DNA of 64,000 nucleotides from assembly GCA_937625935.1 (NCBI GenBank), contig OW569382.1:186001-250000 (forward strand), written 5' to 3'. Origin of the DNA: Tetramitus jugosus. Lineage: Eukaryota; Protista; Heterolobosea. A model generated the notes under the pieces. That model saw only the letters and a list, made by a program, of their open reading frames with translations. It ran no database searches and was not told where the DNA came from. The position numbers and the translations under genes are program-made. Positions within the stretch are counted from its first letter, which is position 1. Each line of letters starts with the position of its first letter. This document shows positions 1 to 64,000 of the stretch, in pieces.

Positions 1-186
1 TGTGACAGAGATCCTCTGGTTTTAATGACATGGGGACAAAGAAATCTGCCTTGGATGATTGCAGTCTTTGTCATTGTGGTTGTATTCATTCTGCTGGTGA
101 TCATCTTTGGTATTCTCTCGTGTTTCTTTTGTTGCTGCAAGACAGCCCTATGCTGTTGTTGCGCTCCAGCAAAAGTTATACTCTGA
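1..186 (+). CDS. 3' end of a membrane protein (partial, runs off window)
   Basis: Frame 1 is open from base 1 to TGA at 184-186: ...WMIAVFVIVVVFILLVIIFGILSCFFCCCKTALCCCCAPAKVIL*, a hydrophobic helix plus Cys-rich tail. Confidence 0.6.
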   Translation, partial: CDRDPLVLMTWGQRNLPWMIAVFVIVVVFILLVIIFGILSCFFCCCKTALCCCCAPAKVIL

Positions 187-505
187 GAATGTATGACCCA
201 TTCAATGCAACATTAGACCTGAATCGGTGCGATGTTCGCATGCTAGGAATTCCCAAATCTCGGAGCGAATAACACGTTTTATTAAATAGTCCGATCCGAT
301 TCCAATATGCCGATGCGTATCTTTCTATTGTAAACTTGCCTCCAGTTGATGATTTTTTTTGTTGTAATAAGGTTCTCTCGTTTTTCACATGTGATTTTTT
401 CGATGTTTTACGCCGACCGCTTCGAAAAACAACAACGATATTCGCAAGCTTTTTTTCACGCTCTGAAAAAACAAAACACAAAAAACACATAGACACATAT
501 ATAAA

Positions 506-1021
506 ATGTTGGTACCACTCCTCGACACATACAATCCATTCTGTCCTCCTTCCGCTGCATTCTTCGGAATGATGGGTTGCGCTGCTTCCCTCGTTTTTGC
601 TAACCTTGGTTCTGCTTACGGTTCTGCCAAGGCTGGTGTTGGTGTCGCTCACTTGGGTATCATGGACGCTAGATTGATCATGAAGGGTATCGTTCCAGTT
701 GTCATGGCTGGTATCTTGGGTATCTACGGTTTGATTGTTTCTATCATTATTGCTGGTGGTATCAACGTCAAGACTGGCTATTCTTCATACAAGGGATATG
801 CTCATTTGGCTTCTGGTTTGTCTTGCGGTTTGTCATCATTGGCTGCTGGTTTGTCTATTGGTGTTGTTGGTGATGCTGGTGTGAGAGCTTATGGTAAGCA
901 ACAAAAGGTGTTCGTTGGTTTGATTTTGATTCTCATTTTCGGTGAAGCTTTGGGATTGTACGGTTTGATTGTTGCCCTGGTCGTTTCTATGTTGCAAAAC
1001 GGTCCAGACTGTAAACTCTAA
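506..1021 (+). CDS. ATP6V0C: V-type ATPase 16 kDa proteolipid subunit c
   Basis: Four TM helices; [26 protein letters not shown] and [17 protein letters not shown] with the essential Glu. Confidence 0.97.
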
Positions 1022-1245
1022 ATCTGTTTTTTGAAAGAGAGAAACACATAAACATTTATCATCAACACACGGTTCGATGATATTCTACAGTAAAATTTGA
1101 TTTTCATCATGATTCACACAAGTTGGTGTTTGCATTCTTGTTTCCATTGTGGCGAACCACCATCACATCAAGTTTGTGTGATGGCCACAAGTTATCATTT
1201 ACTTTTTTCGTTCTTCTCCTCCTCATTTACAACAAAAAACACGTG

Positions 1246-2664
1246 ATGAAGATGGATGGAGAGACTAGTCAGCAGTATGAAAATGAGGTGGTTTCATCAT
1301 TCGACAAGACAACAATAATTCCTGGCAGCGAGACCACCAGTGGTACGATTGGAAATGAACAAAATTCACTCACACAGTACTGGCACAGAAGAACGATTAT
1401 TCTTCTCTTTCTGGGAATCATGGCAAGTTACTGTTGCGTGTTTACAGTGGGAATGACGAGCCCGTTGATCATGAAGGATCTTAATCTCAATGAATCCCAG
1501 TTGGCTTATATTCTTACCGTGGCCCGGTCAGTTAGAATCTTTCCAAAGCTCTTCTCTGGACTGATTGTGGACATTTTCGGTGGGCGAAACATGTTTTTGT
1601 TGAGTCATTTGTTGACTTGCTTGTTTACGCTCTTGTTCTCCTATGGACACTCTGTCGATTATTTGGCACTCATGTGGACAGGCAACAATGTATCGACCAC
1701 GCTTGCATGGCCAGCTCTCGTCAAAGTATCGAGCAAATGGTTCTCATACAAGATATTGGGCAAGGTGATGTCGATTCTGAGCTTGAGTTATCTGTTTGGT
1801 GATGCTATTGCGAAATTGTACCTCTCTGGCTTCATTTATTATGGTGTTGGGTGGAGAACATTGTTCCATGTCGCGTTTCTGACACTATTCACATTTGTGT
1901 TGATTGGCCAGTGGGGATTGAGAGCCAGTCCAAAGGATGTGGGACTCGCGGAGCCAGAAGTTGATCCATCCAATGTGTTTGGATCAGCTGGCAATAGTGA
2001 TGAATTTATGGGATTTCGAAAGTCTTTGGCACCACTGGTGTTCAATCTTCCTTTTTGGTTGCTCGTTCTTCAATCTGGTGGATTGAATATGATGATTTAT
2101 GTGTGCAATGATTGGTTGTCTCTTTATTTGAAACAGAGGTGTCAAGCAACAGATTTTGTGTCAGTTCTGTCAACTATTTTGTTCCCAGTAGCAGGAGGCT
2201 TCTCTGCGTTACTGATTGGACAGCTATTCGATCGTTTTTCGATACGAGGTCGTAACATTATGATGATTCTGTTCCATGTTGGTACATGCCTCGTAACTGT
2301 GCTCATGTACTTGGCGAATCTAGGTCAAGCACCGGCAAGTCAATTCACAACCATGTTGCTTTTTACTCTTCTAGGATTGACAGTTACCGGACCGTACACT
2401 CTGCCTAGTGGGGTGTTGGCCATTAAGTTTGGTGGTAAGAAAATTGCAGCAACCATGGTTGGTATTATTGATGCAGTGGGAACTGTAGCTAGCTTACTTT
2501 CAGCGATACTTGGCTCTACATTCTTGAACAAGCACAACTTGCCAGTCGAGGAGAGGTGGGGCAACATTTTCTTTGCCATGTTTCTGGATGCACTATTGGT
2601 CATGACTCTGAGTGTGGCTTATCTGTTGGTCGATAGACCAGAGACAAATAAGGAGAAGAAGTAA
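1246..2664 (+). CDS. MFS transporter, organophosphate:Pi antiporter (GlpT/SLC37)-like
   Basis: About 12 TM segments, GLIVDIFGGR motif A, AWPALVKVSSKWF; first in-frame ATG is at 1246. Confidence 0.8.
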   Translation: MKMDGETSQQYENEVVSSFDKTTIIPGSETTSGTIGNEQNSLTQYWHRRTIILLFLGIMASYCCVFTVGMTSPLIMKDLNLNESQLAYILTVARSVRIFPKLFSGLIVDIFGGRNMFLLSHLLTCLFTLLFSYGHSVDYLALMWTGNNVSTTLAWPALVKVSSKWFSYKILGKVMSILSLSYLFGDAIAKLYLSGFIYYGVGWRTLFHVAFLTLFTFVLIGQWGLRASPKDVGLAEPEVDPSNVFGSAGNSDEFMGFRKSLAPLVFNLPFWLLVLQSGGLNMMIYVCNDWLSLYLKQRCQATDFVSVLSTILFPVAGGFSALLIGQLFDRFSIRGRNIMMILFHVGTCLVTVLMYLANLGQAPASQFTTMLLFTLLGLTVTGPYTLPSGVLAIKFGGKKIAATMVGIIDAVGTVASLLSAILGSTFLNKHNLPVEERWGNIFFAMFLDALLVMTLSVAYLLVDRPETNKEKK

Positions 2665-2704
2665 TGATCATGACAAACCAGTTCGTTTTTATTTATGTTA
2701 TTAG

Positions 2705-5700
2705 TTATACATCCTCTTCAAGTAATTCGTGGTCTCTGCTGCGATTTCTTCTGAAGCAGTTCTTTGGATTGAGCGATGGCAAGGAGACATTGAATCCACA
2801 GAATCCACTCTTTGGGGTTGGAATCACTCGAAGAATGAATCCAATAGGTAAACTCATGAACCCGATTGCAATTGATACAATCCATTCGAACCAACTGAGA
2901 CCAAAGGTGCCAAAGCCGAAATATCCACCAAACTCTGTGATGATGACTTGGACCACCGCTGATACCACTGTGATAACAATGAAGATCCAACTCTGACTCA
3001 ATTTTGAGAAAATGTTAAACTCATTGTGAATCTTTCTGGCATTAAATTGATTGAATAATTGGCAAACCACAAAAGTGTTGAAGACTAGAGTATAGTCCTC
3101 AGCATTTCTCTTGTTTGACAACGGATTATTTGGGCCAGCAGGACCAAATATCTTCTCATGGGCATAGATTAGAGTCAAAAGCACACCAATCTGATACAGT
3201 CCCTGGACAAAGATATTCTTCCACATATTGTTTGTTATCAGATTATCTTCAGTTCCGTGAGGTTTTCTGGTCAGTAGGTCATCACTTGGAGGCTCAGTGG
3301 CCAAAGCAAGAGCGGCAAAGGTGTCCATAATCAAATTGACCCATAGCAGCTGCACAGGCGTCAATGGGAAACCATGAGAGGTGACACTTCCAATAAAAGT
3401 GACCATCAAAGCCACAAAATTAATAGTGATTTGGAATTGCAGGAACTTTCGAATGTTTTCGTAGACTGATCTTCCCCAGAGCACTGATTTGACAATTGAC
3501 TTGAAGTTATCGTCAAGAATGACAATATCTGATGCTTCTTTGGCAATTTCAGTACCACTCAAGCCCATTGAGAGACCAACGTGAGCTGCCTTGAGAGCAG
3601 GGCCATCATTCGTACCATCACCAGTCACAGAGACTACTCTACCCATGCTCTTCAATGTCTTTACAAGTTCCAACTTGTCTGTTGGAGTCGATCGTGCCAT
3701 AACTTGCAATTTCTCAGCAACTTCTCTCTTGGACTCGTTGTCCAATTTACGGAACTCGCTTCCTTCGATAGCGAGGCCATCTTCTGTCAAGATGCCACAT
3801 TCTTTGGCAATAAATGTTGCAGTTAAAATGTTATCACCAGTTACCATACGGACTACAATACCAGCTTGTTTACACTGATCAACACAATCGATTACCTCTT
3901 TTCTTAATGGATCCTTAATACCAACCAGAGCAACACAGATCAACTCCTTCTCTGGTGGATCACTTGTATCGGCTAGATCTCTCTCATCCTTGACTGTAAA
4001 ATCATTGAATGCAATACAAATTGTTCTCAAGCCAGTAGATGCCATATCTTTGATCACTTGTTCTGTATTCTTTCTCATCTCAGATGTGATCTCAGTAATT
4101 GAGCCATTAGGTAGAATCTGTCTATTACACAGGGAATAAACAATTTCAGCAGCTCCTTTTGTAAATATTCTAAACTCTGATTCGTTTTCAAATCGAAGTA
4201 CCGTACTCATTCTCTTTCTGTCACTAGAGAATGTATAGACTTGTGCTTTGTCTTGCTCTGCATCATTACGAATAGCCAAATAATCGATATCAAAGTTCTT
4301 GATGAGCATGTACAAGAGAGCACACTCAGTTTTGTTGCCCAAGAATTCTGGTATCTTGGTGACAGGATTGTACTTGACATTAGCTGTAGAATTGATTGCA
4401 ATTGCATCACATAGAATGTTCAAAACATCAACATTAATATCGGATGATATTGGCATTGAGCCACTTCTAAATTCTGCTTCGGCAATTACTGCTTGTGTAA
4501 CCTCCATTCGATTCGTTGTCAATGTACCTGTCTTATCAGAGCAAATATCAGTAGCAGATCCCATTGTTTCACAGGCTGATAAATGACGAACCAAGTTCAT
4601 ATCTGCTAACATTTTCTTCATGGAATAGGCGAGAGAGATCGTAACCGCGAGAGGAAGACCTTCAGGAACAGCAACAACCACAATAGTCACCGCAATCACA
4701 AGATACTTGAGTATGGCTCGCACAGAGTCCCATGCCAAGAACTTCTTGTTTGGATCTGTACCCACTTCGATCGAATACTTGATGGTGAGAGCAATAAAAT
4801 TCATTGCCGCAAATCCCATACCGACATAACCAATGGTCGCAGCCAACCTCTCCAACTGACTCTGCAATGGAGTTTCTTGGACTTCTTCCGTCATGAGAGC
4901 AAGCATCGTTTTGCCCCATTCGGTCGACTCTCCTACAGCAAGCACCAACATGGTACACACTCCATCTTGAATACGAGCAGCATTAGGCATGAAAGGCTGA
5001 TGGACATTGACGAGTACCTCATCTGGTTCACCATCCAAATGACTGCAATCCAATGCAATATTGAAGCCATCAATAAACACACCATCGGCAGGCAATTGAT
5101 CACCAGTTTCCATGCTCACAACATCACCGACCATGATTTGATCAATTGTAACTTGCATCAACACTCCATCTCTCTTCACATTGACCAATCTCTGTTCCTT
5201 GACACGATTCAATTCTCTAAACTGTCTCTCCTTGGTCCAATTGTTGAATGATGTGACCGATGTGACCAACACCACTGCAATAAAGATACCTACGCTGTCC
5301 AACCAGCCATTCTTTTCTTCACGAGCAAAAATGATTGCAAACAACAGTGAAACGGCAGCAGCAACCATCAAAATAATCAATGTAGTGTCCTTTAGAGCCT
5401 CCACAATGTAATAAAAAATACTCTTTAGCTTTCGCTCAGGGTACACATTCTCACCATATCTATCATTAATGTTTGTATATATAATCAAATCGTATCATAC
5501 GAGTAAACACATGCGGTGTTAAGAATATAATCAACAACAACAACAACAGCAATAGTAGCAACAGTCAAAATAATAACAAGAGAGCTCTTGTCCAAGCAAT
5601 GAATGACATACACTTTCTTACGCTCAGCATAGCTCTCACTGGTGCTAGTGCCAATAGAAATGGTTAAATCACTGGGTAAGCCTCTTGTTAAATCTGTCTT

Positions 5701-6005
5701 CTACTCATGACAGACACAAAAAGGTGGATAATGATCAATACAAAAAATCAACAAACAACATTCATGTCAATTGGAAAACAACAGAAGATCAAAAAAGTAA
5801 CAAAACAAAAAACAACGCAGAATAAACGTACGAGTGCTTTGGCCAGGGCACCAATACCACCATATTCTTCCAATTTCTCAGCACTTCTAGAGGAATGTAA
5901 ACTGATCAGTTCTTCTTTTGAAATTCCAAATGATCCTGTTGTTAGGCTTGATCCTACACGACCATCAGAAAAGTGATGGCGACTGCCACCACTACTGCTC
6001 ATCAT
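2705..6005 (-). CDS. P2B (PMCA-type) calcium-transporting ATPase, 3 exons (6005-5832, 5700-5612, 5459-2705)
   Basis: VAVPEGLPLAV, DKTGTLT, MVTGDN, TGDGTNDGPAL and QLLWVNLIMDT motifs; two introns (GTACGT..AG, GTATGT..AG) join the frames. Confidence 0.95.
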
Positions 6006-6283
6006 CTTCTTTTTGTTACTCCCGACTGTTTATTTTTTGCTTGGATTTAGGTTTTTTTCATCCGGTTCTTCCGCGCAGAAATTCAATTCGGAATAAACTC
6101 ATAAAATCGCGATCTGAAATTCGTAGATGTAAAAAAGGGCGCGAATTGCATTTTCCGTCATCTCGGAGCGCTTGAACATCTCTTCCAACCAACGTGCCCA
6201 ATCATTTTCCTGAACGTGTCTGTGAAAAACCCAACCCACCACAAACAAAACAGCCAACCAAAACAAACAAACAACACTCAAAA

Positions 6284-7714
6284 ATGTTCAAGCAAACCAT
6301 TCAACGCTTTGCCAACAACAACAACAACAGCGTCAATAGCAGACAACTTGTCTATCGCTTCTACTCTACTCAACAACAGTCAACAACTCCTCCACTGTTG
6401 TCTCTTGCTCCAGTAGACTTTGTCGATGCCATGAAAAAGAATGGTGTGAGAAGAGCATACATTGTTCATGACTCCAAGACCAACACCACAAAGACTAGTC
6501 ATCCCATGTTTGATCAAATGGCGCAACAAATTGTGAGTGACAAGAGAGACTTTTTGGGTCATGAAGCCGTCTTTTTTGAGATTGGTAAACAGTCTGATGC
6601 ACTGTTGGCTGCATTCATTCAAAAGACCATTAGAGGCACTCCACAGGGAGGTGTTCGACTGTGGCACTACAACACCATGGAGAGTGTGGTGAGAGATGGA
6701 TTGAGATTGTCTGCTGGTATGGGCAGAAAGAATGCATTGGCTGGATTGTATTGGGGAGGTGGCAAAGGTATCATTGTCAAGAACACGACTGCTTCTTCAG
6801 TCAATTTTGATGATGCAAAGACGAGAGATGTCGTCTTTGGTGACTATGGTGATTTCTTGACTGGATTGAGAGGTGCTTACTATGGCGCAGAAGATGTTGG
6901 ATTGACACCAGAGGACACTGCACGTATGTTTGCAAGAACAAGATTCATGACTTGTATTCCACAAGAGTTGGGCGGTTCTGGAAATCCTTCCAAGAGCACT
7001 GGCATGGGTGTCGTGTGTGGTATGGAAGCTGGATTGGACTTTTTGAAGATGGGTGACATCAAGGGAAAGAAGGTTGTGATCCAAGGTGCAGGCAATGTCG
7101 CAGGATTCGTTCTCGATGACCTGTTGAGCAAGCAAGTGGGCAAAGTCATCATGAGTGACATTAATGCAAAGCTCATTGAACAGAGAAGAGTCCAGTACAA
7201 GGACTATGCTCACATTGTTGAGTTTAGATTGACCACACCAGATGACAATAGCATCTTGTTTGAGCCGTGCGACGTGTTGGCTCCTTGTGCTCTGGGAGGT
7301 ATCATCAACTCTGAGACCATTCCAAAATTGAACTGCAAGGTCGTTGCTGGTGCTGCCAACAATCAATTGTTGGACCCTGTGGAGCACGATTATGCACTCA
7401 AGGAGAGAAACATTGTCTACGTTCCTGACTACTTGTTGAACAGAATGGGTATTGTCAACTGTGCCAATGAGAATTATGGTTATGTGAAAAATGATCCAAT
7501 GATTGCTCGTCACTTTGGTAGAGAATGGGAGAATGCCATCTTCAATATTGCCATCTCTGTTTTGACCAACTCTCAAAAGGACGGTATTCCAACCGGTATG
7601 GCCGCAAACAAGTTGGCTGATGAATTGGCAGAGAAGGAGCATCCAATCATGGGACACAGAGCATGGAACATTATTCAAGGTTTGATTGCTGACAAGTGGG
7701 CAGAAGGCAAATAA
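6284..7714 (+). CDS. Glu/Leu/Phe/Val dehydrogenase family protein with probable mitochondrial presequence
   Basis: GGVR, GGGKG, AEDVG, GSGNPS, IQGAGNVA, APCALGG and AGAANNQL motifs; N-terminus MFKQTIQRF lacks acidic residues. Confidence 0.9.
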   Translation: MFKQTIQRFANNNNNSVNSRQLVYRFYSTQQQSTTPPLLSLAPVDFVDAMKKNGVRRAYIVHDSKTNTTKTSHPMFDQMAQQIVSDKRDFLGHEAVFFEIGKQSDALLAAFIQKTIRGTPQGGVRLWHYNTMESVVRDGLRLSAGMGRKNALAGLYWGGGKGIIVKNTTASSVNFDDAKTRDVVFGDYGDFLTGLRGAYYGAEDVGLTPEDTARMFARTRFMTCIPQELGGSGNPSKSTGMGVVCGMEAGLDFLKMGDIKGKKVVIQGAGNVAGFVLDDLLSKQVGKVIMSDINAKLIEQRRVQYKDYAHIVEFRLTTPDDNSILFEPCDVLAPCALGGIINSETIPKLNCKVVAGAANNQLLDPVEHDYALKERNIVYVPDYLLNRMGIVNCANENYGYVKNDPMIARHFGREWENAIFNIAISVLTNSQKDGIPTGMAANKLADELAEKEHPIMGHRAWNIIQGLIADKWAEGK

Positions 7715-7941
7715 ACGAGACACGATATTTGTGCTTTAATGTGTCAGTTGTCGCTTCTTCTTGTCTCTGAGAGCTCTCGATGGCTATTGACTCGCAATTC
7801 CCCGTAGATTCCTCTAACGGTCAATCTCCTGGATATTCCAGCACCATCTACAGGACAAATCTCAATTGGAAAACATTCTAATTCTCATCGGTCAACAATA
7901 TCACACTTCACCACCAAGTTGTTGGAAACTGAGGATATAAA

Positions 7942-9798
7942 ATGGGAGCATATCAAGCTAAAATCCAGTGTGAAGATGTTGAGCAGAAAACAAATCACAA
8001 TAGAGGAGGAGAGAAACACAATGGGAATCACAAAATCATTATTGAAAGCGGAAATAATTACTATGACACAAAGGAGAACTGTGAGAGTGTAGAGGAAATG
8101 AGCAATGGTAGCTATGACGAGTCTGTTGGCTCCATTTCGAGCCGGTGTCCAGTGATTGGAGGAACTTCGACGAGTGAAGAATTGTTGAAATTTAGTTTAT
8201 CTTTGGACAAAATGTCAAAGAGGCTAGGAACTCCGGTTACTTCGAGATCTAGTACAGCCAAGGAGGTTCAGTGTCCTTTTGCAAAGAATTTTAAGACGAT
8301 TGTTGATGATCACAAGGGAAGCCTCTCTTCTGCTCTTATTTCAATGTCTCCTGTACCCATCATTGGCTACAGCAGCTCGGGTACGATACAAGTCTATAAT
8401 CGTGCAGCAGAGAGGGTGTTTGAATATCTAGAATCTGATGTTGTCGGCTACGATTTATCAACTCTGATACTGGAGGAGGACGCACACTCTATGATCTCAG
8501 TATCCAAGAGCCATCAAGCTAAAAACTCGGCAATTTTCAATCAAAAAGTGGTTATTGGAAGACGGTGTCGTGGAGAATTGTTTCCTATCGAAGTGTCATT
8601 TTGTCAAGTAGTTGATTCTGAAAAGGCACAAAGTAATTCTTTCTTTATAGCGTATCTCAAAGACTTAACTGTAGACGTTCAACTGTTAGCCCTTCACAAA
8701 TTGAACAAGAAGGTGGTAAATCTGTCCACTATTCCAGTCGTTGGTATGGACAGTACATGTATTGTTCGAATATTTAATGAGGCTGCTGCAAGTGTTTTTC
8801 GTTGTTCACGAGAGGAGGTGTTAGGACAAAACATCAAGATGCTAATGCCAGAGAGATTAGCAAAGTATCACGATAAGTATGTGAATGATTACCTAACAAC
8901 AGGAAAGAAGAGAGTGTTGGATTCGGTCAGAGTAGAAGAGGGAATGAGGAAGGGTGGAGAGCTGTTTCCAATAGAGTTAAAAGCAACAGAAATTGTAGTA
9001 GCAGACAACAAGAGATGGTTTATTGGATTTGTAAGAGATCTGAGTGAAGTGATCACAAAGTCGGAGCAGAATGCCCTTACAAGATTGACCAATCAATTAT
9101 TTCCACCTACAATTGCTGCCAAGATTGCCCAGGGTGAGACATCTATTCACAACTACCACAAGGAGGTTTCCATTGCCTTTTTGGACATCGTAGGATTTAC
9201 AACAACATCGAGTATATTGTCAGCACAAGAGATTGTAACTCTTTTGGATCAGATATTCAGAGGAATCGATAATTTATTGCCAAAGTACACCTTGCTCAAG
9301 ATTAAGAGTATTGGTGATGCGTACATGATTGGATGTGGATTCCCAAATGAACATCCAGACCATGCGAAGAATATTGTGGAAGGTGCTTTCGAGATACTGG
9401 ACATTGTCAAGGAAATCAATGATTCGAACCCTACTCTCCCCTCACAACTACAAGTCAGAGTTGGTATCAATTCTGGGGATGTTATCGCTGGAATTGTCGG
9501 TACCACCAAACCTCAGTACGATTGCTGGGGTGATACTGTGAATCTAAGTTCGAGAATGGAGTCTTCAGGTGTTCCTTCTGAGATTCAAATCACGGAGGAA
9601 ACCTTTTCTCTGCTACCGGCTTATCTCCAGAAACGATTTGTGGTGAGAATTGCAGTACCAATTAAGGGCAAGGGTCTGATCGATACTTACATAACGAACA
9701 TTCATGGTAAGAAAAGAAGTTCGAGGCCTTACCTTAAGGCAAGACCATCACTCATTGATGAAGATGCCTATTCATTGAGCAGTTCGTTCCAGACATAA
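7942..9798 (+). CDS. PAS-PAS class III adenylate cyclase
   Basis: Two PAS domains (YNRAAERVF, FNEAAASVF..GELFPIE); cyclase motifs FLDIVGFT, KIKSIGDAYM and YDCWGDTVNLSSRMES with ATP-specifying Lys/Asp. Confidence 0.92.
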   Translation: MGAYQAKIQCEDVEQKTNHNRGGEKHNGNHKIIIESGNNYYDTKENCESVEEMSNGSYDESVGSISSRCPVIGGTSTSEELLKFSLSLDKMSKRLGTPVTSRSSTAKEVQCPFAKNFKTIVDDHKGSLSSALISMSPVPIIGYSSSGTIQVYNRAAERVFEYLESDVVGYDLSTLILEEDAHSMISVSKSHQAKNSAIFNQKVVIGRRCRGELFPIEVSFCQVVDSEKAQSNSFFIAYLKDLTVDVQLLALHKLNKKVVNLSTIPVVGMDSTCIVRIFNEAAASVFRCSREEVLGQNIKMLMPERLAKYHDKYVNDYLTTGKKRVLDSVRVEEGMRKGGELFPIELKATEIVVADNKRWFIGFVRDLSEVITKSEQNALTRLTNQLFPPTIAAKIAQGETSIHNYHKEVSIAFLDIVGFTTTSSILSAQEIVTLLDQIFRGIDNLLPKYTLLKIKSIGDAYMIGCGFPNEHPDHAKNIVEGAFEILDIVKEINDSNPTLPSQLQVRVGINSGDVIAGIVGTTKPQYDCWGDTVNLSSRMESSGVPSEIQITEETFSLLPAYLQKRFVVRIAVPIKGKGLIDTYITNIHGKKRSSRPYLKARPSLIDEDAYSLSSSFQT

Positions 9799-9852
9799 AA
9801 ACATGACTCTAGAGATAAATTGTTATCTTTAAGTTTTTTATTGTGAGAAAAT

Positions 9853-10197
9853 CAAGTTTGTTTTGAATGACATACACACATGCGATGTCTGTGTGATATT
9901 GTTGTTGACACGAGTGCTGCACATGTTCAGAGTGTGTTCGAAAGAGGAGTGGAAATGGTCAGAGCTTGACAGATGCTTACACAACAAAGATCAGGATGGA
10001 AGGTCCCAATACTTTGTCCACAAACATCATCGCTCGTCATGGATTCAACACTCACATCTCTTTCCTATACACCCGCACCCAACAAAGGGAGTGAACAGTG
10101 AGGATCATCACACACACTCGTGTCACAACGCATAGCACACACATCAGCATGATTGATTAGACATGTATGCTCCCAAAATTAATGCCAACAAAACTTG
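9853..10197 (-). other. Long rod-like RNA hairpin filling the inferred 3' UTR of the GNAT gene
   Basis: About 12 nested complementary helices centred on a loop at 9997-10003, e.g. 9901-9916/10115-10129, 9940-9951/10049-10064, 9972-9978/10022-10028 and 9990-9996/10004-10010; several pairs are G-U only on the minus strand. Confidence 0.75.
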
Positions 10198-11304
10198 TTA
10201 TTCCCATGTACAATAGACATCGTCACCATTGTTCACCGTGTTCATCACATGCAAGTCGTGAAACTTGACACGCAATTCACCCATCACCTTTTGAGCCAAT
10301 GCAGCTGTAATGTGAGACTCATTGTTGGACATGATGGTCGCAGTGGCAGCATTATCAGCAACAGAATCAGTAGAGTTGAATAGAGCTGTAGAGGACATTG
10401 AGGATTCAAAGTACATGAACACAAATCTTCTACCTGCAAAAATAGAGTCCAACACTGGTAATTTGTTGGCTCCCAATTTGCTGTACCATCCAACAAGTCT
10501 CGTCTCACACTCCAACGTCACATGTCTGTTGATTGTGAGATGAGGAATCAAGAATTGTTTCATGAATCGACTGCCTGTTCCATTGCCTCTGCACTGTTCA
10601 CTGACACTAATGTAGTCCAAGTGACAGAATGATTCATTGTCATTCAACATGCTTACAATGGCAAATGCAGCCACCATGTGTTCTTGTGGTTGATTGGCAG
10701 TAGTAGTAGTAGTATTGGTGGTGGAATTGGTGGTAGTGGTAGTTGGACTTGTCAACAGGGCAAAACACTTGTAATTGCTGTGAATGACAAAATTGGATAA
10801 AATGTCAGCAACTGATGACTCATCTTGTCCATTGCTCAAGAATGCATCCTTGTACATTTGAATAATTTGATTCATGTATGGATCATGAATCACACATTCA
10901 AAGTATTCTTCATTCTCTTCTTCATCATCCTCATCTTGAGTCATGTCCATCATTACATCATGATCAACAACAGCAGTAGCAGCAGTAGTCATTGACTGAT
11001 GATGCTTCATCAACATGGAATAATAGTACTGAGAATTCATTTCAACAAACACTTCTTGTTCACCTGGAGGAGTAATGACAGTAAAGGGAGCAGCACTAGC
11101 ACTAACAGTAGTAGTAGTAGTAGTAGTGGATGCTGCTTCCTCCTTTGTGGTAATAGTGGTTGCAGTGGGCACAGAGGATTCAGCACTTGGTGATGATTGA
11201 TGAGAGGTAACAAATGGATGATCCATGACCATTGAAACCATCATCTCAATCGGAAGAGATGCCTGCTGTGTTTCCTGTTCTTGTTCATTTGGTTGATGAA
11301 TGCT
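10198..11304 (-). CDS. GNAT-family acetyltransferase (ORF2; +1 frame relative to ORF1, first own ATG at 11244)
   Basis: HLDYISVSEQCRGNGTGSRFM (motif A, R-x-x-G-x-G) and LVGWYSKLG (motif B); the frame stays open upstream to ~11350. Confidence 0.8.
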   Translation of the reverse strand, partial: SIHQPNEQEQETQQASLPIEMMVSMVMDHPFVTSHQSSPSAESSVPTATTITTKEEAASTTTTTTTVSASAAPFTVITPPGEQEVFVEMNSQYYYSMLMKHHQSMTTAATAVVDHDVMMDMTQDEDDEEENEEYFECVIHDPYMNQIIQMYKDAFLSNGQDESSVADILSNFVIHSNYKCFALLTSPTTTTTNSTTNTTTTTANQPQEHMVAAFAIVSMLNDNESFCHLDYISVSEQCRGNGTGSRFMKQFLIPHLTINRHVTLECETRLVGWYSKLGANKLPVLDSIFAGRRFVFMYFESSMSSTALFNSTDSVADNAATATIMSNNESHITAALAQKVMGELRVKFHDLHVMNTVNNGDDVYCTWE

Positions 11305-11515
11305 AAAACCATTGCTTTGCGAGCATATGACGGTGGAATCTATCGTGCATCATCAAATCATGGTCATTGTTCATCATTTCCATTTGTTCTTGCTCCTTTG
11401 TATTCTTGTTCACAACAGACATGTGGTTGTGATTCACATCTAGGTTGTTGATGTGATTGTTACTATTATTATTATGATTATGATTATTATTACTCGTAGA
11501 GATTAATTGCAACAT
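11303..11515 (-). CDS. 70-codon upstream ORF1 of the GNAT gene ending TGG TTT TAG (candidate +1 frameshift site)
   Basis: ATG follows an AC-rich leader like other genes here; N/Q/E/M-rich composition matches the start of ORF2; overlaps ORF2 in the +1 frame. Confidence 0.65.
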   Translation of the reverse strand: MLQLISTSNNNHNHNNNSNNHINNLDVNHNHMSVVNKNTKEQEQMEMMNNDHDLMMHDRFHRHMLAKQWF

Positions 11516-11900
11516 GATACACGATTGATATTGGGACGAGTGTGCTGCTGAATGTGCTGTTTTTTTTGAAGGTTGAGTTTTTTTTGGGTATTGAAAGAAT
11601 TTGGTGGTGGTTTTCTGCTGGTAAGAGAGAAAGTTGCTGTTGATTTGTTTGACTTTTGTTGTGGGTGATGTAGACCGACGAGAAGTGCAGAGTAGAGTAG
11701 TATACGGGTGGAGCTATGTACTAAATTTTTGAAACGTGTTCTTTGTGTGTGTTATTTTTTTTCGTCGTTGCCCCCTTCTGAAGAGGACAAAAATGACATT
11801 GAGGGGTGGCGAAGGAACAACATCCTGAGTGATTACAACAACTCTGAATCAGTTGAAACGCCACCTGCGAAAAATATCACGGAGGAAATATCTTGCAAAA

Positions 11901-11971
11901 TGCATTGACCGGGAATCGAACCCGGGTCCTCAGCTTGGAAGGCTGAGATGCTGCCTCTACACCATCAATGC
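11901..11971 (-). tRNA. tRNA-Gly (anticodon TCC)
   Basis: GCATTGA/TCAATGC acceptor stem, CTCAGC-CTTCCAA-GCTGAG anticodon arm, GGTTCGATTCC T-arm, followed by a TTTT Pol III terminator. Confidence 0.97.
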
Positions 11972-12036
11972 TCCTTTTATGAGAGAGAGTTTTTATCGAA
12001 TTTCTGCTTCATTACACCTAAAAAACAAAAACGCCG

Positions 12037-13230
12037 ATGAAAAAACGAACACACACCCCTGTTGTTCATGAGTATGAGAATCCACGCTATGCTGTGTGGA
12101 CCACAGCACCAAGAGGAACTGCGCCAAGCAGCAAGGAGGTCATCATCACTGGAAAGTGTGATGACTCTCCCAAGGCTGCCTTGGCCAAGAAGATTGGCTT
12201 GGATTTTGGTGATTTGCTCACCAGGGTCCAAGTCATCAAGAAGGGCCCCAAGAGGTTTGTTGCGTGGGTAACTGTTGTTGATGACAACATTTACCCATTT
12301 GTTGAATCCTTCAACCGCAACAAGAAGATGAGTGGCTGCAAGGCAGCACTCAAGCACAACGTAGATTGTGCCAAGAAGGTCGTCCTCCACGGTGTCAAAG
12401 GTAAGACGGAGGACGACATCAAGACCATGCTTGGCACAACAAAGGTCAAGAACGTGCTCAAGAAGCACGACACCGCCTTTGTTGTGATGGAGTCCGAAAC
12501 GTATGCCGAAGCTTTGCTTCGGAACGTTCAATCCATGCCAGTGGAGGTGGAAGCAAAGCGCTTCCTTCCACGCCCACGTGATCCTGTCAAGGCTGTCAGC
12601 AAGAGGCTGACCAAGATGTACCAAGAGCTACTGGCTGTGGTGGACGACCTGCGCCACCAAGTCAGTGTGTTAAAAGATATGGCTTCCGTCAACCGGATTC
12701 CCCTCGCATCCCCGTCTCCAAGGACGCCGGAGCGAATCTCCGAATTCGAACCTTCGACTCCGTCTACGACCGATGACTGGGAGTCGATCATGCCGGAGTC
12801 CCATCCCGCCACTCCAACTACGGTCATCACAGAGCCAACCAACAACACCATTGATGAGGATGCTCGTAACAGAGCAATCCTCGAGCTAGTATTGAACACC
12901 TCCGAGGTGTTCAAGAAAGTCAAGAAAGAGATTGCTGCCCGAGCAATCATGGTGGACCGTGCAAGAAGCACAACCACCGAAGAAGATCCAGTTGAGTTGG
13001 ATCTCAGTACCCCGACTGTGAGTTACAGAGTCCCCAACTCAACGAACACAAGAAGCGATCAGCACGTGTCACCGTTGGTGACACTGCTGCCAACAAGATC
13101 CCGGCCAGGTTGGCCAGTATCAAGTCAGGTGCTCTCCGTAGGTCCTACCAATTGGCTAGGACTACGGAGCCATCTGACCTCACCAGTGGTGCTCCAGATG
13201 GCAGTGGAGGCCCTCGCAACGAATCCCTGA
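12037..13230 (+). CDS. Retroelement ORF1-like protein, copy 1 (probable RRM-like folds plus coiled coil)
   Basis: Clear paralog of 13447-14172 (RYAVWTT, RFVAWVTV, KVVxHGxKG, DTAFVVM, KRLTKMYxELL); lies inside a poly(A)-tailed unit. Confidence 0.7.
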   Translation: MKKRTHTPVVHEYENPRYAVWTTAPRGTAPSSKEVIITGKCDDSPKAALAKKIGLDFGDLLTRVQVIKKGPKRFVAWVTVVDDNIYPFVESFNRNKKMSGCKAALKHNVDCAKKVVLHGVKGKTEDDIKTMLGTTKVKNVLKKHDTAFVVMESETYAEALLRNVQSMPVEVEAKRFLPRPRDPVKAVSKRLTKMYQELLAVVDDLRHQVSVLKDMASVNRIPLASPSPRTPERISEFEPSTPSTTDDWESIMPESHPATPTTVITEPTNNTIDEDARNRAILELVLNTSEVFKKVKKEIAARAIMVDRARSTTTEEDPVELDLSTPTVSYRVPNSTNTRSDQHVSPLVTLLPTRSRPGWPVSSQVLSVGPTNWLGLRSHLTSPVVLQMAVEALATNP

Positions 13231-13446
13231 AGAAGGGATCAAAACAACATTCCAAGAAGAGAATGAATCCTGTTGCGTAGGCCTGCCACTCCACTGAGCA
13301 AGCACCACATCATATTAGACAATTGAGAGCAGGCAAGCCTGCTCTCACACAAAAGAAAAATAAAAGTTCCGCAACGTGGTGCGTGAGCACCATTTGTTGT
13401 ATTAAAAAAAAATTACACCTAAAAAACGCAGAAAAAACGGAATCAC

Positions 13447-14172
13447 ATGTCTGGTGATTCAACAAATTTGGTGAAGGAATACGGCAACAGCCGTTATGCA
13501 GTGTGGACCACTACACGGAGAGGCTCTAGGCCAAGTGACAGAGAGGTGGTCATTACTGGCAACGGTAATGGTGTCTCTCAGTCATCTTTGGCAAGAAAGA
13601 TAGGAGAGGAGTTTGGTGACTGGCTCAACCGAGTCCAGGTCATCAAGAGGAAAGGCCAGCAACGCTTTGTTGCATGGGTGACGGTCAAGGGTGACCGCAT
13701 CTATGACTTTGTTGAGTTGTTCAACAAAGAGAGGAGGATTGGCAACAGCACTGCTGCACCCAAGCGCAGTGTTGATTGCACAAGAAAGGTGGTCGTCCAT
13801 GGCATGAAGGGCATGTCAGTGGACGACATCAAGAAGCTACTGGGACCTGAGAAGGTTGCCAGTGTGCTCAAGAAGCGTGACACTGCTTTCGTGGTCATGG
13901 GTGATGAAACCTATGCACGGGCAGTGCTCAGCGGAGAGAACAAGGTAAAGGTCACGGTCATTCGATACGTCGAGAGACCACATGATCCTCTCAAGGCTGT
14001 CAACAAGAGGTTGACCAAGATGTACGAGGAGCTGCTGACGGTGGTTGACGCACTGCGTCTACAGGTCACAGAACTCACCAAGGAATTGACAAAGACAAAG
14101 GGTCAAGAGAGCAACAACAAGAGAAGAAGAGTGAACGCCCTACGGGTCGTCACTCACAAAACAAGTCAATAA
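13447..14172 (+). CDS. Retroelement ORF1-like protein, copy 2
   Basis: Intact ORF paralogous to 12037-13230, followed by a hairpin, poly(A) and the target duplication. Confidence 0.7.
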   Translation: MSGDSTNLVKEYGNSRYAVWTTTRRGSRPSDREVVITGNGNGVSQSSLARKIGEEFGDWLNRVQVIKRKGQQRFVAWVTVKGDRIYDFVELFNKERRIGNSTAAPKRSVDCTRKVVVHGMKGMSVDDIKKLLGPEKVASVLKKRDTAFVVMGDETYARAVLSGENKVKVTVIRYVERPHDPLKAVNKRLTKMYEELLTVVDALRLQVTELTKELTKTKGQESNNKRRRVNALRVVTHKTSQ

Positions 14173-14310
14173 ATGAGCAATCGTGTGCTTGCGCACACAT
14201 GGTTGTATGGAAAAAAAATTTCTGCTTCATGACTTCAAGACTTGGAAGTGCACTCCAACTACCAAGAGACTGTGCAGACAACACCATTTGTTGTATTAAA
14301 AAAAATGACT

Positions 14311-15128
14311 GGACTGCTGGGGGACTTCTCAGGGTGAACAGACTGGGAAGGATGCCGGTCAAACATGGCTCAAGAGCGATGTCACAGTTTCCTTCCGAGT
14401 TACTGTCGGTCAGCAGTGATCGTGGATCAGTGGGTCTCAATGACATAGAGGAACAAACCGCCTGGTTTATTGGCTAAATGGTGTCTGGTCAGAGGGACAC
14501 GGAAGTGAAGCAGTTGCTGCTTGACACGCTTGAGGAAATGGTGACTCGGCAGTATTAAAGAGATTTGCGGTCTGTGGTGGTTACAAGTTGAAGCAATGTG
14601 TGGTGGGGTGGACTTTAGCTTTCTAAAGTACCCCCACAAGATTGACAGAAAGCTGGAATGGTTCTATGCACAAGTGCGGAGTGGTACTTTGCACACTCGA
14701 GAAGTCATGAGGGTATTGTATGGAAAAAATGAAGCTCCAACAGTGTGCGAAAGATGTAACAAGGAGTCAGAGACTATTCTACATTGTCTCATTCGCTGTC
14801 CAAGAGCAATATTGACTAGAAGAAGACTGGCTATGTCTGTAGGTGATGAACTGAGTACTCTGGGAGGCCACCCAAAACACCAGATAGACCTATGGTTCGA
14901 CTCTGTGTGTTGGGAAGGCGGTAAGCTGACAGTGCAACCAAACCGAAAATCGAGCAAAGAGTTCCTCCTAGGTATGATGGGTGTAGAGAAGCAGTGGATC
15001 AAATTATGAGAGGGATGAGGAAGAACGGTATCAAGAAAGATTTTGCGGAAAAGAGAGCCAGAACATTTGTGAACAAGGTGAAAAGGAGGTGCGTCGAAAC
15101 CCTTCACCAATTGTACACCTCCTATAAG
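14311..15128 (+). pseudogene. 5'-truncated, degenerate C-terminus of a LINE ORF2 (zf-RVT zinc-binding domain)
   Basis: KLEWFYAQVRSGTLHT...CERCNKESETILHCLIRCP is the CCHC zf-RVT motif of L1-group reverse transcriptases; in-frame stops on both sides. Confidence 0.8.
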
Positions 15129-15299
15129 GAAGGAACAAAACAATGATGCCCTACGGGCACCATTGTTAGAATTAAGAAGTAATGGAGGAGATAACGCCTT
15201 TGAGCCTTATCCATTGTAAAGGACAAATTGGAAAAGTTGGAATTTATGGTTGGTGAAGTCACTGGATTATTGCGTTGTTTTAAGAGATTGGATTCTAGA

Positions 15300-18134
15300 T
15301 CAACCGTCAGTTGTCATCGAAACAGATAGTGTCGTTGATGAGGTGGGTGTGGTTGCCACTTCGATGTCAGAGACTTCTAGCGAAAAAATTGCTCTTCCTG
15401 AAAAGTGAGAGCTCGAAAAAGTAGACATAGTGTCCAGGGAGGATTGAACACTCATTGTTTCACTAAAGCTACTGTTACTGCCAATACTTAAACTGGATCC
15501 AGTAGATGAAAAACTATCCATTGAATCGGATGATTGAGATCGCTGTAACCTATTATTTTCATGAAGTCTGTTGAGCATTTCCTGCCGCAACCTTCGTTCA
15601 ATCTCAGATTCTTGAAGCAATGGAAACAGAGCACCACCAGAAAAATTGTAATTGTAGTCTTCATCTGCCTGCTCGAAAATACTCCCTTCATCTTCTCTGC
15701 TAAAAGTGTCTCGGACCTGTACATCGGATTTTTCTGCTTCTCCCCTCTCTTCGAACTGGAGTGAAGTTGAGCCAGGAGATAAATTATCACGTACAGTCGT
15801 AGGTACAGTAATTGATTCAGTTTGAATATGTACAGAACAATTCTCAGCTGAAGTTTGAGTGTGCATTGGGTAGACCTTTCTTTCTTTTGTTTGGGTGAAA
15901 GCATTGCTGATTGTGTCTCCTGAACGAACATCCTCCAATTGCTCGTTCAATTGTTGATTACCCTTCTCTGCTCTTGTATGTACATTTGAAACTTCAACCG
16001 ATGTTTGGGTGTGTATCGCATGAGTATCCTTCTCTTCTGTTTGGAAGCAAGAATTTTCCATCATGATAGCCTCATTCTGAACTGCCCTGTCAGTTTGAAC
16101 TATCACATCGGAGTCTTTAACCTCATGTCGTGTCTGTGTGCCACTATCAGACACGAAGTTCACTTCTCGCTGTTCAGTCGGTAATTTTGGTTGATGAGAC
16201 ATTTCCATCAGAGTCAACATCAACAATAACCTCTCAATTTCACAGTTAATTGTTGAGTACGAATGTGTATCCTCACTATCAAGCTCTTTGGCTACCATAT
16301 GCACTTCGGTTGAGAGGGAGTGCTCATTGGACAAGATACTCCTCATAATACTCTCCATCACTTCGCTGATTATGTCATTGATAATTGAACTGTTCAGAGG
16401 TATTCCTTCGGAAATGCAGTATTGGACCAACTCTGGAGTTAGTATCGCTCCTCGCAATTGACCATATCTTACCGGGTCAAGACATGGAACCGAAACCTCG
16501 TTCTCTCTTGGTGTTCCTTGTGATACTTGTTTAAGAAGAATTTCAGAGAGAATATCTGAAGACACGATGCGAATGATCCGTTGTATCAACTTCTCTTTCA
16601 TTTCTTCCATGTACAACTCCACCTTCTTATCAACTCCGCTGTGGACAGGAATTCGTTCCATTTTATCTCTCTCAGGATCTTGGATCTCATTCTTTGTCTT
16701 TTCTCTGTGCGGATTAACATACAAAAGACCTTTGGGTTCATCATACACGATCATTGAGAAATGAGAAGATGTAAACTCCTCAGACGGAATGATACCCTGA
16801 ATTTTTTCTTGTCTTTCTCTTTCATTGTTGATTGCACTGTTAATCTGATGTTGTAAGAGTTGGAAGTTGTCCGATAGAGGATCCTTGCTCGGCAAGCTTT
16901 GAAAGGTAGTATCCAGAGCGACAGAAGAATCCCTTGCCTTTGCTGTGCTTGTAGAAAGTTTGCTCAAGTCGATGTCAGTAACATTGAGCAATTCACTGAA
17001 TTGCCCTGGAGAACTCGCCTTCGTCTCACAATATGGAGCTTCTGTCTGAATTTCGGCATTATCCCTGTCATATGCTTGTACAGAGACAGTACTAACGTTT
17101 TCATTTCTGTTCAGCCTCTTTACTTCCCCTACTGTCTGGTCTGCCATCTGAACTTTGTCACTCCTTACTATCGCACGACTATTTTGATCGTCACTACTTT
17201 CTGTCTTTTGTTGCTTGACCCGATTACTTTCATTTGAGTTACTAGAAAACATATCCCAATTATAATCATCGAATTTCACAGTCTGTTTGTTCACAATAGA
17301 GTGTTTCATGATAGCTCGAAAAAGGGATGGGAATTTTTCTTTCAGTACTGATGGGGCAGTGAAGGAACTGTCGTTTGTTTCACCTTTCGCCTTTTGTTTA
17401 GGCATAAATTTGATTCGCATGTGATTGCTATCAAGAGTGGAGCTATTGAGGTTTCCACTAGCAATTCTTTGCAATGATTGAGCAGATTTGAGACGAGCTT
17501 CATGAAGCAATGTTTCTTCATCTAACGATGGTAGATGAATGATCCGCTGTTCCCGCTGTTCATCAACACTCTCTCCATCTGCATCCATGCACTTCCTCAT
17601 TAAACATTCGGTACGGTGTTCGTTCGAATTCAAATGGGAGAAAGGGCAGAGAAAACCATTGCTTTTCGCTTCAATTTTTGAAGGTAAGACCCAGCTCGAT
17701 GTGTTATCGCTTGGACAAATGCTCTCTTCTCCCTTGGCTGTACTCTTACTGACTGATTGGTAGCAACCCTGATCTATCAATTGTTTTAATAATTGTTTTT
17801 TATGATTGCTGCAGTCTTGTTCAATGCTCTTCAATGACGAACAAGAAACTTCGCTCCAACAGGGCTTCTGCTTCCACTTTTCTTCGTTAGGTCGAAGAAA
17901 CCACTGGTGATGATCTCTTAGTTGACTCAACAAGGAAACGGGAGAAGACTGATAGGGGCTGTTTCTCATGCTGTTGTGACTCTTGTGGTTGGAAGAGCTA
18001 CCCTTATTCCTCTTGTTGAGCTTTGATGACGCGCTATCAAGAGCACTGGTGGAGGTGTTTTTCTGCTCAACGAGCTTGTTGTTTACTTCCTGTTGACGTC
18101 TGCTCGATCCAGGTGTGTTTGAACTTTTCGTCAT
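15300..18134 (-). CDS. Hypothetical 944-aa protein, largely disordered, with repeated (T/I/V/F)QT motifs
   Basis: Long uninterrupted ORF with ATG start; no family recognised. Confidence 0.75.
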   Translation of the reverse strand: MTKSSNTPGSSRRQQEVNNKLVEQKNTSTSALDSASSKLNKRNKGSSSNHKSHNSMRNSPYQSSPVSLLSQLRDHHQWFLRPNEEKWKQKPCWSEVSCSSLKSIEQDCSNHKKQLLKQLIDQGCYQSVSKSTAKGEESICPSDNTSSWVLPSKIEAKSNGFLCPFSHLNSNEHRTECLMRKCMDADGESVDEQREQRIIHLPSLDEETLLHEARLKSAQSLQRIASGNLNSSTLDSNHMRIKFMPKQKAKGETNDSSFTAPSVLKEKFPSLFRAIMKHSIVNKQTVKFDDYNWDMFSSNSNESNRVKQQKTESSDDQNSRAIVRSDKVQMADQTVGEVKRLNRNENVSTVSVQAYDRDNAEIQTEAPYCETKASSPGQFSELLNVTDIDLSKLSTSTAKARDSSVALDTTFQSLPSKDPLSDNFQLLQHQINSAINNERERQEKIQGIIPSEEFTSSHFSMIVYDEPKGLLYVNPHREKTKNEIQDPERDKMERIPVHSGVDKKVELYMEEMKEKLIQRIIRIVSSDILSEILLKQVSQGTPRENEVSVPCLDPVRYGQLRGAILTPELVQYCISEGIPLNSSIINDIISEVMESIMRSILSNEHSLSTEVHMVAKELDSEDTHSYSTINCEIERLLLMLTLMEMSHQPKLPTEQREVNFVSDSGTQTRHEVKDSDVIVQTDRAVQNEAIMMENSCFQTEEKDTHAIHTQTSVEVSNVHTRAEKGNQQLNEQLEDVRSGDTISNAFTQTKERKVYPMHTQTSAENCSVHIQTESITVPTTVRDNLSPGSTSLQFEERGEAEKSDVQVRDTFSREDEGSIFEQADEDYNYNFSGGALFPLLQESEIERRLRQEMLNRLHENNRLQRSQSSDSMDSFSSTGSSLSIGSNSSFSETMSVQSSLDTMSTFSSSHFSGRAIFSLEVSDIEVATTPTSSTTLSVSMTTDG

Positions 18135-18565
18135 TTGATCTTGTTCGATCGGCGTCGAACAGTTTTTCTGTAGTTCGGAGTTGTCCGAGAGGAAAGTTCA
18201 CACAAGTTCCCACAAAAATCAAATGCTTTGTGAAAGTTCTTCCTTGAGTTTGACGCGACATTCAAGGAGTGGGATCTGATGTTCCTTCAATTCACAGTTT
18301 GAAACACACCATTGAACCTATCGCGAAAATTATTTGCACACACACAATTTTTAGCTTCGCGAAAGAAAAAGTTTTCTTGCATCCATGCAATCGCCACTCC
18401 CTCACACAAGGCCGAATGCGACCATCACACGGCGTATTGCCAAAAAAAAAGTCCAAATCTCAAAAAAATAAAACACACCAAAAAAACCAACAAAAAAAAG
18501 ACTCAAACTCTTATATACAACCCACACACACAACCAAACCAAAACCCCAAAAAACCAATTTTTTT

Positions 18566-21500
18566 ATGTCCACTTCACAAGAACAGTTTAAATACAATAA
18601 CAGTAACAAGAACAGTAATAGAGGAGAAGGGAACAGGAACAGCAACAGTAGTAATAACAGCAGCACCGGCTTTAGAGGCCGTGGAGGAGGCTATAGCCGA
18701 AGAGGTGGCCGTATGTATTGTTATGATCATGTAGATTGCTTTTTTTTTCATGACGGCGATCATTATTTGTGTGATTTTTTTTGTGTGTGTGTGTGTGTGT
18801 GAAAGAATTTGTGTGAGATGCATCTTTCTCATTCTCTACACACCACACACACTGACTACTCGTACACTCTTATCACACAACAAATGATTGAGTTCCATTC
18901 ATACTTACTCTCTATTTTTTTTTTCTTCTCTCATTCACGCCATGTGCTCTTCTATTCACTACTACTATGAAACAACAACAACAACAAAAAAAACAATCGA
19001 TAGGTGGAGGATCACACACTCAAAGTGGATATGATGCATCATCATCATCGCAAGCAGCTTATCATTCTACAAACAGCAACAAGACTAGTTCAACTACACC
19101 ACATGTGCAACAACAGCAACAGCAACCACATTCTCACTCTAGATCAACCAACTATCAGCAACAAAAGCAACCTGTTGTTGATGGTATGGTAAACACTGTT
19201 ACTGCCAATGCACCATCATCATCACTCAATAGACCACCACAACAACCATCAATCAATAATAATAGTAGTAATGGTGGTAGTGCTCCCTATCAACAACCTC
19301 ACATGGTGAAACCAACAGCATCCTATCAATATTCAAACAAGGTACCATCCAGACTCATTACCAGTTCTGCACCACCTGATATGATGTCAGAGGATCACCA
19401 TCATCACCACCACTCTTCCCACTCTCATCATCACAAGGTGAGAGCCATGCCACACAAGTTGTCTACTACTCAGGCAAGAGTTGCATCATCCAACAGTACT
19501 GGTGTCACTGCTTCTCTCAAATCGAATTTGAATCCAACTTCTCAACCATTTGTGCCAAAGACAGCAGCAGCAACAACAACTAGTGCTGCTACAGGTAGTG
19601 CACCAACACATCAACAACAACCACAACCTGTCATGTTTATGCCATATGGTGGAATGGGTCATCCACATCATCCACACCATCCACATCACATGCACCCAAT
19701 GATGCCATCACAACAACCACCATCAACAACCACCGCCTCCACCACCACCACCACCACAACTACTCCATCATCCATTGTCGATATTCAAAAACCAGAATCT
19801 AAGCGTATTCAAATTGTGAATCCAAAGACTGGAAAGCAAGTGTCTGATTTGAACAAGTCTGATGATGAAGAAGAAGAATCTGAGGAAGAAGAGGTGGCTG
19901 CAGTCAAGACTACCACTACTGCTGCTGCTGCTGCTGCTGCACCAGTCAGCACCACCAAGTCTCCAGTCACACCTCTGACCATTGACACCAAGTCTCAACC
20001 AATGGAAGAGAGTGATGAAGAAGAGGAAGGAATGGAAGACGACGAAGAAGAAGAAGATGGTGAAGAAATGGAAGACGATGAAGAAGACGTCAGTTATGAC
20101 GGTGAAGAAGATGACGACGAAGACGAAGGAGACTATGACGATGATGCCAGCAGTGCCTTTAGTGGCAGTGACGACGAAGAAGAAAAAGAGTTGCCACCTG
20201 GTCTCAGAAAGTACACTCGTGACAACTTGTTGGCCTACAATACGGAAGATGTTTCTCACAGACCGTTTGGCGAGATTGAGAATTATGAAATTTATGTCAA
20301 GCCAGGTGAGAATGTCACTGCAGCCAACAGCACTGGTTACTTGAGAAGCAAGTCAAAGACACCTGCCTATGGATATGGCAAGGGTGGCAGTGGAATGATG
20401 GCTGGTGGTGCGAGACATCATCATCATCACCATCATCCTCACCATCATCATCAAGGCATGAGAAACAGCAATCCATCTTCCCCCATGTCTGCTGGTGGCA
20501 GTATTCGAAGAGGTGGCAAGAGATCAGCCACAGGTGTTGGCCAATCTGCAGATGCCATCTTTGGTACCTCTCATGGCAACAACAATCGCTCAAAGATGAA
20601 GGGTGGCTCAAAGAAGAAGGGCACATCCAGAAGACCAAAGGAAACCATGGACTCATTGCACAAGTCTGAGAATGCTTACAAGGTGGGTCAAGCCAAGGAC
20701 GAATCCGAAAGAATTGAAAAGGATGTTGTCGGTGTTCTCAATCGTCTCACACCAGAAAAGTACGACTTGTTGAAGAATGAATTCTTGGCCATTCCGATCC
20801 CTAGTGACGACGTGTTGCAAAAGGTGATTGACATTATTTTCGAGAAGGCTGTCATGGAACCAAACTTTGCCGGTCTGTATGCCCAGCTGTGCAAGGATCT
20901 TGCAGGTGCTGGTGCATCCACAACTACCACCACTGGTGCTACTGCTGATGCAGATGCCAGTGCAAAGGAGAAACTTGCTGGATTCAAGCGTATTCTGCTC
21001 AACAAGTGTCAAACTGAATTCGAATCTGAGAAATTGTCCTCTCATGAAGACAATTCCAGCTTGACCGAGCCAGAAAAGGAAGCCAAGGCAATGAAACTCA
21101 GAAGACGCAAGATTGGTAACATGATTTTCATTGGTGAACTGTTTGATAAGAAGATGCTCTCAGAAAAGATTATCCATGAAGTGATCAAAAAGTTGTTGAT
21201 TGAGAATGGAAGCAACATTAGTCCAAACATGTCCCAGGACGAAGCACGTGCCATGTGCGAAGACGATTTGGAACGATTGTGCAAATTGATGACAACGATT
21301 GGTAAGTCTCTGGACCATGGCAAAGCACCATCCTATCTCAACTTGTACTTTTCAAAGATGAAGGAATTCTCTCAGAACAAGGAATTCTCCAGCAGAATCC
21401 GTTTCATGCTGTTGGATGTGATTGAGTTGAGACAGGACAATTGGGTGCCTAGAATCAAGACTGCCAAGGCAAAGACCATCAAGGAAGTTCACGCTGATGC

Positions 21501-22968
21501 AGAGAAGGAAAAGAAGCAAAAGGAGATGGCGCTCAAGGTCAAGGGATCCGGTGGCAAATACTACAAGGATGACAAATCATCATCGTCTGGTGGTAAGATG
21601 GACAAGAAGGATCGATCTGGTGGCATGAGAAGATCAGAGTCATTTGATCGCAACGGTGGACGCAAGCCAAAGAATCAACAACAACAACGATATGAGAGAG
21701 GCTCATCCTCTAGTGAAGTTCGAATGGGACAACCTGTGATTGCCAATGCATGGAACAGACAAGAGAGCAGCAATGCACCACCAAGCATCTCAACCACTAG
21801 CAGCACCAAGAATGCCTTCTCAGAGTTGGCCGAAACTACACCCACCAGTGCCATGAGCAACGTGAGCGAAGACATTTTCGATGTTTCATCCATTGATACA
21901 GAGAGAGTCCAAGATCGCACTCATGGTGTCTTCAACACATTTGTCGAAGAAGACATGAAGGAGGATTCAATCACAGAATTCAAGAGTCACAAGTTTAACA
22001 AGGACGAGTTGGCATACTCTGTACGTTCATTCATCACACTGTGCATTGACAAGCAACGTGACATGAGTGAGTTTATGAGATTGTTTGCTGCGTTGGTCGA
22101 GGACGGATCCATCACAACAGAAGCCATTGACAGAGGTCTCAAACTGGCACTGCAATTCATCATTCAATCTGAATTGGTGGACGATGCGCCAATGGCCTAC
22201 AAGATTTATGGTGAGTTTATTGGAAGATGTCTATTTGAGCAATGGATCACATTTGATCAAGCTCAACAAACACTGTCATTGTACGTGCTCAACAATCATC
22301 CAACATTGGTATTGAGTGGCTCTCATGTGATTGATCTCTTGAGACACTTGATGCAAACCATTGTTCAGGAACACGACTACGCATCAGACAACCCATTGAC
22401 CAACTCTATTGAGAGACTGTGCAAGTCAGAGTTCAATCCTCTGCGATTGGTGAACAAGAAGAGACAAATGATGTCGTACTCTGATGCCATTATGCAAGAT
22501 AAGAGTGATTCATTGGACTTTGTTGCTCATGTCGTTCACTTTGTGGAAAACAATTACAAGAATGACACAACAGCTGATAATGATCTCTTGTCATACATTA
22601 ACAAGACAATTGATGCTTCTCTGCTGAAATCCAGCTCTGCTCCAGCCAAAATCTTCTCTGCACTCTATGTGACTGGTGAACATTTGAAGAAAACGACCGA
22701 GTTTGTTCAAAAGACGTTCACAAAGACATATGGTGCCTTGTTGCGTGCTGCCAATGGCACGAGTGCACAAGTCGCACTTCTCAATGAGATTGCGTTCTTT
22801 GCATCGACAAACAATGATTCATTTACATCGGGCAGTGCCTTTGAATCGAGTATCAAACTCTTTGTGGAAGAAGCAAAGCTGATCTCGAAGGCTGCTCTTG
22901 CCCAATGGTCGGAACAAGAGGCTGACACCTTTAACGCTGCAGTTGCTTGTGTCAAGCATTTGTTGTAA
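18566..22968 (+). CDS. EIF4G: Translation initiation factor eIF4G (exons 18566-18710, 19004-22968)
   Basis: MIF4G motifs (LNRLTPEKY, IFEKAVMEPNFAGLYAQLC, SSRIRFMLLDVIELR), eIF4E-binding YTRDNLL, C-terminal HEAT-like region; phase-1 GTATGT..TAG intron. Confidence 0.93.
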
Positions 22969-23129
22969 CAGAAACAATTTTGTCCCTCCTCCCTCTATCA
23001 TACAATCAAAACACCCCATCATACCCCCAACAATATCCAAAATATAATAATAAATCGGTACAATCTAATCAATATTGCTTGTTCTAAGAAAAACAAAAAC
23101 AAATCAACTAAGGGGAGAATAGAATCGAC

Positions 23130-23897
23130 ATGTCATCGTCGGACGGCAATAACCATAGTCAGACGGCGAACGATCATGTCAGTGATGATCGAATGAATAT
23201 AATCATCATCTTTTTCGGTGTCAGTGGGTGTGGAAAGGTAAAATACTGACAATACTGATCTCTGTGAGGTGCATTGTGTACATACCATTGTATTTACATT
23301 GATTAACTCTTCTCTCTCTAGTCTACAATGATGCATGCTCTGGCCAACCATGTGCAGCAGCAGCAGGAAGAGCAGCAACTCTTCTCTTTGGTTCACACAG
23401 TCGAAGGAGATGCCTTCCACCCGCCCTGCAACATTGAAAAGATGAAGCGTGGTGAGCCATTGAATGATCAAGATCGAATGCCTTGGCTACAGTCGATTAA
23501 TGATCACTTTTCTTCTCTCTTGTTGTCTCATCAAAGTTTGGAGAAGAAGGGTATTCTTATTGTGGCAGCAGTGTCAGCACTCAAGAAACAGTACAGACAA
23601 GTGTTGGCTCGAAACTTGAACACATGTCAAGTTTGGTTCGTTCATCTCAAGGCATCCTTCTCCGTCATACATGGTCGAGTATCGGATCGTAGCACAAAGA
23701 CCCAGCACTTTATGCCCGTCAAGTTGCTCGAATCACAGTTTGAAGCACTTGAGGAGGAAGCAGATGACGAAGAACAGGAAGAAGAAGAAGAAGCCAGCTA
23801 TCGAGTCATGATCATGCCATTCACTCATGAAACAACGACACAAGAAATGGTGCACAAGGTAGAACAACGAATTCTTTTTTCACATGAGCAGTCGTAA
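23130..23897 (+). CDS. IDNK: Gluconokinase (GntK/IdnK family; exons 23130-23237, 23322-23897)
   Basis: Spliced P-loop GVSGCGKST; EGDAFHP, NIEKMKRGEPLNDQDRMPWL, SALKKQYR, HFMPVKLLESQFEALE. Confidence 0.92.
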
Positions 23898-23899
23898 GC

Positions 23900-24570
23900 T
23901 GGAAAGCCATTTCATCGTTTTTTACAGTCCCTTGAGAAAGGTCACAATTTTCCACTGTAATTTCATCTCTGAAAGCTCTGTCTCGTTGACAAAAAGATAA
24001 CTCAAGTGTGCAAACACTCTTCAAATAAACTAATGCTTTCTCCGTCCTCTATCTGTGATAGTCCATTGCAAGCGTATGAATACCAGCCAGATGAGCGAAT
24101 GCTTTGTCTGTAATTTGTTTGCAACCACTCATCTCGAGTGTGTGAAGGCCAGTTAAATAAGCAAAGGCTTGATCCGTGATACAAGTACAATAGTTCATCT
24201 TGAGTGCGTGAATGCCTTTCAAATGGGCGAAAGCTTGATCCGTGATAGTGAAACAATGACAAGAACTCACATTGAGAGTATGGATGCCAGTTAAATGAAC
24301 AAATCCTTGACCTGTGAGCTTGCTGCATCCACTGATATCGAGCGTGTGAATTCCCTTCAAAAGAGATAATTGATGATCGGTGATTTTGCCACAGTAACTC
24401 ATGTCGAGGGTATGGATGCCAGTCAAATGAGTCAAGTGAGAAAACCTGAGTTTGCCACAACGACTCATAATGAGTGTGTGAATGCCAGCCAAGTGAGAAA
24501 ATGCGTCGCACTTGATCTTGTCGCAACCACTCATATTCAGAGTATGAATGCCACTTAAATGGATCAACTG
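23900..24570 (-). pseudogene. Leucine-rich repeat gene fragment (cysteine-containing LRRs)
   Basis: About 8 repeats of L-x-GIHTL-x-MS-x-C-xx-ITD; in-frame stop at 24049-24051 with another degenerate repeat after it; no good ATG start. Confidence 0.7.
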
Positions 24571-24714
24571 GTAGTTGTTTGTTTGTTTTGATCTGTCATC
24601 TGGTACCTGCGTTTCTTGGTCATCCCTTTTGTTTTTAGTTGGCTCAAACAAAAATTGCTCACAACAAGAATCAAACAATTTAAAAAATCAACAACAATTA
24701 CAGAGCAAAAAGCA

Positions 24715-26256
24715 ATGGGAAATCGATTGAGTACAAACAATGCACGCAAAGTCGTCTTGCAATCATCAACATCCACTCCTCACACAACAGCAACACCAAC
24801 AAGATTATCACAACCACCATTTGCACCCACTCATCATCATCAAACCACAACCACATTCAATCATACGAGTACAAGTCATAGTCATACCAACAACAACAAC
24901 AATAGCACGAATAGAGCAAACAATAGAGAAATTAGAAAACATGTTCAATACTCTGACAATGATCAACTGTTCATGGAGCATCAAATGAGTGAAGAAGATG
25001 TAAAAATGATGAACAAGTTGAAGAGTGATCCACATGCAGCACAATTGGAATTGGAACAGTTGAATCAGAGGTATAGAAATGAGTATGAACAAGAGTTGTC
25101 CATTTCATCTTCTCAACATGAACACCCACAGAGTAGTAGTATGAGTAGTGGTAGTGGTAGTGGTACGAGTAGAGAAGAAAGTGTATTGTCTCAAATCAAT
25201 AGTGGTGCCATGAATCATCTACTAGGTTCTACTACTACTACCACCAACACCACCAACAGCACCATCCATCATCATCAATCATCAACTACTGCTACTACTA
25301 CTACTACTACTACGAAACGCAGAGTGTATAATCAAGATACCAAAGATAGAGTCATTGCATCATCATCATCATCATCATCATCATTAGCTTCTACAATTGT
25401 TGGGCATCATCATGATGATGATGATGAATCTAATGTTGTTCGACAACCACAACCTCATGAACAAACATCAGAAGCGACACAAGATAAGACTCAAGCAGAA
25501 ACAGAGGAAGAAGAAGAAGAAGAGTATACGATTGAATTTCTCAACAATTTACAAAAATTGTCCAACAATATTCAATCGTCATCCATTCCATTCACTCCCA
25601 ATGCATTCCTACAACATCATCATCAACAATCATCATCATTATCATCATCATCATCATCATCATCTGCAGGCCAAGAACAACAGAATTGGGAATATCAATT
25701 GGGACGTGCCAAAGCAAGACCTCTCAATCATCCATTATCAAACAATAGCAACAATAACAATAGCAATAACAATAGCAGAAGAATTCATTTGGAGACACAA
25801 TTGGAAAGAAATGAAAAGTATGGTACATCTGCACCATTGGACTATTATTCTTCTTCATTTGAATCATCATCATCAAGTATTAGTAGTCGTAGTAGCGGTC
25901 AACAACAATTGGAATTTGAAGGTACATTTACACCCAAGCAAATTAAGCGCTTGTTTGATATCATGAGAGAAAAAAAGTTTAGAATGGAGAACAATAAGAA
26001 CAATAATGGTGGTGGTGTTGGTGGCAGTACAACAACAGTGGATGAACAAACTGTTGCACTCAAAGCACAAATGTTTCAAGAGTTTTGTAGTGTGCATCAA
26101 TTGGATAAGCAGAGACTGGATTCGATCGCACAGTACGTCAACAGTCCATACATTGTGAGAGCTACAAAGCATTTTGCATTTGGATTGTGGAACAAGCCTA
26201 ACTTGTCTCATCACATTTGGAAACAATCATCATCATCTCAAGAACAACAAGAATAA
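24715..26256 (+). CDS. Low-complexity protein with NDUFAF4 (complex I assembly factor)-like termini
   Basis: MG start, NRAxxREI segment and C-terminal GTFTPKQIKRLF...HQLDKQRLDSIAQYVNSP resemble the NDUFAF4 family from memory; unverified. Confidence 0.5.
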   Translation: MGNRLSTNNARKVVLQSSTSTPHTTATPTRLSQPPFAPTHHHQTTTTFNHTSTSHSHTNNNNNSTNRANNREIRKHVQYSDNDQLFMEHQMSEEDVKMMNKLKSDPHAAQLELEQLNQRYRNEYEQELSISSSQHEHPQSSSMSSGSGSGTSREESVLSQINSGAMNHLLGSTTTTTNTTNSTIHHHQSSTTATTTTTTTKRRVYNQDTKDRVIASSSSSSSSLASTIVGHHHDDDDESNVVRQPQPHEQTSEATQDKTQAETEEEEEEEYTIEFLNNLQKLSNNIQSSSIPFTPNAFLQHHHQQSSSLSSSSSSSSAGQEQQNWEYQLGRAKARPLNHPLSNNSNNNNSNNNSRRIHLETQLERNEKYGTSAPLDYYSSSFESSSSSISSRSSGQQQLEFEGTFTPKQIKRLFDIMREKKFRMENNKNNNGGGVGGSTTTVDEQTVALKAQMFQEFCSVHQLDKQRLDSIAQYVNSPYIVRATKHFAFGLWNKPNLSHHIWKQSSSSQEQQE

Positions 26257-27327
26257 AATGTCAATTCATTGTATTGTGATTGAAATACGCGTAAGATGTC
26301 ATTGTGGTCTTGGTTTGTGGTGGTGGTAGTGGTGGAAGAGTACCCATGTTTCTCATGGTGCTTCACGATCCTTTCGTAGAACTGTACTGTTTCTCGCTCA
26401 CACTACTCGTTGAAGTGATTTGCGTACAGGTCACGTTACATTTTCTTCTTGGTAATGTACCCTGCTCCAGCAGCAAAATAGGTTCGTGTATTCTCGACCA
26501 TGACCAATCGATTGTCATTCTGCATGAACCAAAATCGTCGAGAAGTAAATTTGTAGATGATGAACAAGGTAACAGTGCGAGATAACCTGAAGCAACACCC
26601 CTCCAAATTCGTTGCGAAGAATACCTTCGTTTTAGAATCGAATACAAGAGAAGGACAAAACCGCATATACCTAGTTGCAACATAATTTAGTTCCTAACGA
26701 GTTCATTTACATTCAACATGTGAGTGTGTTTCTGGTGTTAAATTGGACTTTCTTCTGACCGATGTAATGCCTTGACCTCGGCGGGAGCTAGCACCGGACC
26801 CGATTAATATGGCACGATGACACTTCTTTAACATATAACTGTGCAGTATTTAGTTCAGATTGATATCGTACACTTAAATATTTTAATCTCACAAACTATA
26901 CAAATAAAAATAAATATATCAGTATTCAATTGTTAAATCAGTACTTAATTCTTTCCCTCTAATTTCGTTGGTGCATATAAGTTTGTCGAGGAATTCTTGA
27001 TTGGGTCGCACTTTCTCAAAAACATCCACTCGCGTCTTACAGACAAAAAATGAAGGTAACAGGACAGAAAGATTGTTGGTTTGAAGAAGAGTTGAGAACT
27101 GTGGCCATCTGCAGATGTTTTGAACAGAAACGTTCATCATTTACATGTAAATATCCTTTTCGTGAAACAGCATCCGTAGATAGGTAACGTAAACACGTAT
27201 TCTTATCCTCAGCAGTTGCATTTCTGTTCAATCCAACAGAGACCAACAACAATTTCCTCCCGCCATTTACAAAACGGTTGTCATTTTAAGCGCCAACAAA
27301 ATTTTTACGGTCGAGAGAAGTTGGTAT

Positions 27328-28413
27328 TTACTGCCTGGACGTCTTTGTCGTGTTCATGAGAAATTGAAGCAGCTCTTGGCCGGAAGCTGAAGGCCTAAGA
27401 TTCATGGACTCAATAGCGGCTTGCTGTGCGAAAATCATGTGTTCCTCTCCTCCCATCGCCAAGTGTAACTTGGCTCTCTCCTGCAACTGGAAAGCCAAAT
27501 CCGTTGACATGAGCTCTGCTGAGGCGTTTTGGCCAGCAACCTTCAAGGCAGGTCTCAACCGCTTCTCAATCAAAAAGTTCTTGTATTTCAGTGCCATATC
27601 CCATTTCTTTTCGGCCTGGTACACTTGTGACTTGATCATGCATGCCACATTCATATCATAGAACAAATGATTGGACAATTGCAATGATTCAATCTCTCTC
27701 TCCAGTGCAAAAATCTTGTCACAGTGCTCCAAGCAGTCATCCCACTGCTTCATCAAAAAGTAATTGGAAGCATATTGTCTGTGGATGTACACTGATAGAC
27801 TCGTAATCTTTCGTGCTTGAATCAGTGTGTCATGTCTCACCTTTTCAGCTGTTTCTGCTACAGATTCAATTATGGGTTCTTTACAAGTCGTCGCATGATG
27901 AGCATTCTTCTTCTGATTCATCTCGGTACTTTCTTTCATTTGGCGAACGAGGTGATCGAGCTGTGCAACACTGTGCAGTGCTTCCTGAAAGTGTCGAGCA
28001 CTCATCTCTTGAGCAATCTTGCGTTGAATCGACAGCAACAATTCATCATTCTCATCATTCTCATCAACAACAACAACAACAACAGTAGCATCATTATTAT
28101 TGCAATCGTCATTGCCACCACCACCACCACCACCACTACTTTGTTCGCCAATGGTACTAGTACCATCTGCCGCTGCTACTGTTGTTGATGCATAACAATC
28201 GAAAACTCTCGTGTGATAAGATTGTTGTTTGTGGTGACAGACGTGTAACCATCTGCTGCTTCTGCTGCTGCTGCTGCTGATCGCAAACACTGGTGTGTAA
28301 CAAATGGAGTCATGCGTATGATGATGATGATGATGAGCAGCCCGTATGAATCGACAACTACTGACTGCACATGTCTTGAGATGATTGTAAAATATCAATC
28401 GATGATGCACCAT
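27328..28413 (-). CDS. TPR-like helical repeat protein, possibly mitochondrial
   Basis: 361-aa ORF; helical segments YASNYFLMKQWDDCLEHC and SQVYQAEKKWDMALKY; basic N-terminus. Confidence 0.6.
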   Translation of the reverse strand: MVHHRLIFYNHLKTCAVSSCRFIRAAHHHHHHTHDSICYTPVFAISSSSSRSSRWLHVCHHKQQSYHTRVFDCYASTTVAAADGTSTIGEQSSGGGGGGGNDDCNNNDATVVVVVVDENDENDELLLSIQRKIAQEMSARHFQEALHSVAQLDHLVRQMKESTEMNQKKNAHHATTCKEPIIESVAETAEKVRHDTLIQARKITSLSVYIHRQYASNYFLMKQWDDCLEHCDKIFALEREIESLQLSNHLFYDMNVACMIKSQVYQAEKKWDMALKYKNFLIEKRLRPALKVAGQNASAELMSTDLAFQLQERAKLHLAMGGEEHMIFAQQAAIESMNLRPSASGQELLQFLMNTTKTSRQ

Positions 28414-28991
28414 TGTGTGTCTTTTTTGCTTTTTTCAGGTAAGTAGTTGCCAAGGTGTGAATTCAACGGAACTAGCGTTGTTTATTGTTTTGGCGTTACC
28501 TAAACCCAAACATTGCTGGAGTGGGTACAGTAACATCCAAGTTATTGTACTTTTCAAGATCTGCCAAAGGGTCAACTAGCGCAACAGACTGGAATGCTGG
28601 TTGTGACACAGCTGTTTTGACATCCCCAGGTCCAAAGCTTCTGTTTCTCAGCATTTCCTTGCAGCTTCCAACTTCGCCATTAGTCTCTTAGTCTGGTACC
28701 CTTTTTGGTTAAGTTGTAGTAGTCTCGAATGCTGATACTCTTTGAGTCAATGTGTCCACTCATTGTTTCAAGCTGACGGTGGAGATCCTTCTTGACGCCT
28801 TTTGATGTGTTCGCCAAAATGAGATGAATAACTTTTAAAATAATGATGTCCTGTTGATGAATTGTTGAAGTACAGAAATTTATGAACATATACATGTATT
28901 TTAGCCTATTCATAATAGTGCACAGAGACATACATCCTAGAATCCAAGCAGATAAAACAACTTCGAGGTACGAAAGTGTGCTTGATTGATT

Positions 28992-31900
28992 CTACACTGC
29001 CATCAGTTCATAATCTGAATGACTCGTCTTCAGTCGAGTGACTGTTCTTTTCAATTTACTCAATCCTTGTAGTGCCTTTTTACGATCTGATACAACATTC
29101 ACAATGTGAAATCTGTATCGGAAATCTGGATGGAGCTTTTGTGCTGCATTGGCAAACTCCATTGTTCTCTGCTTGTCTTCCAACTTTTCTATTGCTGATT
29201 GAACTCTGTTCTTAAAGTTGTTGGTGTTCAAATCCGAAGTAGCTGCAGTCATCTTTTGAAGAATCGTCTATCATCAATGAATGAATTGAAAACAATAGTG
29301 TGGCATGGTGTGTTAGAACATTCTGAGTGAGAAGCAATTACAATACACACAATTAATAAACAACGTACCGGAATCAGAGGCAACAAAGAACCACCCAAGA
29401 CTGTAAACAACTGAGAATTCTTTCCACCGAAAAAGTTGACATCGAACACAGACACACCCAAGAACAATGTACACAAAACAACCAACGTAATCACCATCTG
29501 AGAGATCTTTGCCTGAGCAATGGTTTCTACGTGGGCCATTTCACACACTGAGAGGAACACACGCCATGTCATGGGCACTCTGTGCACAACAAATCTAGCT
29601 GGATATCCACGATACTTCTCCATAAATCGCTTCTCAATCTCCTCTGGTGTCAACTTGAGCATACGCGCATTCTGATTTTTCATAGAAACAAGTGTCGCTG
29701 GTTCTCTGCTCTGGAGAAGCATTTCCTTCACACCGATGAATGGCTTGTGGGTTTCCACAAGAAACGTGTAAATCGTAGTTGCTAATGTAATAAAGTATGA
29801 GTACATGGGAACTGTGCTCGTATCAACAACGAGATTGGCAATCGTAGAGAACATGAGACGTGAAATCACAACACCAATATTCAAACTAAGCAAATACAGT
29901 GTCCATATCCACACAAAATCAATCACTACAGTTCCCAGTGTAAATGTGAATGCCTCCCAGACTCTACGATACCATGCTTGTTCATACTTTTCTGATATGA
30001 GGATTGTGCTTCGCTTCGTTCTCTTCTTGAAACAACCTTTGAACATGAGTGTTTGAACGTGTTTGATCCATGTGCGGAACGGATATCTCATAAAAATGAC
30101 ACTGAGAACAATGAATCCGAGAGCAAAGCATGGCACTTCAGCGTACAAGAATGGATGAACAAATGGTCGAAACACGAAAAAGCTCACTACTCCCACACTG
30201 CCCGATATCAAGCCTCCAAATACCATTCCCATCACTAATTTGAACAGAAAGATGAATACTGCAGTGAAGCAGGAACGACCCTTTGACTTGTTCCTTGACT
30301 TTAGTTTCATTGCTGTTTTCTTGATTGAGAAACTGGTTTGGTTCATGGGACCAAGACCACTCATGTCTGTCGCCGTTGTGTATTCGTCATCATACGTTAC
30401 ATCTGCCCGGTCATTCATCTCTTGTTGAGCATTCGAGAACTTACTATTGTCGTTGTTGAGCAATAATTTGGTAGCTCTTCTTTTTCGGCTTGTTGTTGCT
30501 GATGTGGTAGGTGCAACAGTGGTACCTCCATCATTGTTATCATTCCCAGCATCATCATCGCTCGCACTGTCCTCCTCATCTTCAAAATCAAAGCTTGCTT
30601 CCAATTGATTGTCATTGAAATCATCAATTCGGTCACTCTCTTCATCATTATCAACAACAACATCCTTGTTCTCATTACTGTTGCTCACACCAGTGGCACT
30701 GGTCGTAGCCCCGTTGTTTGTTGTTGATTGTCTGCTCGCTATAGCACTCTTCACCTTCTTTACAATCTTATCATTGTCATTTTCATCAGCGTCATCGTCG
30801 TCATCATCCGAATCAGAATCATCAGAATCACTGCCATTATTAATGGCAGACATGGCTCTCATTCTGTCGAGCATCATCATCTGCTGTTCTTGCTTGTATC
30901 TGAGAACAATCATGTTACCTATAGAGAAGAGAGACTGGAATGAATCTTGATACTTTTTGTTACTGGCGACTAGAATCTTGAACAATGTACATGACAGATT
31001 GACACCAATCACCAAGAATAGCAATGGCAACTTGAGCCACAGAAAATTGGTTGCAATGTAACCACCACCAGAGTTACCACCTTCCCTCTTGCCGGCCCAT
31101 GTCAACGGTGTGAAACATGTCAGTGTAATCAAAAAGTAGAGCAACGCGTGGAAGCACAGCAGCACAAAACCTTCCCAGAATCTGAAATTGACTCGCAACT
31201 TCAATGGCAAAAGACGAGGGAATATGTTGGGAAAGAATGGAGGCTCATAGAACGAATTGGTCACCTGTAATTCACCATGCCTTGACTTTTGTTGCGAAAT
31301 CTTCTTTAGAAAATTCAACTTTCGCAGCACAAAATAGAACGTGTACGCCACAATGACATGAGTCATCATACCGAATGTTACTTGAGTGAACAACAAGTAG
31401 CCTGACATGCTCACCTTGAGTAAATTTTCAATATCGTTCTTTCCATCTCCATTGTCATCATCGTAGCTAATGGACACGGGTGCAGGTATGACTCGAGTGT
31501 AACTGTTGAGTCGAAAGTCCTTCTTTGCATAGCAATAGAAATCATCGCTCCACACTCGAATTCGATACATTTCTCCAAAACAGAGGAACCACTTGGTAGT
31601 GTCCACTGTTTTGAACACTGCTGTCGTGGCAAACAAGTTTAGTTCATACATGGATTTAAATGAATCCAAATTGATCAAACGTTCTTCACGCGTACTACCA
31701 CTACCATTCTCACCGTTCGTAGTAGTAGTAGTAGTAGTTGTATTCACTACATAGGTGAGATTGTCTCTGAGTTGTAACCGTACAAAACTCATCTTTTCAT
31801 CAATGGTACCAAATGTGAACAATCGAGTGTAGGGCAACATCCACATGAGTGTTGCATTGGCTACCAACTTGACTTCCAAGTAGTAGTGTACCACATTTTT

Positions 31901-32317
31901 GGTCGTTGGTGTACTTGGTGTTGTACCATTCTTACTACCACTACTACCAGATGAGTCATCATCATCTACATAGTGCTTGATTGTGTCATCTTGATCACTG
32001 GCCAATAGTTTCTTGATGCGCGATACAGATTGAGAAGATGATGATTCGATCCATGTCTGAGGAATAGTAATTTGAATGTGAACTACTTTGGTGACACTTG
32101 TAATGGCCAGTGTGTCCTTTAGTGATTGAATCGATGCATCTGTAAAGTACTTTGTGTGGTTGTTGAAGTGAAACAAGTGATTGCTTGTTGTTGTTGTCTC
32201 AGCAGAAGCAGCAGCAGCAGCAACACTTGCTGTGGTGAATAGTCCAACAGTGGATATCAACAACAACAACAGCAACAACAGCCATTGTTGGTTGTGGCGA
32301 ATCAAGATGGATGACAT
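28992..32317 (-). CDS. Multi-pass membrane protein with signal peptide (exons 32317-29369, 29267-28992)
   Basis: Leu-rich signal, about 9 hydrophobic segments, acidic loop; a GTACGT..TAG intron joins the 28992-29252 ORF in frame. Confidence 0.8.
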
Positions 32318-32618
32318 GCTTCTGTCGTTTGTTTGTGTGTGGAAAATGATGATGTTGAAAAAACAATTTTGATTGACACAATATCGCTCTTTGTTCCCGT
32401 GAAGTCGAACAGTCTATTTGTCTTTGTGTTCAGCAAAGGACTTCTGTTTTGTTGTTGTTCTCTCTGGGCGTGTTCTTTTCTTTCTTTGATGTCGAGGGGA
32501 AATTCTTCAGGGGGAGTTTTAGGAATAGGGGATAGGAATCTCCACAACACAGTTCAGCTGGCAATCACCCTTCAACCTTGTGATTGTAAGAGAAATTTTC
32601 CAAGTCTCCTTCTCCTCT

Positions 32619-34558
32619 TTATTCTTGTCGTTGGCATTTCTTTTGGTGCATGTAGGCTTCCATTCTTATACGAGCCATACTCACAACTCTCCTGCCAGCA
32701 ATGTTCTGTTCAGGGGGATGATGACGAGCTAACAAGGGGGATGAGGGAATGCTGGTCTCTAACGTCCTGTTTGGAAACTTCTTCTTTGACCGATTAGAGT
32801 CAGAGTCATTGATTTGTTCGCTGTTCATTAATTGCGAGACATGAAAGAGAATATCTTGTTGGTCTTTCTCTATTTGGTGTAGTCTGCCCGTGTTCAATTC
32901 TAGCAATTCGAGGTTCCTTCTCTTCAAATCTTTGTATCGGTACCATGAGTAGAGCATGTGAACTATGCAGACAAAGATGGATAATTTCCTGAAAAAGTAT
33001 AGGTGGGAATGTATCGTCATGCTCGTCCAGTTCTGGCTGCTTCCATATCTAATGATAGCTCTTTCAACAAACACACTAATGGTCATAATGAGAAACAAGT
33101 AAACCCTTGAATTTCTCGTGTACTTGGTTGAAGTGAGCAGAAAGCCCACTACCAGGAAAGCGAGGTAATAGAAGATGGCTTGGATCGTTATGAATTCTCC
33201 AAGAAGAGACGAGTGCAGTCGCATTACTTTGTCAATAGCTGTGTACACCCGTGAGAAACTGTCATTTACCACTTGTTGTTGCTTTCGAATACTGTCAGAA
33301 GTTTCTTGACTGACATACAGCAATTCCGTTATCGACTTTTCAGCATTCTTGAAGGACAGCTTTTGATGTTGCATTAGATCGAGCATGAACTGTTTAGCTT
33401 TTTCTTGTTGTACCAATAGATCTTCTTGCTGTTTCAACGACTCTGATATCCTCTTGCTAATGGAGTTTGCTTGCTCCTCGAATTTCTTTAGCTCTACCCC
33501 AGTTTTCTCATAGTACTCTCTTTGTTGATCACTTAGAGCTGATTGTCCATCAAGAAGTTCATTCTGAATTGTTAGAGATCGATTGGTGTACTCGCTGATC
33601 AATTTCTGGGCGGCCTTCAATTGGGTCACATCTCTATCTAAAATCTCTTGCATATTCTTTATACTATGAGAGTATTCCAAAGACTGAAGCATTGCATTGT
33701 TCATTTGCTTTGCATGTTGAGCGTACACTATCGAGAATTGTTGGTGCTGATTGTGTAAGTCTCTCTGGTTTTGACTCACTGACTCAACACCCAACTTTAA
33801 TTCATCTGTAATCTTATCTATGTGAAGAGCATGACTCAAGAATTTCTCAAAATTTTTCTTCTCTTGCTCATTTACAGTCTCTATTGATGTCTGAAGTTGT
33901 TTCTGGGATCCTATCAACTGTTCTTGGTTTTCTTGGGAATATCTCAACAGTTCCACAATGTGGGAGGCGTTATGAGATACCTGCTTGAGTACCTTTGAGA
34001 CCTGTTCGGACTCTGATACTAGTTCATGGATAAGGTTCTCTGTCTGTTCTTGAAACATCTCAGATTGAATATAAAAACACATGGAGTCGACATGAGAAAC
34101 AAATTCTGTGTAAGCGTTGAAAGCAATAGGGCTGGATAACATGTCACGCGTACATTGATACACTGTCATTTCTTCTGTACACGGATAGGGGCTCAATCCT
34201 GATTTCATAAGGTGGCAATTCGTGAAATGCACCGCCAACTTTGAACGATTAGAGTCATTTGCTTTAACGTCTCTACAATTCAACTCTAACTTCTGTATGG
34301 CTTCTTTCCAACACAAACCCCAATTTCCTTCATTCACTCTGTAATGGCTCAATTGTTCTGAAGATGAATGTTAATCCTATAATCTAGATAAACAACAATG
34401 AATTGAAGATACATACTACTGCCTTTCTCAATATTGTCTAAAACAGCAGAGTTCCAAAAGTTAAACAACCATGAATTGGATGCACTCACAGATTGGTAGA
34501 GCAAAAGAGATAGAATCAGAAAGAGGAAGGTGTTTAAGCACTGATTTGAACGATTCAT
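32619..34558 (-). CDS. GEX1: GEX1/KAR5/Brambleberry nuclear-envelope fusion protein (exons 34558-34417, 34357-32619)
   Basis: Signal peptide, Cys-rich domain CW..AI..L...C...RSKLAVHFTNCHL..SG...C...C...AYTEF..HVDSMCFY, long coiled coil and three TM helices. Confidence 0.9.
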
Positions 34559-34988
34559 GGTTATTGTTATGGGATGTGTTATGTGAGTGTTGTTGTTTTT
34601 TGGGTGAATGAACAACTTTTCAAAATCTTTTGTATTGGTTGAGTTGACAGTATGTGAAGGGAGAGTTGACTCTCATTGACTGATAGCAAAACACTCGTTC
34701 ACCCATCATCACTGTACTTGTTGTTTGAGCTTGAAACAATTTTGAGTCCGTACAGAATGACACTTGATGCCCCATCGGCCTACAAAACGTGGGGACAAAA
34801 AATCGAATCGTTCCCATTCTCGTGTCGAATTGCCTCAAATGAATTCATAAAGTACGCAAGTGCAGCAGAAACACCAGTGACATAACAATGAACTTGTACG
34901 AAAAGTGAAAGGAAGTGGAAGTGGATGTGGTGTGAGGTGTTGAGATGGTTGGGTGGGTGGGAGTGGATTGTTTGTGAGGAAAAAAATT

Positions 34989-35948
34989 TTATTCAACGTC
35001 TGCATATTTTTCTTGATCCATGGGATCGGTAATAAAAAAATCGACCGTCTCCATGCAGATGGCGATCGGCTGTTCTTCCTCTTTTTTTGGCATGATGGTG
35101 TAACTGTACTTCATGCCTTCATGCATGTACATACCATTCATACAGTTTTTCACATCCACACTCTTAGGAAGTTCGATTTCGATGTGGTGCGTCTTGCCTT
35201 CATCTCTTCTCTTGACAAAACGCAGCCCCTCAACCTTTGTTCGACGTTCGATGGCCATCTTCGCAATGTCCGCGGAGGGAAACGGGATCAAATTCAAATC
35301 AATAACGACAAAATAGGACTTGTTCTTTTTGAGGATTTTGACATCCTGCTTATAATGGGAGTTTGCGCGCCATTCGTAGTAGAAGAAATTGTCACTCTCC
35401 ATCACCTGATACAGCAAGTGGGCTGGCATTTCTTTCTTGAACTGCAATTGCAGTGACTCCATGTTCATCTTACTTGGTGTCCCTCCCAGTGTCACGCCAG
35501 AGTCTTGATCCTCTTCAGTAGTGACATCATCCTCAGAGTCTGAGAATAGCCTGGTTCTCTTTGTCCTTTCTTCGCGAGCCTTATCCTGAATGGCCCTACT
35601 CTGAGAGATTACGTCAAAGAATCGATCTCTCATTCCTTCGTCGGAGCGCTTCTTGATCCTTTTTTCCTCCAGAATTTCGTCATCTTCGTTGTCACTCTTC
35701 TTCTTCTGAGTACCCTTCTTGCAATAACGATAGACAGCACTTCCAATTTGCTCAGGAGATCTTTTCCAATGTGGATTGGCCTTGGACATGAGATCGCAGA
35801 TGCGCGCATCAGTTTCAGATGGATGGTTCTTCTTATGAATCCCCCAAGATATCTTCAATTCTTCAATGAGATCGTCAGACCACTTGCCTGTTTCTGAAAC
35901 ACTAGGAGAACTTGTCTTCCTTCGTCTTGTTGTTCTTGTATTTGCCAT
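34989..35948 (-). CDS. Transposon accessory protein: Myb/SANT-like (trihelix) domain plus probable HSP20/alpha-crystallin-like C-terminus
   Basis: KWSDDLIEELKISW...ICDLM...WKRSPEQI; C-terminal IELPKSVDV...MYMHEGMKYSYTIMPK; first ATG at 35948. Confidence 0.7.
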   Translation of the reverse strand: MANTRTTRRRKTSSPSVSETGKWSDDLIEELKISWGIHKKNHPSETDARICDLMSKANPHWKRSPEQIGSAVYRYCKKGTQKKKSDNEDDEILEEKRIKKRSDEGMRDRFFDVISQSRAIQDKAREERTKRTRLFSDSEDDVTTEEDQDSGVTLGGTPSKMNMESLQLQFKKEMPAHLLYQVMESDNFFYYEWRANSHYKQDVKILKKNKSYFVVIDLNLIPFPSADIAKMAIERRTKVEGLRFVKRRDEGKTHHIEIELPKSVDVKNCMNGMYMHEGMKYSYTIMPKKEEEQPIAICMETVDFFITDPMDQEKYADVE

Positions 35949-36043
35949 TGATGTTGTTTGTTGATGCTGAAATTTGGCAAAGTTTTCCAAACTTTGCCAT
36001 TTTTCAGCAGTTGCGGCTGGTTGAGTTGAGTTCAACTGAAAGT

Positions 36044-37021
36044 ATGAACTCAACTCAACCAGCGCAACTGCATCAACAACTGCATCAACAACTGCATCAA
36101 CAACTGCATCAACAACTGCATCAACAACTGCATCAACAACTGCATCAACAACTGCATCAACAACTTATGCTGCTTAATATGCTGGGAGAAAGATCATTTA
36201 ACATTGACGAGCGAGAATTTGCTGCAACATTTGGTCTCCATCCTGACATTGCAGATGCAATATTTTCGATTTATCTCGAGAAGCACATTGAGCCGATGCA
36301 TTTCCTTTGGGCGATGAATTATTTGAAAGAGTACAGTGTTGCGCGCGCAATGAACTGGAAGTGGAACACATCAACTACGACATTCGTATCAACAATTTGG
36401 AAAACGTTAAATACCATGCGAGAATGTCTTCCCTCATTTAATATTGATGATCGTATGGCTTTCGAACACTCACCGACAAGTATCTTCAAGAATATTTTTA
36501 TGATTGTCGATGGTACTGAATGCCGAATCAAGAGACAAAAGAGTATGTACCAACAAAGAATTTACTATTCGGGGAAGAAAAAATTTCATGCACTGAAATA
36601 CAACGTTGTTGTATCGATTGCATCTGGAGCAATAATCAGTGTTTCAGGTCCATTTCCTGGATCGACTCATGATCTCAGGATGTGGAGATTGTGGAGGGTG
36701 AAATATGACAAATACATTTTCAGTTCTGAATTGGTGATGGCAGACAAAGCATACATCTCAGATGAATTGTGCTTTTGTCCATACAAGAGCAAGAAGGGGA
36801 GGAAACTCGGATGGAAGAAGAGACTTTTCAATTACCTCCATGGGAGTGTGAGGGTCATAGTTGAACAGACCATAGGCAGGGTAAAGACATTTAACATTCT
36901 CAAGAATGTTTTCAGAGGGAGTTTATGGCGACACAAGCTCTATTTTATTGTTTGTTGCCAATTGGCAAATTTGACCATTCTTGCTTCGCCGCTGCGCCGC
37001 TCGGTCAGCAAACTGCTGTAG
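36044..37021 (+). CDS. DDE transposase (DDE_Tnp_4, Harbinger/IS5-like); true start may be 36167
   Basis: IVDGTECRI, YYSGKKKFHALKY, PGSTHD, ADKAY, FN..H...RVIVEQTIGRVK with an intact D-D-E triad. Confidence 0.93.
   Translation: MNSTQPAQLHQQLHQQLHQQLHQQLHQQLHQQLHQQLHQQLMLLNMLGERSFNIDEREFAATFGLHPDIADAIFSIYLEKHIEPMHFLWAMNYLKEYSVARAMNWKWNTSTTTFVSTIWKTLNTMRECLPSFNIDDRMAFEHSPTSIFKNIFMIVDGTECRIKRQKSMYQQRIYYSGKKKFHALKYNVVVSIASGAIISVSGPFPGSTHDLRMWRLWRVKYDKYIFSSELVMADKAYISDELCFCPYKSKKGRKLGWKKRLFNYLHGSVRVIVEQTIGRVKTFNILKNVFRGSLWRHKLYFIVCCQLANLTILASPLRRSVSKLL
36065..36165 (+). repeat. 12-bp tandem repeat (CAACTGCATCAA) x8
   Basis: Perfect copies read directly; encodes (QLHQ)8 if translated. Confidence 0.95.
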
Positions 37022-37224
37022 TTTGGAGATGGCTGGTTTTTTCAATTCGGGATGGCAAATGTCCGAACGAAAAAATAAAATGCAACACAATCGCTTTTCG
37101 TACAAGTCTATTGCACAAGAGAACACACAACAAAAAACAACACTCTCAAAAAAACACAACACCATCATCCATTAGACCTACTCTCAACAACAACAACAAG
37201 ACTTGCTTTTTTTTTTAGTATCCA

Positions 37225-38049
37225 ATGGAAGACAACAACAACGTTCACTCTCCCAATTCACCAACAACAACAGCAACAAAAAAGAGGAGGCTCTCAGTGA
37301 AAAACATGATACAAACTACGATATCTAGAGCCAATAGTCCCACAACTGCCAACAGTGTCAGACGAAAATCAACATCATCAGTCTCTGTGACTGGTCACAT
37401 ATTTAGTGGCAGTGGCATCACTCATGAAAATCGATTTGGTAACATTTGGTTCGATGGATACAATGACCATCACAATGATGATGATGATCACTATCCATCT
37501 TCATCTTTATCCTCACATCACCATCACTCCTCATCACCATCACTATCCAATCACAGTAATAGTAGTAGTGGTAGTAGGAGAAAGAGTGTGGGAAGTCATA
37601 GCAGTAGTACTCCTGCTCTCAATAAGCGCACTCATCGAAACAGTTATCATCATGATGGTAATGGTGGTGGTGGTTCTCATCATCATCATCAACAACAACA
37701 ACAACAACACTTTTCATACTCTACTCATCGTAATCGCTTCCATGATGGCAGTGATGATGAAGGTGGTGATGACTATGAAAATAATGAAAATGTGGACATT
37801 TATGACATTGATCATCGATATACATCATCATCATCCAGTTCAACAAGAACAACGAGTACACCAGACAAGAAAAAGAGATTGTCCATGATCTTTTCATCAT
37901 CATCATCATCATCTTCTTCCTCTACTTCGACTTCTCCCTTGCACTATGATTATCATAACAACAATAGTAATAGTGGCAGTAGTAGTTCGAAACCTCACTT
38001 GTTCTCCAAATTGAAAATGCTCATTCAAAACAATAACAAGGCAAAGTAA
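37225..38049 (+). CDS. Hypothetical Ser/His-rich disordered protein
   Basis: 274-aa ORF with ATG after an AC-rich leader; several RRxS motifs. Confidence 0.6.
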   Translation: MEDNNNVHSPNSPTTTATKKRRLSVKNMIQTTISRANSPTTANSVRRKSTSSVSVTGHIFSGSGITHENRFGNIWFDGYNDHHNDDDDHYPSSSLSSHHHHSSSPSLSNHSNSSSGSRRKSVGSHSSSTPALNKRTHRNSYHHDGNGGGGSHHHHQQQQQQHFSYSTHRNRFHDGSDDEGGDDYENNENVDIYDIDHRYTSSSSSSTRTTSTPDKKKRLSMIFSSSSSSSSSSTSTSPLHYDYHNNNSNSGSSSSKPHLFSKLKMLIQNNNKAK

Positions 38050-38455
38050 GTGGATATGCATCCACTGTGCACGATGCACTTGTATGTGCATCAATCACCA
38101 CATTTAGAATTGGACGACACACATGTTGTCGTTTCACCTCCTCTGCTAGATATGGTGTTGTATGACAGCAACACATATCAGTCTCTCTATCTTTATTGTA
38201 TGCTTGTCCGGATTATTATCATCATCATCGTTATTATTGAACAATTCAATAAATATCATACACAAACTTTGATACTCCATTTTGTAGAATCGGAAGATTA
38301 AAACACCCGACGACAGTCCAACCGTCGTCGACATCCAATTACGGTTTTTTGGAACTCTAGAGTCTTCTTGAGTCACCACCAGGTCTTCTCCATCAATTGC
38401 TTTTCCGAAAATTGCGTGAAGTAAGAATTTAGAAACAATTAGAGATTGACAAGAC

Positions 38456-40438
38456 ATGAGTGCACGGCATTCCTCGACAATGATAAAGCTCACTGAGCAG
38501 TTTCCAAGTGGCCTACCGTCAAACTTGAGACCCATTTGGATTGAATCCTATATCGTCATTGTACCTAGTGAGAGCATATGGCAAGAACAGAACGAAATGA
38601 ACGAATCCATCATGGCCAGAGCGTCCATCACTGCCTCTGTTGTTGTGCCAGAGAATAATAACTCTCATGGGGAATCAGCACCACAAGACAGAGGCACACA
38701 GCATCTCAAGCATCCCAACAGTGCCAGTCCGACTCGAAGATTAACAATACGTTCTCAACAAGATGTTAGCAACAGCAAACCTTGGACGCACGAGCAGGAG
38801 AAACAAGTAAAAGCAGTCAGTCAGTTGAATGAAACACTAGGACTCATGAAACACAGTGCAAGAGCAGCATGGGAGAGAGGAGATTGGACAGAAGTGTTGA
38901 GTTTGTTGGAGAAGTACTCGGATATCAAGTCATATGTCTACGGAAAAGGGCACTCGGAGTCTGTTCAGGCCAAGACCTTACATGTAATAATGATGTCAAA
39001 CTATGCTTCAGAATTATCGATCAAAGGTAGGATCTGTTCCCTTATTTATTTATTGTTGCCTCTCAAGTAACTTAAAGTTGAATGGTGTGTGTGTATTTCA
39101 GGAGATTTGACCAGAGCGTTCGCAGTATTCAAGAATGTTGAAACAATGACCTCTGACATTGAAGTTGAAAAATCGAAGGTGTTCCTTTATTCTATCCTGT
39201 ACAACAACTTAGCAAATTATTTTTACAAAAGAAAGAAGTGGAATGTTGCGGCTCGGTATGCAAAAGATGCATACAAGAATTGGCGAAAAATGAATACTGT
39301 GCAACATACTCTCTATTTCTTGCTGAAGTGTGGAACTGCATCGTGTCTGGCTGGAAAATACCAAGATGCAGATGACTATCTTTCGAATGGGTTGTTAGTA
39401 CGTGCAGAGTTGGAGAATTTAGTAGGCAAAGGAGACTTGCCTCTCTATGAAATGTCGATGAAACTACCTCCTTCCTTCACGATGACAGCTCAAGAGATAG
39501 TGATTTGCATTGACGCGATATCTCAATTTAATGTGGCAGTTGTCCATGCAGCCAATCGACAGTATCTCAAGGCAGAAAAGCAGTGTCAAAAATGTATTGA
39601 TCTGTTTGTTGAAGTTTTTGATCCTGCTCATCCATGGTTAAAACATGTTCGAAAAGCTTATGACGTTCTCCTCCAAAAAACCCAGAGGCTATCGTTCGAT
39701 AACTTTAAAATCAAATCAGATATACACGTCCACAGAGGATACTTCAATTCAATGGCTCGACCTGTGAGAGATTCAATGATTCAGTCACTATCAGAAAAGG
39801 AGAAGGTATCTCTTGTATCCACAGTTGACTCGAATCAACACAACAATTCCTTATCCAGACATAAGAGACTCCAATTTATCTTCCCATTTCTGAAAAATGA
39901 AACTGTTACTTCTCTGTTTACCCCTGATAAGAGCTCTGGAACGAGTAAGAACGAAGGAGGAACGAAAAGGGTAGGAGAACGGAAATCTTCAGTGTCCACG
40001 GCTTTGAACGACGCCAGATCGGGTGTGATGAATACTCAAAAGACCAAGAACGTTAAAAACACAATAATTCTACCCCCTGTAGTATCTCCTATTCAATCTC
40101 CCTCATCCCAATCCAGAATAGAAATGAACACAACAAAGGAGAGTATGTTCGAAAGTGGCTCGATCGAGGAAACAAGTGATAAGGTAGTGAAAGAGGAAGG
40201 ATTGATAGCAGAGACCACAAATCAGAATGAAGAACATTTGCAAGGTCAAAAGAAAGCTCAAGAACAGACCAAAGTTGAGAAAGAGTTATTCAACAAGTCA
40301 GCGACTGTTATTCAGAAAAGCTATAGGAAAAGGTTAGCTCGAAAAGACGTGACAAAGGTTTCAAAGGAGATGGAAGAATCAAAGGACAAGGGAGTGACTA
40401 CGAACAAAGATTCAATGGATCATCTTAAACGATTGTAA
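38456..40438 (+). CDS. TPR-repeat protein with C-terminal IQ motif (exons 38456-39026, 39102-40438)
   Basis: LYNNLANYFYK TPR-like helices, SATVIQKSYRKRLARK IQ motif; phase-1 intron joins the two ORFs. Confidence 0.75.
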
Positions 40439-40589
40439 AGTGGTTCCACGTGTGAAAAGTCTCTGGATTGTATTGCTCGTCCTTTGTTTTTTGCACACAA
40501 CTGAATTGCATCTCAACGTCAAAACAAGTTCTCCACACCAACAACCAAAAAAACACATAAAAAACCGCACACACAAGACACGCAATTTT

Positions 40590-43137
40590 ATGAGCGATTC
40601 TCATCATCCTCACCATTCATCTTCTCCATCTGAAGTGAATCGTAGACTACCATCCTCCTCCTCCTCCTCCTCTGTCAATCATCATCGCTCACCACCACCA
40701 CCACCACCTCATCACCAACAACAACAACAACAACATCATTATGCAAATGGTAAAAACAATAACAGTCATCATGATGACATGATGATGCACAACAACAACA
40801 ACAACAACAACAACAACGATAATTATTACTCTAGGAATGATCGATATGGCCATCAACAACATCAACAACAATATCGTTACAATGATGAACGTCGCTCCTC
40901 CCATCGATCCAACTATAATCGAGAGCGTGATGATGATCGAAATCATCGTCAGCATCATCGTTCTCATCACTCTCCATACAATCATCATCATAGTCACAAC
41001 AACCATTACAACAATAACAACAATAGAGAGTATTATCGTGGTGATAATCATCAATATGATTCTAATCATAGAAGAAGATATTCTCAACATGAAAATCAAC
41101 ATTATCGTCAATACAACAATTATGATGATCGTCATCACAACAACAATAACAACAACAACAACAACAATCATCACTCTTCACCACCATCATCACTATTCTA
41201 TGATACAATGACCAATCTCCATTCAGACACATGTCTCATTCGAATGATGAATGATGAGTCATTGTTGTCTCATGTCATTCAATACATGAAACATCATCAA
41301 CTCAATCACACACTCATGAATCCATCCATTGAATACAAGAGAAGTGAATTGATGAGAGGATTGAGAGAAAAGCACAGTGAATGGATTCCACAACGATTAA
41401 AGATCAATGTACCCAAAGAGTCATTCAATCGATGGGTCATTGAACGAAAAACCATTGAAGAATTGTATTGTTATCAACAACAACAGCAACAACAATCAAA
41501 TGAAAACAAGAAGAATGAAGAAAAGAATGAATCAGTAACAATAACAACAACCATTGTAGATCCATTGATACCAAGTATCGTAGGTTATCATCACTCATCA
41601 TCATCATCAACTCATGTCGACAATACAACAAATCAACCAACTGATGGAGACGAAACTTACACAAACACCAATAATCATACTAATAATCATACAAATAATC
41701 ATAAGAGTAATAGTAATACAACAAGTGTACTATTGTCACGTGAAATATTTGAAGATGTACCCATCAAAGTCAACATGTTTCCCAAGAATGCAATCGAAGC
41801 CAAGAAATCATTTGAAACGTACATGCAATCTGCGAGAGTCATGTCACGTGACACTTTGATCTCTCCACTACCATCCACTGTGTGTGATCACATTGATGAA
41901 TTGTGTAATCAAGAACAGGAATGGATCAATCAAATCATGAAAAGTGATCATATTGATGGTGATGAAGAGAATAACAACAAGCACAAAATTATGAATGATC
42001 GATTGAAACTGTTCAAATCAATCATCAATCCCATCTTTTGTCAATATTGGAAACCGTTGGTGGATGATTTGTGCACTGACTTGGCACTGTACGCTCATGA
42101 TCAAGCCAAACAATTGCATGATTTGATTGAAAAACAAGATGTTTCTATTGTTGGAGACAACAACAACACCAACAACACGACTAGTTCATCATCAAGTGTC
42201 ACTGTAGAAGAGAATCGAAGAAACCACACAATCAATATTTATTTTAGAGAGTTTCAAGCATCGCTCAATCTCTCTCACTATCACAAACTGCTTCGTTTTT
42301 ACAAGATTAGAAAAAATGACATGTGTGAACAAACACAACAACAAAAAGAACAAGAGCAGTTGCATGCAACAGTGGACATGAGTCAATTTCACGAGTATTT
42401 GACATGTTTATTGATACGTTATGCTGCATTCTTTGGTGGATTGAGGAATCGGTATGAGGGATCAGGTCTACAGTCAGCATTGCCAGAGAAGGCATTTGCT
42501 TATTTGCGTGATGAGTTTAGCGTTCAGTTGGAGTGCTTTGCTAGTCCTCTCAACAGCTATTTCCCCAATTATTGTTCCATGTTTCCTGACATTGATCAAA
42601 TATTTGGATCCGTGGGTAGTTTCTTTGATTTTCATCCGACGCAGGGCAGTTTTGAATCGAATCCTCCATTTGTTGAAGGTACGAATTTATTATTGTATTC
42701 TTTTGTTTGTGTGTATTGATATTGCAGTGTCATGATATATATGTGTGTGAACAAAGAACACCTCTTGTTAACACATATTTTTAACAAAACAACCAATGAT
42801 AGAGCTCATGATAAAAATGGTGGAGCACATTGAGAAGCTGTTGTCTGCATCGGACAAGGAATTGTCATTCATTGTCATTGTACCGAATTGGATGGATGCA
42901 CAGAGCTTGCAACTCATGTGCAAATCTAAATTCCTGCGCAAGGACTGCGTACTGGAGGCCAACAAGCACGGATACGTCAACGGATTTCAACACAATTCAC
43001 ATGACAACAAGAGAAAGTTTAGAGCAGTGCATGAAACGCACGTATTCTTCTTGCAGAACGATGCTGGATACAAGAGATGGACTCCAACCGAGGAGAAGGT
43101 GGATGGGTTTGTTCGCGCATTTGAAGTGTTGAACTAG
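40590..43137 (+). CDS. PCIF1: PCIF1/CAPAM-family adenine-N6 methyltransferase (exons 40590-42678, 42803-43137)
   Basis: ESFNRW, GLQSALP, ECFASPLN, FGSVGSFFDF, catalytic NPPF(VEE), LSFIVIVPNW, T.VFFLQNDAG. Confidence 0.9.
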
Positions 43138-43644
43138 TGACTCAAAAGAGCCTCACATTGAAAATAAAAACCTCCGTAACCCCACCGTGAATGTCACCAC
43201 TCCGAAACCCCCCTTGCGGCTTCGCGTGTGATCTCCGTATTTTCGTGGGATTGTCATCCGTCAGGTCGGGGAATAGGCCGCCAATTTGTTTGGCAAGAGA
43301 ACACCGCCAAGTTCGAATACGAGACCTGCGACCCCCCATCAAATCCACCAACACCAAAAAAAAGTGTCACAAACAAACTCTCCAGAAGAAACACACAGAC
43401 AAAAACGACTTGAAGTGATTGTTCCACAAAAAGAACAATCTATCCAGAGCAACAACAAAGCAATCATTCAGTTGATATCACACAATCACATCAGGCACTA
43501 ATAATTGACTTGGGGGTGAAAAAAAATAGTTGATTTTACCACATATATATTCATTCACACGACGACGACGATTGAGATTATCCTTTCGACGGATATCACA
43601 GATAAACAAAATCATCAACAAACTCAACAAATAGATATCTAAAT

Positions 43645-45753
43645 ATGGATCATTATCAAGTGACAACGAGGTTGGCACAGGGAACAGAAGGCATTGTGTT
43701 TCTCGCTCAAAATTCAAATCATCCAGACAAGAAATTTGTCATCAAGGCATTTCATTGCTCATCGAAAACAGAGTTGGATCACATGACTGATCAAGTACGA
43801 GTGTTGATATCAGATTGGAGACATGAGCACATTGTGCGGCACTTTGAATTCTTTACAGAGCAAATTTCTGATGATGTTGATAATTTTGATTGCATGGAAC
43901 AACAGCAACAATATCGTCTCTATGTAGCCATGAATTATTGTTCAAAGGGAACACTGGATGAATACTTGTACTATCATCAATACACTCACAACAATAATCA
44001 TAATACAAACAATACAAGTAATACAAACAACAATACAAATGACAATAATAACAATACAAATAATCATACAACTAATGCAACAACTAATCAACAATCAATG
44101 TACAATTATGAGAGTGATGATCGATTGAACGTGTCATCATCATTGCTGTGGAAATGGTTGTGTCAAATCAGTGATGCCATACGGTATTTCCATGTGGATA
44201 AATCAGAGGCACACAGGGACCTCAAGGCAGAAAACATTTTGTTGTGTGATCGATGCCATGACTTGCACATGAATTTTATATATGATAATCTCACTCATCA
44301 GAATCATCATTATACCAACAATCATGATGATAATATGAGTCATGAGGAGAGTAGTAGTAGTAGTCAATGTAATAATAACAGTAATAACAGTAATAATAGT
44401 ACTAGTAGTAATAATAGTAGTAATAGTATAGATGTAGTGTTGTGTGATTTTGGAATCACAAAATGGAATCACACCAATAATCAATCCGTGCCCAATCTAG
44501 GATCACCACTGTACATGTCACCAGAAATTATTAATCGGTCGATATTTGATGGTAATTTGGAATCGGATATCTGGTCATTTGGTATCTTGATTCTCCAGTG
44601 TATGCTTCTGTGCTGCTCCAGAGAGTTGCCACCAGTGGTTCAAATGGTGGCTGATGACTCTGATGCCATTATACACTATGTCAAACAGCAACAACAAGAG
44701 AGTAGCAGTGAGATGACCCTTGATCAAAAGAGTCAGTTTCGTCCACTGCTCGGACACCATGATTTATTAATGTTGTGTCATGATTGCTGTGTGATTAATC
44801 CGAGTGATCGACCAACGATTCAACAAGTTCATGAACGATTACTTTCCATGCACCTTTTAGCTCAGTCGTCATCTTCTTCATCGAGTGTGTCAACTATTGA
44901 TGCAGTTGTGAGGCCTCAACAACGATTGCGCAATCGTATGGTTCTCAAGGGCATTTCTGTGCGGCCAACACATTCGTCAATGTCATCGCCTGAAGCAGAA
45001 TCATCGCCACCTGTCTCGAGTAGTTCAGACTCTGAAGGGTTCAGTGATGCTTCACCAGCCACATCAATTCTTCATACGGGAAGCAGCAGCATCAGTAGCA
45101 TGGACTCTCAACCAAGCACTCCTACTACGGACATGATGACGACAGCAACAGATTCTTCACCTTCCAACGGTGGCTCTTCAAAGACATCTTCCAAGTCTCC
45201 TGCCATACGATCATCCATGCGCTTTGCTAATCTGAGAAACAAGTTATCAAGACCATTTCACAAGGGAGGAGATTCCACTTCTTCATCGTCGTCAAATGTG
45301 TCTCCGACAGTGGTCTCATCACCCACAGCCTCATCAACAGATGAGCTATCAAGCAGTTCGCCTGCACCTACTGATACATCGACAGCTACTAGCACGAGCG
45401 GTAGTAGCAACGGCAACAATAACAGTAGTAGCAATTCTCGGCGCACAAATCGCATCAGAGGATGGCGCAGTGAGAATCGCACCAATGTCATTCGAGCTCT
45501 TGTTCCTATCAGTACCAGCGAATCCGAGCCTGAGCAGTTAGCAAGAGGTCTCCGAAGAGTCGTTCAATCCAACTCAACACCTACCCCACCATCCACGAAT
45601 GAACCGCCCACAACAGACATCGAACTGCAACCAGTTGACAAGCAGACAATTGAAGCAGCAGAGAAAATACCTCATCAAGACTTGGATGATTCGGAATGTG
45701 GTGAAGGAGATGAACTGTCCACTTCTCCTTCACAAAAATGTTTTGTCATGTAA
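43645..45753 (+). CDS. Ser/Thr protein kinase with Asn-rich inserts and C-terminal CaaX box
   Basis: VIK, HRDLKAENIL, DFG, GSPLYMSPE, SDIWSFG; ends CFVM*. Confidence 0.9.
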   Translation: MDHYQVTTRLAQGTEGIVFLAQNSNHPDKKFVIKAFHCSSKTELDHMTDQVRVLISDWRHEHIVRHFEFFTEQISDDVDNFDCMEQQQQYRLYVAMNYCSKGTLDEYLYYHQYTHNNNHNTNNTSNTNNNTNDNNNNTNNHTTNATTNQQSMYNYESDDRLNVSSSLLWKWLCQISDAIRYFHVDKSEAHRDLKAENILLCDRCHDLHMNFIYDNLTHQNHHYTNNHDDNMSHEESSSSSQCNNNSNNSNNSTSSNNSSNSIDVVLCDFGITKWNHTNNQSVPNLGSPLYMSPEIINRSIFDGNLESDIWSFGILILQCMLLCCSRELPPVVQMVADDSDAIIHYVKQQQQESSSEMTLDQKSQFRPLLGHHDLLMLCHDCCVINPSDRPTIQQVHERLLSMHLLAQSSSSSSSVSTIDAVVRPQQRLRNRMVLKGISVRPTHSSMSSPEAESSPPVSSSSDSEGFSDASPATSILHTGSSSISSMDSQPSTPTTDMMTTATDSSPSNGGSSKTSSKSPAIRSSMRFANLRNKLSRPFHKGGDSTSSSSSNVSPTVVSSPTASSTDELSSSSPAPTDTSTATSTSGSSNGNNNSSSNSRRTNRIRGWRSENRTNVIRALVPISTSESEPEQLARGLRRVVQSNSTPTPPSTNEPPTTDIELQPVDKQTIEAAEKIPHQDLDDSECGEGDELSTSPSQKCFVM

Positions 45754-45873
45754 TCTCTTTTTTGTATCCACTCTTCGCGTAGTAATAAAAACTCCGCAAT
45801 TTTGTATCGGAACTCATTGAACCTTCCATGACACACAAACGATAAAAAAAATCAACAATAACAACAACAAATC

Positions 45874-46661
45874 ATGTCGTTCCGAAAATTGAATAGCGAG
45901 CATTTGAATGACTTGGAGTTCCTAACAACTCTCGATGTCGATTGTGCGTATCAGTACAGTTATTTTTTTCACTTTGAAATGTTTTTTAACACCATCTCCA
46001 TTCATTCATTTATTCTCTCTCTAAATATATGCATACATTAGATGTGTCAGAATTCTGTCGGATTGCAATCGATTTCATTGTCAATGGCGGTGCTGCCAGT
46101 GCCTCCTCCCGTTCTGCACAAAAGCTCTTTGTTGCCGCATCTAAAAAACTAGGCTGCTCAAAAGATGACATTCAAAAAACAGTGACCAGTCTGTCCTATC
46201 TGTTCACCGAGTGTGCAAAGTTGGACATGGATGTCTTGAGACTCAAGTATGCACTGACTGTTGACTCGGACAAGTGGAAGGAATTGGATGCTGACCATGT
46301 TCGATTGCAAGTGATTGGTGATTGTTATGAACAGAATCAGGCCAATCTCAGAAACTTGTTCTTGAAGATTGACAGTACCGAAAGTTGCTTTGGTATTCGA
46401 ACCATTCCACAGTACAAGGACTTTGAGTGGAGATTGGACATGGAGTGTGATCGAAGATCAATGATGAACAATGGTGGTGGTGGAAGCAATGCAGAGTTGA
46501 AACCGACATTTATGGTTCATTTGGTGACGAATCAAAAGGACAAGGACTACAATTTTCAAATGTCGTTTGATGATTTGAAGCATGTGACAGATGTCATGGG
46601 AGAAGCATTGAAGGAATTGAAGAGTGCTCATGTGAGAAGAATACGTCACTATATTCACTAA
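45874..46661 (+). CDS. COMMD2: COMM domain protein 2 (exons 45874-45943, 46042-46661)
   Basis: EFCRIAIDFI, LSYLFTECAKL, PQYKDFEWRLD, ALKELKSAHVRRI; GTGCGT..TAG intron. Confidence 0.85.
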
Positions 46662-47755
46662 ATTAACTTGTTGTTGTTGCTGCGGCTGCTGCTGCTGTTG
46701 TTGTTGTGTGTATGTGCATTGTGTGAAATGAATGTGAGATGATGACCTCTCTCTATAGATTTATATGTGTATGTGTGGATGATGATATCGAACGAATTAC
46801 ACATGTACATGCCACTGTGGTTTACGAAAGAAGAGATTGTGTTTGACTGTACAATATCTACCGATTCATTCAACAAGGTGTCACCACCTCGAGTTTTTGT
46901 ATTTTTGATAAAATGGCCACCATGGTGTCTGGTGTGCGTTTCTGGCACTACCTCAAAAGGAGTTTTACTTGGTTGGTAATGCTGCTTGATTGTTGATCAC
47001 TAGCTGTCACTTGTTAAAGAGACAAACCATCATCCATTGATTGATGTGCAACCAAATGTACAAATATTAGTGCGAGGATATCCGCAGTTGGAAGAATACG
47101 TACTGAGCACTCTGTTGCCGCATTGTGTCCAATCATAGAAGATGACGTGGGGGATGTCAGTTACAGAAATCTTCCGTCTGAACAGGTGCTCTGGTATCTG
47201 ATCAGACGGATTTTGTGAAATCTGGTGGTTTGGATTATCCATCAACTCCTCAACAACAGAAAAACCAACAAACGAAAATCCTTCATTCTTGTTCGTAAGT
47301 AAGTCAGAAAACATCAACAAGTTGGATATTCATATACACCAGATCCAAGATAGTTGAATCGTTTCCTTTTCCTTTCGAAGCAACAACATCGATCCACCAC
47401 AGCCGAGTACCGCAATTCAGTTGGTTACAACAGGTACCAAAAATAGACTTTCAGACAGAAAAACTTCCTACACGCAGGAGAGCAAGCATCACACAAAAAA
47501 AAACAACGAGACGACGTGTAGAAAAACGATTCCTTCCTCTTGGTTTCCCGGTCACAATCACACTTGCATTGTTCAAACAAATCCAGCAATATCAACAACA
47601 ACCATCACGTCCTGTTAGCACCTCAACATTTTAAAAAAAAGCTCGCATCCTTTTCACAAAGAAATTCATTTGCTTGCCCAAAAAAAAAGAATCAAAAAGT
47701 TTTATCTCTCAAGTTGAATCAATCACAACAACAATAACAATATAGAGGTTCCAAT

Positions 47756-50700
47756 ATGCCGTTTGAAAGCGCTTTAGGATCATTTTGGGACAGCACTCAA
47801 TCTTCTTTTCAATATCAAGTGCTTCAGAGGTATCATCATGCAACAGCTGTTCACAATGGTGTGACCATGTACATATTCGGTGGTTATAGACCTGATACAA
47901 CAACATCAACAACATCCACAAAAACATTATCCACAACATCATCAGAAGACTTGACCAGTCATAAAGATGGTAGTGTCAATAACAACAATAATAACAAACA
48001 ATATCAACAACCACAAAAGAAACTCTTTGTTCCAACCAATGATTTCCTAGAGTACAATCTAGAGACTGGTGAGTATCGGTTGTTGAATGATGAGATTGAT
48101 CATGAAGTGGAAGAATGTGTCGTTGTGTCCTATCCAAACGCTAGTCTCTTGAATATGGACACTCACTTTCGATCTCTCATGAATCAGAACAACAACAACA
48201 ACAACAAGAATAACAAGAATAACAAGAAGAAGCAGAAGAATCACCTAATTTATAACAATCAAAACAATCATCATTCAACAACAGCAATACAACAACAACA
48301 ACAACAACAACAACAAAATAATGATATAACAATAGATGAACTATTCAGTTTAATGGACAGTTCGCCATCCGAGTGTCCCTCTCTCGCTCAACACTCCATG
48401 GTACTCGTCGGTGACAACTACCTGTACATTTTTGGTGGAAAGACGAGTGATGGATCCGTGTCAAATCAATTGTACAGATATGACATTTTGAGAAATGTTT
48501 GGACTCATATCGTACCAGGATCAAAACAACATCAACAACAATTTTTGAATCATCATAACAACAAGAACAAGAAGACAAAACAATCACAGTTTTCCGCATC
48601 TCCCAGCGCAAGTGACATTCTCAATGATCGTCACACAGACAAAACAAGTCAAAATTGCGATGATGATCATCATGACGACTACAGTGATGATGATTTTTTT
48701 GGAAACAATGAAGGGAGTGATGATGTTGAATATGGTGGAAATGAGGATGATGATGAAATGCATCAAATTGGTGATCACTATGATCACTATGATGATGAAG
48801 AAGAACGAGGTCATTACAACAATGGTAGTGATCATCATCATCATCAAGAGATACATGTCGTTGTGGAAGAGTACATGGAAGATGAGTATCACTTGAGTGA
48901 ACATGATGATGATGAACATGATGACGACGATGATGGCATGAATGATACAAATCATCATCAACATCGCGATCTGGATATGCTACATGACCAACAAGCAGAT
49001 GTCTACCCATATCTCTATGGTCACTCTGCTGTGACTGTAGATGATTGCAATATTTATATTTTTGGAGGATCCGACGGTAATCAATACTTTAACAATCTCT
49101 ACATTTTAAATGTGGAAACAATGGAGTGCTCATTGGCAGTCACTCAAGGAACACCACCAGAACCGAGATCTGGTCATTCTTGTGTTCTCTATGCCAATGA
49201 AGAGCTGTTTGTGTTTGGAGGTGGTAATGACGAAAAGACATTCAATGATTTGTACAGTTTAAATTTATGTATGTATTTATTCTCATTTGTTTGGAATTTG
49301 TTTTTTGTTTCTCTCGAGTTCTTGTGTAATGACAACAAACCTGCTCACCTGCATATTTTTTTTGTTCATTATTTGTGCTGTATTTGGAACTGTTTACAAC
49401 AACAGATACATTGACATGGAAGAAGGAGATTACCAAGGGACAGAACGAGCCAGTCAAGCGCATTTACCATTCGGCCAACGTCGTGGCCAATAAGATGATT
49501 TTACTGGGAGGTGACATAGGCAACAGACAATCCTCTCAGAGCAATTTAATGATATTGGATTTGGATACCAAGAGATGGGACTATGGTCTGATCAATAATC
49601 ACCTCGTTCATCCACCACCTGTACTCTATGGTCACACATCCGTGTTGTCAGGTACTAAGCTGTGGGTAGCAGGTGGAAGAGATGCATCCATTGATGAAAC
49701 GAACTCAGACTGCGTATCCAAGTCGGTTTACTCTCTCGATACGGGTATTCAGGGAATTGAGCCTATTGACTTTGGTAGGAACAATTTGGCTGCTGATCTT
49801 CAATCGCTTGTGAATCATACGGAATCTTCAGATATTACTTTTGAGTATTGTGAACAATTTTATTGTGGGCATAGGGCTTTTTTGCGTATTCGGTGTCCAG
49901 TCTTGCACCAGTTTTACATGAGAAACTGCGTGTCGAATGATTCCAACTTGAATGTCAATGAAGCGATACAGGCTCTGGCAATGAAAAAAATGCATGCAAC
50001 AGATTTGAACAATCGCAAAATCACTCAATCCTTCTCAAGAAACATGTGTGCCTTCTCATTCATGATTTTCCTACAGTATTTATACACAGATGAGATTGTG
50101 GTGCCAGAGGAAGAAGCTGAAAACAATCAAGAGACCTTTGAAGTCGCTCTGAGGGATGTCGCCTTTATGGCAGAGTTGTTCGAAGTGGATCGTCTGTATG
50201 CGCTCTGTGCTCAGCAGATTGGATCTCTTGAATTGAAAGGCCAGCGCAAACTGCCTCATCCAACGCTGTACTCTGATATGAAGAAGATGTTTGACCTGTC
50301 TCAAAATTATGTTGACCAGCTCGATGACAGAGACCACAGCAGAAGTCAAGAGCATATATTCGATACGACATATGCCAATACCATGCATCATCACAATAGC
50401 AACAGTACCAACTCTTCGGTTGAGCCTCCAACACCCAGCTCAACCGTTTCAGGTCTCACTTCTCTGTCCACAAATCCATATTTTACCTATTGTGATATCA
50501 TATTTTATGTATCTTCCAACGGTGAGGAATACGAGCGTATAGGTGCTCATAGATGCGTTCTCACAGCCAGAAGTCATTTTTTCAACAGAATGCTCTCCCA
50601 GACACATGCATCAGGATCATATGCGGAACTAGAGATCACTGCCATACGGCCGAGGGTTTTCCAATTGGTCTTAGAATTTTTGTACACTGGAAACGTTTCG

Positions 50701-51315
50701 ATTACATTTGACGTTGCAGTTGAAATATTGATCGCTTCTGAGGTTTATCAATTGGATCGATTATCCCTGATGAGTCAGGCTGTTATTGAGAGAAGAATCC
50801 ATATTCATAATGTTTGCCGTCTCTTGACAATTGCTGATGTGTATGACATCAAACATTTGCGTGAGTCGTGCATTTTCTTCATTGTTCACCATATGAATCA
50901 AGTCAAGAAAACAAATAGTTACAAGGTTGAACTGGAGCCCGAACTTAAGAGAGAGTTGAGGGAGAAGAGAAAGAGATTCAAGAGTCAGGAAGGAAGAATG
51001 TTTGGTTCTGATCTGCAATTAACTTCCACAGCAACAGACAAGCACAAACAGAAAAAGAAGAAAAAGAAGGCACGAAAACCTCCAAAGCAAGATGAGACAG
51101 AACAAGCAAAAACAACCAAGAGAAAGAAACGAAGATCTGACAGAATCAAGCATCGGAGGTACTATGACAATGACGGTAACATGAGTGATGGACTATCACA
51201 GAGTCCTATGGAAGTGGTCACAATGAGTGCCTCCGTGCCTTCAGTGATGAATATGCACGTGGATGCAGAACACTCAGCTCACAACAAGCGAAAATCTTTA
51301 CGAACCAAGAAATAA
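47756..51315 (+). CDS. Kelch-repeat plus two BTB domain protein, LZTR1-like (exons 47756-49268, 49406-51315)
   Basis: Six kelch blades (YIFGG etc.), BTB1 HRAFLRIRCP..YLYTD, BTB2 AHRCVLTARS..FLYTG; phase-1 intron. Confidence 0.88.
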
Positions 51316-51339
51316 ATGTGTTGAAGTTCAAATAGAAAG

Positions 51340-52722
51340 TCGCCACTATGTTGAATTTATCATCTTTGTTGTGTCAATTGAACCATCGGACGAAAAGGTT
51401 ACCAAGGCTATTCAGAAGTGGCAAACATATAAATTTGGCCTCTTCTTTCATTGGGGAATATACTCTCAACTATCAGATTTGATTGATCTAAAAGCACATG
51501 ACCTGGCGAGTTGGCCGCTGGAGTGGAGTGATAGGGGGCGGAACAACCTAAATATAACCACTCATGAAGAGATGACAGCATTCAGAAAGTTCTACTGGGG
51601 TCTCAGTAAGACTTTCAACCCTGATAAATTTGACCCGAACGTTTGGGCTGAGGCAGCATGGCGAGCCGGAATGAGATACGTCGTCATGACCACAAAGCAT
51701 CATGACGGCTTCTCCATGTACGTTGGATAGTTACAGCGTAATGGGTCGAGATTGTCCCTTCCAAAGAGACGCTTTTGGAGAAGTGATGACTGCGTTCAAG
51801 AAGAAGGGCTTCGGTACTGGAGCATACTACAGTAAAGTTGATTGGCACAGAGAAGACTTCTGGGAACCAAGCACATTTGCAGCGAGTCGTTACACCAATT
51901 ATGCACCAAATGAAAAGGAGAGTACCTGGGATAGCTTTGTTCGCTTCTCCCAGAATCAAATCATTGAGATTATGAAACAATACAGGCCAGATATCTTGTG
52001 GTTTGATGGTGGTTGGTTGAATCCTCCCATGTACGATATGAATTTCGCAGATATCTCCCAATTGTCCAGAGATATCAAGGATGATGTGATCATTGTGAAT
52101 AGAGGTGGTGGAATGTTCGAGGACTATATGACACCTGAACAAGGAGGTGTTCCCAGAGCACCATATGAGAAGCCATGGGAAATTTGTGTGACAATGGCAA
52201 CTCAGTGGGGTTACTCGAAGAATGATGTGTACAAGTCAATGCCTTCTTTGATTGAACTATTATTGTCTGTTGTTTCTACTGGAGGTAATCTGTTGCTTGA
52301 TGTCGGTCCAGATCCCCAAGGTCAGTTACCAAAGGATGCCATGAACAGATTGCAAGAGTTTGCCAAGTGGATGGTACAATGGAGAAGGTATCCATAACAG
52401 TGAACCCATGTATCCCTACAAGTTCCAGTCAACCATGAGCGAAAAGTTTAGTTATCAGTTCTATTTGGCCAAAAGAAACAGGGACGTGTACTCGTTCATG
52501 ATGATGCGGGAAAAGATGGACTCTCCAAGAAAGATTTACATGGCGTTCGTAACTCCCATCATGTTGGGAGATGTGCCGTTCAAACTTAAGACTGTCGAGC
52601 TCTTGTCTGTTGACGAACCTTTACCCTTCCACTTTGAAGCAGATTCCCTAGTAGTTGAGATTCCACAAAATTTGAACCTTGGATACAACTACACCATGAC
52701 ATTCAAACTGTCCGAACATTGA
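51340..52722 (+). pseudogene. Alpha-L-fucosidase (GH29), frame-disrupted
   Basis: KFGLFFHWGIYS, TTKHHDGF, DILWFDGGW, GNLLLDVGP and NGEGI motifs spread across three frames (breaks ~51718-51730 and ~52377); no in-frame ATG/signal peptide. Confidence 0.75.
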
Positions 52723-52960
52723 TTTCATTGTGGAGGATATACCCATTCATTGTAAATAACGTGCGCAAAGCGTGCAAACTTTGCTGTTTTCATTCCTTTT
52801 TAGCATCGGAGCAATTCTTGTTTGGTCTGTTGCGTTGTTTTTTGGCGGTGTTAAATAGCTCTCAGATCAGGTGGCCAATCAAATCAATCAACATACACAA
52901 AACAACGAACACACAACTACCACCGTTTAATCACGTATTCACAATAACAATTATTAGAAA

Positions 52961-54007
52961 ATGCCTTTCACTCCAATCGAAAGTAGCGTTGGTGGACTAT
53001 TGATCGGTCTCAGCAGCAGTGCTCACTTGTTTCTCAATGGTGATATCTCTGGTATGAGTGGAATTGCTGGTTCATGCATCAGAGGAGTCACTGTTCAGGG
53101 CAAGGAACAGTTTATGACTCTACCATGGATAAAATCGGTCCTGTACATTCTTGGTCTCATTATCGGTGGTGCCATGCTGCGTGGTTTCATTGCACCACAG
53201 CAATTCCTCGTGATTCCTCATTCGAATCCATCCCAGTATCTCATGTTTGCTCTGGGTGGATTATTGGTGGGCATTGGTACTCAGTTGGCCAATGGCTGCA
53301 CCAGTGGTCACATGATTTGTGGTATTGCTCGATTGAGCAAGAGATCGTTTGCTGCAGTCATGACATTCTGCGGTGTCGCATTCCTCATGGTCAAACTGTT
53401 TCACTCGATTGACATGTTGAATGATTTGTTGAATCAGGAGCCATCTCAGGGCAAACTACCATTCTACACTCTGCCATCGTGGCAGTACTCTCTGGTGCTC
53501 ATTGCCATTCTGTTGGCTGTCGTCATTGTTTATGCACTCGTGATTTTGACAGCAAAGAGAGCACCAAACACAAAGAATGTTCTCTTGTTGCCACTGTACT
53601 TGTTTGACGGATTCGTGTTTGCTCTGGGTCTCGGTCTGAGTGGAATGGTTCATCCAGCCAAGGTTCTAGGCTTTTTCGACGTGTTTGGATCGCACTTTGA
53701 TCCAAGTTTGGTATGTGTTGCAGTGGGTGCCATTCTGTTTGACTTGGTACTCTTCCAAACGTATATCCTGAGACAGCCTGCACCTGTTTTGAGTGATCAA
53801 TTCTGTTTGCCAAAGGCCTCAGCCATCGATACCAAGTTGATTCTCGGAAGTGTCTTGTTTGGTATTGCATGGGGAACTCTTGGTATCTGCCCTGGTCCAG
53901 CCATTGTGAACCTTGCCACACTTGCTCCTCAATTCATAGTCTTCAATCTGATGTTTGCTGTGGGTGTCATCCTAAAGTACATTGCCCAAGCTGTTGGTTT
54001 CATATGA
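52961..54007 (+). CDS. YeeE/YedE-family sulfur-compound (thiosulfate) transporter
   Basis: NGDISGMSGI, GCTSGHMICG, LSGM..PAKVLGF and GICPGP motifs. Confidence 0.9.
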   Translation: MPFTPIESSVGGLLIGLSSSAHLFLNGDISGMSGIAGSCIRGVTVQGKEQFMTLPWIKSVLYILGLIIGGAMLRGFIAPQQFLVIPHSNPSQYLMFALGGLLVGIGTQLANGCTSGHMICGIARLSKRSFAAVMTFCGVAFLMVKLFHSIDMLNDLLNQEPSQGKLPFYTLPSWQYSLVLIAILLAVVIVYALVILTAKRAPNTKNVLLLPLYLFDGFVFALGLGLSGMVHPAKVLGFFDVFGSHFDPSLVCVAVGAILFDLVLFQTYILRQPAPVLSDQFCLPKASAIDTKLILGSVLFGIAWGTLGICPGPAIVNLATLAPQFIVFNLMFAVGVILKYIAQAVGFI

Positions 54008-54322
54008 AAGTGAATCTGTCTGTAAAAACACCATTTGTGAAGTAAACCCCAATTCCATCCAGAGACACATAAACCTTACCGTTGTTTCTTCAATGGCCAA
54101 GGGATCTATCCCATTCCTCTTCGAGTTCGTCGAGTTCTCGTGTTTCCCCTATCGGAAAAATAATGACACAACATGTCAGAAAGACATCCAAATCATCCCA
54201 TTATCGCGAAAGAGTCGGTTCCGAAATCATCAAAGCTGTTTTGCTCTTCGAACTATCTGACATCAACAGCAACAAAAAACAAAATAGACGAACGGTTCAC
54301 AAAATTCATATTCATTATCACT

Positions 54323-54620
54323 ATGGGCAGATTGGACATTCTAAAGGAGATTTTGGAAACCGAGCGAGTGTACTGTGCTCACTTGAGAACATTGGAGGAA
54401 TATTATGATAAGCCATTGGCTCAACAGAGAGGCAAATGGATAGATGCACAATTACACTTGAAAATATTCAAGGATTTGAATGTCATTCGCGCACTCAATG
54501 AAAATTTATTGTGCGTATCAATCTACACATTTGGTTTTTTTTTCACACTTGACCTATTGTTCTTCTTGTTTCCAATATCAGACATGGTGAATATTAACAC
54601 GTGAGCTTTTTTTATTGTTT

Positions 54621-54651
<31 letters not shown>

Positions 54652-56710
54652 TGGTGATAAATACATGTACAGAAAGGACTTGCAATTGAATTATGATCAT
54701 GATCGATCGAATAAGAAGCCTGATGAGACAATTGGAGAGATTTTTCTAAAGTTTGCACCCTTCTTGAAAACATACACTGCCTACACGAATCAATTCTACA
54801 ACATTTCAGAGGCGTTGCGAGTGTTGAGACTCAAAAACAAGGAATTGAATGAATTTTTGAATAATCAGAGCAAGGATGCTGGACAAACATTGGAGTCTTT
54901 TTTGATTATGCCTGTACAGAGAATACCTGTATGTGTGTGAGCGCGCGACTCTAGAACTTTTTTGTGTTTGATGGTGGCTTTTATTGTTGTTGTTGTTGTT
55001 GTAATGGTTTGACCATAGCTAAAACAACTTTATTTGTGATATGCACAGAGATATAATTTATTGTTGAAAGAATTGTTGAAAAAAACGTCGCAGTACCATA
55101 GAGACTATGAGACATTGGTGAAAGCGTTGGATGCCATGAAGGAAATTGCTTCCTACGTCAATGACAAGATTAAAGAACTTGAATCAGTGAATCACATGAT
55201 TAATATTGCTGGTCGGATGCAGAAACAGTTGAGTAAGCATGCGTTGACCAAGCAATTGATTGTTGCGACTCGGTTGTTCAAGTTTGCAGTCGGTGGAAGA
55301 CAGATTGCCTTTGTTCATTCGAGAAGGGCAAAGCGTTGGTTGCCATGTGCTCCCAATGAGAAGAATTCTAGTGGAGCCGAACCACACTTGATTGTGTTTA
55401 ATGATTTGTTGCTCGTGTGCAACAATCCTGGTTTCCTTGAACAGGAGAAGGAGAAGGAAAAGTTTTTCGATGCAGATTCCTATGCTTTCCCCTATGAACA
55501 ATTATCGTTGGACTATGCGATTCGTTTGGCTCCTGCGAGTTTGTCATTGGACGGATCAGCCTCATCCTCGTCCAAGGTGGATGAATCAGGTGAGAAAATG
55601 AGATTACCATGGATGATTGAACTAGACAATAACAATGAACACAAGCATGCGTTTATGTTGATTGCTGAGCATGATATTTTAACACTGTATTTTAGGTCCG
55701 ATGACTCAAAGTATGAGTTCATGAAGACGATGGCTGAACTACTCGATGGAGCATTGAAGAGAGATCCGAGTCTCAAGGACCACCGTGCTCTCTTCCTAGA
55801 TTACTCTGACACTGCGAGTGATGCATCAGCAAAGACAAAGAGCAAGATGCCATGTAACATTACGAGAGAACACATGCCAAAGTTTAGCTCAAAGAAAAAG
55901 TTGCAAGAGTTCAAGGAATCAATTACAGAAGAGAAGTTGGAAAAGGTGAAGGAGTTGGAAGAGAAGGACTGCGTAGGATTTTGTGCTGCGTCAGTTAACT
56001 TTGCCGATGCGAATCCAGAGTTGTGGGAACTCAATTTCCATGAGGGCGACGTCATGGCCATTGTTGAGAAGATTAAAAAGGGAAAGAAGTATTGGATGGT
56101 GAAGAAGTGTGGCCTCAATGTGTCTCCTGCACGTAGAAATCAACTTTTGGAGAATAAGCTCCCAGAAACCTACAAGGATATGCTCACTCTCATGAGGTAT
56201 CAACAAGCTGACAAGTCCAGAGAGAAGTGGAAGAAGCCAGCAGCTCTCAGAAAGATTGAGAACCATATCATAAAGGTAGATAAGAAGACAGACAAGGAAA
56301 TTCAAGAACTAAGTGAACAACTGGATATGAGATCTCTACTCGTGACGGACGATAAGCCAACAAGTTTGTCAAAGAAGGATCGAAAATCGCTGAGTGCAGC
56401 CAGTTTCAACCAAATACAATTCGAACGAGCTCAACAAGAGGATCACTTGCTCACTTTTTTGCAGCAGTTGACCAATGTGTATGCTGAGAAGAATGAAGTG
56501 GGTGTCATACCTCAAAAGTATGTTGTGGAACTGCCCAAGCTCATGGACATGAAAATCTTACAACTGCTCGCGAAGAGAGAGGAAATGGAAATGAAAAAGC
56601 GACGAAATTTCATAACATCATCCGAGAAGAGAAGATTGACGACATTTACCGCCCCGAGCCCAACTGGTCCTTCTCAGGAGAATTCACCCACGAAATCACT
56701 CAATAGATGA
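54323..56710 (+). CDS. RhoGEF (DH-PH) with split SH3-like region (exons 54323-54510, 54673-54928, 55049-56710)
   Basis: EILETERVY..L, ESFLIMPVQRIPRYNLLLKELLK after splicing, ELNFHEGDV...YW...GVIPQKYV. Confidence 0.9.
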
Positions 56711-56975
56711 GATCAATAAAATGTGCTTTGCTCAGGTAATGCCTAACTAGATCATCAATTATGCAGCTCAGAAAGCTAACGCAGTCTATTTTCTCATCAT
56801 ACAAAGCGAAGTGCCAAGTTTCTTTCCCCTATTTGTCACTGTGACATTCTTTACTCGAAATATGGATGTGGTTCTTGTTCTCTTGATCTGATTTACGACT
56901 CTCGACTTCCTCATTATTCTGGAAACACGAAAATCATTGCCTTCCCCCAAACAAAAAGCTTACACACGCACACAG

Positions 56976-58229
56976 ATGAACAGTCAACTCGTGGAAGAAA
57001 TCAACCAATTTTTTCGTCAGTTTGGCATCCACGTCGGATTAGAGTGGCTCAAGGCTTGCATCGAATACGTTTGCGGTGAACTCGGTGTCCAACAAGCCAC
57101 CACCACCACCACCACAATCAATCACACGACAAAAGAAAAATTAAAACAAGAGTTGTTGGACCAGTTTTTACATGCGGACTTGCATGACATTTATGAGAAT
57201 TCATCAGAGCATGAGAAGCAGACCCAGTTCCCCACAGTTGAAAATTTGATTCAAAATTGTCATGGAAAAGTGTTGAATCAAACATTTGTGCTTCAAATGG
57301 ACTCTGTGAGGGATATATCGAGAAGTTTGGAGCATCAACTAGAGGGAATTGATTTTTCTGATGAAAGATCGACGCAGCATCAGGATGATATGAATGGTGA
57401 GTCGAGTTCATCGTACGATGAGTATCAGAGATCAGTGTTTGAAGATTCAATGAAACGATTTGGTGGTAGTAGTAGTAGTGGTGGTGCGAGTTCAAGTGGT
57501 GCAAATCGAGGAGGATTCAATAACAATAGAGGAGCACAGAACAACGGTGGACCAGCGAGATATGGAGGCAAATTCAATCGAATGCTGCTGTTGAATTGTA
57601 CGGATGGCAAAAAGAACATGTCTGCAATGGAATTTAAGCTGATAAATGATCCGACGTTTACAATGGAAAAGTTGCAACCGGGATGCAAGATTGCGTTTAA
57701 GAATGTGATGATACGGAGGGGTATAATAATGCTCGTACCTGGTACGATACAGATTCTAGGAGGATCTGTGGATTATTTGGTGCAAGCTGAGAAAACGAAA
57801 CGAGAGGATTTATCAGACAGAATTCAAGGAAAGCCTTTGCGCTCTGAGATGAGACGATTGCAGAAGGAGATTCAAGAGAATAAGAAATCGCCTCCTCAAA
57901 CACGAACGACACCAATAGAAGCCAAACCGAAGGCTGAGGTCATCGATGATGATGCCGTCATTTTAGACGATAATCCAAACTTCGACTTGGACGGCTATCC
58001 TTTAGATTTGGATATTCCATCTTATGTTGTTTCCAACCATAACATCGGCCAACAATCTTCAAGTGGATCGAGGTCGACCCGTCACGAGGCCAATGAGTCG
58101 ACAAACTCAAGTGTATCCTTGCTAGGTTCCGAAGAGGATGATGATGACGATATAGAGATTAATGAAATCATACAACAACGACTACAACGACCGTTTGCCC
58201 CTGTCACGAAGAAAAGGAAAATTACGTAA
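56976..58229 (+). CDS. RMI1: RMI1-like protein (N-terminal helical domain plus OB fold)
   Basis: EWLKAC..Y, QFLHADL, VLQ...DIS, RMLLLNCTDG, AMEF, PGCKI, RRGIIML, ILGGSV. Confidence 0.8.
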   Translation: MNSQLVEEINQFFRQFGIHVGLEWLKACIEYVCGELGVQQATTTTTTINHTTKEKLKQELLDQFLHADLHDIYENSSEHEKQTQFPTVENLIQNCHGKVLNQTFVLQMDSVRDISRSLEHQLEGIDFSDERSTQHQDDMNGESSSSYDEYQRSVFEDSMKRFGGSSSSGGASSSGANRGGFNNNRGAQNNGGPARYGGKFNRMLLLNCTDGKKNMSAMEFKLINDPTFTMEKLQPGCKIAFKNVMIRRGIIMLVPGTIQILGGSVDYLVQAEKTKREDLSDRIQGKPLRSEMRRLQKEIQENKKSPPQTRTTPIEAKPKAEVIDDDAVILDDNPNFDLDGYPLDLDIPSYVVSNHNIGQQSSSGSRSTRHEANESTNSSVSLLGSEEDDDDDIEINEIIQQRLQRPFAPVTKKRKIT

Positions 58230-58242
58230 AATATTTCCGGTT

Positions 58243-59871
58243 TTATAAGTGCTTGAATTCGCATAGTTTTTCGATCGCCAGTGCGCCCTTCAAGACATTC
58301 AGTTCATTACCACCAATGACCTGTAATCCAAGAGGCATTCCATTCGATGCACTGATCATTGCAGGAACAGATATTGAAGGAAGTCCAGCTAGACTAGCAG
58401 GAATAGTAAAAATATCATTCGTATACACCTCAACAGGACTCAACTTTGAAAACTCTGATATTTTGATCGCCGTGGTTGGTGTAGTGGGAGTCAGGATGAA
58501 ATCATACTTGTCTTGATCTGTTTCGCTATTGTTAAACTTGAGCAACTCATGGAAATCGTTTGCTACCAAGGTTCTGGTTTGTTGTGCACGTTTGAAGAAT
58601 GTGTCATACTTGTCTACACTCAGAGCAAACGTTCCTGACAGAATTCTTCGCTTCACTTCATCACCAAATCCTAATGTTCTATTCAACACATACAAATCAT
58701 CTGATTCAATACCTGTGTCTGCTTGTGACATGTCCTTCTTATAGTTGAATCCATAACGGATACCATCATATCTCGACAGATTACTACTGGCTTCAGAAGG
58801 AGCAATCACATAATAAGCAGCGAGTGCATACTTGGTGTGAGGCAACGAAACATATTCAACAGTGGCACCAGCTTGCTTCAGCTTATCAATGGTTGATTGC
58901 CACATTTGCAAAACTTCTGGTTGCAACTCATCCAATAAATACTCAACAGGAACACCAACTCTAAGTGCCTTACAGTTCTTATTGTTTTCAGAGCTCAATT
59001 GAGGAGCAATAGGCTCACTATTTTCGTTGAACAGAGCAGAATTGTCATTGTTAAACGTGTTTTCAGACTGTGGATCACTGTTTTTCACCAATTCATCATA
59101 CACCAATGCAGAATCATACACGTGCTTGGTAAATATGCCCATCGTGTCCAAACTACTCGCAAAGCTAATCATTCCAAACCTCGATATTCTTCCATAAGAT
59201 GGTTTGAATCCTACGATACCACAATAACTGGCTGGTTGTCTCACAGAACCACCAGTGTCCGTTCCAATGCTAAACAGAGAGCTGCCTTCTGCCACGGAGG
59301 CAGCACTTCCTCCACTGCTGCCACCTGCAACGTAATCCAAGTTCCAAGGATTCCTTGTTGCACCAAACACAGAGTACGTAGTGCCACTGCCCATCGCAAA
59401 CTCATCCATATTGGTCTTTCCAATACACTGTGCATTGCACTTGTTGCTCAATGCGTCATACACAAAGCTATCATAGCTCGATACATAATTTTGAAGCATG
59501 CGCGATCCCATGGTCGTTGGCGCCACATTTTTCGCGCCATTTTGATTGGACGTTACAAAAGCATCTTTGAGCGCGTAAGGAACACCATTGAGAACACTGC
59601 TGTTGTTCGTTTTGTCATCATCAACAGTGGTGCTCTGGTTTGAAAACACATGAACAAACGAGTTGCACGCATTGGTGTTGGCCTTATCATAAATATCACT
59701 CAGAGCTTTTGACTTCTTGTTCTCTGTTTGATTCCATTGCAGGATGGAACTTTGTATGAGTCGTTTTGCTGTTGTTGTGGTTGTTGTTGTACTTTTCCTG
59801 ACGTGGAGTCGTATGCTTTGATGCAGTTGTTGATTTTTGCTCAGGGTGGATGCTCTCATCATCATCGTCAT
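58243..59871 (-). CDS. gatA: Mitochondrial Glu-tRNA(Gln) amidotransferase subunit A
   Basis: GKTNMDEFAMGS, GGSSGGSA, GTDTGGSVRQPA, EASSNLSRYDG, GFGDEVKRRI; presequence-like N-terminus. Confidence 0.95.
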   Translation of the reverse strand: MTMMMRASTLSKNQQLHQSIRLHVRKSTTTTTTTAKRLIQSSILQWNQTENKKSKALSDIYDKANTNACNSFVHVFSNQSTTVDDDKTNNSSVLNGVPYALKDAFVTSNQNGAKNVAPTTMGSRMLQNYVSSYDSFVYDALSNKCNAQCIGKTNMDEFAMGSGTTYSVFGATRNPWNLDYVAGGSSGGSAASVAEGSSLFSIGTDTGGSVRQPASYCGIVGFKPSYGRISRFGMISFASSLDTMGIFTKHVYDSALVYDELVKNSDPQSENTFNNDNSALFNENSEPIAPQLSSENNKNCKALRVGVPVEYLLDELQPEVLQMWQSTIDKLKQAGATVEYVSLPHTKYALAAYYVIAPSEASSNLSRYDGIRYGFNYKKDMSQADTGIESDDLYVLNRTLGFGDEVKRRILSGTFALSVDKYDTFFKRAQQTRTLVANDFHELLKFNNSETDQDKYDFILTPTTPTTAIKISEFSKLSPVEVYTNDIFTIPASLAGLPSISVPAMISASNGMPLGLQVIGGNELNVLKGALAIEKLCEFKHL

Positions 59872-59972
59872 GATCAAAAATGTCGTTGTTGTTTGTTGTT
59901 GTGTGGATGATTTTCCGCAGACAACGTTGTTTCACACAAAACACACGAGCAGCAAACAACTATCAATAAAGA

Positions 59973-61685
59973 ATGATGATTCAACAGCGGTTCAATAGAC
60001 ACATGATTCGATCCTCCACTCGACAGTCAACAATATCATTGTTGATGAGCTATCATCATCAACCGTTCCAGCCACTGTTGAGAGAGACAAAAGCAGAGAG
60101 AAGAGCCAAAGGACTTGCCAATGCACAAAAAAAGCATGCACTGTGGACAGAGGGTGAATCTTCGTTGTTGGATCAGTTGGATTATGTGCCAACAATTGGT
60201 TTGGAAGTGCATGCACAAATCAAGAGTCAATCCAAGCTTTTTAGCACTGCGAGCACACTGTTCAATCATACGCAACCCAATTCTCACATTTCTCACATTG
60301 ATGTGGCATTGCCTGGTTCATTGCCACTTTTGAATGAGTATTGTGTGAGACAGGCTGTGAAGACATCGTTGGCACTCAACGGACAAGTGCAACCCTATTC
60401 CCAATTTGATAGAAAGCATTACTTTTATCCAGATATGCCTCAAGGTTATCAAATTACGCAACAATTTTATCCTCTCATGTTGAATGGTCACTTGTATTTG
60501 CAGTACAATGCACCAGATGCGACAACAAGTGATGATATGAGTGATCATTTGTCACAGCAAGTCAAAGTGACAATACAGAGACTTCAAATCGAACAAGATT
60601 CCGGTAAATCAATGCATGATATCTCATTTGAGGAGAGAGACATGAAAACGACGCTTGTTGATTTGAATAGAGCTGGTATTGCATTGATGGAAATTATCAC
60701 AGGTCCTGATCTGCACAGCACAATTCAAGTGGAGCAATTTTTGAAACGTTTGCAATTCTTGTTGCGTCATATTGGTACTTGTGATGGTAATATGGAGGAG
60801 GGAAACATGAGATGCGATGTGAATGTGTCTGTTGCAAAGCGTTCTTCGCCTACATATGGTGTTCGTTGTGAAATCAAAAATGTTACAAGTTTTAGTAATG
60901 TGTGTAAGGCAATCGATTATGAAGTGAAGAGACAGATTCAAGTTTTGGAAGCAGGTGGTACCATAGAGCAAGAGACTCGCGCATTTGATGCTAAAACCAA
61001 TACGACAGTTCTGATGCGTTCGAAAGAAAATGCACCGGACTACCGATTCTTCCCTGATCCCGATCTTCCTCCACTCAAACTAACACAGGAGTACATAGAA
61101 AGAATCAGGAGTGAACTACCTGAACTTCCCGATCAAGTAACAGAAAGAATGATCAAGCAATACCCTGGACTCACTGTCGAAGATGTGAACTTCTTGTTCT
61201 CTCACGATGCTCTCGCATATTTTGAAGGAATAATAAGTGGAAATAGAGATGCCAAGATGTCATTCAATTTGTTGAGTGCTGAGCTCTTTGGGCTCCTGAA
61301 CAAGGATGGAAAGACTATTGCTCAATCTCCGGTATCATCAGACCAACTAAGTTCGCTTGTGGAGTGCGTGCAACAAGATCTGATCTCTAGCAAGACTGCA
61401 AAACGTGTGTTGCAAATCCTCTATGAATCTGGAGACTCCAACAAAACAGCTCTAGATGTTGTGAATGAAAATAACTGGAAGCAGATTACCGACCAGAAAC
61501 AGATCATGACCTTGTGTGAGCAGACCATTGCTTCCCACAGGTCGGAAGTTGAGAAGTATTTAACGGGCAATGCTCGTATGCTTTCATTCCTTGTGGGTCA
61601 AGTCGTAAAAGCGACAGATGGAATGGTCAATCCGCTCATTGCTACCGATATAATGAAAAGTTTGATCGAAAATCAGAAACAATAA
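59973..61685 (+). CDS. gatB: Mitochondrial Glu-tRNA(Gln) amidotransferase subunit B
   Basis: IGLEVHAQ, FDRKHYFYPDMP, EQDSGKS, DLNRAG, RCDVNVS, DYRFFPDPDLPP. Confidence 0.96.
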   Translation: MMIQQRFNRHMIRSSTRQSTISLLMSYHHQPFQPLLRETKAERRAKGLANAQKKHALWTEGESSLLDQLDYVPTIGLEVHAQIKSQSKLFSTASTLFNHTQPNSHISHIDVALPGSLPLLNEYCVRQAVKTSLALNGQVQPYSQFDRKHYFYPDMPQGYQITQQFYPLMLNGHLYLQYNAPDATTSDDMSDHLSQQVKVTIQRLQIEQDSGKSMHDISFEERDMKTTLVDLNRAGIALMEIITGPDLHSTIQVEQFLKRLQFLLRHIGTCDGNMEEGNMRCDVNVSVAKRSSPTYGVRCEIKNVTSFSNVCKAIDYEVKRQIQVLEAGGTIEQETRAFDAKTNTTVLMRSKENAPDYRFFPDPDLPPLKLTQEYIERIRSELPELPDQVTERMIKQYPGLTVEDVNFLFSHDALAYFEGIISGNRDAKMSFNLLSAELFGLLNKDGKTIAQSPVSSDQLSSLVECVQQDLISSKTAKRVLQILYESGDSNKTALDVVNENNWKQITDQKQIMTLCEQTIASHRSEVEKYLTGNARMLSFLVGQVVKATDGMVNPLIATDIMKSLIENQKQ

Positions 61686-61725
61686 ATTTCACAAATACGA
61701 CAAGAGAAGTGAGCAAGCGATTGAT

Positions 61726-63573
61726 ATGTCCAATGTACCAGTCAGAGTCGTACGAAGTGTAAGAGAGAATCGAACTGCTTCAGCGAACCAATTTTCTTCT
61801 CAGACTCTGAAGCATGCTGAACTTTTGAACAAGTATAAGGACAAGTCTTCTGAAATATCCTCCAAGTTCAAGAACTTGAAACGAAACGTAAATCACAACA
61901 AGAATCAATCAAAGGAAAAACTGGAGAAGATTACATGGATGAAAGAGTTTAAAAGATTGTTGAAGCAGGAGCAAGATATCGAGCATTGGTTAGAAGATCA
62001 TTATGAAAACGTTGCTCCTTTGCTAGTATCTGAAAGTATTGATGACGAGTCTGATTGTCTCAATTCTATTTCCAGTGAACAAGAAATTCGAGCTTTAACA
62101 CGTATGTGTATCGCAAACCATAAATTGAAGGGACAAGAGGATAGTACTCTTCAGGATTATATTGACAAGTTCACAAACATTGCAAACTCCACCATCCAAG
62201 AACAAGTTGTCCGGATGCTTTTCAATATCGAGAGACTGTACAAAACGAGTGTTTCTAATTCTAAGGTGATTAATTTCTCCAATATGGAAGACCATTTATC
62301 TCATATCAGATCTGAAATCGAGGAAAGAGTTGCATTCGATCCTAACATCGAAGATCGCGAATTACGAAACAATTTGATAAATCTCATCTACTGCTATGAT
62401 GTGGAGGTGAAAGATAAGTTAAACCAAGAGAAAGAGAATTACATAGAACAATGCAGGCAACTTTTTGGTGACTTATGGAATTCAGAACGTATCTCTCTCA
62501 AATCCTTCTTTGGGTTTTGGTCTGACAGCGACCATAAACACTACTTGAAAATTCTACATCAATCTAAAGCTGAATCTGATGTTTTGAGCTACAAACCAAT
62601 GACCTACTTGGAATTATGTCAAAAGGAATTACCCCATAAATCTCAGAGCGATTTTCTACTGCATGATAAGTGGTACAGGCAGATACACAGTTTTTATACT
62701 CAAAGAGTTCATACAATCAAAGGTTCCTACATTGAAAATATTAGACCAAGTGTAGTTGAAAATGCATGTGATGCCATCCTACAAGCAATTGATATTCACC
62801 ACTTTGAAGAAATGAAACGGAAACAAGAATCTCAACAAAGAGAAGACAAGCGAAGAAGAGACGAAGAACTGTCTTATTTGAGGAAGCAAAAACTAGAGGA
62901 ATTAGAGAAAAAGCTCCAAGAAACGAGAGAGAGGGAGAGAGAACATCTGGAACAAGAAGAGAAGCTAGCGCAAAGGGCTTTGCATGAGAGATTAGCACAA
63001 AAACAAAAGTTGATTAAATACAAAGAAAACGAGAGAAAACTAAAGCAGGAGATTGAAGACAACCGAGTAGCAGAAGAGAGAGAAAGAGTTAGAGAAAAGA
63101 AAGAACTCGAAAAGTATAATGCAGAGAGGGTTGCTTATCGAACGAATCAGACTCAATTAGCACAGGAAAGAAAATTCGAACTTCAACAACAAGGAATAGA
63201 GAAGGAACGAGAAGCACAGTACCAATTAGACAAATTGAGGGAAATAGTCAGACAAAAACTAAAGTTGGATTTAATAGAGACAGATATGGATAGATTGACA
63301 CAACCCACTGAATCATTGCACCATGCGCACCAACAACAAGTGATGGAAGTAGAGCAAAAGAAGAGGAATGCTGGTTCTCGTGGTGCTACAGGAGTGCATG
63401 GTTATACCACTGATGAGTTGATGAAAGACAAGAGGTTCAAGCTCAAAACCTTGCTAAGCGAAGTTGGACTTTTGCACTTCAATTATGCGAAAGAAGTAGT
63501 CATGACTGCAACTCCATTCAAGCCACCTCGAATCGATACATTCACTACAGATGAGCGACAACGGTTTCGTTAG
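61726..63573 (+). CDS. CCDC148-like coiled-coil protein
   Basis: Long E/R/K coiled coil, ERVAYR, C-terminal Y...ELMKDKRFKL...GLLH.NYAKEV...KPPRID. Confidence 0.65.
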   Translation: MSNVPVRVVRSVRENRTASANQFSSQTLKHAELLNKYKDKSSEISSKFKNLKRNVNHNKNQSKEKLEKITWMKEFKRLLKQEQDIEHWLEDHYENVAPLLVSESIDDESDCLNSISSEQEIRALTRMCIANHKLKGQEDSTLQDYIDKFTNIANSTIQEQVVRMLFNIERLYKTSVSNSKVINFSNMEDHLSHIRSEIEERVAFDPNIEDRELRNNLINLIYCYDVEVKDKLNQEKENYIEQCRQLFGDLWNSERISLKSFFGFWSDSDHKHYLKILHQSKAESDVLSYKPMTYLELCQKELPHKSQSDFLLHDKWYRQIHSFYTQRVHTIKGSYIENIRPSVVENACDAILQAIDIHHFEEMKRKQESQQREDKRRRDEELSYLRKQKLEELEKKLQETREREREHLEQEEKLAQRALHERLAQKQKLIKYKENERKLKQEIEDNRVAEERERVREKKELEKYNAERVAYRTNQTQLAQERKFELQQQGIEKEREAQYQLDKLREIVRQKLKLDLIETDMDRLTQPTESLHHAHQQQVMEVEQKKRNAGSRGATGVHGYTTDELMKDKRFKLKTLLSEVGLLHFNYAKEVVMTATPFKPPRIDTFTTDERQRFR

Positions 63574-63618
63574 TGAACAAAACGTATCCATGAGTATATC
63601 ATGGCAGTATCGTTCCCC

Positions 63619-64000
63619 CTAAATGATACATGTTGCGCTTGTGATGTTTGTCCCAGATTCCGTCTTGGCCACACGATAAGTCTTGTAGCAATCGATTCCC
63701 TTCTGTTCTGAATCAAAGTAATACTGCTGAAACTTTTCGATTTGTTGTGTGTGGAACAGAGATCCCATAGTTGTCGTTATCTTGCCCTTCAGTGAATAAC
63801 CTTGCTGCGGTTTTCGCATAATCAAATCTTGAATCTGACAAAAGAAGGGAGACGTTTTCACATCGATATACGATTGAACGTAGAATTGTTGGCTGGACCA
63901 ACGAGGTATCGTATCACTCGCATTCCAATTGAACTCTATCGGTTGTTCAATAATGTAGGACAAAGAGAGCGTTGGATCATACAGAGTCAACTCTAGCTCC
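63619..64000 (-). CDS. 3' end of a hypothetical protein (partial)
   Basis: Open frame from near the window edge to a stop at 63619. Confidence 0.5.
   Translation of the reverse strand, partial: ELELTLYDPTLSLSYIIEQPIEFNWNASDTIPRWSSQQFYVQSYIDVKTSPFFCQIQDLIMRKPQQGYSLKGKITTTMGSLFHTQQIEKFQQYYFDSEQKGIDCYKTYRVAKTESGTNITSATCII

What the first reader, a model, noticed from the sequence alone, without database searches (positions are those of the whole stretch)
10198..11515. GNAT acetyltransferase with antizyme-like +1 ribosomal frameshift architecture (UGG-UUU-UAG)
Seen: a 70-codon ORF1 ends CAA-UGG-UUU-UAG-C (UUU 11308-11306, UAG 11305-11303). The GNAT frame is +1 and open through this site, so tRNA-Phe could re-pair perfectly on the overlapping UUU and continue SIHQPNEQEQETQQ..., which has the same composition as ORF1. 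Known: ornithine decarboxylase antizymes use a short ORF1 and a polyamine-stimulated +1 shift at a P-site codon plus stop (UCC-UGA in vertebrates, UUU-UGA in some nematodes) and have an acetyltransferase-like fold without the acetyl-CoA motif. This protein keeps R-G-N-G-T-G. Inference: a catalytically competent GNAT, possibly a polyamine acetyltransferase, under frameshift control; it could be an undescribed recoding system or a link between GNATs and antizymes.
Basis: partly seen in the sequence, partly recalled or inferred. Interest (0 to 1): 0.88.

Follow-up and report, generated by a model that had tools for sequence, protein, structure and literature searches.

The report
Frameshift-controlled acetyltransferase in amoebae
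This amoeba gene for an acetyl-transferring enzyme appears to be made in full only when ribosomes slip one base at a built-in stop codon, and the slip site is kept in very distant relatives, a control trick known in eukaryotes mainly from the polyamine regulator antizyme and not found described for such an enzyme.

Summary
Confirmed and much strengthened. ORF1 (70 codons, first AUG of an AUG-free leader) ends UGG-UUU-UAG-C; a complete GNAT fold with intact acetyl-CoA motif follows in the +1 frame. Contigs from four studies, one oligo-dT RNA, cross the junction with no indel or splice. Homologues were chosen by protein similarity alone. Of 14 distinct eukaryotic family genes with DNA, 11 (down to 22% identity, including a paralogue in this genome) have invariant UUU-UAG-C. 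Two dictyostelid genes have UCC-UGA-U, the vertebrate antizyme site; one gene has no site. ORF1 ends are conserved as peptide, and in five loci the first in-frame AUG lies inside the fold. Best reading: programmed +1 shifty-stop frameshifting aided by a nascent peptide (0.88). Polyamine sensing and polyamine acetylation are inferred only (about 0.45). It is not an antizyme: no ODC_AZ match, and no antizyme among the top 50 fold matches. No prior description found in the papers searched. The scan noted the same architecture on another piece of this genome (s1-547839, probably the paralogue). The genome is probably Tetramitus jugosus.

The parts
11516..11740 (-). AUG-free 5' leader; ORF1 AUG is the first AUG
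   Evidence: 0 ATG; RNA-library contig X9 reaches 11725, oligo-dT contig X16 reaches 11548; transcript start not mapped
11303..11515 (-). ORF1, 70 codons plus UAG; low-complexity N-terminal part, conserved C-terminal end
   Evidence: 38-77 codons in clade relatives; strain indels in ORF1 are in frame
11306..11335 (-). Conserved ORF1 C-terminal peptide HRHMLAKQWF, candidate nascent-peptide stimulator
   Evidence: identical or nearly so in L003, L004, L005, L007; synonymous changes exceed non-synonymous only in the ORF1 frame (12:6 versus 8:18 and 1:23)
11302..11308 (-). +1 shift site UUU-UAG-C (P-site tRNA-Phe can re-pair on the overlapping UUU; UAG is the rarest stop here)
   Evidence: invariant in 11 of 11 distinct genes; TAG ends 7 of 53 long ORFs and none as TAGC
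11296..11302 (-). 3' context after the stop; family consensus CG-U-C/U-C, resembling the antizyme UCCCU element; the window allele reads CA where other strains read CG
   Evidence: antizyme element from PMC1874602
10198..11304 (-). ORF2 in the +1 frame, 368 codons after the shift: unconserved low-complexity linker, then GNAT domain
11242..11244 (-). First in-frame AUG of ORF2; not conserved in the family; 13 ATGs lie 5' of it from the ORF1 start
10408..10905 (-). GNAT core (beta1 to beta6/7) with a Thr/Asn-rich insertion
   Evidence: AlphaFold model pLDDT 84; VIA Z 18.0 to 3ey5_A, rmsd 2.5 over 162 residues
10573..10590 (-). Motif A R-G-N-G-T-G, acetyl-CoA pyrophosphate loop
   Evidence: three glycines invariant and Arg at least 90% in 15 family members
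10204..10305 (-). Family-specific C-terminal helix plus two strands (E-x-R-x-x-x-H ... W)

Best explanation
A programmed +1 ribosomal frameshift of the shifty-stop type expresses a GNAT acetyltransferase. Ribosomes start at the ORF1 AUG and reach UUU-UAG-C. Termination is slow there (rarest stop, C after it, probably a pause from the conserved basic/aromatic nascent peptide), and some P-site tRNA-Phe slip one base onto the overlapping UUU and go on as Ser-Ile-His... into the GNAT. The rest terminate and release a 70-aa peptide, so enzyme output depends on termination efficiency at this stop. Shown: the geometry, its presence in unspliced RNA-library contigs, its conservation, peptide-level selection on ORF1, the fold. 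Inferred: that slippage occurs (0.88), that it is regulated (about 0.7), that the signal is polyamines and the enzyme acetylates them in an antizyme/SSAT-like negative feedback (about 0.45).
For: No indel or joint in 4 studies incl. oligo-dT RNA. TTT-TAG-C invariant in 11/11 distinct genes from clades at 22-71% identity, G and T after it in 10/11, conservation falling off on both sides. Two dictyostelid genes use TCC-TGA-T in the same geometry, and UCC-UGA and UUU-stop are the two sites that recur in antizymes (PMC1874602). ORF1 ends conserved as peptide in four clades (syn:non-syn 12:6, 42:23, 11:8, 7:0 in ORF1 frame; reversed in other frames). In L005, L008, L013, L025 and L026 the first in-frame AUG lies after helix alpha1, in L013 after the beta4 Asp-Tyr. 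Zero-frame readthrough hits a stop after 5 codons here and is unconserved. Lys four codons from the end in three of four clades. ODC-family genes exist in the genome. Precedent for a polyamine-responsive nascent-peptide stimulator at UUU-UGA: PMC4505036.
Against: No ribosome profiling, proteomics or reporter data. RNA evidence is from contigs, which drop rare variants and cannot show strand. This gene has an in-frame AUG (11244) upstream of the whole domain. Substrate unresolved: best sequence hits are glucosamine-6-P and serotonin N-acetyltransferases (E 4e-7, 4e-5), SSATs follow (E 2e-4 to 7e-4). One family clade (L011) has no site; three dictyostelid gene models are continuous, and a frame-restoring 85-nt GTAAG..AAG intron is possible in L024/L026. 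No conserved 3' RNA structure. The tree does not resolve whether the shifting clades share one origin.
Confidence: 0.88

Rival explanations
1. ORF1 is a regulatory uORF (stalling peptide, like AdoMetDC MAGDIS or the overlapping uORF of vertebrate SSAT) and the GNAT is made by reinitiation or leaky scanning at a downstream AUG.
For: ORF1 peptide is conserved; window has an in-frame AUG at 11244; vertebrate SSAT mRNAs have overlapping uORFs (PMC2811004).
Against: Does not explain an invariant re-pairable codon plus stop always in +1 geometry with an open frame; in five loci the first in-frame AUG would delete part of the fold, and the annotated Met of P. violaceum is Ile in its relative; 13 upstream ATGs here.
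Confidence: 0.07
2. The frameshift is real but senses termination efficiency or another ligand (eRF1 level, stress, acetyl-CoA or amino-sugar status) rather than polyamines; the enzyme has another acceptor.
Against: Both antizyme-type sites (UUU-stop, UCC-UGA) and an antizyme-like 3' context occur in the family; a GNAT whose level rises with polyamines fits known SSAT physiology.
Confidence: 0.4
3. The TAG is a 3' splice site or the frame is restored by an intron, editing or transcriptional slippage.
For: TTTTAG resembles an acceptor; 19 GT..AG pairs would restore the frame on paper; for dictyostelids a GTAAG donor lies 33 nt before the stop and other dictyostelid models diverge from ORF1 exactly there.
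Against: No joint or indel in RNA contigs; codons just 5' of the TAG are under peptide-level selection, unlike an intron end; in dictyostelids the would-be intron has 3 synonymous and 0 non-synonymous changes in ORF1 frame and 56-58% AT against 74-79% in flanking non-coding DNA. Plausible for the dictyostelid genes (about 0.25), not for the window gene.
Confidence: 0.03
4. Euplotes-like pervasive frameshifting at internal stops, so this gene is one of many and unregulated.
For: A UUU-UAGA site was proposed in Euplotes SHMT (PMC5011710).
Against: Only the two paralogues among 77 motif matches have the architecture; TAG is an ordinary stop in long ORFs; the site is conserved gene-specifically across lineages.
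Confidence: 0.02
5. The protein is a divergent ornithine decarboxylase antizyme, or a surviving enzyme ancestor of antizyme.
For: Same gene architecture and sites; antizyme has structural similarity to SSAT (PMC5009743); no PF02100 match found in this genome (no positive control).
Confidence: 0.08

Closest known systems
Ornithine decarboxylase antizyme (OAZ) +1 frameshift; PMC1874602
   Same: Short ORF1 (typically about 60 codons), +1 shift at last codon plus stop, UUU-stop or UCC-UGA sites, weak C or U termination context, pyrimidine-rich element just 3' of the stop, GNAT-related product.
   Different: Product is a full GNAT with intact motif A and no ODC_AZ match; stop is UAG in the heterolobosean clades whereas antizymes almost always use UGA; no pseudoknot or module A detected; polyamine response untested.
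Agaricomycete antizyme nascent-peptide stimulator (UUU-UGA); PMC4505036
   Same: Peptide-level conservation of the ORF1 C-terminus next to a UUU-stop site, ending aromatic/basic then Phe.
   Different: Unrelated peptide sequences, four clade-specific versions here; no conserved 3' stem-loops found.
Spermidine/spermine N1-acetyltransferase (SSAT1, PaiA, SpeG)
   Same: GNAT fold, motif A, acidic residue on beta4, catalytic Tyr position; vertebrate SSAT mRNA also has a short upstream ORF overlapping the main ORF (PMC2811004).
   Different: SSAT has its own AUG and no frameshift; similarity is no better than to other GNATs (11-17% identity in structure matches); extra C-terminal helix-strand element here.
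Bacterial release factor 2 (prfB) CUU-UGA-C autoregulatory frameshift; PMC5009743
   Same: Shifty stop early in the gene, re-pairing on UUU, C after the stop.
   Different: Bacterial, needs an internal Shine-Dalgarno, product is the release factor itself.
PDB 3ey5 (Bacteroides thetaiotaomicron putative GNAT) and related bacterial GNATs
   Same: Best structural match, Z 18.0, includes the C-terminal extension.
   Different: 12% identity, function unknown; bacterial relatives seen here (L022, L065) start at an ordinary ATG with no shift site.

Membership tests
ODC antizyme | Match to Pfam ODC_AZ (PF02100) | tested here: not met
   0 of 15 members at E up to 10
ODC antizyme | Degenerate acetyltransferase fold without acetyl-CoA motif A (from own knowledge of the antizyme structure) | tested here: not met
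   R-G-x-G-x-G conserved, alpha1-alpha2 present; antizyme not in top 50 fold matches
ODC antizyme | Short ORF1 and main ORF in +1 frame joined at last codon plus stop | tested here: met
   13 of 14 eukaryotic family genes with DNA
ODC antizyme | Polyamine-stimulated shift; binds ODC and targets it to the proteasome | not testable with these tools
   needs reporter and binding assays
GNAT superfamily | GNAT fold with beta4 and motif A R/Q-x-x-G-x-G | tested here: met
   (15 of 15 members match Acetyltransf_1)
Spermidine/spermine N-acetyltransferase | Closest sequence or structure relatives are SSAT, PaiA or SpeG | tested here: inconclusive
   PaiA first in Foldseek and E. faecalis SSAT near the top, but tied with many GNATs; GNA1 and SNAT rank higher by HMM
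Spermidine/spermine N-acetyltransferase | Acetylates polyamines | not testable with these tools
   enzyme assay needed
Programmed +1 shifty-stop frameshifting | Site present in genome and unspliced RNA, re-pairable P-site codon, phylogenetically conserved | tested here: met
Programmed +1 shifty-stop frameshifting | Trans-frame protein demonstrated | not testable with these tools
   no proteomic or ribosome-profiling data available

The most novel reading that the evidence does not exclude
A second polyamine-sensing frameshift circuit in eukaryotes: an active polyamine acetyltransferase family in Heterolobosea and Amoebozoa whose synthesis is gated by an antizyme-type +1 shift, using both classical antizyme sites and possibly sharing an origin with the antizyme recoding cassette.
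Probability: 0.4. Interest if true: 0.93.

Novelty: new variant of a known kind. Interest (0 to 1): 0.84.

Why it matters
Very few phylogenetically conserved cases of programmed frameshifting are known in nuclear genes (PMC11451614). This adds a gene family, apparently in two eukaryotic supergroups, where an intact enzyme depends on it. It supplies natural variants (UUU-UAG-C, UCC-UGA-U, four different ORF1 peptides, one allele with a changed 3' base, and a non-shifting clade) for testing how nascent peptides and polyamines slow termination. If it is polyamine-responsive it would explain why antizyme-type control suits a GNAT-fold product and bear on antizyme origins. It also shows these genes are truncated or mis-started in current annotations (for example P. 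violaceum CYY_007810, Acrasis kona AKO1_000374). Dictyostelids make it testable.

Tried and rejected
Assembly error and intron: rejected for the window gene. Stop readthrough: zero frame closes after 0-51 unconserved codons. A -2 shift: no re-pairing for tRNA-Phe at -2 (read from the sequence). Conserved 3' or 5' RNA structure: folding z-scores scatter from +1 to -3 with no common element; the shuffle was crude. Antizyme kinship: Pfam, PDB HMM and four fold searches negative. PF02100 search of the genome returned nothing but had no positive control. No family members in IMG/VR; GTDB gave only distant bacterial GNATs. A third GNAT hit (L017, C47) is an unrelated protein with no site. Sources of GCA_016850925.1, GCA_037189345.1 and SRR15710419 could not be named. 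Sigma-70 promoter scan is irrelevant for a eukaryote. The joined trans-frame protein was not searched or folded; its pieces were searched apart. Paper searches found no description of a frameshifted GNAT; the library lacks most subscription journals.

Full report
OBSERVATION. On the minus strand an ORF of 70 codons starts at ATG 11515 and ends CAA-TGG-TTT-TAG-C (TTT 11308-11306, TAG 11305-11303). The +1 frame is open from 11349 through the site to TAA at 10200-10198. A +1 slip on TTT gives 70+368 = 438 aa. The 225 nt upstream of ORF1 hold no ATG; 13 ATGs lie between the ORF1 start and the first in-frame AUG of the GNAT frame at 11244. The genome has 26.35 Mb in 56 contigs, matching Tetramitus jugosus (26.3 Mb, 55 scaffolds plus mitochondrion; PMC11106597). 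That identification is an inference from size.

ARTEFACT TESTS. Contigs from four runs of four studies cross the junction without indel and with no joint: the probable source organism (X2), a groundwater DNA run (X5), a soil metatranscriptome (X9) and an oligo-dT RNA run whose 1229-nt contig spans 10322-11548 (X16). Strain indels in ORF1 and ORF2 are multiples of three. Contigs drop rare variants, so a minor spliced form is not excluded. Other strains read TAG-CG where the window reads TAG-CA (T>C at 11301). By chance 0.19% of stop triplets in the window have TTT-TAG-C context. The 11-mer around the site occurs 77 times in the genome; of the 76 other matches only the paralogue on contig C2 has an AUG-initiated ORF ending there plus a long +1 ORF closed shortly upstream. 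TAG is the rarest stop in a sample of long ORFs (7 of 53; none followed by C).

CONSERVATION. Homologues were found by protein search only and their DNA was then read, so they were not selected for the motif. Clade A (window, L003 96%, L004 71%, L005/6 57%, L007 49%): ORF1 of 38-77 codons ending H-R/K-H-M-L-A-K-Q/L-W-F-stop. Clade B (in-genome paralogue L002, L020, L012, L008-10, L021): ORF1 of 42-58 codons ending H-R/K-Y-L-L-S-S-Q-Y/W-F-stop. Clade C (L013, L025, L014; 22-27% identity where aligned): ORF1 ending S-P-R-x-x-K-x-x-F-stop; Acrasis kona AKO1_000374 groups here and carries the +1-frame signature F-S-V, DNA not seen. Over 11 distinct genes TTT-TAG-C is invariant, the next G and T are kept in 10, and conservation falls away within about ten bases. 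One clade B gene has UCCCU from the third base after the stop, matching an element described 3 nt 3' of antizyme stops (PMC1874602); others have close variants. Polysphondylium violaceum (Amoebozoa; L024) and a relative (L026-29) have a 99-codon ORF1 ending K-H-K-S-Y-S-stop with TCC-TGA-T and the GNAT in +1: the vertebrate antizyme site. In all four clades the ORF1 end is conserved as peptide: synonymous to non-synonymous codon changes are 12:6, 42:23, 11:8 and 7:0 in the ORF1 frame and reversed in the other frames (pairwise counts, not independent events). A Lys four codons from the end is shared by clades A, C and the dictyostelids. In L005, L008, L013, L025 and L026 the first in-frame AUG lies beyond helix alpha1, so internal initiation would truncate the fold.

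EXCEPTIONS. L011 (P0006) has no site; a 72-nt GT..AG intron would remove its in-frame stop (checked for frame only, not searched joined). Gene models of D. purpureum, T. lacteum and a EukProt dictyostelid are continuous; one aligns to P. violaceum ORF1 residues 1-88 and diverges where a GTAAG lies. They may reflect predicted introns bridging the shift, real splicing, or loss. A frame-restoring 85-nt intron is possible in L024/L026, but its first 33 nt show three synonymous and no non-synonymous changes and it is far less AT-rich than flanking non-coding DNA. I put the dictyostelid frameshift at about 0.7. A maximum-likelihood tree supports A+B, C and the dictyostelid group each as clades but leaves their mutual relations open, so one origin versus several is undecided. 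Distant bacterial relatives start at ordinary ATGs; none were found in viral contigs.

PROTEIN. AlphaFold gives a complete GNAT (pLDDT 84) with an added C-terminal helix and two strands. Motif A glycines, beta4 Asp-Tyr, Leu-Glu-Cys on beta5 and the motif B Tyr are invariant or nearly so, which fits an active enzyme. The best structural match is an uncharacterised Bacteroides GNAT (3ey5_A, Z 18.0, rmsd 2.5, 162 residues). Foldseek ranks the polyamine acetyltransferase PaiA first, but within a tie of hundreds of GNATs. By HMM, glucosamine-6-phosphate and serotonin N-acetyltransferases come before SSAT1/2. No member matches ODC_AZ, and no antizyme is among the top 50 matches for the whole domain or the core alone. 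It is a GNAT of unknown acceptor and not an antizyme.

MECHANISM. Most likely: ribosomes translate ORF1, pause with UUU in the P site and a weak UAG-C stop in the A site, probably aided by the nascent peptide, and a fraction slips +1 by perfect re-pairing of tRNA-Phe. This works like antizyme and RF2 recoding (PMC1874602, PMC5009743), with a close precedent for a polyamine-responsive peptide stimulator at UUU-UGA in mushrooms (PMC4505036). Shown here: geometry, RNA presence, conservation, peptide selection, fold. Inferred: slippage (0.88), regulation, and the ligand. Polyamine feedback (more polyamine, more shift, more acetylation and export) is the most economical reading because the family uses both recurrent antizyme sites and the genome has ODC-family genes, but I give it about 0.45; sensing of termination efficiency or another metabolite is a real rival. 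No conserved RNA structure was found.

KNOWN VERSUS NEW. Seven literature searches found no frameshifted GNAT and no heterolobosean or dictyostelid antizyme-type recoding; the library is incomplete. Vertebrate SSAT has an overlapping uORF but its own AUG (PMC2811004); a UUU-UAGA shift was proposed in one Euplotes gene (PMC5011710). The mechanism class is known, its use for this enzyme family appears undescribed: a new variant of a known kind. The joined trans-frame protein was not searched or folded; pieces were searched apart.

VERDICT. Real, conserved, probably a programmed +1 frameshift in a new nuclear gene family; function of the enzyme and the regulating signal open. Interest 0.84.

Noticed in passing
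G000:C2:437325-438390 (L002:1149-2214): Paralogue with the same architecture: 45-codon ORF1 ending HRYLLSSQYF, TTT-TAG-CG, 309-codon +1 GNAT ORF.
   Followed up: yes
L024:1688-3035 (Polysphondylium violaceum CYY_007810): Annotated start Met is not conserved; upstream ORF1 ends at TCC-TGA-T in +1 geometry.
   Followed up: yes
window 11301: The window strain reads TAG-CA where other strains and nearly all homologues read TAG-CG; a natural variant of the 3' context.
   Followed up: partly
window 11901-11971 (-): tRNA-Gly(TCC) gene about 390 nt upstream of ORF1 on the same strand.
   Followed up: no
window 12037-13230 and 13447-14172 (+): Two related ORFs (397 and 241 aa) without Pfam match in a GC-richer stretch, followed by a Cys-rich zinc-finger-like ORF at 14596-15009; a similar ORF lies in L031; possibly retroelement remnants.
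   Followed up: no
window 7942-9798 (+): PAS-PAS adenylate/guanylate cyclase, convergent with the GNAT gene.
   Followed up: no
window 6194-7714 (+): Glu/Leu/Phe/Val dehydrogenase with a mitochondrial-type N-terminal extension.
   Followed up: no
G000:C4:518861-519100 (-): HepT-like (PF01934) match over cut-off in this eukaryotic genome.
   Followed up: no
G000:C7:279379, C20:373192, C8:404845: Three PLP-dependent decarboxylase (PF02784) genes; the C20 one reads like a eukaryotic ornithine decarboxylase.
   Followed up: partly
P0014, P0016, P0020-P0024, P0029, P0035, P0038: A separate AT-rich-composition clade of short GNAT relatives that start directly at the domain; origin not determined.
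   Followed up: no
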